Shown: positions 1 through 64,000 of the stretch, piece by piece
Position numbering within the stretch: position 1 is the first letter of the stretch
How the letters are laid out: the number at the start of each line of letters is the position of its first letter
Assembly: GCF_011745625.1 (NCBI RefSeq)
Contig: NW_027191474.1
Coordinates: 62,001 to 126,000, forward strand
DNA from: Cladosporium halotolerans
Taxonomy: Eukaryota
Direction of reading: 5' to 3'
Length of the DNA stretch: 64,000 bases
Position numbers and translations under genes: made by a program
The notes under the pieces: generated by a model
The model's input: only the letters and a program-made list of their open reading frames with translations
Told to the model about the DNA's origin: nothing
Databases searched by the model: none

Positions 1-536
1 TCAGCTCAGCAGATGCTAGTCAAGCCTAAAGATCAACACGGTCAGAGTTCTCGAGCAGGTGTGCAAGCAGTGGGGCAAAATCACAGACTCGTTGTAAGAC
101 CGGACCGGAACGACGCATATGACAGCAGGGTTTCGCTGGCGGCACGGCGCACTTTGATTCGAGCGCATGCTTCTGATGTTGTCAGAACCAAGGCTTGATC
201 TCGTGGACCACGCTCCGCTTGCAGATCCGGTTGCAGAGCGAAACTCAAAATGTGGGCGTACATATTATATTCCAAGCTCCTTGCTCAGTACATTCCCTCT
301 GCTCTGATTTTGTTGTCTGCAGAACCGTGTCATCTGTTCGCTGATACACTGCTGCATTGCTGCCTCTCAAGGCGATTCTGCGGTAGCCTCTCATTACGCC
401 TGCCATCACTCCCGCTCGTACCGAAACCTTTGTCCTCCGGTCACACTGCTTCGATACTCTCTTGTTTCCCAGCCCAGGGGTGTGATAAGCTACGACAGCA
501 GCACTACAAAAGACATGATTCGCGGGAGAGCAAAAA

Positions 537-633
537 TGCATCGGCCGGGAATCGAACCCGGGGCTGGCCGACATTCGAAGTCCTGGAGGACTTCAGATGG
601 CAACGGCCAATTTTACCACTAAACCACCAATGC
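537..633 (-). tRNA. tRNA-Gly(GCC) with 26-nt intron (572-597)
   Basis: Minus strand reads GCATTGG TGGTTTAGTGGTAAAATT GGCCG-TTGCCA[intron]T-CGGCC ... GGTTCGATTCC CGGCCGATGCA, followed by a TTTTT Pol III terminator. Confidence 0.95.
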
Positions 634-817
634 TTCATGAATCAACCTTTTCTTGTGCAGTATATGACGCTAGTCGTGCGCCCTGCATGATGTGTTGAGA
701 CGTGAGGAGACCAGAGTAAGATAGCAAGGTTAGTCTTCTTTCGATGAGTAAAGCAATCGAGTGCTTGCGAGATCCAGAGAGGGATCCAAGCCTTTCTTCT
801 CTCAGTGCAACACTCTA

Positions 818-2424
818 TCATCCGCCGGCCCCAGCCTTCAACCCCAACTCCCTCCGATGCATAAACCACACGGCCCACGTTATGGCTCCCTGCGCCACGA
901 ACATGACACTGCTAAACACAAAGCCCTTGTGAAACTCCGGCGCGTCAACAGCCGGGAAAATCAAGTAGGGCAACCAAGCATTGACCGCATAGCCCAGCGC
1001 GTTCATGATTCCCAGTACAATCGCACGCTCTTCCGCGTCGGCGCTACAGATCTCGCTGCACAAGAAGACAAGCATCAGCCATGTTCACCGGAGAGGAAAG
1101 GGAAGGAGGGGATGACTCACTTCGCCCACGCCATACTAATCGGCCCATACGGGACGTACGCTCTGAACATCTCGAACGCAAACCACTTAAGCCCATCCGG
1201 CACGGTCCAGACAGCCAGTACGACGGCGGTGAAGAAGCCCCAGAAAGTCGAGACAGACATCAGCGCAGGCCGATTACGCCAGCGGTCGGATAGGATGGCG
1301 AAAAGAACGGTAAGGACGAGCTGCACTGCGGATTGGGAGGTAGGGATAACGTTGATCAGCTCGATCGAGTATTTGCCTGTCGCTTTGAGCCAGAGCGTGA
1401 AGGGCTGGATGCTGCCGGAGGGTTGCTGTGGAGGAGATGTCAAAATGCGGCTTCTAATAAGGCGGAGAGCGAGACTCACAGCATTGATGAAGATGATGTA
1501 CAGCACGGAAAGGAAGTAGACATGCCAGCGGCCGAAAATGCGTTTCCAAGCAGACCAGCCGAGTCTCGATCGTGGCGCGCGGCCGACGTCGTCCATTCGC
1601 TTGACCGCGAGCTCGACCTGGTCTTTCCGCAGATAGAAAGCGCGCGTGTTTTCCGGCAAGTCCGGGATGAGGAATCTGCCGGCGATGGCGATGGGCAGGC
1701 TGATGACGCCGTCCATGACGAACAGCCATTTCCAGCCGGGCAGCCCGTGAAGACCGTTCATGCCATTGTAGACGCCGGCTTGAAGGTAGCCGCTGAACAT
1801 CGAAGCGGCAGCGGAGGAGGCGTGGAAGATGCAGGCGCGCTTAGCAAGCTCGGAGGGCTTGTACCATGATCCGAGGATCATATGGGCGGCTGGGTAAAAG
1901 ATGGACTCGAGCAGGCCAACAAAGAAGCGGATGGCAATGACGTGGTTGGACGTCGACACGGCAGCGAGGCAGAACGTGAGCATTGTCCAGAGCAGCTCGC
2001 ATGACGGTATCCAAATGCTGGGCCGGACCTTCGTAAGAACGATTTGGCTGGGTACTTGCCCGACAACGTATCCGCATGTCCAGGCAACATCGATCATGTT
2101 CAGCTCATTACTATTCATCTGCAGGTCTTCTTTCATGCCAGAGACGTAGGCATTGGAAATGTTGGTTTGATCCAGGTTCTTGATGAAGTAACCAAGGCCG
2201 AGGATGGTCAGGACACAGATGTCAAGACGCTGCACGAAGGCCGCTTCCTCTTTCGAGCGGCCGGGGTCATAATCCCAGATGTTGGAGTACCAAGGAACTT
2301 TCGGTTTCTGTTCGATTACATGGCCCTGCGGCGAGGGGTCGCGAGAGAGGTCGTTGTCCGTGACTCTTTCTGCTTCAACGTAGACAGTCTTGTCGTTAGC
2401 ATCCTGGCGATTGTGAGCGTTCAT
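818..2424 (-). CDS. MFS transporter, allantoate/pantothenate permease (Dal5/Fen2/Liz1-like) family; introns 1426-1479 and 1056-1120
   Basis: Motifs LD..NISNAYVSGMKEDL, GSWYKPSELAKR and GLPGWKWLFVMDG. Two GT-AG introns join the ORFs in frame (WANEICSADAEERA). Confidence 0.92.
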
Positions 2425-3346
2425 GATCCAGTATCCCCGGTATCCCTTTTAGTTACAAGTGCAAAAGCAGAAGATCGCGATTGAGGTAAGTTTCACCAGT
2501 TGCGTCAATCCTTTTTACAAAACATTCGGTGCCGGCAACGCCACTTCTTGAATCAAAAACCCCTGGCTGGCAGACCTGCGCCATGGTGGGTTCAAGGCAC
2601 GCCATCCGGACTTGATGGGCTTAGCAAGAGTGCATCCAGTCATAGCCGAAGGCGCCAACTCAGCTCTTGGTACTCCAGGAGGATCACAGTATCCACAAGC
2701 TCCCAAGCCTGCATTTCTTATCAAAGTGGCTCGGTCATCTTGAGCCCATGAGGACACGCTCTGAGCCAAGCACTGGGATAACATCTAGATTCGAGCGCCA
2801 TGCATGACTTGGAGCGCTGGTGTAGAGGTCATTCGTAATGCGAAGCCGCCATGAGGTGCTCGCGTGTTTGGATCCACAAGATGTTGAACACCTGGTCGGA
2901 GGTAGTTCCAGCAACAATCTGCCCAATCACACAGGATGAATTGGGAGGTCACAGACAAAATTACGGAGATACGCTCGAAGCGAAGTTGAAGGTCGTTACG
3001 CAGATGATGCACTGCGTTGCTAGCAGGCTGCTCTAGTGTGAATTGCAAGCTTGCGGAGTTGGATTGCGCCATCTGCACTCCAATCCGGACAACACCAAAC
3101 CTTTTGCGGGGACGTCCGAAGTGTTTGATCGATAGCTGTGGGTAAGATGGCTTTGATGGGTAAGCAGAAATAGTAACCTGGTGACAGAGTGCCGGAGGCG
3201 GCAGCTTAAAAGGACGACGAGAGCGGAGATATCGTAAATTGTAGCATCAGCTCTATCAGTCCCACCGATCAGCTCCAGCAATTCCATTGAAATTCCGAGT
3301 TGAGAGAGTATACTTTCCTAGTCCAGATTCATTCAATCTACACAAC

Positions 3347-4640
3347 ATGGCGCCCGCAGCAATCATCCCCGAAATCACCGACTACGTCCAACCAAAGAAG
3401 GACAACCTGAACCTCCCTGGTCCAACCAGAGCGCGACTCGAGAAAGCCGGCATCGATCTCAGCCAGGGCTACCCTGTGCGCAACCACATCAGCGGTGTCC
3501 TTCTCTTCCACTCTAACGAGCTACGCAGTACCGGCCAGCCCGCCCGTTGTACCTCCAAGATGTCTACGCCATCCGCAACGAAGACAGAGGATACGTCGAC
3601 GCTGGCACGCGCGCGGACCCGAAGAAAGCCGCCCTCTTTTCCGCTGCGAAAGAGGTCAAGAACCTCACCGCGCACATCGGAACGGAGATCGTCGGCTTGC
3701 AGCTGAAAGACCTCACTGACCAGCAAAGAGATGAGCTCGCGTTGCTGATCGCCGAAAGGAGCGTGGTGTTCTTCCGCGATCAAGATCTCAGCCCGCAGAA
3801 GCAGCTTGAGCTGGGCAAGTATTATGGTGAAGTCGAGATTCATCCTCAGGTGCCGCATGTGCCCGGCCTGCAGGGCACGACGGTCATCTGGCCTGATCTG
3901 CAGAAGTCCGAGACTGGCGCAAGCTTCAGAAAGCCGATCGGCACGCAGGGCTGGCATACAGATCTGTATGTGATTCCAGGCATGACCACACGGCATACTA
4001 ACTGAATTCCAGGGTCCACGAGCGCCAGCCAGCAGGCATCACACACCTGCACAACGACACCGTTCCCAGCGTCGGCGGCGATACGCTGTGGGCCTCAGGC
4101 TACTCCGCGTACGAGAAGCTGTCGCCAGAGTTCCGCAAGATCATTGACGGCCGGTATGCCGTCTACCGCTCCGCGCACGCGTACCTTGACCGTGACGACC
4201 CTAGCGCCGGGCCCAAGTATATTGAGCGCAGCCACCCGCTCGTCCGCGTGCATCCCGTCACCGGCTGGAAGAGTCTCTTCGTGAACCGCGCGATGACGAA
4301 GAAGATTGTTGGCCTGGACGACGGCGAGAGCGATGCGATTCTGCAGTATCTGTTCAAGGTGTACGAAAGCAATGTTGATATCCAAGTCCGATTCAATTGG
4401 ACGCCGGGCACGAGCGCTCTGTGGGATAACAGGTAAGATTGTGATGATTCCACGCGGATTCGAGATTGAAAGCTGACAATTGGCGTCGGTAGGATCACGA
4501 TGCACAATGCTTCATAAGATTATCAGGGCCTGGAGCCACGCCACGGCACTCGTGTGACGAGTCTTGCAGAGAAGCCGGTATTCTATGCTGAGGCGCCAAC
4601 CAGGAGGCAGGCGCTTGGATTGGCTGCTCCTGACGAGTAG
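3347..4640 (+). CDS. Fe(II)/2-oxoglutarate sulfonate dioxygenase (TauD/TfdA, Jlp1-like) with an in-frame TAA at 4515-4517; introns 3476-3528, 3966-4012, 4433-4492
   Basis: Spliced frame gives VVFFRDQ, WHTDLVHE, GGDTLWAS, HPLVRVHPVTGWK, then WDNRITMHNAS*DY...RHGTRVTSLAEKP. The stop interrupts the last exon, so the gene may be a pseudogene. Confidence 0.9.
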
Positions 4641-4779
4641 TCGAATTTTCTTTGGGTGTCAAGCGCGGCTAGTAGTCTCGACAGTACCATCGTCCAAATT
4701 CTCGGAGTTCAGCAATCTAAGCCTCTTTTCGAGTCAGGAGACATCTTCGAGCTTCTCAAAAGGTTGGCCTGACACGCTT

Positions 4780-6624
4780 TCACCAGTACGCAGGCGTCCT
4801 CGTCCACTTGTACCCTGGCCCCGGCCACGCTTTCCCAGGCGCATCCACGGTCCTCGTCAAAGCTGCAGGGCGCACTCTCCTGTGCACCAGATTCGGCCTG
4901 CCCGCCAAGCAAACCTTCTCCAGCCTCGGAGCATCCAGGATATGCGGGCGATCGTCGTCATCCTCGTCAAACTTGCGGTCGTCGTGCACCTCCTCATCCC
5001 AGTCCCCCGGGGTAGTGTCCAAAGGATCTACCAGCCAGCTCTGCGGGAGGTAAGTCTCTATGTCCTCGAAGTCGTCATCGGTGAAGTCCGGATAGCGCCG
5101 GAGCTCGAATTTGCAGATCTCGATGCCGGTCAGGTTCATCGTATTCGCGACGAAGTATCCAAAAGGCCACATGTCATTCTCTTCGTTTCTCTCCTCGTCC
5201 CAAGTATCGCCGCAGCAGAACATGCTGATTAGGTGAAGCGTGCGCAGGCTGGCGGCGTGGGCGGCAAGGAGCTTGCGGAGCGACCCGAAGTCCGCCACCC
5301 AGCCCTCTAGCTCGAGAGTTCTCAGGCGAGGGAAGCGAAGCTGGGCGACGATGTCGGTGAAAGGTAGCAAGGTCTTGATAGCGGAGCAAGTGTCTTCGTA
5401 TTGAAGGAAGCCGTCGATGGGCCCCTTGGCTACCAGCGCCAAGTGCACTATCGTGTCGGGAATGGCTTGGAGGAGCTTTGAGATTTCGAGTCCTAAGCCG
5501 AAGCGCGGAGACATCAAGGACTCTTCAATAAACAAAGGTAGGCGAAGCGATCGGAGACCTTTGAACAATTGTCTCCAATTATATCGTTTGATGTGTAATG
5601 AGTGCCACTCGTCAGAGTCCTCGCTCATACCGTGGTCGTGGGGCTCTATTTCATGATCAGGCTTGTCAGCAGACCTAATTTCCTCCGTCGCCAGGAACTG
5701 AAGTTCTTTGTAGAATGCCAGAGGATCCGTGGAATTGCATCGCTGCTCGAAAGGGTGTGGGCCAAATGAAATGGAGCGGAGCTCGCCTTTGACGTGAACG
5801 ATGATCTGCAAGAGGGCAAGGATCTCGCTGGTGACTTCGCTTGTGTATTCGATATTATTCCATCGCTCTGGCTCACGAACATTGCCGAAAAGGCGAGTGC
5901 AAAGATCAGCATAGCACTCGTTGTTGCGCGCAAGGCCTCGGTAATCCGTGAAGTAGACATGTCTGAGTTTCGGAAATCTGCGAAGGACTTGTCTAATGAT
6001 CTGACCATATTCCTGGTCAGTGTCGAGGTTTTGGTGGGTGGTGTAGTACCTTTTGTAGGTGGGAAAACTTTGACGAGCGCCCATCCGATCCGCGATTCCT
6101 GTAGGATCATCGTGGCCATCAAACATTGCTTCTTTGATCTCATGATCCAGGGCCGTCACATCATCGCTCAATGGTTGCTTGAGTCTTTTGAAGAAATCTG
6201 TGGCGGCATCGGCCGAAGGCTCACCATTGTTGCGGTGGAAGGACTGGAAGAACTCGTCTTCCGCGCAGACGCGGCGTAGCCATTCCTCATCCCAGAACCG
6301 CCGGACGCCACTGTCCTCGATGCTTTCACACTCATCCACGTATGTGTCGAAATTACTGGCGCTGTACGGATCCCAAAAGCTCACGTCGAGAATGAGGCCG
6401 GTGACATGCCGGCTGAAGTACGGGTGGCATGCAACCTCATGGATCTTGGCGATTTCCGACAGCCGCTTTGCCAGAATCACCTTGGTGATCAGATACGGCG
6501 AGCTCAGTTCCTTGAATCTGCGATTCACTAGCCGGCACGATGAGATGTCCGGACGGTGCTCGGATAGATACTCGAAGATCCTAGAAAGTAACTCGGCTGG
6601 GAGCGAGATGACCGCACCAGCCAT
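4780..6624 (-). CDS. F-box-like domain protein with LRR-like C-terminal region
   Basis: 614-aa ORF. N-terminus SLPAELLSRIFEYL...SCRLVNRRF is F-box-like, and FPKLRHV / FPRLRTLEL / LRTLHL are leucine-rich repeats. Confidence 0.8.
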   Translation of the reverse strand: MAGAVISLPAELLSRIFEYLSEHRPDISSCRLVNRRFKELSSPYLITKVILAKRLSEIAKIHEVACHPYFSRHVTGLILDVSFWDPYSASNFDTYVDECESIEDSGVRRFWDEEWLRRVCAEDEFFQSFHRNNGEPSADAATDFFKRLKQPLSDDVTALDHEIKEAMFDGHDDPTGIADRMGARQSFPTYKRYYTTHQNLDTDQEYGQIIRQVLRRFPKLRHVYFTDYRGLARNNECYADLCTRLFGNVREPERWNNIEYTSEVTSEILALLQIIVHVKGELRSISFGPHPFEQRCNSTDPLAFYKELQFLATEEIRSADKPDHEIEPHDHGMSEDSDEWHSLHIKRYNWRQLFKGLRSLRLPLFIEESLMSPRFGLGLEISKLLQAIPDTIVHLALVAKGPIDGFLQYEDTCSAIKTLLPFTDIVAQLRFPRLRTLELEGWVADFGSLRKLLAAHAASLRTLHLISMFCCGDTWDEERNEENDMWPFGYFVANTMNLTGIEICKFELRRYPDFTDDDFEDIETYLPQSWLVDPLDTTPGDWDEEVHDDRKFDEDDDDRPHILDAPRLEKVCLAGRPNLVHRRVRPAALTRTVDAPGKAWPGPGYKWTRTPAYW

Positions 6625-7785
6625 GTCGCATACGGGGAAGCTCCGGATACAGGAAGGAAGCAGCCCTCATCGAGATTTCATGAGTCCGAGACGCTCCGAA
6701 AGGACTGGTGTTTGGGGTCTCCGGGTAGGGTGGTTTAGTTTGTACGCCGCGAGATGGTGTGGGAGTGGGAGCGGGAGGTCTCGTCCAGGTGCCAGATGCG
6801 TTGAACGAACTTTGTACGACACGACGGCGGATACCGTTCCAGGCCCGCACACAGGGCTGCTCACCCGCAGTCTGTAAGGGCACACGTGAGGTTGCTGGCC
6901 ATGGTGGAGATGTCAACATGATGATGTCCGCGAAGAGGCGGGACTTGCTCCGGCCGAGATCCGATTGGCTTTCTTGGCGAAGCGTGCCGGGCGGTTGATC
7001 TGCATGAGTTCCAGACCGCTGCGACTCGGACGTCAGCATGGACATTCAGCACATCCTTCGGCGACAGAGTTGTTTCATCGCGATCCGGCGCGTTGAAGCG
7101 GCGAGATTTTCTGTCGGCATTGAGCATCATCTGGCCGCCGGACTATCTTCGACTTTCACCGGCCTCCTTCACCCTCCAGCGCAACTCCTGTCCAGTAAAT
7201 CCGGCCTCTTTCACGAGGTGATCTTTCTCTCCTATCTCGAGAGCTGCTTGCTGTTCATGCATCAATGTCGGCCTGGTGTCTCTCCGTCTCGTTCGACACG
7301 TGCGAGCTTAGCGCCGACTTTTACAGTTACGTTGCTCTGGAAGATGTGATACAAGACGGGAATTAGATTATAGAGAGCAAGGACTGGCTTAAATTGGGAG
7401 CGCTTCATACGTCAAAGAAGGAGCGGCAAGTAGGAATACCAGTCGTGAGACGTACAGTTGAGGCAGTCGGAGGACATGGACCAGGACAAGCCGAGTGCTG
7501 TGATGACTGTAGACAGCCTCGGGCTGTCGGCGCAGATCAGGCAGCCCCTTCGTGATTCTCCTGTAGATCGCCTCAGCGTGCGACGGCTATGTCGGCGGAT
7601 GTCGTTATAGCGGTTTCTTCGCATTTGCAGCTTTCGCATGACATGATACCGGTGTCTAGGCCGCTGTCTCGCAGCGACCAAAGGGACCTTGACCTGATGT
7701 CCGGCAGGCGGCTGGCCTTACAGCGTGCCACTTGGGACGCAGCCCAGGCGATGACGCCAACAAGATGGAATTCTTGAACTCCCGA

Positions 7786-7868
7786 GGTTCTATAGTGTAG
7801 CGGTTAGCACTTCGGATTCTGATAACACCAGCCTTCCGGCAACCCCGGTTCGATTCCGGGTAGGACCT
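7786..7868 (+). tRNA. tRNA-Gln(CTG) with 11-nt intron (7823-7833)
   Basis: GGTTCTA TAGTGTAGCGGTTAGCAC T TCGGA-TTCTGA[intron]T-TCCGG ... GGTTCGATTCC GGG TAGGACCT, followed by a T-run. Confidence 0.95.
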
Positions 7869-8445
7869 TCCCTTTTTTGTTTTGGTCCTGGATACCACGC
7901 CATTGAGAATTTCCCATGATGGTGGCGATCCTAGTGTGTCACTCTTCCACGTCGCTGCATGCGTAGTTTTGCTGTCGTTCGCCATTTGCAAGGAAGGTGG
8001 CGTCCTTCGCAACCTGCAGCAGTAAGCTTTGATGAGTTACCTCGGTCAGTCCGTAATAAATGGGGGAATACGGTCACCCTTCTGTGGTATCTCAAACCGC
8101 AACAAAGGAACCAATGCGGCTCGTACGTCTTGAGGACATTGTGGCGCTCTTCGGATAGTGTGGAGCCCACGCTATTGGCCGCACTTTGCTTATGGAAGTA
8201 CAAAGCACATTCTTAGCTTCTTCGTGTAATGTCCTCATGGTCGTCATGACTGATCGAGTCCGGACGATAAGATACTGCCTGCGGCCGATGAGACGATATT
8301 GCGCCCAGTTCCTGCTCGCTGACAGTCGAAGTTTCCGCTGCTTGCTCCAGCGCCGCCCTTGCTTCGTCGTCGTCGCATCTGAGGAACTTCATCCCCTGGT
8401 CCATATCTTATTGCCAAACGACCGCAACAGCAGCATTCCGCCAAC

Positions 8446-8991
8446 ATGTTGAAAGCCTTCTCCACGGTCGTCACAATCATCATCGGGTTCACCTACGCTA
8501 TTGTGCATACTGAGTCTGGCGCAACATGTAAGCCAACCACCCTATCACAATCCGAATGCTGCCCGGCAGTTAGCGCGTACACTGCGACCACTACCATCGA
8601 CTGTGGCGGCTGCCCCTTGGACGAGTTCACTCTCGTTCCGCAATGCTTTGCAGTAAGCACTAGCTCCTTCTCTGTGCACGTCCTACCCACTGACAGCCCC
8701 TCACAGCCATGCCCCTCGACCACCGAGACTGTCTCCGCCACTACGACCACCACACAGTGCGCCGCTTCCTCCGACTGCACCAACACGGTAACAGCGACCG
8801 CTCCATGGGGATGCCGCATCGAAGTCGCACCATCGACCACGACGTCTCTGATCGACTGCAGCGGCTGCGTGCTGGAGACTAAGACGGTCCCAAATGCCTG
8901 GCGGGGGCGCGGAGGTGTTTGCGTGGGTGGGAGACAAACAGTCACGGGCCACACTGGGACTGCGACAGTCACTGGTTGCAAGGTGGGTTGA
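8446..8991 (+). CDS. Small secreted Cys/Thr-rich protein (about 163 aa, 14 Cys); probable in-frame intron 8653-8706
   Basis: Hydrophobic N-terminus and two IDCxGCxL motifs. The 54-nt intron reads GTAAGC...CTGAC...CACAG. Confidence 0.8.
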   Translation: MLKAFSTVVTIIIGFTYAIVHTESGATCKPTTLSQSECCPAVSAYTATTTIDCGGCPLDEFTLVPQCFAVSTSSFSVHVLPTDSPSQPCPSTTETVSATTTTTQCAASSDCTNTVTATAPWGCRIEVAPSTTTSLIDCSGCVLETKTVPNAWRGRGGVCVGGRQTVTGHTGTATVTGCKVG

Positions 8992-9312
8992 TATTCGCGA
9001 CTTTGGTTGGTCTCGCGAGGTATCACGCGAACGGAAAGTAAAGTGGGTGCTTCTGGTGATAAAATGTACTGTTGTTTACAATGGAAATGACAAACGAGAT
9101 GATGTTCTGACTTGCTGAACGACCAAGCGCGATCATGTTTTCACAGGAGATATCATCGAATGATGAGATAGTGAAGCCTTTCTCGCGTTTGAAACATCAA
9201 TTTGATTTAAGCTAATGCCAGTGAGGCACTATCTATCGTTGACTCTGATTTTGGCTCCAGTGCTGTGATATGAACAAAAGAAAAGCACTGCAGTCCAATC
9301 AATCCCTGAAAA

Positions 9313-10122
9313 TCACTCCCAGGTCTGCTCGTCAGCCTCGACCGGCTCCTCAACCTCCCAGCCACTGGTAAGCTTGCGGCCGGGCTTGCCCTTCCTCGCC
9401 GCAAGCTTCTTCTTGATGACCTCCTGGCCGATCCTGGCCATCCCTTCGTACCTGTCAGTCTCGCGGCAGTACTGCTTGATGCCCTCCATGTCGGCCTCGG
9501 ACATCTCTTGCTTCACGCAGCGCCACATGACCTGGCTCATCATGCTGCTGGTGACACCGCCGTCGAAAGACGCCGCCTCCATGCAGTGCTTGAAATCATC
9601 CGGAGTGATCCTTGGAGCGTCACGCAGGTACGCGAAGATGGCGTTGCGGACGACCTGGCCGCGGGTCTCCTGCTTCAAGTCGAAGGCGTGTCCAGCGCGG
9701 TGGACGTTGATCGCGACGTCGAACGGAATAGTCTCGCGGCCGAAGAGCTCGAAGGATAGTTCGAACTGCTTCGGGTTGGTGATGCTGTTATCGTTCATCC
9801 ATTTAAGGATGATCTCCGCCGCGCGCTTGTCGACGTTGGGGATGACGATGAGCTCGTCCTTCGGCGAGGCGCAACGAGGCGCACCGCTCTGGCCTTTGCC
9901 GCCTCTGAGCTGACCGTGCTTGTTGTATTTCTCCGGATTGATGAGGCGGTCACCGGCGCGGGAGAAGAGCGCCAGCTTGTTCTTGTCGGTTGCCCACCCG
10001 AGGTAGGTCTTTACGCCGTCCGCTGACATCGAGTAGACGTCGACGGTTCCCGGACGCGCGCGCGTGCCGGACGCAGAGGAGTTGCCCTTGGGGGCGGAGC
10101 TTGAGGAGTTGCCACGAACCAT
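9313..10122 (-). CDS. Uncharacterised protein, possible divergent BTB/POZ-like fold; paralog of 12866-13856
   Basis: 269-aa ORF with strong codon bias. Aligns by eye over about 190 aa with the ORF at 12866. Confidence 0.8.
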   Translation of the reverse strand: MVRGNSSSSAPKGNSSASGTRARPGTVDVYSMSADGVKTYLGWATDKNKLALFSRAGDRLINPEKYNKHGQLRGGKGQSGAPRCASPKDELIVIPNVDKRAAEIILKWMNDNSITNPKQFELSFELFGRETIPFDVAINVHRAGHAFDLKQETRGQVVRNAIFAYLRDAPRITPDDFKHCMEAASFDGGVTSSMMSQVMWRCVKQEMSEADMEGIKQYCRETDRYEGMARIGQEVIKKKLAARKGKPGRKLTSGWEVEEPVEADEQTWE

Positions 10123-12379
10123 GTTGTTTGTGATTTTCGAATGTGGCGATGTTTTGTGGATGTTTGAGGAAGTCGTGTTGAAGGGAAGTCACGAATTTAT
10201 AGATTTGGAAGAAGGGCCTGAGGCCTCTCACGCAGCACTTGATCAAACGTGCTGTGAATAACGTGCTACCCCATTCCATGTGAATGACAATGTGCTTACG
10301 CAGTGAATGGTAGCAGCCTCAGACAAAGCACCTTGGCGTCGAGCAATCCCATTGTCCTCAACTCGCGCAGCCCTCTATGCTGGATTCCGCTGTGATCACA
10401 TGCTGGTTCTTTGTCGAAGTTACTTGGCATATCCGCGCGTATCGTGCTCGTAATGTCGCTCACATGAGTATCTAATACTCTTCGTCCAGTGAGAGACCGC
10501 TATCAGCCGAATGATTCATTCCGTATCACATGAACTTGCTATCGTAAGTACCTGTGATCTTCATTCCAACCATGAGCTAGCATTACCGTTGCCCTAAACA
10601 GTAGTCATACAGTTGCCATTGATGTAATGATACCAGGTAATCTTTGCCGGAGAATCACATGAAATCTCAAAAACGTTCATTTCTATTAGACGTTCCCCAA
10701 CAAGCTAAATTCAGCATGCCAGAGATGAGGACCAATTGGCTGATCGTTGAGAAAGACGTCTTGTCAGACCGGATGGAAGACGAAGCATATCCATGTTTTT
10801 ACAAACACGTCGAACAAATCACTTTTGCTTGAGAGATGTAGGTGTCATGACCTCTTTACATGATCAATGAATTTGTATTCACTCCAGTGTGATGTCTTTT
10901 GACTGCTTACTTCCCTCCTTCATTTCTCCCCCTCAACGTAACATCTTTGTACTAGGCTTAAGAAGACCAAATGAATGTTCGAAATCGGCTGGTACTCATT
11001 GCATTCGTCTTCATAATTGACCTACACTTCCTTTCCTGCATCACACATCTCTTCGTGGCGGTACTGGCGGCATTTTGAGGGAACATACGCATGGAGCTGA
11101 TCACCGGACGAGCAAGTTTCCGCGCGCATTTAAATCTGTAAAGTACCTCACAAGGGTGATGAATAAATAGCTTCCAATAGATTCCTATGAGATTCTGGGA
11201 GAAGAAGTCATGAGAAGAACTACACCAAGATGGTTTGCTAGAGGCTCCGCGTAGCTGATCAAGTCCGTAATGCATTTCCGTGAAAGCTTAGCCCATTCGA
11301 CACAAAATCTGCCCGAAAGCTCTCGCTGTATAAGAGGACCTTGCAAAGAATGTTGGAGCGCCCGTAATATCAAATTGAGCACAACTTGAAGTTGTCAATC
11401 TTGGTGACAGAATGTCTCTTGGTGTTCATATAGTCTTACGTGTAGAATTACACCGCGGAAACATGGAAAGCTACTCGTACTCTCCTCCATTGCTTGTATG
11501 CTGACGGTTCCCCTTAGCGTATGGGTCCTCTTCTTTTTCTGTGTCGGAAGTTTCAATGATCTCGCAGCCAGCCCCAGCCTGGCCGACGGAGCGCCAGGCC
11601 CGCAAGAACTCAAGCGTGTTGGCATTCGGGATCACCGCGCAGCTGAGTCGGATGACTTTTTGAGGTCACATTCATCGCCAATATTGTCGCCAATAGGGCG
11701 GTCAACATTACCATGGAAGTCTCATTGCGATTAATGTTTCATTCGAGGGTGTTGGCTACCATCGAGTTCGCTGTTGGGCCCCTCAGGAAGATTCCTAGTG
11801 TTCGAATCCACAACCGTTTTTGGCTGGGCAGACAAGCTCCATGGAAATGAAAGAGGAATCTCTTCAGCCGAAATGTAGTAAGAATCGGGGTCGTGATTGC
11901 AACCATCCCAGTGCATGAGCGTCCTTCGGAATCGCGGCTCTAGGGTTGCCGGAGACCGGTCAAAAATCCATTGACAAGGCCATTTGAAAGCGCTTATTCC
12001 TTGACATGACCATCACAGATGCTTATATCATCTGGCGTGAACATGCTAGAAGGGTTTGAACCATTTTGAGACATCGAATCTGAATGTGAGCAATTCACTC
12101 AAGCGATTATGTCAGAATGCCCTCCTTCCCTCGCAACTGCAGGAGAATCTCGTCAGATCCCGCATGAAAGTACTATTGGCTTTCTTCCTGTGGGAGGTAC
12201 TGGAGATAGGCAAACTAGAAATCCATTGACACGGCCATTCGACGGCGATCGATCATCGGAGATCTCTCAGACAGATATTTCAAAGCGCTCAGACTATTTC
12301 GTATGAGATCTCCAGGAGTCTTCGTCAATTGGAAGACATCCAAATCGGAGCTCAAAGAGCTACTCGTACGGCTATGTCA

Positions 12380-12600
12380 GAGTTCTCGAATTGCCTTCAC
12401 CTCCGCGATTGTTCTGTCCGACATTTGTCTTGCTGCCATCTTCAAGCACCACAAGGAGGCAGCGACAGCCATACCATCTCACCAGGACTGATCATCGCCC
12501 TGGACGAAGCCCACAAATACCGCGGCAAGAACGTTTCTACCGCCGAAGCCTTCACTGCCTCCCTCGTATGCTCATACGAGCTGACAGAGAAACACTGAAC
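12380..12600 (+). pseudogene. Frameshifted remnant of a P-loop ATPase (Walker-B IIALDEAHKY)
   Basis: IVLSDICLAAIF in one frame is followed by GLIIALDEAHKY...AEAFTASL in another, then stop codons. Confidence 0.55.
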
Positions 12601-12865
12601 GGGCCTCTTCTATCAAGGGATACAAGATCTGGGTCTCAAAACTCTGCTCTTCGCCTATTTCAGAGTTCTCTGACCATACACACCCTCGCAGCAAGATCGC
12701 CTCAGTGCTCATACCATCATCAGTGAAGTCACCAGGGATCCTTTGCCCAGTGAAAGCACCAGAAGTGAAGTCACTCGCGATCGCGCGGCACGTGCGCCAC
12801 ACACCATTATGAAGCGACTTTTTCTTTTATCTCCCAATGCCCTGCCTTACAACATCATCGCGAGG

Positions 12866-13856
12866 ATGGCGTTTTCTGTGCAGCCTCCCACCGCACCTGC
12901 CGGTATGCAGGTATACACCACCATCGACGATAAGAAGAAGCTGTTGGGAACCGTCGCCAACAAATCGAAGCTCCTGCAGTTCTCGCACGCGGCCAAACAG
13001 GCCTTTCCCGCCCGCGAACTCGTCCTCAAGGGTATCGACGAGGCCGCCGGCCGCACCATTGTCGCGTGGATCAACGGCAACAACCTCACGCGTCCGAAGC
13101 CGCTGCACTTCCAGCTCCTGGGCAGCAACCCACAGTTCATCGACGGCTGCAAGATCCACCACGCGGCGTACATGTTTCTGCTCCGCCGCGACCTGCGCGG
13201 CGACGACATCCGCAACCGGCTGTTCGATTACATCCGCGAGATCCGCAACGTCACCCTTGCGGAGTTCCAGATGGTGCAACTCTGGATGCACTTCGACTCC
13301 GGGCTGATGCTGGAGATGAAGCGCAAGATCGCGTACCACACGGTACGTGAGTGGATCCCCGACGACCAGCGCGGCCAGCTCATGTACTACTTCCTCGGCT
13401 ACGACGTGAGCAACGGCACGACTCTGATACAGGAGATGACCGAGCTCGAGGCGTTCTACAAGGCTCAAATTGCTCGCGAGGCGGAGAAGCGTACTCAAGC
13501 TGCCGCGAACGAGCCAGTCGCCGAATCCGAGAGTGTTACCACTGAGAGCACTGTCATTATAACGACGCCGACGATTGGAAGTGGCAAGAAGGTGAGTTTT
13601 ATCCCACAATAATACTAGGATTTTCAACGCTAACGTGTAACAGACTGCGAAAGACGACGCTTCCAACGACGCTTCCAACGATGCTGCCAACGATGCTGTC
13701 AAGGATGCTGTCAACAACGCTGTCAAGGACACTGCCAACGACGCTTCCAGCGACGCCTCGAAATCCGGTGGGCTCAGCTTGGGACGTGAGCCAACCCTCA
13801 GCGGCGAGCAGAATACTTCCAAACCATCCTACGCCGCGGTGCTGAAGAAGTGCTGA
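12866..13856 (+). CDS. Uncharacterised protein, possible divergent BTB/POZ-like fold; intron 13592-13643; alternative ATG at 12809
   Basis: Strong codon bias. A GTGAGT...GCTAAC...CAG intron leads to exon 2, which has DAxN repeats and ends PSYAAVLKKC-stop. Confidence 0.8.
13656..13763 (+). repeat. Coding minisatellite, 9 x 12 bp (consensus GACGCTTCCAAC / GATGCTGTCAAG)
   Basis: Tandem units visible directly, encoding DASN DASN DAAN DAVK DAVN NAVK DTAN DASS DASK. Confidence 0.9.
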
Positions 13857-14155
13857 GGCATTGAGAAACGTGGGATCAATAATTGCCGGTCGACAGATTT
13901 GAAGCACGATCAAACAATGGAACGATGCATTCGATTGGGTTCAAACGCTGTGGGAATCACTAGAGTTGGTGGAACTCCCAAGAGCACGGTCGATAAGATA
14001 GCATGAAACAGAACTGAAACGATAATGATCAAAAGCAACGCAAAATGCAATTTTCCAAACCTAACAAAAAGCCAAACCCTCAAGCAAGAGCCAGCTTGCT
14101 AACCCAGACCTTGTTCCCAATGATCTCGATGAAACTCAGTCGAACTGCCGCCAAC

Positions 14156-15580
14156 TCAAAGCCTCTTCTCAATCATCTCAATCAAACCCTGAACCGCAGT
14201 TCTCATTGCAACAACATCCCAGTTCTTGCTGATCTGCTCATTGATAGCGCCATCGACCCCCGTCCTCAGATTCATGCGATCGGGATGCCATCTCGGCTGC
14301 TCCTTGAGCTTCAGCCACTTGACGAGAACTTTGAGTTTCTTCTTATCCACAGTCGGATTAAGCTTGACCTTCAGAGTCTCGCCCTTGGACATGACGCCTG
14401 GGACTCCATGGCCGATGAGAAAGAAGAGCTGCACGTTGGCGATGAAGATGTCTTCAGTGCTGTAGCCGCCGGTGCTGGACGAGGTCTCGATGAAGTTCAT
14501 GGCAGTGAGCTCACCTTCGGAAGCGGGGAGAGGATATTCGCCATCGGAACGGCCGATCGCAGACCACCTCGCGTTATAGCTGTCGAAGAGGTCACTGATC
14601 TGAGATAGAGTGTACATGGCTCCTGACCCGGTGGTAGTACCACGAACGGTGGAAGCCGTGTAGCTCTGCGATGTCGTGCTCTTCGACGACGGACTCGGAC
14701 GAGATTCCTTTGTCTTGTAGCTGCTCTTGTAACTGCTCTTGTAGCTGCTCGGCGGAACCTGGGTCGAGCGAGAGCTCTCCCCGCCGCGCGATTCAGTGGT
14801 GTACCGGGAAGAGGTGCGCTGAGTCGGTGGTGGACTAGCCGCTCTCGCAGTCGAGCGAGAGGAAGTAGAGTATTGAGTGCTAGCCTTCGTAGAGTAGGAA
14901 TTACCAAATTTTGTGGATTCCGGGCGTCTCTCCTCGGTGGTGAAGGTCTTACTACGCGGCGGCGGGGCGTAAGACGCCTGAGACTGGCTGCTGCCCATGT
15001 TGAATGTGTTGCTGCGACCTGTTGAAGTCACAGAGGGCTCAGGGCGCCTCTCTTCCGTAGTGAAACTGCCTTCACCACCAGAAGAAGCATAAGAAGTCTG
15101 AGAGTGGCTCGTGCCAGTGGTGGATGCACCGCTGCGACTCCCACCAAACGAACTCAGCAGCGGCCTGGTACCAATCTGGTCAATACCAAGTCCCCTGCTG
15201 CCTAAAGAGTAGCCAGCTTCTGAAGCAGTGCTCGGCCTCTTGCTTGAGCGACTCGAGAATAGGCCTCCGGAGGATGATGGCGGGTTTCCATTACGGACGG
15301 CGCCAGCGATGTTGCGAAGCAGGGTGGCATGAGATCCCTGCGAAGGACCGTTAGAAGTGATCTCCACAGTCTGATGAACGACCTGATGAACCTCGTACCT
15401 CACATTGTGAGAGCTGTTTGAACGATTGATGCTCGTCCCACGCGAAGAAGAACGCCCAGACGGCTCAGGAACAACTTCACGGAAGTTGAAAGGGTCGTTG
15501 GTGCGGTCACGAGTTGGACGTGATGATTGACGGCCAGATCCGGAGATAGAACCGCCAGTGTATCCCGGTGCGTAGGACAT
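14156..15580 (-). CDS. Ser/Thr/Gly-rich disordered protein with a C-terminal RWHPD-motif domain
   Basis: Long ORF, likely start MSYAPGY. The C-terminal 150 aa look folded and contain LKEQPRWHPDR. Confidence 0.75.
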   Translation of the reverse strand: MSYAPGYTGGSISGSGRQSSRPTRDRTNDPFNFREVVPEPSGRSSSRGTSINRSNSSHNVRYEVHQVVHQTVEITSNGPSQGSHATLLRNIAGAVRNGNPPSSSGGLFSSRSSKRPSTASEAGYSLGSRGLGIDQIGTRPLLSSFGGSRSGASTTGTSHSQTSYASSGGEGSFTTEERRPEPSVTSTGRSNTFNMGSSQSQASYAPPPRSKTFTTEERRPESTKFGNSYSTKASTQYSTSSRSTARAASPPPTQRTSSRYTTESRGGESSRSTQVPPSSYKSSYKSSYKTKESRPSPSSKSTTSQSYTASTVRGTTTGSGAMYTLSQISDLFDSYNARWSAIGRSDGEYPLPASEGELTAMNFIETSSSTGGYSTEDIFIANVQLFFLIGHGVPGVMSKGETLKVKLNPTVDKKKLKVLVKWLKLKEQPRWHPDRMNLRTGVDGAINEQISKNWDVVAMRTAVQGLIEMIEKRL

Positions 15581-16059
15581 GTTTCTGTTGAAGCGATCTA
15601 TTCCTCGGTCGATGTTGTGGTAGGAATGGATTATCGGTTGATGCACGGTCTATGGAATGGTGATGGATGATCGTGGTGGTTAATAAACAGCTGGTCGACG
15701 GAAGGGAGGCATTGTGAGGAGGGCCGAACAAAGAAAGTGTGTGAATGTTGACAAAGGTTAAAGTCAATGAGCGCACTTCGATGTCTTTGTTGGTTATCAT
15801 GTTCTTGTAAAGCTGGGTGAGAGACTAGCGCGCGGTGCCGGCTGCAACTGTTCGCGGGTTATACCTGGCAGTGACAGATGCCAGTCTCCAATGTGATTGA
15901 GCGCCGTTGTGAAATGGTCCTTGGCAACTTGTGTCGACATGCTGATGTCCGTGTATGGCCTCATGTGCTACATCGCGGTTGTAACAACAAAGAAACTCAA
16001 CCTAAGGGGCTGTCAGTAAACCTTTGCGGAAAAGGGACAGAAAATCTTACGGTTTGCAG

Positions 16060-17260
16060 CGATTGAGCGGGGCCAACTTTCGCACGTAGCTATCTCATCG
16101 GTCGGTACGACATCATATCGTCTCTCGTCCTCCGCATTTGCAATTGAATCCGGAGGAAATCCAAGCTGTTCTTTGTGAGGATGATTGGCGCGGGGAGGAG
16201 CGAGTACCCTTTGCGCCCCAGTGACATTTGGGCGTGCTGCCGACCTTCGTAACTCTGGCGCCCTGAACGCCTTAGGGTTGCACACTCTCGGCGGTGCGAA
16301 GTTGTTATTATTCTCCAGAACAAGGAATATTTCGCCTAAGTCGTCAAGCTAGGGGTGGGCGAAGCTATCCTTCGTAAGGACGAACGGTATAGCCTTAGTA
16401 ACTAGGTAGCTAGTATCGTCTACGCCCTCGTACTATTTAGGCGTACTATCGACCTTCTTAAGCTCGTCTACGTAGCCGGCGATAGTAGTAGTATTAGTAA
16501 ACCCGAATAGGATATTATCGAGCTTAGTATCGGTATAGAAAGGCTGAAACTCGGAGTATAAGAAGTCGAGGGCGAGGAGGGCGTTCTGCAGGACTCTTGG
16601 GTGAGGGCAAGAGGGAAGTCTAAGGCAGATCTTTAGTCTTCGACGTAGAGCTGTTATCAAGCTTAATGTCCTTGTGCATGAGCTTACACTCGGAGTGCAA
16701 GAAGTCGAGGGCGAGGAGGACGTTCTGAAACATCTTCTGAGTGAGAGCAAGAGCGACGTCTGAGGCAGATCCTCCACCTTTGACTTTCTGATATTGTCGA
16801 GCTTGATGTCGGTGTGGATGAGCTTGCACGCGGGTTGATAGAAGTCGATAGTGAGGAGGGCGTTCTGCAGGACTTCCTGGGTGAAGGCGAGACAGATCCT
16901 CCGCCTTTGGATTACTGGTGTTATCGAGCGTGATGTCGGTGTGGATAAGCTTACACTCGGAGTGCAAGGAGTGAAGGGCGAGGAGGGCGTTCTGGAGGAC
17001 CTGGTGAGGGCGAGAGGGAGCCCGAGACAAATCCCCCGCCTACGACTCATTGATGTTGTCGAGCTTGATGTCGGTGTAGATTAGCATACACCCGGATTGC
17101 AAGGAGTCGAGGGCGAAGAGGGAGTCTTGCAAAACTTTTTGGGCAAGGGCAAGAGCGAAGCCTGAGGCAAGACCCTCCGGCTTTGACGTACAGAGGAGAT
17201 TCGGTAGTGTTACGATCTTATCAGAATGACTCTCGATGCCGTTGCAGAGCCTCAAGATCA
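16060..17260 (-). pseudogene. Decayed SRPK-like (CMGC) protein kinase with tandemly amplified catalytic-loop segment
   Basis: Variants of LLALDFLHSECKLIHTDIKLDNI are repeated. Downstream lie LDDLGE (DFG position) and FRAPE. Multiple stops and frameshifts. Confidence 0.85.
16511..17190. repeat. Five diverged tandem copies of a 127-140 bp unit
   Basis: Units start near 16511, 16651, 16791, 16918 and 17052. Each contains TCGAGCTTGATGTCGGTGTGGAT...CTCGGAGTGCAAG...GGCGAGGAGGGCGTTCTG or a variant. Confidence 0.92.
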
Positions 17261-18226
17261 AGCACATGGTCCTCCGTGTATGAATGCGATCCCATTTCTT
17301 CCTTGCATAGCAATCTGCTCGCGTACAAGATACAGCAGACTGTTGAATAGCAGCGCACACACAAGTAGGGCAGCCCCAGTCGATCAGATCACAAGCAGCT
17401 AGCAGAACACAGAGCGTCCATGGAGCGAGACAACCACATACCATTCCCTCGACAGCCACTCTTCGGATCCCGCAGAGCAATCGTTAGCGTCTCCACCGGT
17501 ACTCACGTTGTCGGTCCCTCAACAACACCGCAGCCCCAGTACATCAGGACTACAACCCACAAACCTCGTACCGACCGTAATGAAACTTCCCGGCTCAAGC
17601 ATCACACGACACAATACTTATCCTCCCAGGCCCCCTGCCTCAATCAAACCACACTCAACCCCGTCGCCCCCCAGATGGCAAGACGCAAGCCAATACATGC
17701 CTCCATCACGCAAGAGCACAAACCTCAGAGGAGACACAAGATCGCTTCCGCAACTTGACGCCATCCAAGCCGAGAAACAGTAAGCACCCTCGTTCCTTCC
17801 TCCGAGGCCCTTGATCCCAGCCGTGTGAGTATGTAAGCATCAAAGCCACTGTTCAAGAACAGTTCCGTGGAGGCAGGATGGATACCTTAATTCAGTGGCG
17901 AGAAGGAAGAGGGAGACGCACAGTTGCTCGATGGCAGTGGTTCCCCCTGTGTATGGCACCGTAGACGAAGGATGGCGAGAACACAGTCGGAGGCAATTGA
18001 AAACGAAATCAAGACAAGAGTGTAACAATCTTCATTATATCCAACCACCTAACCAAAAGCCATACATATCTCATCGTAAGCGAACGTGGGTGCAGGGGGT
18101 ATAGAGCCTTTTTTCAAATCATAGCATCCCCTGGAACTCTCCAAGCCAAAAGTTTCCATCAAAACAATCTTGCGCCCCTCATGCATTACCAAAAAATGCA
18201 AATCAACTCTCTTCTTCCGCCTCCGC

Positions 18227-19595
18227 TTACAGCAACAGCGCAGCACCAAGCACGCCAACGGCGCCCATAACGCTGCCGACCATCGCAGTCGGCACCGCGG
18301 CCGCGCCCTCACTAGCGCCCGTAGCCTGCGCGCCACCAGACGTCGCGGCCGCGGAATCCGACGCAGCCGCGACGCGAATGCCGTAGTTAGTCGTCGTCTG
18401 CACGCCCGTGGAACTGCCCGTGGTAACCGTGGTGGTCACGACGCTGCTCGCCGTCGTCTCGGCCGAGCAGCCGCTCCAAGTCGTCCACGGCGCCTCGGTG
18501 CCCCAGGGTCCGCTCGTCCAGCCGCTCCAGGTGCTGGGCGGGCAGGCGCTGCCGCCCCACCAGGAGGTCCAGGGGCCCTGGGTCCAGGAGCCGGTGGAGG
18601 CGTCGCTCCAGGGGCCCCAGCCGTTGCCTGGGCCGCCGGGGCCGAAGGGCCCGACGCCGTTGCCGCCGTGCCAGCCGCCGGGGCCGCCGTTGGAGCCGTT
18701 GGCGTTGGGGCCCCAGGCGCCGCCGAAGGGGCCCGGGGCGCCGGTTGTTTGGGTTTGCCAGGAAGAGACTGCGGAGGCCCAGGCGGAGTTTGTGGTCCAG
18801 GCTGAGGGCCAGGCGGAGCCACCTGAAGGGAAGAATGTTAGCTTGGTGTTTGTTTGGAAGGGGGATAGGTGGTGTAGGGTGGTTGGTGCTGGCATGGCAA
18901 GCAGATGGACAAGACTGGCAAAGCGGACGGGACGCGAGAAACTCAAGAGGTCAGACGGAAAATCACGGACCTGGACCGCCAAAGGGAAAACCACCGCGAG
19001 AAGCAGCCGGAACGCCATTAACGCTCGCCCAAGACGACCAGTCGGATTTCGCAGAGCTGGCCCAGGAGTTCCACGCAGCGGAATCCGTCACGGTGGGAGT
19101 GGGATGCGCGCTGGTCCAGCTTTGCCAGTCGGAGTTGGTGGTCCAGTCTCCCTTGCCGTTGCCATTGCCAAATCTGCCCCAGGGACCAGCGGAGAAAGGG
19201 ACGGAAGGCTTACCACTCGTTGCGCTGAAAGTAGCCTCGGGAGAGGCGCTGACACTCTGGCCGGCGTTGGCGCAAGCCTGGGCGATGACCTGGTAGGTGG
19301 AGTCCTTGTCGGTCTGGTCGCAGTCGGAGTTGGCGATGCAGTCGTTGAGGGTGTTCAGCTGGTCGCCGGTGCAGAAGGAGGACCAGTCGTTGGCGTCGGT
19401 GTTGGAGTTGCGGAGGTCCTGCCAGCAGGAAGAGACGCAGGAGGGAGCGCCAGACCAGTCGCCGCCAGCGTTGCCGGCATAGCCGCCGCCATTGGGACCG
19501 CCGTGGTTACCGTTCGGGCCCTGGTTGCCACCGCCGAACTGGGGAGAGGCGGCGGCGAGGGCCAGGAAAGACGAAGCTGCGACTGCGTGCTTCAT
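18227..19595 (-). CDS. GPI-anchored cell-surface protein with 6-Cys CFEM-like domain and Gly/Trp/Pro-rich region; intron 18823-18970
   Basis: Signal peptide, PSCVSSC...FC...DCI..SDC...AC motif and a hydrophobic C-terminal GPI-type tail. The GTCCGT...GCTAAC...TTCAG intron joins the two ORFs in frame. Confidence 0.85.
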
Positions 19596-19990
19596 GTTGT
19601 GTTGATGTGGAGGGAGGTGGTAGAGGAGCTGAAGATGAGGGAGGTGGTCGAGAAAATGAAATTGAAGACGGTCAATGTGATGTGCTACCGGGGTGGATGG
19701 CTAGCAGATGCAGGGCAGATGAGGATAGGGAAGGCCAAGGAGATGAAGGCGGGACAGGCGAGGCTGATATATCTCTGGAAAAAGCGAGAGGTTGACATGC
19801 GAGGAGGGTCAGCTCCGGCAGGCGCAGCAGCCTTACCTGTCGGAGAATACGCGCGGCAGGGGAGACGTCATGGTTAAGGTAGCGAGGGAGGGCGCGAGGG
19901 CGTGAGTGAGGTCAGCCAACCGAGGAGGGCGGAGAATGGGGATCGAGCCAACGCGGCGGGTGCAGCAGAGTTGCGTGCAGAGGGCAGCGC

Positions 19991-20022
19991 GCAGTGCAGT
20001 GCAGTGCAGTGCAGTGCAGTGC
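19991..20022. repeat. (GCAGT)6 microsatellite
   Basis: Perfect pentamer run about 400 bp upstream of the CFEM-like gene. Confidence 0.95.
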
Positions 20023-21823
20023 GGGCTGGCTGGCGCGATGTTTCGGGCGACGGCGCTGCGGGCTGGGAGGTGCGACAGGCCTGAGGCGGCGACGGAGTCC
20101 GGAGAATGCGCGATGGAGAGCCGGATGAGGTGTGAAGCTTCGCCGGCGCGCCGCCAAGCATTGCGGGGCAGCGCGACGAGTGGAGCGGCTGGCTCGGCTG
20201 GCGGCGCTGGAGGAGCGCGAGGAGCGCGAGGAGGGTCTCTGTCTGCACTACCAGCCACCCAGCGGCCACAGAGACGACGCACTGCACGCACTGCACGCAA
20301 TAAATCTCCGGCACCGCTCGCATGCTGCTATTCACGTACGCGGCATTGCATGCACCGCGTGAGAATGACCGGCCCGCCAAGCACGTCGCCGCGTACGCTC
20401 CACTCAGCTCGCCGTCCAGCCGCCAGTACCAACACTCTGCCACACCCGCGCCGCACACCGCATTGTATACCACGCCCTCCTGCGCCGACCGCAAGGGAAA
20501 TGCTTGCGCGGCCAGGCCGCGTGCGCAAAGCAAGTAAGCCGCCCTGCGTTGTGGTGTTCATAACCATGGGTAGGATGCTTCAGCATTGCATTGTTGCGGT
20601 GTACAGTGTACAGTGTTCCTATACAGTGTACAGTACCTCCAGCACAAGCAGTCAGCGAGGCTGAGCTCTGAATGTCTCACGTGGTCGCAGAGCCTCTTCC
20701 TCTCTGGGCTGAGGATCAGGACCAACAGGACCAACATCGCGTCGTTCCACTCTTGCTATTCTCGCCCATTGCGGTGCCATTACACTCGTCCAATCGAAGA
20801 CATCACTCCCTTACTCCAACCTCGCTGTCTCGTCCTCCAGCAGTGGCCATGCACTCACTGCGCTGCAGTGCTGCCGTTCCGCGGAGAGAGGTCGACGTCG
20901 GTGGTCGGTGTTTCGGACCCCGACCACCGACGTTTGACTCCATCCATCCACCTTTCCAGAAGATCTCCAGGGTCGATGATGCTCTACACATTCTTTGAAT
21001 CATGCTGCTCTATGTTCGCGCTCTCACAGTATTGGATGAAATGTTAGCTCTTGTCGGCCCACACATTGACGTCCTGCAGCGTCGTTCACCGGCTGCTGTC
21101 TGCCGGTCTCCACGCTGCATGAACATCACCGTTGCGCGTTAGGTCTTTGGTGTGGCCAGCATTGCCACCGAACGGTCTGTTTGTGCCATCTTCTCGTGTC
21201 TCTTTTGACTTCTGCAAGCACTACCGTTTCAAGCCGGTCCTCTTGATTTACTCGAGAAAAAGCAAATCGTCCACACCCGACAGCCTATCAACCTCGAACC
21301 CCGCTTGCCAGTGCAACTGCCCGATGCAGGATGCAGCTTTCTACCTGCGAGCTCTATACAGCCTTCGGGCCAAGAAAACCGCTCCGCGAACAGAACCTGC
21401 TGCAGCAATCCTGACACCATGATGAACGACCTCTGACGCACGGATCACACACCAGACGCGAACTCACAGCGCGTCACCAAGCTCAAGCAGCATTTCGGCT
21501 CAACAGGACCAAGCAGTTCGCAGAACTCTCTCTTCGTGTACACTGATCAGAGCGCCGCGGTAAATCTCGGATCTTCAACACCCTCCTTCCTTGTCGCCTG
21601 CCTTCGCTCCCGCCCGCTCGACCATCCGACTGCCCTTTCCTGAAATCTCCCTGGTCTACCAAAGCCAAAGCACATCAACTCCCCCCTACGCCCTCGCCAT
21701 GTTGCGCAAGGACGTAAACCAAAGCCCATCAAACGCTCGCCCCTTCCCAAACCAAATCCTCAGCCCTCACTTCACATCCGCCAAGCCCCCCTCTGCCCTC
21801 ATCCAAACAGCAACATCTTCCCT

Positions 21824-21921
21824 TCCGATGTGGTCTAGTGGCTAGGATTTGTCGCTCTCAATCTTCGGTTCATTCCAGGATCAGTGCCGACAAGGCCGGG
21901 GTTCAATTCCCCGCGTCGGAA
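21824..21921 (+). tRNA. tRNA-Glu(CTC) with 26-nt intron (21861-21886)
   Basis: TCCGATG TGGTCTAGTGGCTAGGAT T TGTCG-CTCTCA[intron]C-CGACA ... GGTTCAATTCC CCG CGTCGGA A, with T-runs downstream. Confidence 0.95.
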
Positions 21922-23405
21922 TCGTGTTCTTTTGATCTTTTTGGTGATTGATGCGAGGCAGGAAGACCTTTTTGAGGAAGATTTTTGCATCTGAAGACTG
22001 GGATGGGATGGGGAGGGGCGTTCTAGGAAGTCTCTTGGAGATGCCATTTCGGTTCAAGATCCGTACGATGACTAGAAAATAGGCACACTGTTCAGACTGA
22101 CTGGTGGACGGCTGTACTCCGCGAGAGAGAGTGGCTAATTCTAAGCAAGCGTACTTCATGAAGTACCTCAGCACTCCGTATCTGTACCTTAGACATCACC
22201 ACGGATACCATTGCGGGGAGTTTTTTCCAGTGATGCTCAACGCCTGAACGGAAGATTAGGGTTGAGGTTGTGATTTGAGTATACACTATGTACGCTTGAT
22301 ATCTGATGGATTTCCTCAAGGCAAGCAAAAACTTTGTATGGTAGGGAATTGGCGCCGCTCGAGATAGGAGCGATCCCCCCGGTCGGATTGTACATGTCTG
22401 GTGAGGCTGTCGTGAGGTGAGGTCAAGAGGATCGCTTTCAGCGGAAATCGTTGTTTTGATCTGCTTGTCTGACAGGCTCTTTTCCCCTTTTTTTTTCTTA
22501 CTCGAGATCGAATGCGCTCCTTGCGGAAAATATTCTATTGATTATCCTTGGGCCGAGAAAACTTGGCGTTCGAATGTAGGTGTGAGCACATCGCCGGTCG
22601 GGGATGATACTAGTCGCGGTTGTGGGAGTGCGGATGCAGGCACACAAGGACATTCTCGAGCTGCCTCTCCTTTTTTCATGTGTCCGTGAAGAGCTGAAGC
22701 AGCCATACAGCTCCGTTGGCAGACCTTTTCACGGCACTCCGAAATCCCTCGCACCAGCCACGACCATCATAAACCCCGCCTCCGCCGTGTGAAAGCTCTT
22801 CCCACCCACACCCTTCTCCTGCCATCTCGCGCCATCGCGCAAGATCAAACAGATGAAAGGACCTGTCAGACATACCGCCAAACCCTCCCAGACCAGCCGG
22901 CCGAAGCCAGACACTGGACTGGGCTGAGATCATCGCCGCGCAGACAGGCTGCGCACGTCGGCATCACTCTTGGGCTCGGGGCATCGGCTCATCAGCCAGG
23001 TTGGAGTCTGTGGCTCATGTAGAGAACACAGTTATGGACGTTTACTATAGAAATGATTCTATGAAGTCTAGGAGGAACTGTTAGCAGGGCGCAGGCGAAA
23101 GCGTAGGGCTGGTTGGGTGAACTCACAAAGTCGCGTGAAGAAAAGAAAGCAGAGATTGGCGGCTGGAAAGAAGTTCTTATACTCGCGGCGTGAGCGCCAA
23201 GACCTGGCTGCGGCGCGCGGCTTCACTACGGCGCCCGGGGGAGCTTCCGCGCTCTGAGCGTCATCTCCAAACGCCGAACGCCTTCACTTACAGTACTTAC
23301 AGGTCGACAACAATTGGAGGCCGAGTATTGCTGTCTTGCTTTTCGCGACGTTTTACACAAGCTCATCGACGACAGCCCAATCTCACCATCATAGCCACAG
23401 CCAAC

Positions 23406-24890
23406 ATGGCTCACAATGCTGGTGTGTCGGCGCCTACTTTCGAACTAGAGGCTTGGAGCAGCAACTACACACCCCCACTACACCCTCTACGCCTCGCCCA
23501 CGTCGCCGGCAATTGCCCACCTCTCGCACAGCAAGCCCTGCAAATAGCGATCACTTCTACCAAGAATGGCAAAGATGTCGCCCTCTACACGCGCCTCGTC
23601 GGCCTCGCCAAGAAGCTGGGTTTCAACGAGCTGGCCGAGCTGGACACAGAATGGGTTGACAGGACTGAAGACGCCAACAAGCGCGAGAGCAGCAGGCTGG
23701 AACAAGAGCTGAAGGGATACAAGAATAACCTCATCAGGGAGAGCATCCGAATGGGTCAGGAGGATCTCGCAACACACATGCTTCTCACCGGCGGGCCCGC
23801 ACCGTTGCCTGCCTCAGAGAACGAGCCGCCTCAGAGCGCGCAGACAGTCGGCTTGAATGCTGCCTACAGTGCGTTCGGCAAGATGCGTGACTACTGCACC
23901 ACACCGACCCACGTCGCGAGTATGACCCTGCGACTGCTCCTCACCGCGTTCGTCCAAGCCGTTTCTGCCCAACAGACCGGCTCCGCCGCCACAGGCCACT
24001 TCAACGCCGTCCTCGCCAACAGCAACCGCCTCCGCAGCGTCGGCGTGAAAGACGAGGAACTGGCCAAACTCCAACCAATCTCCGCCTCAGCAAACGGCAT
24101 CGCCTTCCTAGGCACCGGCAACTACCGCGACGCCGCCGAGTCCTTCCTCTCCGTTTCTTTCGACCTCACCACCAACGGCCCCATCCACAACTTCGACTTC
24201 ACCCGCGCCGTTGCCAGCGCAAACGACATCGCCATCTACGGCGGCCTGACCGCCCTCGCCACCCTCACCCGCGAAGACCTCTCCCGCCGCGTCCTCGGCG
24301 GCCCCTTCCGCGCCTTCCTCGAGCTCGAACCGCACATGCGCAAAGCCATCTCCCTCTTCACGACCGCCAAGTACCGCGCCTGCCTCGACACCCTGCAGCG
24401 CTACTACTCCGACTGGAACCTCGATGTCTTCCTCGGCGGCCCCGCGGGCCACACGCACGGCCGCACGCACGTCGACGCGCTCCTCGCGCACATCCGGCAG
24501 AAGAGCATCACCTCGCACGTCGCGTCCTACTCGCAAATCACCCTCTCCTCGCTCGCCGCCACCTTTCCCCCGCCGCCGACCTCGCAAGCCACCACGCCCG
24601 AAGCCGCGCTCGAAGAGGAAATCACAACCCTCATCCAAACCGCCGCGCTGCCCTTCCGCCTCGACCTGGTGAGCGGCACGCTGGTGGCGCCGGCCTCGGA
24701 CGCGCGCGCCAAGACGCACGCGGACGCGAGCGCGGCGGCGGACGAGGTGGAGAGGACGCTGTTGCTGAGGCTGCACAGGGTTAATGTTGCGCTGGCGGGG
24801 CTGGAGGTGCAGCCGGAGAAGAGGCAGGGCGGAGGTGTGCCGGGGGTGCCGGAGGGGTGGAGGGGGAGTAGGGGCGTTGCACAGGGGTGA
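23406..24890 (+). CDS. csn1: COP9 signalosome subunit 1 (PCI domain)
   Basis: Motifs LEQELKGYKNNLIRESIRMGQEDL, KMRDYCTT, NDIAIYGGLTALAT and FRAFLELEPHMR. Confidence 0.93.
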   Translation: MAHNAGVSAPTFELEAWSSNYTPPLHPLRLAHVAGNCPPLAQQALQIAITSTKNGKDVALYTRLVGLAKKLGFNELAELDTEWVDRTEDANKRESSRLEQELKGYKNNLIRESIRMGQEDLATHMLLTGGPAPLPASENEPPQSAQTVGLNAAYSAFGKMRDYCTTPTHVASMTLRLLLTAFVQAVSAQQTGSAATGHFNAVLANSNRLRSVGVKDEELAKLQPISASANGIAFLGTGNYRDAAESFLSVSFDLTTNGPIHNFDFTRAVASANDIAIYGGLTALATLTREDLSRRVLGGPFRAFLELEPHMRKAISLFTTAKYRACLDTLQRYYSDWNLDVFLGGPAGHTHGRTHVDALLAHIRQKSITSHVASYSQITLSSLAATFPPPPTSQATTPEAALEEEITTLIQTAALPFRLDLVSGTLVAPASDARAKTHADASAAADEVERTLLLRLHRVNVALAGLEVQPEKRQGGGVPGVPEGWRGSRGVAQG

Positions 24891-25862
24891 GGGTTGGGAT
24901 GTTGTTGTGGGGATGATTGATCTTGGTGTGGGGTTTGCTGGTGGGATTGGGAGGGGTTTGTTAGGGAGCGTGGCGTCTGGGGTTTGGGGTTTCAAATTTG
25001 GGACGGAGCATGTCTCTGTGATTGCTCGCTCTTGTTGAAGAGCTGAGGCATCGCTGGCGAGTGGATTATTGCATGAATTGGCGTAAAAGCCTTCCGCGCT
25101 CGAGCAGAGCGCAAGAGTAGAGTGCATAGCATAGCTGCGACGAAAAACGAAAGTAATGAAATTGACGAATTGAACTGCCTCTTCCACATATACCAGCTCT
25201 CGGTCTACGCCACCACATCACATTGAAACTGGAGCCTCACTCGATGTTGCGCCAAGAACTCATGGATTGGAGCATGGAGTTATTGGTGGTCAGCCAGACA
25301 CCCGTGTACTTCTCGCAAGACGCTTCAGGCACCAGGCGAACATCAAGCCTTTCGACCCTCGATTCGTTTCACGCAACATGAGAAGCTTCTTCGTATCCTT
25401 TGCCTTGCTTCCTGCTGCACCAATGGAGTCTCCGTGGAGCGTAGTGCGTCCGCGGCAGTACGTACGTTCGTTGAAGCGGCTCCTTGGACGATTTGGACTC
25501 CAGAGACCGCTTCGGAGACATAGTGCGGCTTTGAATTGCTGCATACTTCAATTCTCAAGGGACAGCTTGCAGCGCGCATGAACCGGCGCCGGCGAACGAT
25601 GTGGCGGAAGAACTCGCACTACGCCCGACAGCAAGGCATATCACAACGCCCGGAACGGCACATTGTTCTCGGACAGAGGTCATGCATATCGTCACATTTG
25701 GTCGATTGCCCAGTCTGAGAGCTGGCAGCTCCAATATGCGCTCATACATTCCTGTCCGGTCGCCGGTGGCTGACGCGTACACGAGGAGATCCCAGGCGAC
25801 TGCTTCGTCGTAGTCGAGACAGGCTTGTCAAGAAACTTGCAATTCCTTGAGCCCGCGATTGG

Positions 25863-27288
25863 TCAAGTTGGCAAGTGGATATAGTCGTCGTCCCAGAGAG
25901 GAGGTGGATACTCCGGCATAAGCGTCCAGTCCAGCTCGGGATCGAAGAGCATGTCATCCGAGAACTCTCCACCAGTATCCAGCGGCAAAATTGCATCATC
26001 CAAAAAGCCCTGGCCATGAGTCTCCGAGTCATCCGGGGTGATATCGAGGTTCAAAAGCAGAGCCTACGGCGCACCTGTGCCAATGTCAGCGTTTCGCTGG
26101 CAGATTCGGTCAGAGGTGAAGCAACTCACATCGCGTGTACCAGTGCCTTCGAGTAGTATGCGGTATCCTCTCCCCTTTGATCCTCCGCCTTTGCTTTTTC
26201 ATATATCGACCGATCGACTATATGGGAGAAAGGATTCTCGAAGTCGAAGAAATGGTTCACGAGTTGCTCCTCCAGCTTTTCAGGCACTTGCAGCGCAGAG
26301 CAATTGTGGCCAGTAGATGAGAGCACACAAGTAGCTGTAGTGGCATGCTGAGTCGTAGCGCCCGGAACGCTCGCTTCGCCAACATTGGGGATAGCAGACG
26401 GTCCGTGAAGTTTAGTCCGGCCAGCAGGTCCAATCGTCAAAGTGCCAACACGGTGCGACAGTTCATCGATGAGGCTCTCATGGCTTTCTTCGTTGCCAGC
26501 GCTGTTTTCGTTGCTTGTTCCGGCAAAGTCCTCCAGCATCGGCAGCGTCGCATTTTGACAAGCACCGAGAAGGCCGACATCGTAGTCGTCCGTAAGCGGT
26601 GATCTTTGCGAAGCGAGCAGCTGACGCGTGTTTTCTGGTAGCCATGCATCATAGCTGTCCCACGGGCTCCCATAATCGTCAATGAGACGGCTCTCTTCAA
26701 GGTCAATTGGCGGACTGCTCGGTTTCTGAGTCGAATCTTGCTGAGATTCAGAATGCTGTGCTCGCACTCCTGCTTCGTCAGGATGCTGCGAGACTTTCGT
26801 CTGTCGTTCCGTCCCCATGAGATCTTTGACAGCTTCATGGTAACCCATATTGCCGAGGATTGTCTTCAAAGTCAGAGCTTCCTCCTCCGCCATAGGTGGC
26901 GTTTGAAGGCCATTGTCGGTCATGAATCGGCGCAGCTCGACCACTCGGCCCGAGAGGAGGTCGATTGCTACTCGAAGTGGCAGTCTGTATAGGTTTCTGT
27001 CAGCCTACGGCCACAGTGCCATGCTAGTATCGTGCCAGATGCGACGCATAAGCTCAGTGCGAGCTCTTTAGACATACTTTCTTTTGTCCAGATTACGGTA
27101 AACACAGAGACGATTCTTCCTGCTACAATTTGAGCAGATTGGCGTCGCACCATTGCACTGCAGTCGTTAGCATCTCATCGATACGTGTATCAAGGAAGGT
27201 ATGCACAAACTTTGATCTTGCTGTCCCGGCAGGCATTGCAAGCAAGGGAAGCATGCCTCCGATGGGACGCCGGTCGAGCGGACGTCAT
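25863..27288 (-). pseudogene. Zn(II)2Cys6 transcription factor, truncated at TGA 26029-26031 (352 aa) with an out-of-frame acidic tail; introns 27158-27210, 26985-27077, 26075-26129
   Basis: Spliced CNACRDSKIKCNGATPICSNCSRKNRLC. The fungal TF middle domain starts (LVNHFFDFENP...YYSKALVHAMCAVGSAFEPRYHP) and then stops abruptly. Confidence 0.8.
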
Positions 27289-27734
27289 GGCGGTCTAGTA
27301 GCCTCAGAGCATGCCGCAACCACGGCCATCCACTATTTTCGTCGTTCAATGAGACGCTGGTGCTAGATGGCTTGCGATGTGTTGCAGCGACCCCGATGTG
27401 ACGAAAGGCCGAAGACACCGAAGGGACTTGCGGGGTGAGCTGCGCCGAGGTTTCTTTGTCCACGAGCACAGTAGAAAGTAGGCATCTACAGGATCAATGC
27501 ATAATCCAGCTCGACTATCGGAGTAATTACGAAAGCTTGCTTGAGTAATCATCTGGCTCAAGGCGATTGATGGAAACGAGCAGCTGCGAGCGAATGCGAT
27601 GATGCTCAGTGCATCTGCTCCTCGGAATTCATTTTCCGTCGCCAGACCTCAAAAGCATCTCTTGCGGCCGCCATGCTCGTGACCAAACTCTATAAACAGC
27701 CCCGCCGGGCTCTCCATTTACCCCTACTATCATT

Positions 27735-28742
27735 ATGCTCCAAAACCAGCTCGCCATAGCCAGCGTGTCTCTCGGCCAACACGCAACCCATACTCTCCCC
27801 GATAAAATCTCAGCCGCTGCCGATAACGCGCTCCAAGGTATCGAGATCACATACACCGATCTCCAAAAATACGCGACAAGTCTTGGGATCTCAATCATTG
27901 AAGCTGCTTCTCTCATCGGTCGCCAATGTCTCACAGACAACCTGGCCATCATCGCTTTCGCCCCGTTCGAGAACTTCGAAGGACAGCGAACTCCCCTTGA
28001 AGATCGTATCGCCAAGGCGCAAGAGTGGCTTTCCATCGCAAATGTCCTCGGCGCTGAGCATTTCCAGATCCCTTCCAACTACGACCGCAACGCCAATGGG
28101 GACCGCAGTGTCATCACATCGGAGTTGCGACAGTTAAGCGATCTAGCAAATCAATACAGCCCACCGATCAAGATCGCATACGAGAACTTGGGCTGGGGCA
28201 CGCATTGTAGCTTGTGGCAAGAAGCGATGGATATCGTCAAAGCCGTCGGCCGAGACAACTTCGGTCTATGCCTGGACAGCTTCCATCTTTGTGTTGCGCT
28301 CTGGGCTGACCCATTTGCTCAAAGTGGCGTGAGACCGAATGGGGCCAGAGCGCTTCGGCAATCTTTGCGAGAGTTGGTTCAGCGACTTCCTTTGGAAAAG
28401 CTCTTCTATCTCCAGCTCTCCGATGGCGAGCATCTCGATCCGCCCTATTCCGAAACCCACCCTTGGTTCGACCCTGCGCTCCAACCAGCTCATGTCTGGT
28501 CCAACGAAGCCAGGCCGTTCCCGCTGGAGAAAGATCTCGGAGGCTACATGCCGGTAGAAGAGGTGGCGCGTGCAGTCCTGGTCGAACTTGGCTTCGCGGG
28601 TTGGGTCTCACTCGAGACTTTCGACAGGAGGATGAGGTTGGAGCATAACGGGCCGCAGCAGAATGCAAGAAGAGCGGCGAGGTCATGGCAAGCCCTCGAG
28701 GATGCTTTGAAAAGGCCGAAAGCGGTGACTGGCAAATTGTAG
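27735..28742 (+). CDS. Xylose-isomerase-like TIM-barrel enzyme (AP_endonuc_2), 3-dehydroshikimate dehydratase (qa-4/QutC)-like
   Basis: Motifs GIEI, PFENFEG, IAYENLGWG, NFGLCLDSFH, YLQLSDG, ARPFP and GWVSLETF. Confidence 0.85.
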   Translation: MLQNQLAIASVSLGQHATHTLPDKISAAADNALQGIEITYTDLQKYATSLGISIIEAASLIGRQCLTDNLAIIAFAPFENFEGQRTPLEDRIAKAQEWLSIANVLGAEHFQIPSNYDRNANGDRSVITSELRQLSDLANQYSPPIKIAYENLGWGTHCSLWQEAMDIVKAVGRDNFGLCLDSFHLCVALWADPFAQSGVRPNGARALRQSLRELVQRLPLEKLFYLQLSDGEHLDPPYSETHPWFDPALQPAHVWSNEARPFPLEKDLGGYMPVEEVARAVLVELGFAGWVSLETFDRRMRLEHNGPQQNARRAARSWQALEDALKRPKAVTGKL

Positions 28743-28846
28743 CGCTTGTGGTCAATTGACGTGTTAGCTGTTCGCTTCCACCGAGAACTGCTCGAAACTG
28801 AAATATATATTTACACATTTACTGATTTCTGGTCGTAACAAGCTCA

Positions 28847-30711
28847 TTACAAGATAAAGCATCCCAACAGTAATGACATAACAACTGTCCCAATGCCGAC
28901 CATTACCCTTGGCCCCGCATTACCCGACGCCGCTGTTGTCCCGCCATTCGCACCTGCGTTCCCTTCATCAGGTGCCGGGGAAGACCCGTCTCCAGACTCG
29001 CCTCGGGAGTCACCGTCGGGCCCGCCTGCAGGTTGACTTCCAGGCACATCGCTTGAGTAACCTCCAGACCCGCCTGCAGCACCACCTTCGTTACTTGCCG
29101 CTGGAGAGCTACCAGACATCTGAGCCGAGTTCGGTGTCGTGAGAATCGGAGTCTGCGTCGCCTTCGTCTCCCGGTACGCCGTAGGATCCATTGAAGGCCC
29201 CTGTATCTCTTCGCTCGAGCTCCCAAGAGACACAGATGGCAGGTTTTCAGGCGCAGCTGTAGGCGATATCGTGGGCTGCTGGGCTGGTGAGTCACCAGGT
29301 TGCGCGTCTGAGCTGGTCTCTTCTGGCAAGGAGGAAGAGTAGGTTGGCAGGTCCAAGGAAGACTCGGAGGTCATGAGGCGCGGAGGATCGTAGAGGCCGT
29401 CAAGGCCGAGGAGGCTGTGAGGGGTCAGTCAGCAGGTGCTTGATACTGTTTAGCGGCAAGGGTGTGTTCATACCAGCTCTCAAAAGCAGGGTCGATGGCT
29501 CTCATCTGAGGCGGGACAGCGAGCCTAGGCCGGTACTTCTCGTCGATAATGGTGCTGCAGAAGCCGAGTCCTCCGCCGAAAACGCCGTTTAAGACGTCGC
29601 CGTCAGCCAGTGGGCTGCCGCTGGAATCGCAATCCGCTTGGCAGAGGTAGGCGCTCGCTGGCACGGGCGGAATGAGATCAGCGTAATTGAACGGATATGC
29701 TGCGTGGGTCATCTGGAAGTGATAGCCGCTGACGGAGTAGATGTCCGAGGAAGCGACGGTCACGACGCCGTTAGAATAGGTTCCTCCCACTCTACCGCAA
29801 CTATTTGTGGCGTAGAGAGTGTTGTACGAGATGTAAGCTCTGTTAGAGTAGAAGGTGGTGCTGTTGATGACTGTACTTGGTCCGCTATCGGTAGTGGTTG
29901 GATGGCCGGTGTTGATGTATAGACATGGTTGTGTGGCGAAGCCATGCATGGTATCGTTATTGGCGTAGGTTGGTCCGTACGGGCAAATGACAGAGGAGGC
30001 CGGCGCAGTCGCACACATGTCTTTGGAAGTCTTGGTGGAAAGGGGAAAGAACAAAAGCTGAACGCTGTCTCCATGCAGGGTGCATTCGCCGCAGGCTTTG
30101 TTCGAGAGGCCTGGAACGTAGCAACGCGGCATGACCGGGGAGTCGCCGGGAGGAGCGTCGGGGTATTTCGACAACGATGACATGAAGCTACTCGTGGCAG
30201 ATAAGTATGACTTTTGTAGCCAGGTGCAGTCAGATGGCTGCACGCTACAAGATGGAGCCGGGCCGGAATAAGTGATGGTTGGTACGCCCTCGGTCAAAGT
30301 GCTACCGATAGAAGCGGGCGTGAGGGAGCCCACGACACGCACGCGTCCATCGCAAAGACGTGTCGTCGGAGCCGTGAAATGTGTCGTGTTCGTCCATGTC
30401 GAAGCATACGGGCTGTCGCCAGTAGGGGTGATGCCGTAGCTCAAGATAGTATCATATATGGCAGATTCGCTGTTGCAGGCCATAGCATAGGACGTTCCCG
30501 AGCCAGTGGCCGGCACTGTCCAGGTGGGCAAAGGAAGCGATGAAGTGTTTGCGCCATCTTGTGAGTTGCTATTGCGCTTCACGATATGTTTCCCGAGTCC
30601 AGGGAGAGGCGCCGATGCTGACTTCGGTTGGCTCGCGCTGTTAGCCGCAAGGACGGGTGCAGACAGCCATATCGTCCAGGAAATCGCGAGCGAGCCAACC
30701 CTTGTTATCAT
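28847..30711 (-). CDS. Secreted, probably GPI-anchored Ser/Thr/Cys-rich protein of unknown function; intron 29415-29473
   Basis: Signal peptide, Cys-rich core ending YRPRLAVP..IDPAFESC...GLYDPP after splicing, low-complexity stalk and hydrophobic C-terminus. Confidence 0.8.
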
Positions 30712-31416
30712 AGCCGGCACATGTGGAGATTAATGATAGTGTACAAGAATAAATCGGAGACTTAGCGATCATGTAAAAAGATGGGGGCGCAGCTGCACGC
30801 GCACGTGTGGGAGACGTGCGCGTACAGCTACAAGGGGGGCATGCAGTGCGGAGGTGGAGTGAAATTAAGGTTTTGTAGAGTTCTTGCCAGTGCTAAAACT
30901 CTAACAACGCTACGGATCCGGTCTAGAATTGGCAGCAAGCATTTTTGTATCAAAGCGTTGGGTTACGATGGGAGAGTCAGCCAAATTAGTCTTAGCAGGA
31001 TGAGGCTATCGCAAAGTTTACAGGGACGTGCGAACCAGGCGCCCGCAAAAAGCGCAGCGATAAGATGATGTCATGAGACTACTAAGACCCATTACGCCCA
31101 TGTACCAAAGATAGGCACCTGTGTGCTGGTCTGGAGCATGCACTCACGCGCCGGCGGCTCCAAACCAGTGGGACCGAGCGGCAGTGATGAGTTTGATAAT
31201 CTTGCCCGCACCGACAAAAGCGCTCCCGACGATGGGCTCATGCTTCAATGATATCTCCTGGTGGCGTGCAAGGTAACTTCACCGCATCCAGTTTTTTCTT
31301 ACAATCGTATATCGACTGTCATCATGCAGAAACCAATGATGACATTTTAGGTGATCTTGCGGGCATGCAGATATAACGTCAATATTTACAATCTATAGAT
31401 ATACACACTTTTGAAA

Positions 31417-33289
31417 TTACATGTACGCGCTGGCGATCTTCTTCGCAGCGATCTCCGCAATACCGTACACCATGGTCTGGATGTGCGCGCTGGGCTGGAC
31501 AGGGATGATGCTGGCATCAACGATCCTCAGACCCTGCACGCCGTGAACCTTAAGGTCGGCGTCGACGACACCGCCGTGCTCGAGCGAGGCCATGTGGCAG
31601 GTACCCATGGGGTGGTAGATAGACAGGGTGTTCTCGCGAGCGTACTGGAGCCAGTCGTCATCGGTCTTGACGAGATCGAAGCCAGGCTCGTACTCGGTGG
31701 TCCAGAACTTGCGGAGGGCGTCGGTCTCAGCGATGCGACGGTTGAACTTGGCCGCTTCCTTGGCGGCATGCAGGTCATAGGGCTTGGAAAGGTAGTTGGG
31801 GTCGATGACGGGCTTGCCATCGGGAGAGGAAGCATTGATGTGGACGCTGCCACGGGAGAAGGGGTGCTGGACAACGGCAATGAGAGAGAAGAAGCGAGTG
31901 GTGTCGTTGGCGGGGGAGGGGACGCCGCGGACGCCAGTGTAGCCATCGCTGAAAATGACCTCAAGCTCGGGGACGGAGGAGTTGAGGGAGGTGGTGAGGT
32001 ACTCGAGCTTCCTGGCGTCAACAGGGTTGGACGTGTTGGCGGATTCGCGGGCGAAAGAGGTCAGGCTCTGAGAAGCGTTGGCATCGAGGGCCTGCTCCCA
32101 GGTCATGTAAGAGTAACCTGAGCCAGTGTAGTCGTACCAGGACTTCTCGTTGTCGCGCCAGAGACCAAGCTGCTCAGCGGCGAAGGTGGGGTTGACACGC
32201 AGGTCGTCGAAAGAAGCATACTCCTCCTTGAGGTAGTAGGAAGACTGGATACGAATGTGATCTTGCAGGTTCTCGCCGACGCCGGGGAGAGAGTGCACAA
32301 CCTCGATGCCGGCAGCGGTGATCACCTCTTCCTGGCCAATACCAGAGAGCTCAAGGAGCTGAGGGGACTGCACGGAGCCAGCAGAGAGAATGACTTCCTG
32401 CTTAGCCTCAATGAACTCGTCACCGATGTAAACGCCGTCGGCAACAACGCCGTCGTCGTTGCTGCAAGTGCTGATCCGGGAGACAGTGGTCTCGGTCCTG
32501 ACGTGGAGGTTGGGTCCAGCGATGGAGAGGTAGGTAGGGGCGTAGGAGCGAGTGTAGTTCGAGGCACGGATGTTGCTAGGCTGGGTCATGACGCCGAGAG
32601 GGTTGCCACCGAGAGAAGCCTTGTTCTCAGGAACACCGAAGCTCTCAAGCGCCGGGATGAAGCCTTCCTGTTGCTCAGGAATGATGCGGTTGATAGCCGA
32701 GTGGATCGGTCCATCATAGCCAACACCATCGCCGTCGTAGCGAGGGTCCTTCTGGAAAGTCTCAACAGCCTCCATAGCAGCAATGAAGTTCTCCCAGTTC
32801 CAACCTTCGTTGCCCAGCTCCTCCCAGGCATCGTAGTCGGCCTTCGCGCCGCGGTCCCAGGTCATCAGGTTGAGGGCAGAGCTACCTCCGAGGACCTTAC
32901 CACGATTGATGTTGAACTTGCGGCCCTCCGCGTCCGGCTGAGCAACGCTGGTGAAGTTCCAATCCAGCGGGCCACCGAGAGTGCTGCCCTTGCGACCGGG
33001 AATGTTGATCTTCTCCTCGTCCCAAGCTGCTGGACCGGCCTCGATGACCAGGATGCATTGGTCAGGCAGCTGGGTGCTCAAGCGAGAAGCCACAGCCAGG
33101 CCAGCTGTGCCACCGCCAACGACAATCTGATAAGGTCAGCTCTGTAGCCATCATGCAGGGGCGAAAAAAGGACAGGGGGCGTACGAAGTCGTAGCTATCG
33201 CCATCCGCTGCGCATGCTTTGCGAGGCACAAGCGGGGTCGCCAGGGCGGACGCAGCGCCTGCGAGGGGAAGCAGCTGGGAGTAGCGCAT
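31417..33289 (-). CDS. Secreted GMC oxidoreductase (CAZy AA3_2; glucose dehydrogenase/aryl-alcohol oxidase-like); intron 33127-33184
   Basis: Motifs YDFIVVGGGTAG, RGKVLGGSSALN, SAGSVQSPQLLELSGIG and GVGENLQDH. Catalytic His pair in YHPMGT and AHIQ. Confidence 0.95.
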
Positions 33290-34960
33290 GGTAGCAGTAG
33301 ATGAATACTACGCTGTCCACAGCGAAGACTGTCAAAGAGTGACTTGAGGTGAAGAGGTATCCGAGGCGAGCGAAGGAAAGCTTCACGACATATATCCTGG
33401 ATGAAGTCGCGAAACGAGGTCGACAGGACGACCTTAGCCTGCACGCGGTGGGTCGGCAGCGGTCGCGGCAGGTCGGCAGTCTTCTCTCGTGTGGGCTATG
33501 CCTGCGCTAGCGACCGTGCAGACGCAGGGCTGTGGCGATTTGATGGCATTGAGACCAATGAGCGTCTGGCGCGAGGGAGCATCTGCAGAAAACCCAGCCC
33601 GGCAATTTCCCGCATGCAACCGCGTGCTCGCCACGTGCCGGTCGCGCGAGGAGATGGACAAGTCGAGTCGAAAGGCTCGGATGGGTAGATCCTGCTGCTC
33701 CGCCGCCGAGTATCGCCGGTGCTTCCATTTACTCCTCCGGCTCGAAGTTTCCGTAATTCACGACTCATGGCAACGACTTGATCGAGCAGCAGCCGCACAA
33801 AGAAAGGCTCGTGGGGGCGCGGCACGGCTAGTGTGAGCAGGCGTTGAGGCGCCGTCAGTGCAGCGCCCTTCCGTGGGGACGGCTGGATCGGGTACTCGGA
33901 AGCTCAGGTGGCAGGGAAGCAGCTTTGCTGTCTACCCTGTGGTGTACGGCACGGCATATGACAAGGGCTTCGCAAAGTGAGTGGCGTGGGCTAATGCAGC
34001 GTCCCTGGAGTGCCTGACAGCAGCAAAGGCAATTGCTTCAGGTCTTCATCCTTTTTGCAGACTTGACCTATTGCAAGCCGAGGGCAGACGCCACGCACGA
34101 CACGCACTTAGGGCTGTCTTGTGCTGCTGTCTCTGTGGGGTACGATTGCGGCACCGGGAACATCGTAGAAGATGAAGGGGCGTGGAGCATTCCTAACGAG
34201 GAGATGCGGCCGCGTCTCCGTTCCCGCGGCAGTGTCGGTGGCAGCTGAATCGCAAAATTGGGTGAGATGGTTGAAGGCTCGCATGGCGAGGGATTCGGGC
34301 ATTTGCCGATTAGCGATGTTCGCCAATCCCATTGCCGGGATCGATAGCAGGGACCCAAATCTCTTGGCCCCGCTATCGCCGCCGCTGATTCAAGGAGGCT
34401 TGCCATGGTGAAACTCTTAACTCCACCCCGAGCCGGCGGCGCCCATCTTCACCCAAGGCTCTTCCTGCAACAGGCAAGATCGTCGCGTCCCGCCCTTCGC
34501 TTGCGTTCGCGAAGCCACCTCGTCCTCGCTTTCTCTGGCACGCTTGCAAAGCCTACTGAATTTGGGCTTTCCGCGGGCAATAATCTTCGAATTACTCAAG
34601 CAGACAGAGTTTCTTCGTGGCTGTCTTACGCCTGCCGCGGATGCGTGGACCGTACCGTTTCATCCATGGGAGCACTGTAGGATGAGATGTGGGCGTCTTC
34701 AGGGCTCGACCCTCCTTCCCGATGACAGAAGGGTCTATCTGCAAGTATCCATGTAAACCCTGCCTTGCCCAGATCTGTGTTTCCTTTGCTGCCATCCATT
34801 CCCTGCCAAAACGAACATCACGACGAGACGATCATCACTGGGTGGCCGCTGCGGCACCCGTCGCACTCCTTCGAATCCTTCCTCTGGGGGCCCGGCGTCC
34901 GACCGATCTGGTGAAACGGCCTCCTCATCCGCCGTTTGCCCGGCAAAACAACCGTGAAGC

Positions 34961-36326
34961 ATGGCGCGCGAGGACGACGACGCTGGCCCAACACTGCTGG
35001 TCATTTCGATAGTGGTGCTAATCTTGGTACTATCCACCACCGTGCTGCGCGTGATCGTACGTGCAAAGCGCGCGGTACTCGGCGGCGACGACTATACCAT
35101 CGCAGCTGCCAGCCTGCTCACCGTTGGACGTGTAACGTGCCAATTCATCAGCGTCGGATATGGAAATGGCAAACACCGGGAGTTCCTGTCAGTCGACGAC
35201 TACCAGTACATCAACTTCCTGACCTGGCTCACACAGCTCTTCTTATTTCCCATCTTATGTCTGCTCAAAGTCTCGGTCTGCTTGCTGGTGCTACGGATCA
35301 AGAACACGAGGCCACTTAGATACGGACTCTGGGCCCTTATCACACTGCTGGTTATCACCACCCTCTTGCCAGAGATCGTCCTGTTGGCGGAGTGCTCCCC
35401 CGTGTCGGCGTACTGGACCAGCCAGGCCGACAAGTGCTGGAATCCCAACGTCAGGATCTATTCCATCTATCTCCAGACATGTAAGGCTCCCTGTATCAAC
35501 GAACATCATGAGCTGAATGTGAACTAACCAACGATAGCCGTCTCTGTTTTCGCCGACGTTGTCTGTACTCTACTCCCCGTCGCTGTCGTCTGGAACTTGA
35601 CCCTGTCGCTTCAGAACAAGATCGCCGTCTGTGCGCTCATGAGTTTGGGTGTAGTGTATGTGTCTCCATGCTTTCATGCAGACATTCTGGATAGCAGTGC
35701 TAACACCGCTTCTCACAGTTCAACTGCTTTCGCCTGCGTTCGTGCGTCTTCTCTTGGCCTCTCCGTGTCCGATCTGAGCTGGGTCTATTGCTGGGCAGCA
35801 ATTTGGGGAAACATCGAGCTGGGCTTCGGCATCCTCGGCGCAGTACGTCCAATCCTGTTACGGACAAGCTCAATCCTGTCGAAATTGCTGACAATGTCAA
35901 CAGAATCTCGCCCTAACTCGCACCTACTACGACTTTTTCAAGCGTGGCCTTGACAGCATCACGTCCAAAACCCGCAGCACGATGGGTAAATCTCACAGTC
36001 GCAGCGGCGGCTACGCGCTCGGCTCAATGGGAAAACCCGGTAAATCACACCCCAGCAGCGGTGCCTGGGACGGATCAAACTCCGCCAATAAGTCAAGTCA
36101 AGTCCAATGCCGCGGCCGCCAGGTGAGCAGCACGGGCAGCGAGGATACCGACGAGATCCCACTTGGCGTCGGCACATCTTCTAGCGGGATCAAGAGAGAG
36201 ATCGAATTCTCCGTCGAAGCAGACTCGCGAAGCAATTACCGGGAAGCTGGCGGTTGGGGTCCAGACTTGGAGAGAGACGCGACAAGAGAGGACGGTCCTG
36301 GTAGGGAAGCAGGCAGGATGTTTTAG
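34961..36326 (+). CDS. PTH11-like integral membrane protein (fungal rhodopsin-like domain, no CFEM); introns 35481-35537, 35656-35718, 35843-35903
   Basis: Motifs GGDDY, GNGKH, LKVSV, CSPVSAYW and WGNIEL. Seven hydrophobic segments; splicing joins the Ser-rich tail in frame. Confidence 0.9.
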
Positions 36327-38255
36327 GGGCAATCGCATTGGACAAAGGGGGGCTGGGTTCTGGACGTGATACCTTGGGGCTTTCGTTTTTACTCATCATT
36401 TCTAGCTTTTTCGCTTCGACAGCATGGGCTACAGGACTGCAACACTTTTGTCATTTGTACACGACGGATTCAGTATGCATTGATGAAGCGCATGATACAT
36501 GCTCGTTTGGAGCACAAGAATTGTAGAATACTATTCATAAAACAGTTGTACAGAAAGATTTGACACCAGCCGACGCAATTGGCCGCCGCTCGGCAAGGTG
36601 CTATAATCAAACACCTACTCCTTCTGAAGACGTCTATACCATCCTTTCGCTATGCGCTGATGATCGCCATGTGTTCTTCACGAACACAGTTGCCGTCCAC
36701 GGATGCTCCCCGATCGGAACGGCAGGGCTCATACCAGCTAGATGATAAATTAGCCGTGCCGTGCGTGCGCATCACCGGGATCGATTGATCGACAAGCGAG
36801 TCAGGTGCACACGCCCTTAGGGCGCCGCCAGGAGGCGAAGACTCCAACTTATCGCGATGCTTCGAGAAATTCCGAAGGCTCGGGACGATGGTAGTGTTCC
36901 AATATGTGTAAACGCTAAGAGTGATGACTCTTGAGCCGAACTGGCAATGAGCAAGATTCGTGTTCCTAGCAGCCGTTGGGGCATCAATAGTGTCGGCGAG
37001 GAGCGAATGTGCTCAAGTCTTTCTGTTAGGGCATTTTCGCCATGCCTCCGACGGGCTCTTGACTCCCGAGGATCTATGCTTATGCACCTAGTGCATGGTT
37101 TCCAGTCTATGAGCTTTTTGCCTAAAATGACAAGCGCGCCGGAAGAAATCACTTCATCTAGTACAGATCTAGAACGGCATTGGTCGGCCCGCAGGCTGAA
37201 GGATTGATTGAAATTGCAAATCATGTTCTTACTAAGACTTCACTTGTTTCAGGTACCTTTGCCGTTCATGCGTCGCGCGGGGGGCCCTATTGTACGTGCA
37301 GTAGGTTTGCTCTTCTTCTCACACCAGGGCTCGTCCAAATCCTCGCTTTGAACATTCGCGGCATCCTTAGCAATTTCTCCGAACATTTCGTGGCGTCGTT
37401 GCTGCACTGTACTTCCTGGTATGCTGTGCGACACTGCGTCGCAAGCCAACTAAACTTCTACTTCGACTTCCAACCCGTCTCTGGTTCCCTGCATGCTCAT
37501 GGGTCTGAAGGCCATGAGAGATGCAACGGTGATGCAGTGCCGACGGGAACTTTTGACTTACATACATTCATGTCATCACCGTGTATCACGGGAACAATGT
37601 TGACAGAGCCTAGCGCGTAGCGCATTCACGACAGGTATTTCCATCGGCAACACGTGCCGGCCGAGTCTCAAAATGACAGCATTCACATGCGAAATGGGTA
37701 TTGAAGTAAAGGCAGTTTTCACGCGGAGTAAAGGTCAATGTTAAGGTAGGCTTCGCGGCCATAAAGTTCGATAGGTATACACGCTTTCTGTTGTTCAAGC
37801 CAGCTGAAACGCCGTCGCCAATGCAATTCCGGATCCCATTCTCTTCCGGGTATCATGCAAACTTTTGGAATGTCCACATTGTAAATCATGAGGTGAGAAC
37901 TCTCGATCACCTATCAGACAGCCGTGGCAAGAAATGGCCTGCAGAGGATCGATCCGCTCCGCACAGGCAGCCACCAGGGCAGGTTGCATTCCCTGCCAGC
38001 CCATCGCCTTGTCGTGTCGATTCGTGAGCGGGGATTTTGGAGGGTGGCCGTAGGGGCTTTTGGGAACGCTCTCGCTCCGGCCTCATTTCTACAGCCGTCC
38101 TCTTTCGTGGTCTTCGTGATACCGTCTTCGGTCGAGAGATGATGCTAAAACAAAGCAAATGCACAGAAGCAAGCTCGCCGTCTCCAGGGGACCGGCCAGA
38201 CCCTTCGCGAGTTAACAGACTTCAAACGCCAATCATGCCAAGACGTGAGTCCAGC

Positions 38256-41090
38256 TCATTCGTCAATCATCGACTCGATCTTCTTCACCATGTCTTCGAT
38301 GTTGTACGGCTTGACGATGTACTCGTCGACTCCACACCTCTTCATCTCCTCCAAACACTCTTCTCCCGCATTCCCGCTGACACCTACGATCGGTACGCGC
38401 TTTTCGCGCTTCAGCTCCAGCTCCTTGGCCCTGATCTCCTTGGTCGCGGTGTTGCCGTCCATGATCGGCATTTCCTGATCCATGAGCACGACGTCGACAT
38501 CACACTGGTTCTTGGTGTCGTCGCCGATGCCGGCGGTTTTCGGATCCGCGAACGAGTCAATGACGTAGTCGACGGCCTCGCGACCGTCACTGGCGGAACT
38601 GACGATGAAGCCCTTGCTTGCGAGCTTGCGCGCGACGATCTTCTGGTTGAGGCTGTTGTCTTCAACCAAGAGGGCGTGGGGCGGTTCGTTCTTGTTGGTT
38701 CGCGTGCGAAGAGGCAGCTGGGTATGCTGCTCCGCGTCTGGAGGAGAGGGGCCAGCTCTGTCCTTTCCTTTGGTATTTGTCGATGCCGGGAGGTCTTTAT
38801 TCGAGGGAGGTGTAAGCTTCTCTCTCGGACGCAAACTTTGACCCGTGATCCCAAGTTCGCCGCCCGCCCCAGTCTGCTGGTTGGCTTCCTTCATCTTCTG
38901 CGATTCCGTGCGGGGTTTGTCGTGGTGTTTGGCTTCCGAGCGCCTTTCCTCATCCCTCACCTCACCACTCCCATGGCTCTCTTGCCTCACAGTTGCTTCT
39001 TCCTTCGCCAAGTCGTGTTTCAGGTTCTGGCTCTGTATTTCGCGTTCCTTGGACGACTGTGTCCTCTTCAGCTCTTGCTCAGTCTGCGGTCGACGCGATT
39101 CCTCTGGATCCTTGGCGCTAGACTCCTCTTTCGCATCGAGCCCGCTCATGCGAATCTGGCCACGCGCGGAAGATGTCTGCCGCTTCACCTTTTCTTCGCT
39201 CGGGCCGCCACTCTCAGGAGGATCCGAGCGCTTAACCCGGAAGAAAAACCCGAAAGTGGCACCGTCGCCTTCTTCAGACGTGACTCCGATCTCGCCTCCA
39301 TGGAGCTGGACCAGTTTGCGGCTGATGTTGAGCCCAAGGCCCGAGCCGCCATAGATCTCATTTGTTTTCGGCGTGGCTTGTTTGAAACGCTCGAAAAGCT
39401 TTTTCTGATTCTCCACGCTGATACCGATTCCAGTGTCAATGACCGCAACCATTATGTATAGTGCTTCGCCGCCACCCCATTCTGGTCTCTGAGTGGAGTC
39501 CAGTCGGGGCACTTCGCGTTCCTTGTTAAAGAACACGAGATTTGGGGGGTATGAAGTGGGGCGATCTTTCGATGCGGAAATTTTGCAAGTGATGGAGCGT
39601 GTTTTGTCTTTCCGAGAAGTGAATTTGATGGCGTTAGAGGTGAGGTTGATAAGCACTTGTCCAATACGTGAGAGGTCCGCCAAGGTCCAATCTACCCCTA
39701 CTTCCCTGTAAGCTTCGTCGGTTGTGCAATTGAAATCGATGTTGTGTTTCCGAAATTCGGGTTGGAATATCTTGAGGTTGCCACGGAGTTCGCTTTCCGG
39801 CTGGCACGGCTTTGGTGTGAGAGCTAGCATGGAGGAGTCCAGCTTCGAGTAGGACAGGACGTCGTCAACAATGTTTTTCTGGTGAGATATGCACAAATTG
39901 ATTGTGTCGAGCGATTCGGCAATGGCCACGTGATCAATCTTGCCAGTTTCTTCATGTTTCTTGAGGACGTCATTGATGTCCCCAACGCAATGGACCATTG
40001 CTGACAGTGGATTCCGGATCTCGTGGCTGATCATGTCGATGAAACGCTCCTGCTGTCTCTTTCGTTCGGTGGCTTCCTCGGCTGCTCGGCGTTGGTCGTC
40101 CTCTGCGCTCTTCTCTGAGGTGATATCCACGACGGAGCAGATAAATCCGCCGTGTTCGCCAAGGCTGACATGTCGCAGATTTTCTGTGCCGAGAGGCGTC
40201 AGGAGAAGCAGTCGCCATGGGTGCTGACTCCCCAACGCGCGGAACTCTGCTCGTAGCTCTGTTTGCGATCTGAAAGCATCTTGGTACGCATTCATCACGC
40301 GATCGTAGTCGTCCGGATGGATACTTTGCGGCCATGACTTGAACGATTGATCTTCTCCCCAGTGGGTGGTCAACTGGTAGAAGTGTTGATTGACGAAGAC
40401 AGCTCGCGCGTTGTGATCCAAGATGGCCAGCCCGGTAGGAATCATTTCGGCGAAGCGGTGGAAAAATGGATGCTCGTCCAGAGGGGTTGAGTCGTTTGCT
40501 AGGTCACATGAGTCCATCGTGCTCGTCTCGTCGGTTTGGCCCGCGGCTAGCGACGCATCCTTCGCGCCAGACTTGCGGGATCCGTCCTCGCGCCCACGAG
40601 CTTCTTTGCCACCGTTGTAGAATAGTTGACAAACAACGCCTTTGGCATTCTCGAAGTTTGGTTCGAACAACGGGCTGAGTAAAACCATGTAATCCTCGTA
40701 CTCTGGCTTTTGCTGCTCGCGCAGCAAGGCATGGCTGGGTATGCGCGTAGGCTTACCTCCGTTGATGCATTTCTGCAAGGCATGCCAGGCGTCGGGAGAA
40801 AGTGAACCGCGTTGGGGGCTGCCCTGTTCGCGTACACCTCCAGCGTCTTCCCATGCTTTGTTGTAAAGCAGGGAGAGTTCGAATCCCCAGAAGACTGCCG
40901 CTGGATAGTCGAAGTTCGATAGAGTGACGGCTAAACTTTGTAGGAAATAGCTGTCTTGCAACTTGATCGGCGAGTGTTTCCAGATCTCCGGAAGAGGATT
41001 CTTGAACGACTTCAGAGGTTCATACGAAGACAGGCGCATGCGTCCCTCCCCTACTTCCTGTTGTTCGTCGGAGGCAGTACGGGAGCCCAT
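38256..41090 (-). CDS. Hybrid two-component histidine kinase (PAS-HisKA-HATPase-receiver), group XI-like
   Basis: H-box SHEIRNPL, N-box NLTSNAIKF, DTGIG, GGSGLGLNISR, and receiver motifs LLVEDN, VLMDQEMPIMDG and KP. Confidence 0.95.
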   Translation of the reverse strand: MGSRTASDEQQEVGEGRMRLSSYEPLKSFKNPLPEIWKHSPIKLQDSYFLQSLAVTLSNFDYPAAVFWGFELSLLYNKAWEDAGGVREQGSPQRGSLSPDAWHALQKCINGGKPTRIPSHALLREQQKPEYEDYMVLLSPLFEPNFENAKGVVCQLFYNGGKEARGREDGSRKSGAKDASLAAGQTDETSTMDSCDLANDSTPLDEHPFFHRFAEMIPTGLAILDHNARAVFVNQHFYQLTTHWGEDQSFKSWPQSIHPDDYDRVMNAYQDAFRSQTELRAEFRALGSQHPWRLLLLTPLGTENLRHVSLGEHGGFICSVVDITSEKSAEDDQRRAAEEATERKRQQERFIDMISHEIRNPLSAMVHCVGDINDVLKKHEETGKIDHVAIAESLDTINLCISHQKNIVDDVLSYSKLDSSMLALTPKPCQPESELRGNLKIFQPEFRKHNIDFNCTTDEAYREVGVDWTLADLSRIGQVLINLTSNAIKFTSRKDKTRSITCKISASKDRPTSYPPNLVFFNKEREVPRLDSTQRPEWGGGEALYIMVAVIDTGIGISVENQKKLFERFKQATPKTNEIYGGSGLGLNISRKLVQLHGGEIGVTSEEGDGATFGFFFRVKRSDPPESGGPSEEKVKRQTSSARGQIRMSGLDAKEESSAKDPEESRRPQTEQELKRTQSSKEREIQSQNLKHDLAKEEATVRQESHGSGEVRDEERRSEAKHHDKPRTESQKMKEANQQTGAGGELGITGQSLRPREKLTPPSNKDLPASTNTKGKDRAGPSPPDAEQHTQLPLRTRTNKNEPPHALLVEDNSLNQKIVARKLASKGFIVSSASDGREAVDYVIDSFADPKTAGIGDDTKNQCDVDVVLMDQEMPIMDGNTATKEIRAKELELKREKRVPIVGVSGNAGEECLEEMKRCGVDEYIVKPYNIEDMVKKIESMIDE

Positions 41091-43680
41091 CGCTTAGACG
41101 GGTTGAGCGAAGTGCCGTGGTGACTGGCACGACTGAATGGGAGTTGAATCGTCCAGGAAGTTGGAGGTGACGATGGCGAACCCGCCTGAATCGCCGGTGC
41201 TTAGTGACGCAGATAAAACTCGACAGCGGCAAAACACCTCTTCAGATCGAAAAGACGCTTGCACATCGACGGATTGACGTCAGATCGTGGAGCATCAGCG
41301 CTAGCTTCGTGCCGGGCCGCGAACTTCTCGGATGCGCCGTTGGCTGGAGTAAACTCCAGGGTCGTCAGAGGGGCCGAATGCCGGTGGCCGTTCCCGAGAA
41401 TCGGACGGGCACAGGGTGTATTCATCATCATTGTGTGGAATGTCAGCAATTGCCAGAGTTGATCCGAATCTGTGCAACACCATTGTTTTCCTCAAAGAAT
41501 GCTTCGCACGTAGACGAAGGCAAACTATCTGGATAAGCTTACCATGACCCTGCACCACTCACGAGACAAGTCAGACCCTCGGGCTTGTCTTCCGGTCCAC
41601 TTCTCCACAAGTGCCCGAGTTACTCGAGTTCTGGCCTCTTCGGCGCTCCACTAGATCAACGATCCAGGAGGAGGGGGGCGCACAGGAGGGGGCCATCCCT
41701 GTCGCTACGTCAACGCGCTGCAGGAACAGTTCTTTGCGCACACCCCTCGGTTAGATGTCCTAAGATCGCATGAAGGGAAAGATAATGATCGACTGACAGA
41801 CAACCCCAAAAGATAACTTCCCCATCAGCTAAAGGTCAGTTGATTAGCATTGCCAATGTACTCAGAGCTGTCACGCTCTCACAGGCGTAGCAAGGTCCGA
41901 TTTCTCCTGCCCCTATGATGTAGGTATTTCCACACTAAAGACTGCCCTAATGGAATGCTGTCAAGATGCTCTGATTCGCTCTGCCTTATCAGGATTGCAG
42001 TCTCACAAGGTCTGAGGAGCTGAGAGCTGCCTCCCCACGCAGTAAAGCTGACATTCACCCGCGTCCTTCGTCATCATGAAGAAAGTCGCACAAGGGTCCA
42101 GCTCACCCACAAGACGATGGACACAAGCGTGACAAGGTTTCCGCCGATCTTTCGCACAGAGTCGGTATCCAGGTACAGATTATAATCGCATTGTTTTCCC
42201 AAAAGCTTTCGACTGGCACGTGCCCGGTCGATCTCAAGCCCACCTTGGTCGCGCCGGCGGTAACCCATCGCCTAGTCCTCTCGCAAATCGACAAAGCTTC
42301 GAGAAAAAGGTAGCGAAAATCCCACGGTGCACTTCAGCATCCCTTTCCATGGGCGAGGGATAGCACTTCGGGCGAACACAGTTCAAGCACACGATATCAA
42401 ATTGGAAAGCAGCCAGAAACATGTTCTGTCTGCTGTGAATGGTAAACCAGTTCTCGGGCTCGCCATAAGAACCTGGCGCGACTGCCGCTTTTCGCAACCT
42501 CCTCGGTCGTTCGCTCAGCTAGCTGTGGGCCTCCTCCAGCGCTTTCAGAACGGACTCGATCGACGGAGGGGGTTCCGCTACACCATTGCTAAATGTCAGG
42601 AGTTCCGCATTGCCCCGCCTTGTCACGGCCAAAGCGGAGCGTAAAGCAGGCAGAGTGGCTCTCAGAAAGCCCTGGGGTCTCGCGTTTGCGGAACCTTAAT
42701 GAGCGAGGTCCGGAAGAGTTGTTGGGAGAGGGACAAACTCCCACAGAAGACTGAATCTCGCGTATTGCGGAGTTCAGCTTGGTGGACCGTAGGTGGATTG
42801 ATGAGGGCGGTTTCCGTCAGGGCAGAATGGTTTCACATCAGGTATAGTCGTTGGTCAGCCGTCTCCGTGACGAGGTTTGACATGCTGACGTGGTGAAAGC
42901 GCTCACTGCTCGACCTGACAGGATGCTAGCGGCCATGGAGGGTGCCGTTCTCGTTTCCGTAGGATCGCGAAAGGTATTTAAGGCAAGCGCCAACACTTGA
43001 ATTGTTGTCTTCCAGTGGCGGTGAATCGACTGTGACACCCACTGTACAATCCGTCGTGAGCTTTCCGCAATATGCCATCTGATAGCCAATTTTGTCAAAA
43101 CAGGCCGCATCCTCTGGCCCCCGCTCTTATGCATCTTTGGTTGAGCGAGAAGGAGAAAGGGTGTCTGCATGCACGCATCCGAGCCATCCGCGTCAGTGGC
43201 GTTTTTGTGACCTGGTCGTCGCAGACTGATAGAGGTACCTGCTTTGCAGATCGGAGTTCACTTACATCTGAGCACAACCGAGGACAGCATTTCACGAGCG
43301 TCGCCTCACTCCCACCGACGAGCCGCAAGCGAAAAAAATGTCACCCGAAAGCCCCTCCCAACCCAACCTCCCATTCGCTCGCCTCGCCACCGTGATGGAC
43401 CGAAAGCGGGGCAGAGCGACTTGAGGACAACAACACGACGCATCGCGGGAGGCTCCGGTCAAACGTTCAGGGCGCGCGCGCGCGACTGCAGCTCTTCGCA
43501 AGCGTACCCCGCCACCCACACGGCGCAATTCGACGTTCGTGACGAAAAAATCACTCGGCCTCGCCTCACTCCTCACCCTCGACATCCTCATCAGCGACAT
43601 CAAACATCACAGCAGCCATCGACACCCATCTATCAACCAGAATTCACCTATCACCCCACACAAACAAACAAACCGCAGCA

Positions 43681-43969
43681 ATGGACGCCTCCACCGAGCG
43701 CCAGAACGGCACCGTCAAGTGGTTCAACGACGAGAAGGGCTATGGCTTCATCACTCCGGAGAACGGCTCCGCAGACCTCTTCGTCCACTTCCGCGCCATC
43801 GAGGTGAGCATTGATCCGATCCGTCCTCCCCATCAAACAACCCGTCACTGACCACCCTCACTCTCAACAGAAGGACGGCTTCAAGTCCCTCAAGGAGGGC
43901 GAGAGCGTCACCTTCGTTGCCGAGCAGGGCCAGAAGGGCATGCAGGCCTCCCAGGTCCGCCAGGCCTAA
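43681..43969 (+). CDS. Cold-shock domain protein, 73 aa, CspA-like; intron 43804-43870
   Basis: [73 protein letters not shown], with RNP1 and RNP2 motifs. Confidence 0.97.
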
Positions 43970-44242
43970 GCGCGTGGACGTAATGGGCGGTTAGATTGAT
44001 AGCGGTCGGCGTTGTGGCGTTGGTCGGGCAGGTAGAGAAATGAGAGGATCTCCTGCCGATTGTTCTCATGTTGTGCCACTATCTGCTTTGATCGTCATGT
44101 TAGGGGTTGTTGGTCCATTGAGACGTGATGGACTGTCTCGCTGCTAATCTAGGTTCGCCTCGCTCTGTTCTTCGGTCTCCCTGTGGGAATACACCCATTA
44201 TCTAACTCTAGCATTCAAGGTCGCAGCACCAAGGCGCACGAG

Positions 44243-44452
44243 TAACCACTCTTCACCCGTTAATTCAGCTACGCATTCGCTCTTCATCTCTCCGGCCACA
44301 TGCTCACCTTCTGTTTGCACCATTCGAGGCCGCAGCTCAACGGTGCGTGAGGAAACCACTTTACGCCAGCGGAATCAGCTACGCATTCGCTGTTTATCCC
44401 TACGGCCGCATGCTTACCTTTTGTTTGCACAATTCGATGCCGCAGCTCAACG
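44243..44452. repeat. Imperfect tandem duplication, period 110 bp
   Basis: CAGCTACGCATTCGCT...TGTTTGCAC...GCCGCAGCTCAACG occurs at 44266 and 44376, with 10 differences in 78 nt. Confidence 0.9.
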
Positions 44453-45661
44453 ACTTCGAAGATGTGCTCTTCGCCCGGCGATTCACTTAGGCGTTCGGCC
44501 CTCCTCTTCCTGGGCCGGTGACCAGAACCTGATTCCATGTCCCAAGGCCGCAGCCTATCAGCACCCTCGAAACGGCTTCACGTCCGCCGTCGCAACTACG
44601 CATTCATCCGGCCATCTCCCCGGTCACGCCTCCGTTAACTACACTGATCCTCGGAGGTAGCAGCGGTACATTAGCGGAAACCCCCTCGGAAACCCCCCCA
44701 TCTTCTAGCGAATTGACAAAGCACTCGCTATGTCATCCGTGCGGCCACTTGAGGTGCCTGAGGCCGAGCGCACGCGCGGCGGCGGTCGATTATTACTACC
44801 TTCTACAACAAAACATGATCAAAGCGGCTCCCGGCGACCCTGCTGTTGCTCCGACACAAGAGCAGCAGCAGCAGAGCAGCAGCAGGAGCCCAAGTGAAAC
44901 GAGCTCGCCCGACGCAAGCAACACGTAGACCTCCAGCGTCCACTTCACGAGGGCGACTCGCCTGCGGTGCGGCCAGCAACCTCATTCATTTCCTCGCGGC
45001 CACAGCCCGTCCTCCGTCCATCTCTCCGATCACGCCCTTGGCCAAGAGTTCTACCCTTCGAGGCCATCTCCTGCAGTAACATTAGTTCGGAGGACAATTC
45101 CCGAGAGAATGTGCGCTCCATCGGGGTTCCAAGCGCGTGTCGGTCAACAGAGGCTACAGGCCGAGGCCGCGGCTCACCGCACTGACATTTAGAAGAATCT
45201 CTTTCGATGAACCGCGCGCGCCGGTCTTCAACGTTCATACACTCTACCTGGCCTCCATCAGAGCCTCGGGGGTTGTTTCCGCCTTGCGGACGCCGACAGA
45301 CGCCGAAATCTTCAGGTCTAGGTATATCGGCAAAGCGAGTCCAATCAGACGATAGCAATGAACTTGGTGATCGAGTTCCGAAGCCAAGAAGAATATCATA
45401 GCTCACCTCAAAAACACCAGAACGATAAAGTGAACGAAACAAGTCAAAAGGTAAGGTATAAAGTCCTCAATCAATTCCACGTAAAATATCTACCAAACGA
45501 ATCTAATAGTTCCAACTCCCCATGCGACGTGCCCGAAATGCAAAAGGTGTCTAAGAGGGCAGAGGCCGTTCAAAAAGTCGTCATCCCCCAAATCGGCCGA
45601 AGTAAAAAGTTCCCAAAAAGGTGCTGGCGATCGGGTTCTCTGGCGCTCAAGGCGAAGGCGC

Positions 45662-46032
45662 TTAGAGAGGGATGGAGACGCAGTTGGCCTCGAGGTTGAT
45701 GGCGTTGCCCTCGGAGTCGCCAGTCTCGCAGCACGCGGCGACGTTGGAGCCGCAGGCCTGCTGGACGGGGACGGCCACTGTTGTGATTGTTAGCCTCGAG
45801 GTTCGTTTGGAAGATGGGAGCTCGAGAGGGAATACGTACGGACGGGGACGTTCAGGCAGTTGAGACCGATGAGGTCCTCGCCGCTGTTGCAGCAGGCGAG
45901 CTTCTGGCCGTTGCCGCACTTGGCCTCGCCGGAGCTCTTGTCGACGGAGATCTTCTTGGCGCCGTCAGAGCCACCCTGGGCGTAGGCAACAGCAGCCACG
46001 GAGGCGATGAGGAGAGTCTTCATGAAGGCCAT
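45662..46032 (-). CDS. Class I hydrophobin (HCh-1/HCf-1-like); intron 45778-45839
   Basis: Signal peptide and eight Cys in a C-CC-C-C-CC-C pattern: CGNGQKLACCNSGEDLIGLNC...ACGSNVAACC...EANC. Confidence 0.96.
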
Positions 46033-47872
46033 TTTGTTGGTTTTGGGGGATTGACTGGAAGTCGGTTTGTAAAAAGGTTTGTTGTAGAAGCGAAAGTGGT
46101 GGATTGATGAGGTTGTTGGATGATGAGGAGAATTGACTGGAGGTGGTCGAGGAGTGAACATTTATATCTTGTCGACACCGCCGTTCGGGGTGCTGTGCTA
46201 TTGCATGGTGCTTTCTGTTATGGCGATGGCAATCCTTAATTGACCCGCATGTCTCAGTTGAAGAACTTCGGTGTACGCAGGTGTGGATTTCGCGGCTGCA
46301 TCAACTAGGCTCAACGAGGGGATTGTGGCACTCGGAATGCGTTATGCTACGGCTGATGCTCATCTTAGCAAGATTCCTTTGCCATCCGTGTGAGGATGGC
46401 CGTGTTCATCGAGGAGTATGGAAAGGAGTTGTTGCCTTGCGTTGCCTGAGATGCCTCGAATTCTGGGGAGGCGTTTTGCGGGAGTGCCTGGATTCACCCC
46501 ACCTCTCCACATGGCGCTGTCGCTCACCGCTCGCCCTGTCTGAGACCACAATTGCCCGCCTCCGACGTGTCTGGCACAACGAAATCGCTGTACACAACCC
46601 CACCGGACTCGACCATCCTCCCGCCCCTCCCGTCCCTAATGCGCGGCTGATCCTCCACCGCGGAGGGCGACCGCGGGGCCGATTTGGCGGTTGCTCTCCC
46701 TACAAGCAAATTGCCGCCGGACGATCTCCCCTAGATGCGTCCTCACCGCTGGCCCTCCGGTGCATACTCGTGACCTTCCCGCAACGTCGGTGTGCTCTGC
46801 CCGCTGTATTCTTGGCTCGACTAGCCATTAGCCGCCTGGGGTGGAAGCAACAGCACCGCAATGGCTGGCCTCAACGACAACCTCCCAACCCCAACAACGC
46901 GGATTTGATGTCCGTCCCGCGACATGTGAGTGCTGCTCCTAACGCTTCTCCAATCTGGAATGCAATCTACCTTCCAGTGAAGTGGGACCCTGCGAAACAG
47001 GAGAGGCGGTAAACAAACATCTCGGTGGGGGGTTTGGAGGTGGGGAGTCTCCTCACCCAGCAGCCCATTGGTGTTTTGTATCTGGAATGCCACTTGCTAT
47101 CACTGCCAGCTACCGGGGAGAAACATGTCTTCGATAAGGATCTGTCCTCTGATATCCTCGAGGCCAACATCAACAGCAGCTCGGAGAGTATGCCGAGGTG
47201 AAATTGCTCGAGCATGCGAAGAGACACCTCAGCCTACTCAATACCGAGCTTCCTGCCATGCCATCCCTGATATTCACCAGAGCCCACAACAGCAGTTCCG
47301 CCACTGTACACGGCCCTTCCACGCTACACAAAATGCTTCCTGCACCTGAAATTCGAACAATCCGTGCAAACACGTGGTTCCCTTTTCGGACACCATCGCA
47401 CAGCCGTTCTGCAATACTCGAAAGCGGCTTTAGCGCCTTCCAGTTCCACGTATAAGCTAGATGTACGCTCAACGTGTTTTAGCAACACAGCTTGTCGGGC
47501 CGATATGTTCTTGCACACCATGAGGGACGAAATGATCCTCACGCAGGTCTCTCCTTGCGTCAAGACTTGCTGGTATGCCCGTTCCTTGCAGATATGTCGC
47601 AAGTGCACCACGATGGCTGGTACAGGTCACCTCAGCCACCAGCCTGCGAGATTTCTGCGCTACATTGACTTGATGCTAGTATACTGCGGCCTGGAAGAAG
47701 GCACCCTACAACTCGGGACCATTGGCGAAGACCCCGAAGGATGAGCGAGGACAAAGAGCTCCTCAAAACTCACATCTGTACATCACAGGACCCTCATTTA
47801 GCCACAGTATGAATTGTTCGAGGGATAAATCACGATTCCAGACCATATTTGCGAACTACCGACCCCCACGAT

Positions 47873-49992
47873 CTACTTCGCAGCCGCAAGGACCGCTACA
47901 CTCCAAGCAGGAAGCGTGACCTCAAACTTACCAACCTCACCCTGAACTTCACTCACAACAGGCTTAACCTTCTCCTGCCCCGGAAGATTGCTCTCCATCT
48001 CCTCAGCACTGATGACAGTCAACTGCGCCGCCGTCTTGCCCTCAAGCTGAACCTTCACACTCTGCTCCGAAGCCCCATAGTTCGCCATCTTGACGAAGAA
48101 CGTCTGGCCTCCACCAGCGCTGCTCGCAACCCAATACACCGGGCCAAAACCCGCGTCCGCCTCCACAGCGTGGATCTTGTCGCCGCGGTTCGACGCAAAC
48201 ATCTGCTGCACGAAATAGCTGATCGAGCGCGTAACTCCATTCGTCGTATCATAGCCAAACAGGTTAGGCGACCAGTCGCGCAGACCGAAATGCTCGAGCA
48301 TAGGCGCGAACGCCGCAGCACGCACGACGTCGCTGTTGCGCTCGAAGCCGATGGCGTAGACGGCCTCGCTGACGGCGCCGATCATAGTCGGGTAGTCGGT
48401 GGTCGAGCCGTCGTTGTTGGTCGTGCTGCCGTACTCGCCGACGATGACGGGCTGCGAGCGCGGCTGGTGGTCGAAGGCGCTGAAGTTGCCGACGAACTGG
48501 TCGGGCGGGAGGTACTGGTGGACGTCCTGGAGGACGCCTTCGGGGAGGTCGTCGATGACGCCCGCGGGGCCGTTCTGCTTGGCCGTCGTCGCGATGATTT
48601 GCAGCTGCGGGTATTTGGCGTGGATGGCGTCGTAGTATTGTTTGAAGCGCGCGGGGTAGGAGTCGCCGCCGTTGTTGAGGAAGTCTTCGTTGCCGACTTC
48701 GACGAAGGGGATGTCGAAGGGGCTTTGGTAGCCGAGCGAGGCGCGGTACTGTCCGCCTGGCGTGCTGGAGTCGCCGAGTAGGAACTACAAGGGGGCAGTG
48801 GTCAGTACGCGGTGTTTTCTGCGGATTTCGGTCGACTCACCTCGAGCTCGTCCATCGTCTCCTGGACGTAAGGCTCCAACGCAGCCCCGGGCTCGACCAT
48901 GCCGCCACCGATGGTAAGACCAGCCCAGACATCAAGCACTGGCGCGAGGTCCATGTCAATGCACCACTCCATGTACTCGATGAGGCCGAGTCCATCGGTG
49001 TTCGGGTATCCCCAGTTGCCTTGGCGTCCAGGGCGATCCTGCACGGGTCCCAGGGTCTCGTTCCACTTCCATCGGTTGTCGATGGAAGAGCCCTCACTTT
49101 TAGAAACTTGCATCAGTTCAATATTCTCAAGAGGACAGACTTCCAGGTAACTCACATGTTGTTGCCTCCCGGGAAGCGCAAGAAAGAGCCGTTCAGAGCA
49201 TTCACCGTCTCAGCCACCTCCGCATTGAGGCCGTTCGGACTACATTTCGCGGATCAGCAAAACGATTCTGTGGCGATTCGTCTATCGTCACTAACTCACC
49301 GCTGCTTGAACGTCTCGCCATACAACAACGGGAACCCGAGGTTCAAGGTTCCGTCAGACGCAGTCGCCGCATCGAAGGTAAGGGTCCACAGGTTGTTGCC
49401 GTCGGAGGCGGACTTCGACACAGGGATTGAGGTGTTGTACTGCGTGAAAGAGCCGCTTTCACTCTTGACATCGACCTTCGCAGATCCGAGGACGCTCTGA
49501 TCGTTGGCGTTAACGAGCGAGACGGTTACGGGGCCCGAGTAGGCGCCTTGGAGCCAGAACTGTGTGTTGTAGTCTCCCTCCAGGACTGCAAGTCTGTCAG
49601 CTACATAGACAGAGGTCCTTCTTGCGAAAATACTCACCGCGAATGCCCTTGTAACCCGGGTTAGAGACGCCAAACGAGCCATTCGCTCCACCCTGCGCGC
49701 TGATGGCAATCGTTGGGTGGTTCGCCTTCCCAATCGTCGTCGCATTATCCTGCCTCACCTGCGCCTGCCCGACCGCCTTCCACGGATCAATGCTGACGTT
49801 GACGCCCTGGAAGCCGTTGTTCTGCAGCAGCTGGCCGTACAAGGTTCCGTCGCCGGAGTGGCTGATGTCCTCGAACATGATGCCGTACAGGTAAGGGCTG
49901 GAAGCGTTGCCGCCGGATTGCGAGACTTTGAGCTCGAGACCTGCCGCTGTCGAAGCGGCGAGGGCGAAGAGCCCTGCTAGGTGCCGGACCAT
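47873..49992 (-). CDS. Secreted alpha-L-arabinofuranosidase, GH51; introns 49586-49637, 49240-49299, 49097-49155, 48785-48840
   Basis: Motifs YGIMFEDISHSGDG, LRFPGGNNIEG, NTDGLGLIEY, VEVGNED, VGEY and GFERNSD. Confidence 0.95.
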
Positions 49993-51054
49993 AGCGAAGC
50001 GAGTTGTGAATGAAGATGGAAAGGGATAATGATACCTCGGGAAGTGAAGAAGGCTCTGAAGAAGGAAATTAACGAGTCGCCGCGCAAGCGGCCGAACCTA
50101 CTTATACCATCGCATCTAAGCACATGCGGCTCAAAAATGAGGCTCAAAACCGACGCGGCTCATCTTTCTGCCCTTACTCTACTCCACAATAACAGGCGAC
50201 CTACTCGTTCGAGCAGGTCGGCTCGCGCCGTGGGGAATAAGCATTGTACTTTGCGGGCCGCGAGAGGCTTTAGTGTCTTGTTAGGTCGAAGCATCTGTAC
50301 AAAGTGCCGGTGGCGCGTCGGTCGGTTTGCTTGGCTGCTCGGGGATGTTCGCGGTTTTGGATATAGTCATTCGTGCGGCATGAAACCACTTGCTGTGACC
50401 TGCGGATGCCGTCTGGAGAGCTGTCCGTGTTCCTGATCGGCGACAGACGATCGGCGTCCGGGCTTCGAGTGGTGCAGCGAGCACAGGCACATACGAGCAA
50501 TCAACGAAGATGGCTCGGAGACTCTTTCGTCCATCACGTCCACACAAAACCCCCAGGATGAACGTGCCGTTACCCGCATGACGTCCTCCCCGTATTCTCT
50601 CCATCTGGAGCTACGACGACTGTCGACTGGGAGTGGATACTCCATAGTGCTCAGGCTAAATTCCATGTGGAGGGCCGATGTGGGGAAGTAGGTATACGAT
50701 GATGAATGTGATATCCATAGCTGGCTGGACGATCAATTCCTCTGCGCAAAAGCAACTGCCGTGAATGGGCTCGCATACCTCGCAGAGATATTGCCCCTCT
50801 GCGAATTGCTTGCAAAATTGTAAAGATGCTGGAATGGGCAAAAAGACAAAAACATACAACAGGCGGAATCCCCAGATGGTCACCCACTCTAGTACTAGTC
50901 GCCCGGTTCAGTGCTTATGTATGGCAGAGCGGACGGGATACTAGGGTTTCACAGCCTACTCCTGGAATCGTTTCCAGGATCCTAACTGCTTACACATTGC
51001 TAATTCTTTGATCCTGCTTCTTCTCGTTTCGTCTAATAAAATACTAGGGATTTA

Positions 51055-52164
51055 ACCTGCATCCCCGCATTGCGATAATCCCCGCTGAGCGAAGCCGTCA
51101 GCCGTTGGAGCCGCGCAGGATACTTCACACGTACCCTATCAGCGATCAGGGTATTGCGCAATGTATGGCGTCGCTGAATCATGCATCTACCGTAATCGCA
51201 TTTACTTTATGGTCGATATGGTCACCCACAGCTGGCTAAAAGATGGTACGCCCTGAAGCGCTTTCCTGGCTTTCCGGCTCCATCCGACCATATCACCTTT
51301 CTCACCAGTATGAAGGAGCTGTCTATCACATAGATGAATACTGTAGCCTCTAATGTTTCACCAAGTCGCTGATCGGACCAGGTGAGCGTGGAGGGGGGCT
51401 CTTCCATCTCCGCGGGCCTTCCTCTCTTCTCAACTCTGGGACAGCGGCAGAAGCTGCGCGGAGTCTCAGGTCAGCAAAGGGTACAGTATGGAAAGAACAT
51501 CAAAAGGCGACGATGACCTCTATTTTGACTTGGCAGGGACCGATGCTACTACTCCGGAGCTTCCGGCTTCGACCAAATGGCACCGCGCCCACGGCCGGTC
51601 AACACGAAAACAAAGTGCAGCTAGCCGCCAGCTACTCACACCGCCAGAGGAAGAGTCCCTAGTGGGATATGTACTTCGCATGTCCCATAATGGATACCCT
51701 TTGCAAGTGAAACATCCGAGAAGCCTAGCAGCAGTGCTACTGAGCCAGCGAGCAAAAAAACCGAGATGCTGCAAACGTGCCTGCCGAACGTACGTTGCCA
51801 GGAAGGAACTGGCCACAAGCATTCTACAAGCGCCATTTAGAACTGACGAGTCAGCGATTGAAAGCAATAGACTGGAAGAGGCATGAGCATAATATATACC
51901 ATAAAATAGTGGAGTGGTTTACGATCATAGGTCCACAGCTGCAGGCGCCCACGGTCTTGAAAGAGAACGTGTACAACATGGATGAGACAGGCATCACGCT
52001 CAGCGCTCTGGGCTCCCTAAAGGTCTTGGTCGGTCAAGATGACCTCAGGAACTATCGGGGCGCTGGCGTGCAGCGGACAATGATTACCGCCGTAGAATGT
52101 ATCTGCGCGGACGGTCACTTTCGGCTTCGCTCAGTCGGGAATTTCGCAATGCGGGGATGCAGGT
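51055..52164 (+). mobile_element. Non-autonomous, internally deleted pogo/Fot1-type (Tc1/mariner superfamily) DNA transposon
   Basis: 43-bp TIRs at 51055-51097 and 52122-52164 with 4 mismatches. TA on both flanks (51053-54, 52165-66). Contains a transposase fragment. Confidence 0.93.
51560..52121 (+). pseudogene. Frameshifted, truncated DDE_1 transposase (CENP-B-type HTH plus start of the DDE domain)
   Basis: LLTPPEEESLV...GYP, frameshift, then PGRNWPQAFYKRH, NVYNMDETG and ITAVECICADG, running straight into the right TIR. Confidence 0.92.
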
Positions 52165-52240
52165 TACCTGGTAAGTATTAACTACTAAAACGTTATACTC
52201 GAATTGACAATTACCGTTGCTTTACTGCCCTACATCTCAT

Positions 52241-54633
52241 TTAGCTACACTCTGGGTGCTCGTGAGAACCATCGAGCTTCACATTTTCCACATCTGCTAG
52301 GAGCTGGTCCACCCTCCACTCTGCCGGGTCTGCAGCGATATCTGCGACTTTGACAGGATAATCGGACTGCGTATGAGCTGCGAAGAGCCTCTTACGGCTT
52401 GTGTCAGGCGCCGTGTCGTCCAAAACATCCAAGAATCGGATATGTTCAGAATCAATGTTGTTGAGCAGTAAGTGGTAAACAAGTTCAACAAGGTAGAAGT
52501 GCTCTCCTTGCTGACGCAAACCCCTGGCGCAAAGAGCCAGTGTGGACAGCATTTCCGTTTGACTTGCTTCTGCTGAATTCGACTTCAACCAATCCAAGAC
52601 TTTGAACCCAACAAGATTCAAGAATTGCACGATGAAACAGTCGACTGTCTCGAAACCATGCCGAAGATAATAGAGACGTACTAGTGTCTCGAGGCAGTGC
52701 CGTGCACGAGTGGCGATAAATGAAGGCTTTTGTCCACACTCATTCTCGTTCTTGGGGAGAAATACTTCTCTCTGGACCTCTGTCGCGGAAAGTGGCTCGT
52801 GTAAGCTCAGAACGATGTGATGATACCACATGCTAAAACTTCTTAGTATTGAACGTTGTTGAACAACCATCACCCAAAATAAATATTGAGCAAATCTCGC
52901 AAGGCCAAAAACACTTACTGGATCTGTATCTGAGCTGGGAAACAAATATTCTTCGCTTGCAACGGCCACGGTAGATTTCGAAACCAGTTAGTAAGCTTAG
53001 CCTGAAAGCGTTCACAGACATTCTTGCTGAGTTTCTGACTACAAGGCGCTTCGAACCACTTGTGGCAGTTGATGGCATTTGCTATAAGGTATAGCTCTGC
53101 CCAAGCTTTGAAGAGGCTCCCGTGGTGCAATAGCCACAGCTTATCACTTTGTGGATACTTTAGCCAAACCTCTCCAAAGTACGCTCCTGCAAGTTCGTGG
53201 GAAGGCAGAGGCTGCGATGGTGGCTCCTTGAACAACGGTTGCTTGAAAAGTACCCAAGACCACATGCTATCATGAAGTTAGTCGCCGGATATCTGCGGAA
53301 AGAGATCCGGAGACTTACCACGTCCACGTGAACGTACTCCAGGCTGTGATGAACTTGACTTTCTCCAGGTTGTCTTTCAGATCGTCTTGAGAGGGAGACA
53401 TCAAAGACATCTGCTTTGCCATGTTCGCTGCACGTACAATATACAGCCAACCAAGCTTATCCAAGCCGGACCTGCCAGTTTCGGAACCTAATACCAAAAG
53501 CGCCTGTATCGTAGTCAACTTGCTACTGTCACCATCCAATTCAAGCAATCTCTTGCTCTCAGCTAAGAAACGATACGACATGTTGGACGGGTCCCAGAAG
53601 TCGGCTCGGTTATTCAGACGGCTGGAGCCGTGCTATCAGCAGGTCAGTCAAGCTACTGGTACTTGTTGAAAGAACATCATACGCAAGCTGACGCCAAAAT
53701 GGCATTTACCAGAATGGAGGAACAGAACTCCTGCCTACCAGCAGCCATATCTCCCAGGAACAAGTCCTTGTGGAGAACTGGCACTGATGTGTGCTCGTTG
53801 ACGAAATACAATTCCAGTAGGTGTTGCACCATAGCATTGTCCGCCGTTACTGAGGTCCACCTCGTTGCTTGAACAGAGTCAATGTTCGAGTCCACTAACT
53901 TGGCACCATGGTATGGTGTGAGGTATGGCGCGAATTGCTGCTGCGGACTTGAATCTATATCTGCACCGAGAATCACTGTATTGTTGTTACCAGCTTGAGT
54001 GTCAAAGTTTTTCTCGTACATTGTCGAGTGCATGTAAGGATTCCCAGGTTGATCAAGGAACTTTGGCATCGATTTCGTGACCGGAAAGTCGTACCGATAG
54101 CGACTCTCTGGCTTGAGCGCGAGTTGAAGCTGTAACTCGCCGCCTTCGACGCGCCTTAGCAGGCATTCGGCATTTTCTGTAGTTCTTATGTGGCGAAATA
54201 TTTGTAGAGCTTGTTCTTCAGGCAAAGACCTTATCATTTTGTGAAGCCCCTCAAAAGCTTCGATTCTCTGCTCAAGCACGTCGTGCTTGCGCTTTGTTGC
54301 CGCGACATGAGTCTCAGATGGCGCAGTGTTGTAGATGCATGGGGTGTCTCGTATTTCACAAGCTTGGCATCTGTATCGGGGTTTCCAGTGTTAGTCACAT
54401 GGCTCGCTTCTATGATCTCGCGAAGAGCAGGAGAACAACTCTAATGGACGTACTTCGGACGTTGTGCAGAGCACTATGAATACGTTAGTCTCAGTGTGTA
54501 TGCAAGTTGTGGCCGTTAGAAAGGGCAAGACCTTTTGTTTGCGTCTGCGACACGCTTCGCATGCCGCTACGACTTGAGCGCGCTTCTTGACAATACTTGA
54601 GCTACTGGAGATGTTTCGGCTACGTTGATGCAT
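52241..54633 (-). CDS. Zn(II)2Cys6 fungal transcription factor (NirA-like architecture); introns 54474-54531, 54371-54453, 53633-53682, 53267-53318, 52833-52918
   Basis: Spliced CEACRRRKQKCSAQRPKCQACEIRDTPC includes a 20-nt micro-exon. Middle-domain motifs FCSSILVNAILA and TTIQALL; all exons join in frame. Confidence 0.9.
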
Positions 54634-55435
54634 TGGTATGGAAACGCTAGAGAAAGAGATTTGGGTCGTTCTTATTCCAGAAGTTATGGATGTGAAAGAG
54701 GAAACAATCGATTCAGCTTTTGGGAAGATGTGGTTACGCCTTACTGAGCACTTGCTAGCCGCGAGGCAGGGATTCGCTGCGGGGAAATTCCCTAGCGCCG
54801 CATCTTTCGGAGACCATCCTGGACTATGAATTAGAGATTCGGCTTTGCTCTGATACGCGCTAGCAAGTTTCGGCCTTAGGCTACAGGATTAGATCCTGGA
54901 TCCTGAATCCTAGATCCAACAGTTCAGGTTGCCAAGTGCAAGATAGCAGCTATTCGGCTGCCGGTGATGCAGGGTGATGATAAATGCAGCAAACTCATAA
55001 TCCAAGGTACGTTCACCTGCTGGAATAGACAACCATGTCCTAACGCTTCCTCTGGAGAAAACATGCAGCCGAAGATCGATTGGCAGCAATTTCAGCAGAT
55101 GCAGAACATGATGCAACAAATGATGCACATGCAGATGCAACAGCAGGCACAAACTTGGGTTCTTGTGCAACGAAGTCCGAGGCAAGTGCTGATATGCTTT
55201 TGCAAGTCGTGAAGAGTTTGGAGAACATTGCTAGACATCAGGAATGACGAGTGTGAAATTGAACCAATAACGTGGATACTGTACTCCTCTTTTATGCGGA
55301 AAGAAACGAGCATCAATCATTTCATAGGCATTGAGGCACTGAGTCGCTTGTCAAAGTTGAGCCTGAAGCTTGAGCGAAGCAGGTGTGCAGTAAAGGAACT
55401 CGACGGCCTCGCCCCCTTCGATATACGGCCGCCTT

Positions 55436-56182
55436 TTGCCACCTCTAGCCGTCGAGCGCGCGAAAGTATACATCTCTCCCTCCGCAACCATCAAGTATCC
55501 ATCATCGACAAACCGACAGCGAATCTCATTCACCCATCCCCGTCGCTCCACGCTCCCATCCTCCTCACCAACGTCAACAAGCTCATCCTCGCGCCATCGT
55601 CAACAACCTCGTCCTCTTCGCCAACGTCAACATGTCTCTCGCACCTCACGCCATTACCATCACCACTTATCAAACCCACTCGGTCGCATTCCTCGAAGCA
55701 GCAAGCCGCCTCGACATCCGCCACATCGACGACCTCGTACGTACTCACCAGACCCACACACCTTTTAATCAACAAGACTAACAACCTCAAAGCGCATCAC
55801 AGACGAAACCTCACCGCAATGCCCCGCCCTCGCCTCCTCCCCACCCCTCCTCATCCCGGGAATCGCAACAGCCCTGACCAGCACCGCGTAAGCCCCTCTT
55901 CTCCTCCCACCCAGCAAGCCACACCAAAACCACTAACACCAACACCAGTTCCCCCGCCAAACCCTCGTCCTCCCAGTCCCACCAACAAAACGCCGGCCCC
56001 CGCCCCATAACACCCACGCCCACGCCCCTGTCCGCCATCACCAGACGTTGCTCGAAGAGCGGTCCTGGATGCTTTTCGAAGTGGAAGCGGAGCAGCAGCG
56101 GCGGCCGGGAGTGAAAGTGGAGAGGAAGAAGCGCACGCCGCTGGTGAGGAGGAGGCGGGCGAGTAGGCGGGAGAGATGGTGA
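55436..56182 (+). CDS. Possible low-complexity Arg/Pro/His-rich protein; start unresolved; putative introns 55737-55791 and 55888-55948
   Basis: Two canonical-looking introns (GTACGT..CTAAC..AAG and GTAAGC..CTAAC..CAG) give an open frame ending LEERSWMLFEVE...RRERW. No recognisable domain. Confidence 0.35.
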
Positions 56183-56665
56183 TTGAAGGTTTTAGGAGAA
56201 TGAGGGTGGGTAGGAGATCTTGTTGGGGACGGCGGTACTATGAGCAGCTACCGTCGGCGATCGAGTTGGAAGTAGGGGGTCGAGAACGCGGAGAGACACA
56301 AGCACGTGATGAAGTGAAGTTCAAAAAAGTTCTCCATTTATCGTAAAAGCCATTCATTACCTTACAACCTCTGCCGATTGAGCGGCGATCCCCAAATCCA
56401 AGCCGAAATAGAGGGGAGCGAAAAACCTGGGACGCTTCTCCAGCAGACCCATGAGTAGCTGGCGTCCTTCTGCTCAACCCCAACCCATTGAAAATCTTAC
56501 AAGCCCAAAACCAGTCTCCTGAAACGCCAGCGCTATGCGTATAGTACAGTCCAAGAAAATCAAAGCACCAAGTGGCGCCCACGCCCTATCCCAGATCTCT
56601 TCAAGACTCTGCTCGGCCTCAACTGTTCGGCCACAGAAGTCAGAGAACGCAGTCCTCCCAGTAAA

Positions 56666-58795
56666 TCACGCCACCTGCCCCACCAAGCCAATAAAAAGCG
56701 CCTGCGCCGCAACCTGCAGCGTCCACAGCCCCACCTTCCGCATACGCTTGGAAGTCCTGTCCGCATCTGTAATATCCCTGGAGAAAGCCTCGTACGTCTC
56801 CCTGCTTAGATCGTCCATGAGCCCCGAGTCGAAAATGGTCCATGAGCCGTCGAACTCGGCCTGCTCCTTGACGACGCGACAGTGGACGGGTATGAAGGCG
56901 CGCTTGGAGTTGATGTAGGCGACGATGGGGCGGACGAGGGCGTTGTTGACGTAGGAGAGGTCTTTCGTGAAGAGGGGGACGGAGGCGCGGACGTCGTTGA
57001 GGTGGACGCGGAGGTCGAAGATGATGAAGCGGGAGTCGCTGGGGGTTTGGCTGGGGGGCGAGGGGGCAGGCTTATGCTCGCGGTAGGAGTTTGTTGAGGG
57101 CTCGTGGTCGTTGTTATCGATCACGTTGTGGTTGTAGTTCATGCCGCGGTCTTTGTGGAACGGGGTTTGAACGTTGGCCACGGTGGCCTCCATGTGGTTG
57201 TAGAGGTCGTTGACGACCTTTACCAGGCCCTCGTCATCATCGCGCGGGATCGTGATGTCGGCAACGATGTCGACGTTGCCTTCGTGAATCCAGCTGAATG
57301 GACCTTCGACTCCGCGGTTGAGGTGATCGATCCTCAATCCGTCGAGGCGAAGACGGCTCTGCTTCTTCCATTGGCTGGAGTCACCGATGGAGGCCACGTT
57401 GCTGTTTGCAACACCAGTGTGGCCGTGCGCTTGTACTGGGTGTATGGTGAAGAGAGAGTTGTCGAAGGAGCCGCTCATTGTATTCGCGGAGAGGAAATCG
57501 TAGAACAGCCATTGCTTCCTCAGTCTGGGAAGCTCACAACTGAAGATGCTAATAGTAAAGGGTCGGAAGTTGTTCGGTTGGTAGAGGGTCAGAAGAACGT
57601 CCGACATCTTGAAGCTGTCGATTTCAAAGTCGCCAATGTTGTGTTGGTGGCGGTAACTCTTCGGATCCACAGGGACGTCAGACCAATGGACGAAAGTGCG
57701 ATCCACGACGCCGCGCACGCCTTTCACTTCAACATCGTGAAGCAGGCCCTTGCCATTGAACCATTTAGTGAAGGACAGCGTCACGTTGACTGTGTCGATG
57801 GTAACATCGAATTGCGTATAGTTGGTGTCCTCTTCCGAATCGGCTTCATCCTTCGGAGAATGACTTGCCGCAGCTGCCGCTGCTGCGGCTGCGGTAGACG
57901 AGCCTTTGCTGACGGCTCTGTCGCGGATGCGCATCTTTCCTGGTCGTCTGGAGACGAACACATTCCTGAAAGTGATCACGCCGTCACGCCATGTCGGCAC
58001 AATAGCAGACTCAAAGACGACTCTGAGACCCGAGGATCGCGTAAAGTATTCACCGATCCATCCGGCTAGCGTCTCCTGCGCGAACACGGTGTTCAGCGTG
58101 AGGAGGAGCAAGGAAACGAAAGTCGTGGTACCGACTACGATCCAAAGGACGTGCCCCCAGAAGATCCAGCTGAGAAATGCGAAGATCTCATCTACCCTGT
58201 ACGGTCGCACGGATCTGATGGAGAACCATTTGAAGCGGATCGACAGCCGGTGCCAGAAACCGGTCGCAGCTGCAAGCAATTCTTCCTTCGTTGGGCGATG
58301 GAGATGAGGCAGGCGATCTAGAAGATGGTGCTTGCTTCCTGCAGCAGCGCCTGGTGTTGTAGTGTCCTTGGCCGCGTTGCTTGCTTGCGAAGCATGGGCG
58401 TCTTTCTGTTCTGATTGCGACGCGCTCTTGTTCTCTTGCGATGTCTGATCGCTTTTCCACCGTATCTGGGCAAATCTAGCTATTTGAAGCGGTTGATCGG
58501 AGAATCGCAGTTCCTTTTGCGATCCTGTAGGACGACGCAATGACGCGCTTGAACGGTGTGAAGGTGTCGTCGCAGCGCTCAAGCATCGCGCTATCGCGGT
58601 AGTGGTGGAAGCATTTCGGGGCAGAATTGCGGCATTCCAGATGGCGCGTTTCGAGCTATTACTCCAAGGTGATAATAACGATGCACCAGTATTAATCCCA
58701 TAACGAGATGGGGCAAGGCCTCGGGCAATCGGAGGGGTGAACGCAGAGAGGGCGGCAAGCTGCTGGCGGCCTATCGTCGCGACATGGCGGCTCAT
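56666..58795 (-). CDS. MDM31: Mitochondrial distribution and morphology protein 31
   Basis: Presequence-like N-terminus. Motifs RPTKEELLAAATGFW, VFAQETLA, VVFESAIVP, NYTQFD and LRKQWLFYDFLSA. Confidence 0.95.
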   Translation of the reverse strand: MSRHVATIGRQQLAALSAFTPPIARGLAPSRYGINTGASLLSPWSNSSKRAIWNAAILPRNASTTTAIARCLSAATTPSHRSSASLRRPTGSQKELRFSDQPLQIARFAQIRWKSDQTSQENKSASQSEQKDAHASQASNAAKDTTTPGAAAGSKHHLLDRLPHLHRPTKEELLAAATGFWHRLSIRFKWFSIRSVRPYRVDEIFAFLSWIFWGHVLWIVVGTTTFVSLLLLTLNTVFAQETLAGWIGEYFTRSSGLRVVFESAIVPTWRDGVITFRNVFVSRRPGKMRIRDRAVSKGSSTAAAAAAAAASHSPKDEADSEEDTNYTQFDVTIDTVNVTLSFTKWFNGKGLLHDVEVKGVRGVVDRTFVHWSDVPVDPKSYRHQHNIGDFEIDSFKMSDVLLTLYQPNNFRPFTISIFSCELPRLRKQWLFYDFLSANTMSGSFDNSLFTIHPVQAHGHTGVANSNVASIGDSSQWKKQSRLRLDGLRIDHLNRGVEGPFSWIHEGNVDIVADITIPRDDDEGLVKVVNDLYNHMEATVANVQTPFHKDRGMNYNHNVIDNNDHEPSTNSYREHKPAPSPPSQTPSDSRFIIFDLRVHLNDVRASVPLFTKDLSYVNNALVRPIVAYINSKRAFIPVHCRVVKEQAEFDGSWTIFDSGLMDDLSRETYEAFSRDITDADRTSKRMRKVGLWTLQVAAQALFIGLVGQVA

Positions 58796-59243
58796 TGTGT
58801 TCTCATGGTGGACGGTGGGTCAGTCCAGACTGTGTGGATATGGACGTGTTGGGTCGTCAACGATGGTACGGACGGCGATGGTGTTGTTGGATTGTGCTGA
58901 TGTCGTCTCCAACCAGACAAAAGCAAGCAGGCCCAGCCAGACATGAAGCTTTCCAACTTTCCGACCGTCCATGACGGCGCTGCTGCTTCTGACGCACGGG
59001 CCATCCGCCAGCCGCCCAGGGATTTTTTCATGTGATCCGCGCTTGGACGAAGATTTTGGAGGCGCTAGTCTACTACACCTTGTGCTGTCTGACCCCGTCT
59101 GCGAAGTTGTACTGCAAATACCACATCGACAAACTCCTCCTACCCCTTAACGGGCTTTTTGCACTCCTACGAAATACGAAGACGAAGCAAAGCCTTCAAA
59201 GCATATAACATCACCCACCGCCACATCGAACAACCCCACCAAC

Positions 59244-60017
59244 ATGCCTGCCCCGACCGCTCTGCAGAGAGCGCCTGAAGACCTGGCCGTGGAAGAGACG
59301 ATCCACGACGCACCGCAATCCGCCGTCGACGACGACGTCCTCATTCACACGAGCACCCAACCGCAGCCCTTCCAGGAATCCGCCAACCAAGAGCCCGAGG
59401 CCTCCGAAATGCAAGTCGACAGCGAGAGCCGCCCCGTCTTCGCCCCCGAAGTCGCCTCCCCCACCGCCGCACGCAAGGAAGAGCGCAAGGTCCGCATCCC
59501 ACCGCACCGCATGACCCCTCTCAAGACCGCCTGGCCCAAGATTTACCCGCCGCTCGTCGAGCACCTGGGCCTGCAACTGCGCATGAACATCGCCAAGAAA
59601 GCCGTGGAGCTGCGCACCGGCGCGCAGACGGTCGACACCGGTGCGCTGCAGAAGGGCGTCGACTTCGTCACGGCGTTTACGCTGGGCTTCGACGTCGACG
59701 ACGCCATCGCCCTGCTGCGTCTGGACGACCTGTACATCGAGACATTCGAGGTGAAGGACGTGAAGACGCTGAACGGCGAGCACATGAGCAGAGCGGTTGG
59801 CCGTATTGCGGGCAAGGACGGCAAGACGAAGTTCGCGATAGAGAACGCGAGCAGGACGAGAATCGTGCTGGCGGATCAGAAGGTGCACATTCTTGGTGGC
59901 TTCAAGAACATCCACATTGCAAGAGAGGCGGTCGTGAGTTTGATCCTTGGTAGCCCGCCTGGAAAGGTTTATGGCAACCTCAGGACTGTTGCCGGCAGGA
60001 TGAAGGAGCGCATGTAG
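59244..60017 (+). CDS. PNO1: Pre-rRNA-processing KH-domain protein Pno1/Dim2
   Basis: Motifs IPPHRMTPLK..WPKIYPPLVEHL, DAIALLRLDDLY, GRIAGKDGKTKFAIEN and LILGSPPGKVYGNLR. Confidence 0.97.
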   Translation: MPAPTALQRAPEDLAVEETIHDAPQSAVDDDVLIHTSTQPQPFQESANQEPEASEMQVDSESRPVFAPEVASPTAARKEERKVRIPPHRMTPLKTAWPKIYPPLVEHLGLQLRMNIAKKAVELRTGAQTVDTGALQKGVDFVTAFTLGFDVDDAIALLRLDDLYIETFEVKDVKTLNGEHMSRAVGRIAGKDGKTKFAIENASRTRIVLADQKVHILGGFKNIHIAREAVVSLILGSPPGKVYGNLRTVAGRMKERM

Positions 60018-60725
60018 ATGCGCGACGGCTTATGACGAAAAAACTGGCTATGCTAGGGATTCTGTGGCATAGCACTGATGCTTATTGGGATGGAGGACAA
60101 GGAAAAAGCAGATGAAGGCATGATCACATTTTAGCGAGGCGTTTGGCGTGGGTTCGAAAATTGCATGAGAGCTATTTAGAGATTTGATATGAGGCAAAGC
60201 GTCTACGGACAGATTTCATGTTACCATTCCAGTGGTCAGAGTTTAAAGTGTTGCGGAGTGCTACAAATGCTGTCAGATACCTAGGATACAGTGGTTGTTT
60301 GCTCATGCATCGATTAGGGGTTACTAGGGTTGGGACATAACCCTAGTAACCCCAAGATGTCGACTTCACCAAAAACGCCACAGCACATTCACGGCTCTTT
60401 GACCTTGCGAGCCACCTTTGCTTTACCCGGTCATTTCAGCCTGCATCGCTTTTCTCAAATCGTGCTTCGTGTGAAACAAGATGGCTCCCAATCGCTTTCA
60501 CGTAGAGAATCGACCGACCCAACGCCGCTGAAATGATGTCGATCTGCCCCACTTCTCTGACTTCTGCAACACATCACCCAAGCGTTTTTGCTTGTGTTGG
60601 TAGATTGCTGAACAAAAAGAAAAACTTGCTCTGGACTAATTTTGAGACCTGATTTATCGACAATTCAACCTTGACTCGGAAAAGAGACAATATACAAAAG
60701 AAGGACTTGAACCGCCAGACCAACA

Positions 60726-61733
60726 ATGACCTCCCAACCCCAACCCCAACCTTCCCTTGAGGAAATCTACACGACCATTAAGGACCTCCTACCAACCTCA
60801 TCCCACCCCTCTCTCAGCAACTCCGTCATCCCCTCCCTCCTGCAAAGCATCCAGGCCGTCGCCTCGACCCTACGCACCTCGCAAACCATCTCCCAAGCCG
60901 GGACCGCCAATGCCTTCGGCGACGACCAGCTCAACGTCGACGTACAAGCCGAGAACGCCATCCGCGACGCCCTCGCCGCCTGTCCCGCCGTCGTAACAGC
61001 CAGCAGCGAAGAGGATCCCAAAGAAGTCTCCACCTCCTCCCCCTCCGCCACCGCCCCCGCCACCAACGAGCAATACACCGTCGCCTTCGACCCCCTCGAC
61101 GGCAGCTCCATCATCGCCCCCAACTGGACCGTAGGCAGCATAATCGGGATCTGGACCGGCTCCTCCGCCCTCCACCAGCTCCCCTCCAAATCCCAAATCG
61201 CCTCCATCCTCGGCATCTACGGCCCACGAACCACCGCCATCGTCGCCTGGCGCCTGCCCGACGGCAGCAGCTCCGCCTGCTTCGAGCTCGGCCTCTCATC
61301 CAACAGCGTCGAGATCGTCCGCCCCTCAGTCCGCTTCGCGCCTCCACCGTTCAAAACGCGGTACTTCGCGCCCGCGAACCTGCGCGCCGCGGCCGAAGAC
61401 GCGCGCTACTCGGCTCTCGTCTCCGCGTACATTTCGGAGAAATACACGCTGCGGTACAGCGGCGGGCTGGTGCCGGACGTCGTGCACGCGCTCGTGAAGG
61501 GCCACGGCGTGTACGTGTCGCCTGTGACGGAGGCGAGTAAGGCCAAGTTGAGGCGGCTGTATGAGTTGGCGCCGCTGGCGTTGATAGTGGAGTGTGCGGG
61601 GGGCAGGGCGGTGGATCCGGCGACGGGGAGGGAGGTGCTTGCGACCGAGGTTGGGGATTGTGATGAAAGGGGTGGGTTGGTGTGCGGGACGGGGGAGGAG
61701 GTGGGGAGGGTTTGTGAGGCGTTTGGGATTTGA
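60726..61733 (+). CDS. Sedoheptulose-1,7-bisphosphatase (FBPase class 1 fold)
   Basis: Motifs NAFGDDQLNVDV, SSEE, FDPLDGSSII, FAPANLRA, YTLRYSGGLVPDV and KLRRLYE. These are SBPase-type variants of the FBPase motifs. Confidence 0.88.
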   Translation: MTSQPQPQPSLEEIYTTIKDLLPTSSHPSLSNSVIPSLLQSIQAVASTLRTSQTISQAGTANAFGDDQLNVDVQAENAIRDALAACPAVVTASSEEDPKEVSTSSPSATAPATNEQYTVAFDPLDGSSIIAPNWTVGSIIGIWTGSSALHQLPSKSQIASILGIYGPRTTAIVAWRLPDGSSSACFELGLSSNSVEIVRPSVRFAPPPFKTRYFAPANLRAAAEDARYSALVSAYISEKYTLRYSGGLVPDVVHALVKGHGVYVSPVTEASKAKLRRLYELAPLALIVECAGGRAVDPATGREVLATEVGDCDERGGLVCGTGEEVGRVCEAFGI

Positions 61734-62494
61734 TGGGTGAGGGGTGAGTGAGAGAGGAGTGAGAGACTGAGAGTTGATGGGGGTTTGTTGATTAGACTAG
61801 ACGGTACCTGAGTGGTCTACTGACATAGTGAAAGCACTAGTGAGCCTCAAAAATGGTGTGGCTGTGCGGTGTGATAGACATGATATTCATGGGACCAGAG
61901 TGTGAATACAGAAGCTTCTCAAAGCAAACTGCTCCGTCGTGATGTTCATTTTTCTGGCGAGTTCAGTTTGTTCACTCATGATTCAATCAGAGCGCTAGAT
62001 CCCAGTACCCACAGTGTAGCAAAGGATCGGAACCTTTGGTCAGTGAATGTCGATGGAAGCAAGTGCAAGCCGGGAAAGAATTATCTCCTGCGCTTCCAAA
62101 CAGATTGAGCGAGATTCGAGCGCACACTGGATTACCCGAAGTCTCGGAAGAGTTCGTGCCATGGGTCAGTCCCGGCGGCCAAATCAGCAATGGGCAACTC
62201 CGTGCTTAGCATCTTCCCAACCGACGAGGCTGGTGATAAGAACGTCAGTGCTGGTGAACAATACTTAGGGAGTCTGATGAACGGGTCATCGCCTCGCGTT
62301 CTGCAATATACACCAGGAAGAAATGGAAGACTCCGGAGAATCAAGGCTCAAGTTCAATATATCATTGCTCTTCTGGTATTTCCATGCGCCTGTATATCCT
62401 CATGCCCACATCGGCAGGTGGAGTGATGTCACACCCATAGCAAGCTCTCCATCGGAAACCACATCCATATCATACAGCCTCTCGCCTTCCCCAT

Positions 62495-63346
62495 CTAATC
62501 CTTCTTCAACTCCATGTACTTCTCCTCAATCCCGTCCTTCGTAATGATGAACATCTGCAGCCCATCACCAACCTCGATCTGACGCTCAGCCGCACTCGTG
62601 AAAGAATCCGTCACGAGCTCCTCGACCGTCTGCCTCGAAAGCGGCTGCGGGGCCTTGGTGACCTTCTCCAAACCCGAGCCGGACGTGGGATCGTACTGGT
62701 TCTTGAGGTTGACCTGGTTGTCGAGGAACGGGGTGATGAGGGAGCTAGCGGCGCCGGCGGAGCGGCAGGTCTCGCGCTCGTAGGAGCCGACGGGGTCGTA
62801 GGAGTACAGGGCGCCGACGCCGTTCTCGTCCAGCCCGCCGAGGATGGCGTGGACGTAGTAGGGGAAGAAGCGCTTGTTGTAGAGGATGTGGCTGAGGCGC
62901 TGGGCGCAGGCGTGCACGCTCATCTCCTTGTTGTGCTGGAACTTGTACATCTTGACGACGGTGTCGAGGCGCTCCTTGAGCGCGTTGCCGTCGGCCGCGA
63001 AGCCGACGACAGACAGCACGATGCGCGCGCCCTCGTTGGCGCTGCCGGTGCCGCCGATCTTGAAGAGTTTGGGCGCGTAGCGAGAGTTGATGTTGTAGCC
63101 GCTGGTGCTGCGGGTGTCGCCTGCCAGGACGGCGAAGTCGGATCCTGTGATGCCGAGAGTGGTGCCACCGTTGTCTGTGTAGCTGGAGTGAGGGTTAGTG
63201 AGGTGGTGCTTGGAAGAACTGCATCGCGCTTAGACGTACGGGTAGAAGCCATGTTGTCTAGGGCCGCCTGCTACTGATTGAGGTGCTTGAGAGAAAGAGT
63301 ATCCGGGTTCTGAGGTGGGCATGGCGGACTGCATCATGGCGGCCAT
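62495..63346 (-). CDS. PRE7: 20S proteasome subunit beta-6 (Pre7/PSMB1); intron 63183-63239
   Basis: Motifs FYP|YTDNGG, LAGDTR, GFAADG, RFFPYY, YSYDPVGSYERE, PFLDNQV and ERQIEVGDGL. Confidence 0.96.
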
Positions 63347-64000
63347 CTTGGCCTGTGGAGCGGATTTTAAGGTGCTGGTGCTGGCGATGGTGGTGTAGAC
63401 GTGGAAGAGTTGTCGAGATCGGTCGTAAGCTCGTGCGATGGGAGTGTGAGGTTGAGATGTGGTTGGTGTTGGTGGTGGTGATTAGACGGCCGGGCCAGAC
63501 AGAGCTACACCTGCGCTGCGAGGCGGCCATCGAGTGACGACGCGAGCTGTTGCAGCACGGACCAGCTTCGTGTTTGGCCTCAGGCAGCCATATATTCAGC
63601 TTCATCAACGACCGCGATATGCGTCTCCTTGAGCGTGTCTTTAACGTTTCCTTCTCACTATTCACTAATACCGAAGCTATAATTCTGACTCAAGTCCGAA
63701 ATGACCTGGTATGTCCACAGTCTATTGCATGACCCTCGCAGAAACACATCCCAACCTCGATTGACGCCCCTCCACCATCCCCCGTCGATCCTCGAACACT
63801 CCAAAACTCACATCAAAACACAACGCCACGCCGCAAACACTCGAACAACACGAGCATTTTCGCGAACAGTGATGGCAGAACCAAACCTCACCTCCCTCTC
63901 AAGGCGCAAAACGAGACTGATAGCAAGAGCAAAGCACAGCAAGAATTGATACGGTACAGAGTGTGTGTCTGTCAGAGTCAAAGCTAACCAGCCGCCAACA

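Follow-up and report, generated by a model that had tools for sequence, protein, structure and literature searches.

The 64,000-nucleotide window (the whole stretch of DNA analysed, to which all positions refer) contains what is very probably, at about 0.9, a young single-base nonsense allele (TAC to TAA), and probably a null allele, of a conserved sulfonate/taurine dioxygenase gene. The locus is read as a four-exon gene of a Cladosporium-like Dothideomycete, predicted to encode an Fe(II)/2-oxoglutarate-dependent sulfonate/taurine dioxygenase of the TauD/TfdA family. In Tyr codon 337, a transversion from C to A at the third position would have created a stop four codons past the last metal-ligand histidine. 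Translation is predicted to end at residue 336, and the product would lack its C-terminal 41 residues. The missing part probably holds the arginines for the C5 carboxylate of 2-oxoglutarate and for the sulfonate of the substrate, making the allele a probable null. We infer both that enzyme activity is lost and that no rescue takes place.

Gene structure and the premature stop

Splicing by script gives the gene, on the forward strand, 377 codons in four exons separated by three GT..AG introns. Exon 1 (3347..3475, codons 1-43) begins with the ATG at 3347, and its N-terminus, MAPAAIIPEI..., aligns with those of full-length homologs. Excision of intron 1 (3476..3528, 53 nt) yields the homologous sequence GYPYRPARPLYLQD, as in the proteins P0002-P0005. 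Exon 2 (3529..3965) encodes the metal ligands His186-x-Asp188 in the motif WHTDL and is followed by intron 2 (3966..4012, 47 nt). Exon 3 (4013..4432) carries the core of the TauD domain and is 91-95% identical to its nearest homologs. Removal of intron 3 (4433..4492, 60 nt) joins LWDNR to ITMHNAS, a homolog-like junction. The start of exon 4 (whole exon, 4493..4640; start, 4493..4514) encodes the third metal ligand, His333, with its CAC at 4503-4505. The premature TAA at codon 337 follows at 4515..4517, where relatives have TAC for Tyr and the homolog column holds Y or W. Beyond it lie 40 open codons (4518..4637), which include Arg345 (4539-4541), Arg349 (4551-4553) and the C-terminal strand, and then the original stop, TAG (4638..4640), within 0-1 residues of which the homologs end.

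The original prediction had placed an in-frame TAA at 4515-4517 in a gene with three clean introns, 40 open codons after the stop and no other lesion, and the spliced model agrees on each point. The TAA, in the context ITMHNAS-TAA-DYQGLEPRHGTRVTSLAEKP, is the single internal stop of the spliced frame, and no second lesion (other stop, frameshift or broken splice site) was found in the spliced model of the gene.

Several other routes to or around the stop were considered and rejected. The earlier question of whether an alternative 3' splice site skips the TAA was addressed with the 15 AG dinucleotides between 4465 and 4638, and no acceptor does so while retaining His333: those in frame beyond the TAA (exon starts at 4562, 4604 and 4607) all delete this histidine, and that at 4562 would lose both arginines as well. 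An extra intron removing the stop is rejected on the absence of any GT in exon 4 before the TAA (4493-4515). Reassignment of TAA to a sense codon is rejected because relatives have a sense codon at this position and the gene has no other in-frame TAA. RIP is rejected as the cause, C>A not being a RIP-type change and the G+C content of the region being 47-58%; the argument that a first G-to-A change would fit the TpG context of RIP is moot, since the change is C>A.

Family assignment and the part removed by truncation

Both central exons match the Pfam family TauD (PF02668) well above its cut-off of 27, exon 2 at 52.1 bits (1.2e-13) and exon 3 at 119.5 bits (3.1e-34). Among full-length homologs the closest is P0002, whose residues 88-361 align with E. 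coli TauD (1gqw_A, 5.3e-48) up to chain position 282. Correspondences with TauD were counted in this alignment, the motifs of P0002 around the stop being identical to those of the window. His186 and Asp188 of the window correspond to His99 and Asp101 of E. coli TauD, and His333, in the motif ITMH, to His255; the iron-binding triad His-x-Asp...His thus lies entirely 5' of the stop. Codon 337, the stop, corresponds to Ala259, Arg345 to Arg266 and Arg349 to Arg270. The retrieved text of one study of the E. coli enzyme describes Arg266 as contacting the 5-carboxylate of 2-oxoglutarate and Arg270 as coordinating the sulfonate of taurine (PMC7949033).

Counterparts of Arg266 and Arg270 are both encoded 3' of the TAA and are absent from the encoded product, as had been anticipated when the loss of an essential arginine downstream of the third metal-ligand histidine was proposed. 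Judged by homology, the DNA is a member of the TauD/TfdA family whose predicted product is cut before both arginines. Such a product, of 336 residues, should be impaired in binding both cosubstrate and substrate, and part of the C-terminal fold should also be missing. As the truncation removes both arginine counterparts, the product should be inactive, and on homology to E. coli TauD the allele is most likely a null in which enzyme activity is lost.

The gene shares with E. coli TauD (PDB 1gqw, 1os7) the Pfam family, the His-x-Asp...His triad and the two C-terminal arginines, all of which are encoded in the DNA. It differs in that the frame is cut at codon 337 and the product is without the Arg266/Arg270 counterparts. 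The fungal proteins are also longer at the N-terminus by about 85 residues, a stretch absent from bacterial TauD, the alignment beginning at residue 88. Among fungal proteins, the gene resembles the homologs named 'alpha-ketoglutarate-dependent sulfonate dioxygenase', exon 3 being 81-95% identical to hundreds of them from ascomycetes.

Neighbouring features

An MFS_1 transporter ORF on the reverse strand (1120-2448; open frame of 443 aa, Pfam 1.2e-27) is divergent from the TauD gene at a distance of about 900 bases, and the two may form a co-regulated pair for uptake and desulfonation. On the other side, an F-box-like ORF of 628 codons, also on the reverse strand (4783-6666; N-terminal domain 2.3e-07), is convergent, and its 3' end lies some 140 bases away from the TAG of the TauD gene. 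The 64-kb window has a single tRNA gene, a tRNA-Arg with the anticodon TCG (7785-7871, forward strand), whose length of 87 nt suggests that an intron is probably present.

Support for the base call

Sequencing runs matching the window numbered 23, and four of them (X1, X2, X4 and X5) were compared with it over 3250-4750 in the form of Logan contigs. The contigs of X1 and X2 show 0 differences from the window over the 1,501 bases, at mean word depths of 33 and 54.8, respectively. These runs, which share an organism label, come from two samples of a single study; they are possibly the window's own source, hence not independent biological replication. Logan contigs also lose rare variants, so that a minority TAC allele or nucleus would go unseen. 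The TAA is supported by the reads, and these matches exclude the assembly error that had been suggested as a mundane explanation. A sequencing or assembly artefact masking a true TAC codon would be expected to look like a one-base, third-position difference from relatives, which is how the stop appears. The TAA nevertheless recurs in contigs assembled independently for two runs, each from its own sample, without a single difference over the compared stretch, and random error would not attain such depth in both, so an artefact is exceedingly improbable. The TAA allele has so far been seen under one organism label, that of X1 and X2. The 23 runs also include metagenome DNA runs (X7-X14) and RNA runs (X15-X20), none of the latter belonging to the TAA-bearing organism; the RNA runs contain 0.07-0.20 of the words sampled and have different organism labels.

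Codon 337 in relatives

In X4 and X5, position 4517 is C and the codon reads TAC (Tyr). Both are about 97% identical to the window over 1,495 bases, with 34 listed substitutions (35 by count) and 3 insertions (5 letters in total). Their two organism labels differ from that of X1 and X2, and over the compared stretch no difference separates the two runs. Although they stem from different studies and years, all 35 differences and 5 gap letters against the window are shared, and two names have probably been given to one strain or species.

With exon 3 as protein query, 2,694 of 2,950 candidates qualified as homologs at E <= 0.001, and the top 120 of the 2,694 were examined. The nearest named homolog among these is P0002 from Cladosporium inversicolor, 91% identical in exon 3; its 90% cluster also contains P0121 from Cladosporium sp. 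NU13, and both of these named Cladosporium proteins read HNASYDY. Of the best 120, 104 matched the motif expression, the other 16, which include short or mis-modelled ends and truncated gene models, being left out. The residue in column 337 is W in 99 of the 104 and Y in 5, the latter being P0002, P0003, P0005 (Cryoendolithus antarcticus) and P0019 and P0021 (Meristemomyces frigidus). A degenerate DNA pattern with the codon unconstrained, applied to JGI metagenome contigs, gave Tyr at 5 of 5 loci (TAC at 4, TAT at 1). This census is small and biased, because the pattern demanded Met-His (ATG CAY) before the site and so reached the 'ITMH' subgroup only; the five loci match the window at only 42-43 of 53 bases.

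The sequences compared indicate that the ancestral codon 337 in this lineage is TAC (Tyr) and not a Trp codon. From the TAC of X4 and X5 and the HNASYDY of the Cladosporium proteins, the stop would be the result of one C>A transversion at the third codon position. Several premises of the original prediction change accordingly in status. Its motif HNASWDY holds for most ascomycetes (99 of 104) and fails for this lineage, which has Y; the Trp codon expected at this site is not the local ancestor, and the two adjacent G-to-A changes from TGG give way to a single base change from TAC. The stop is not shared by the relatives compared, X4 and X5 having TAC and all 104 motif-matched homologs having W or Y. 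A methodological lesson follows: a residue typical of the wider family (Trp) can mislead, and the nearest relatives reduce a seemingly two-hit, editing-shaped change to a one-base nonsense mutation.

Age of the lesion and selection

Exon differences between the window and X4/X5 number 21, comprising 17 synonymous, 3 conservative (K140R, D250E and S253N) and 1 nonsense. The introns differ by 11 substitutions and 1 insertion in 160 bases; intron 2 accounts for 8 of these substitutions and the inserted base, a divergence expected of unconstrained sequence. For codons 1-336 the method of Nei and Gojobori gives pS 0.068, pN 0.0039 and pN/pS 0.057, from 16 synonymous and 3 nonsynonymous differences. 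Codons 338-377 hold 1 synonymous difference (at 4541) and 0 nonsynonymous, too few for a separate test. Within exon 4, 24 columns are invariant among 12 aligned sequences (the window and 11 selected homologs). The differences from X4/X5 are unevenly distributed, with 0 in 3250-3806 and 34 listed in 3807-4710, a pattern that may mark a recombination boundary between lineages.

These substitution patterns point to a gene under strong purifying selection until very recently. The mutation appears young, as the rest of the gene is without decay, and its youth would explain the open frame downstream of the stop with no need of any rescue. The reading of the locus as a fresh null allele, one of those first put forward, is supported by the TAC in X4 and X5, the lack of a second lesion in the gene and the pN/pS of 0.057. 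An old pseudogene decaying under relaxed selection would also contain a premature stop, but it should not keep every splice site intact, a low pN/pS over codons 1-336, a stretch of 40 post-stop codons free of nonsynonymous change and the invariant columns of exon 4; we consider this history very improbable.

Editing and readthrough as means of rescue

In principle, the stop might be corrected in the transcript or at the ribosome. In fungi, A-to-I editing prefers U before the edited A. If both adenosines of the UAA were edited at some stage of the life cycle, the codon would become UGG (Trp) and the gene would be conditionally functional. Trp is the family-wide residue in 99 of 104 scorable homologs, so the edited product would probably work, and the downstream frame is intact. 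Two adjacent sites would, however, both have to be edited, the second A is preceded by A, against the preference for U, and the codon is not consistently placed in a hairpin loop: RNA folded locally over 61 and over 101 nt places it in differing contexts, with no stable hairpin-loop presentation, a result that is weak either way. An edited stop that was being maintained should be common to relatives, yet X4 and X5 read TAC, and the ancestral residue of the lineage is Tyr, not Trp. According to the retrieved text of PMC10041177, fungal A-to-I mRNA editing is specific to sexual reproduction, is common in Sordariomycetes and occurs also in the Pezizomycete Pyronema confluens; the same text reports that in Fusarium graminearum three sites of premature-stop correction have been confirmed functionally, so that editing of this type does exist in fungi. 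The nearest named relatives of the window are Cladosporium, that is Dothideomycetes, outside the lineages named there for sexual-stage editing (PMC10041177). A full-text literature search for A-to-I mRNA editing in Dothideomycetes returned, by title and abstract, only work on Fusarium graminearum, although a lack of reports does not show that the process is absent. The earlier statement that stop correction is known in Sordariomycetes and not in Dothideomycetes agrees with this literature as far as it was retrieved, which names Sordariomycetes and one Pezizomycete only. Like the genes with such correction in F. graminearum and other Sordariomycetes, the present gene has an in-frame stop inside an otherwise intact, conserved frame. 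Unlike them, it has UAA and not UAG, which would take two edits, its stop, derived from Tyr and not from Trp, is missing from close relatives, and its host class is without reported editing of this kind in the literature found. The premise that a TGG had become TAA and was restored by double A-to-I editing is not upheld, the ancestral codon being TAC and the stop being absent from relatives. Double editing is accordingly extremely unlikely; if true, a Dothideomycete would here be shown for the first time to correct a stop by mRNA editing.

If the UAA is leaky, basal or programmed readthrough might instead supply functional amounts of the full-length enzyme. In yeast, UAA is decoded by near-cognate tRNAs as Tyr, Gln or Lys, so that a rare event of this sort might even restore the Tyr, and the frame downstream is open and conserved. 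UAA is, on the other hand, generally the tightest stop, and to our knowledge the context UAA-GAU-UAU resembles no readthrough-promoting motif; the RNA fold around it is unremarkable. The intact downstream frame is equally well explained by youth, given one difference from relatives in 123 nt, and the stop is not conserved, X4 and X5 having TAC. No suppressor tRNA was found within the 64-kb window, whose sole tRNA is the tRNA-Arg described above. Readthrough sufficient for function is thus very unlikely. The lack of the stop in relatives, together with its origin from Tyr, removes the original argument for rescue, and we assign a close to negligible probability to rescue either in the transcript, as UGG (Trp), or at the ribosome, by re-insertion of Tyr.

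Significance

The young nonsense allele resembles the strain-private nonsense polymorphisms of fungal metabolic genes, in which a single nucleotide has changed, no other decay is seen and relatives are intact. It also resembles null polymorphisms of metabolic genes in that the family is often multi-copy per genome, as exemplified by the two Zasmidium cellare proteins among the listed homologs. On present evidence the stop is indistinguishable from an ordinary strain-private loss-of-function polymorphism; the finding is an ordinary one.

Its consequence lies mostly in annotation, where the locus is best described as a gene for a TauD-family sulfonate dioxygenase interrupted by a premature stop (likely null or pseudogene in this strain) and not as a truncated enzyme or a case of recoding. 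The TAA may serve as a strain marker. If no paralog compensates, the isolate may use sulfonates less well as a sulfur source.
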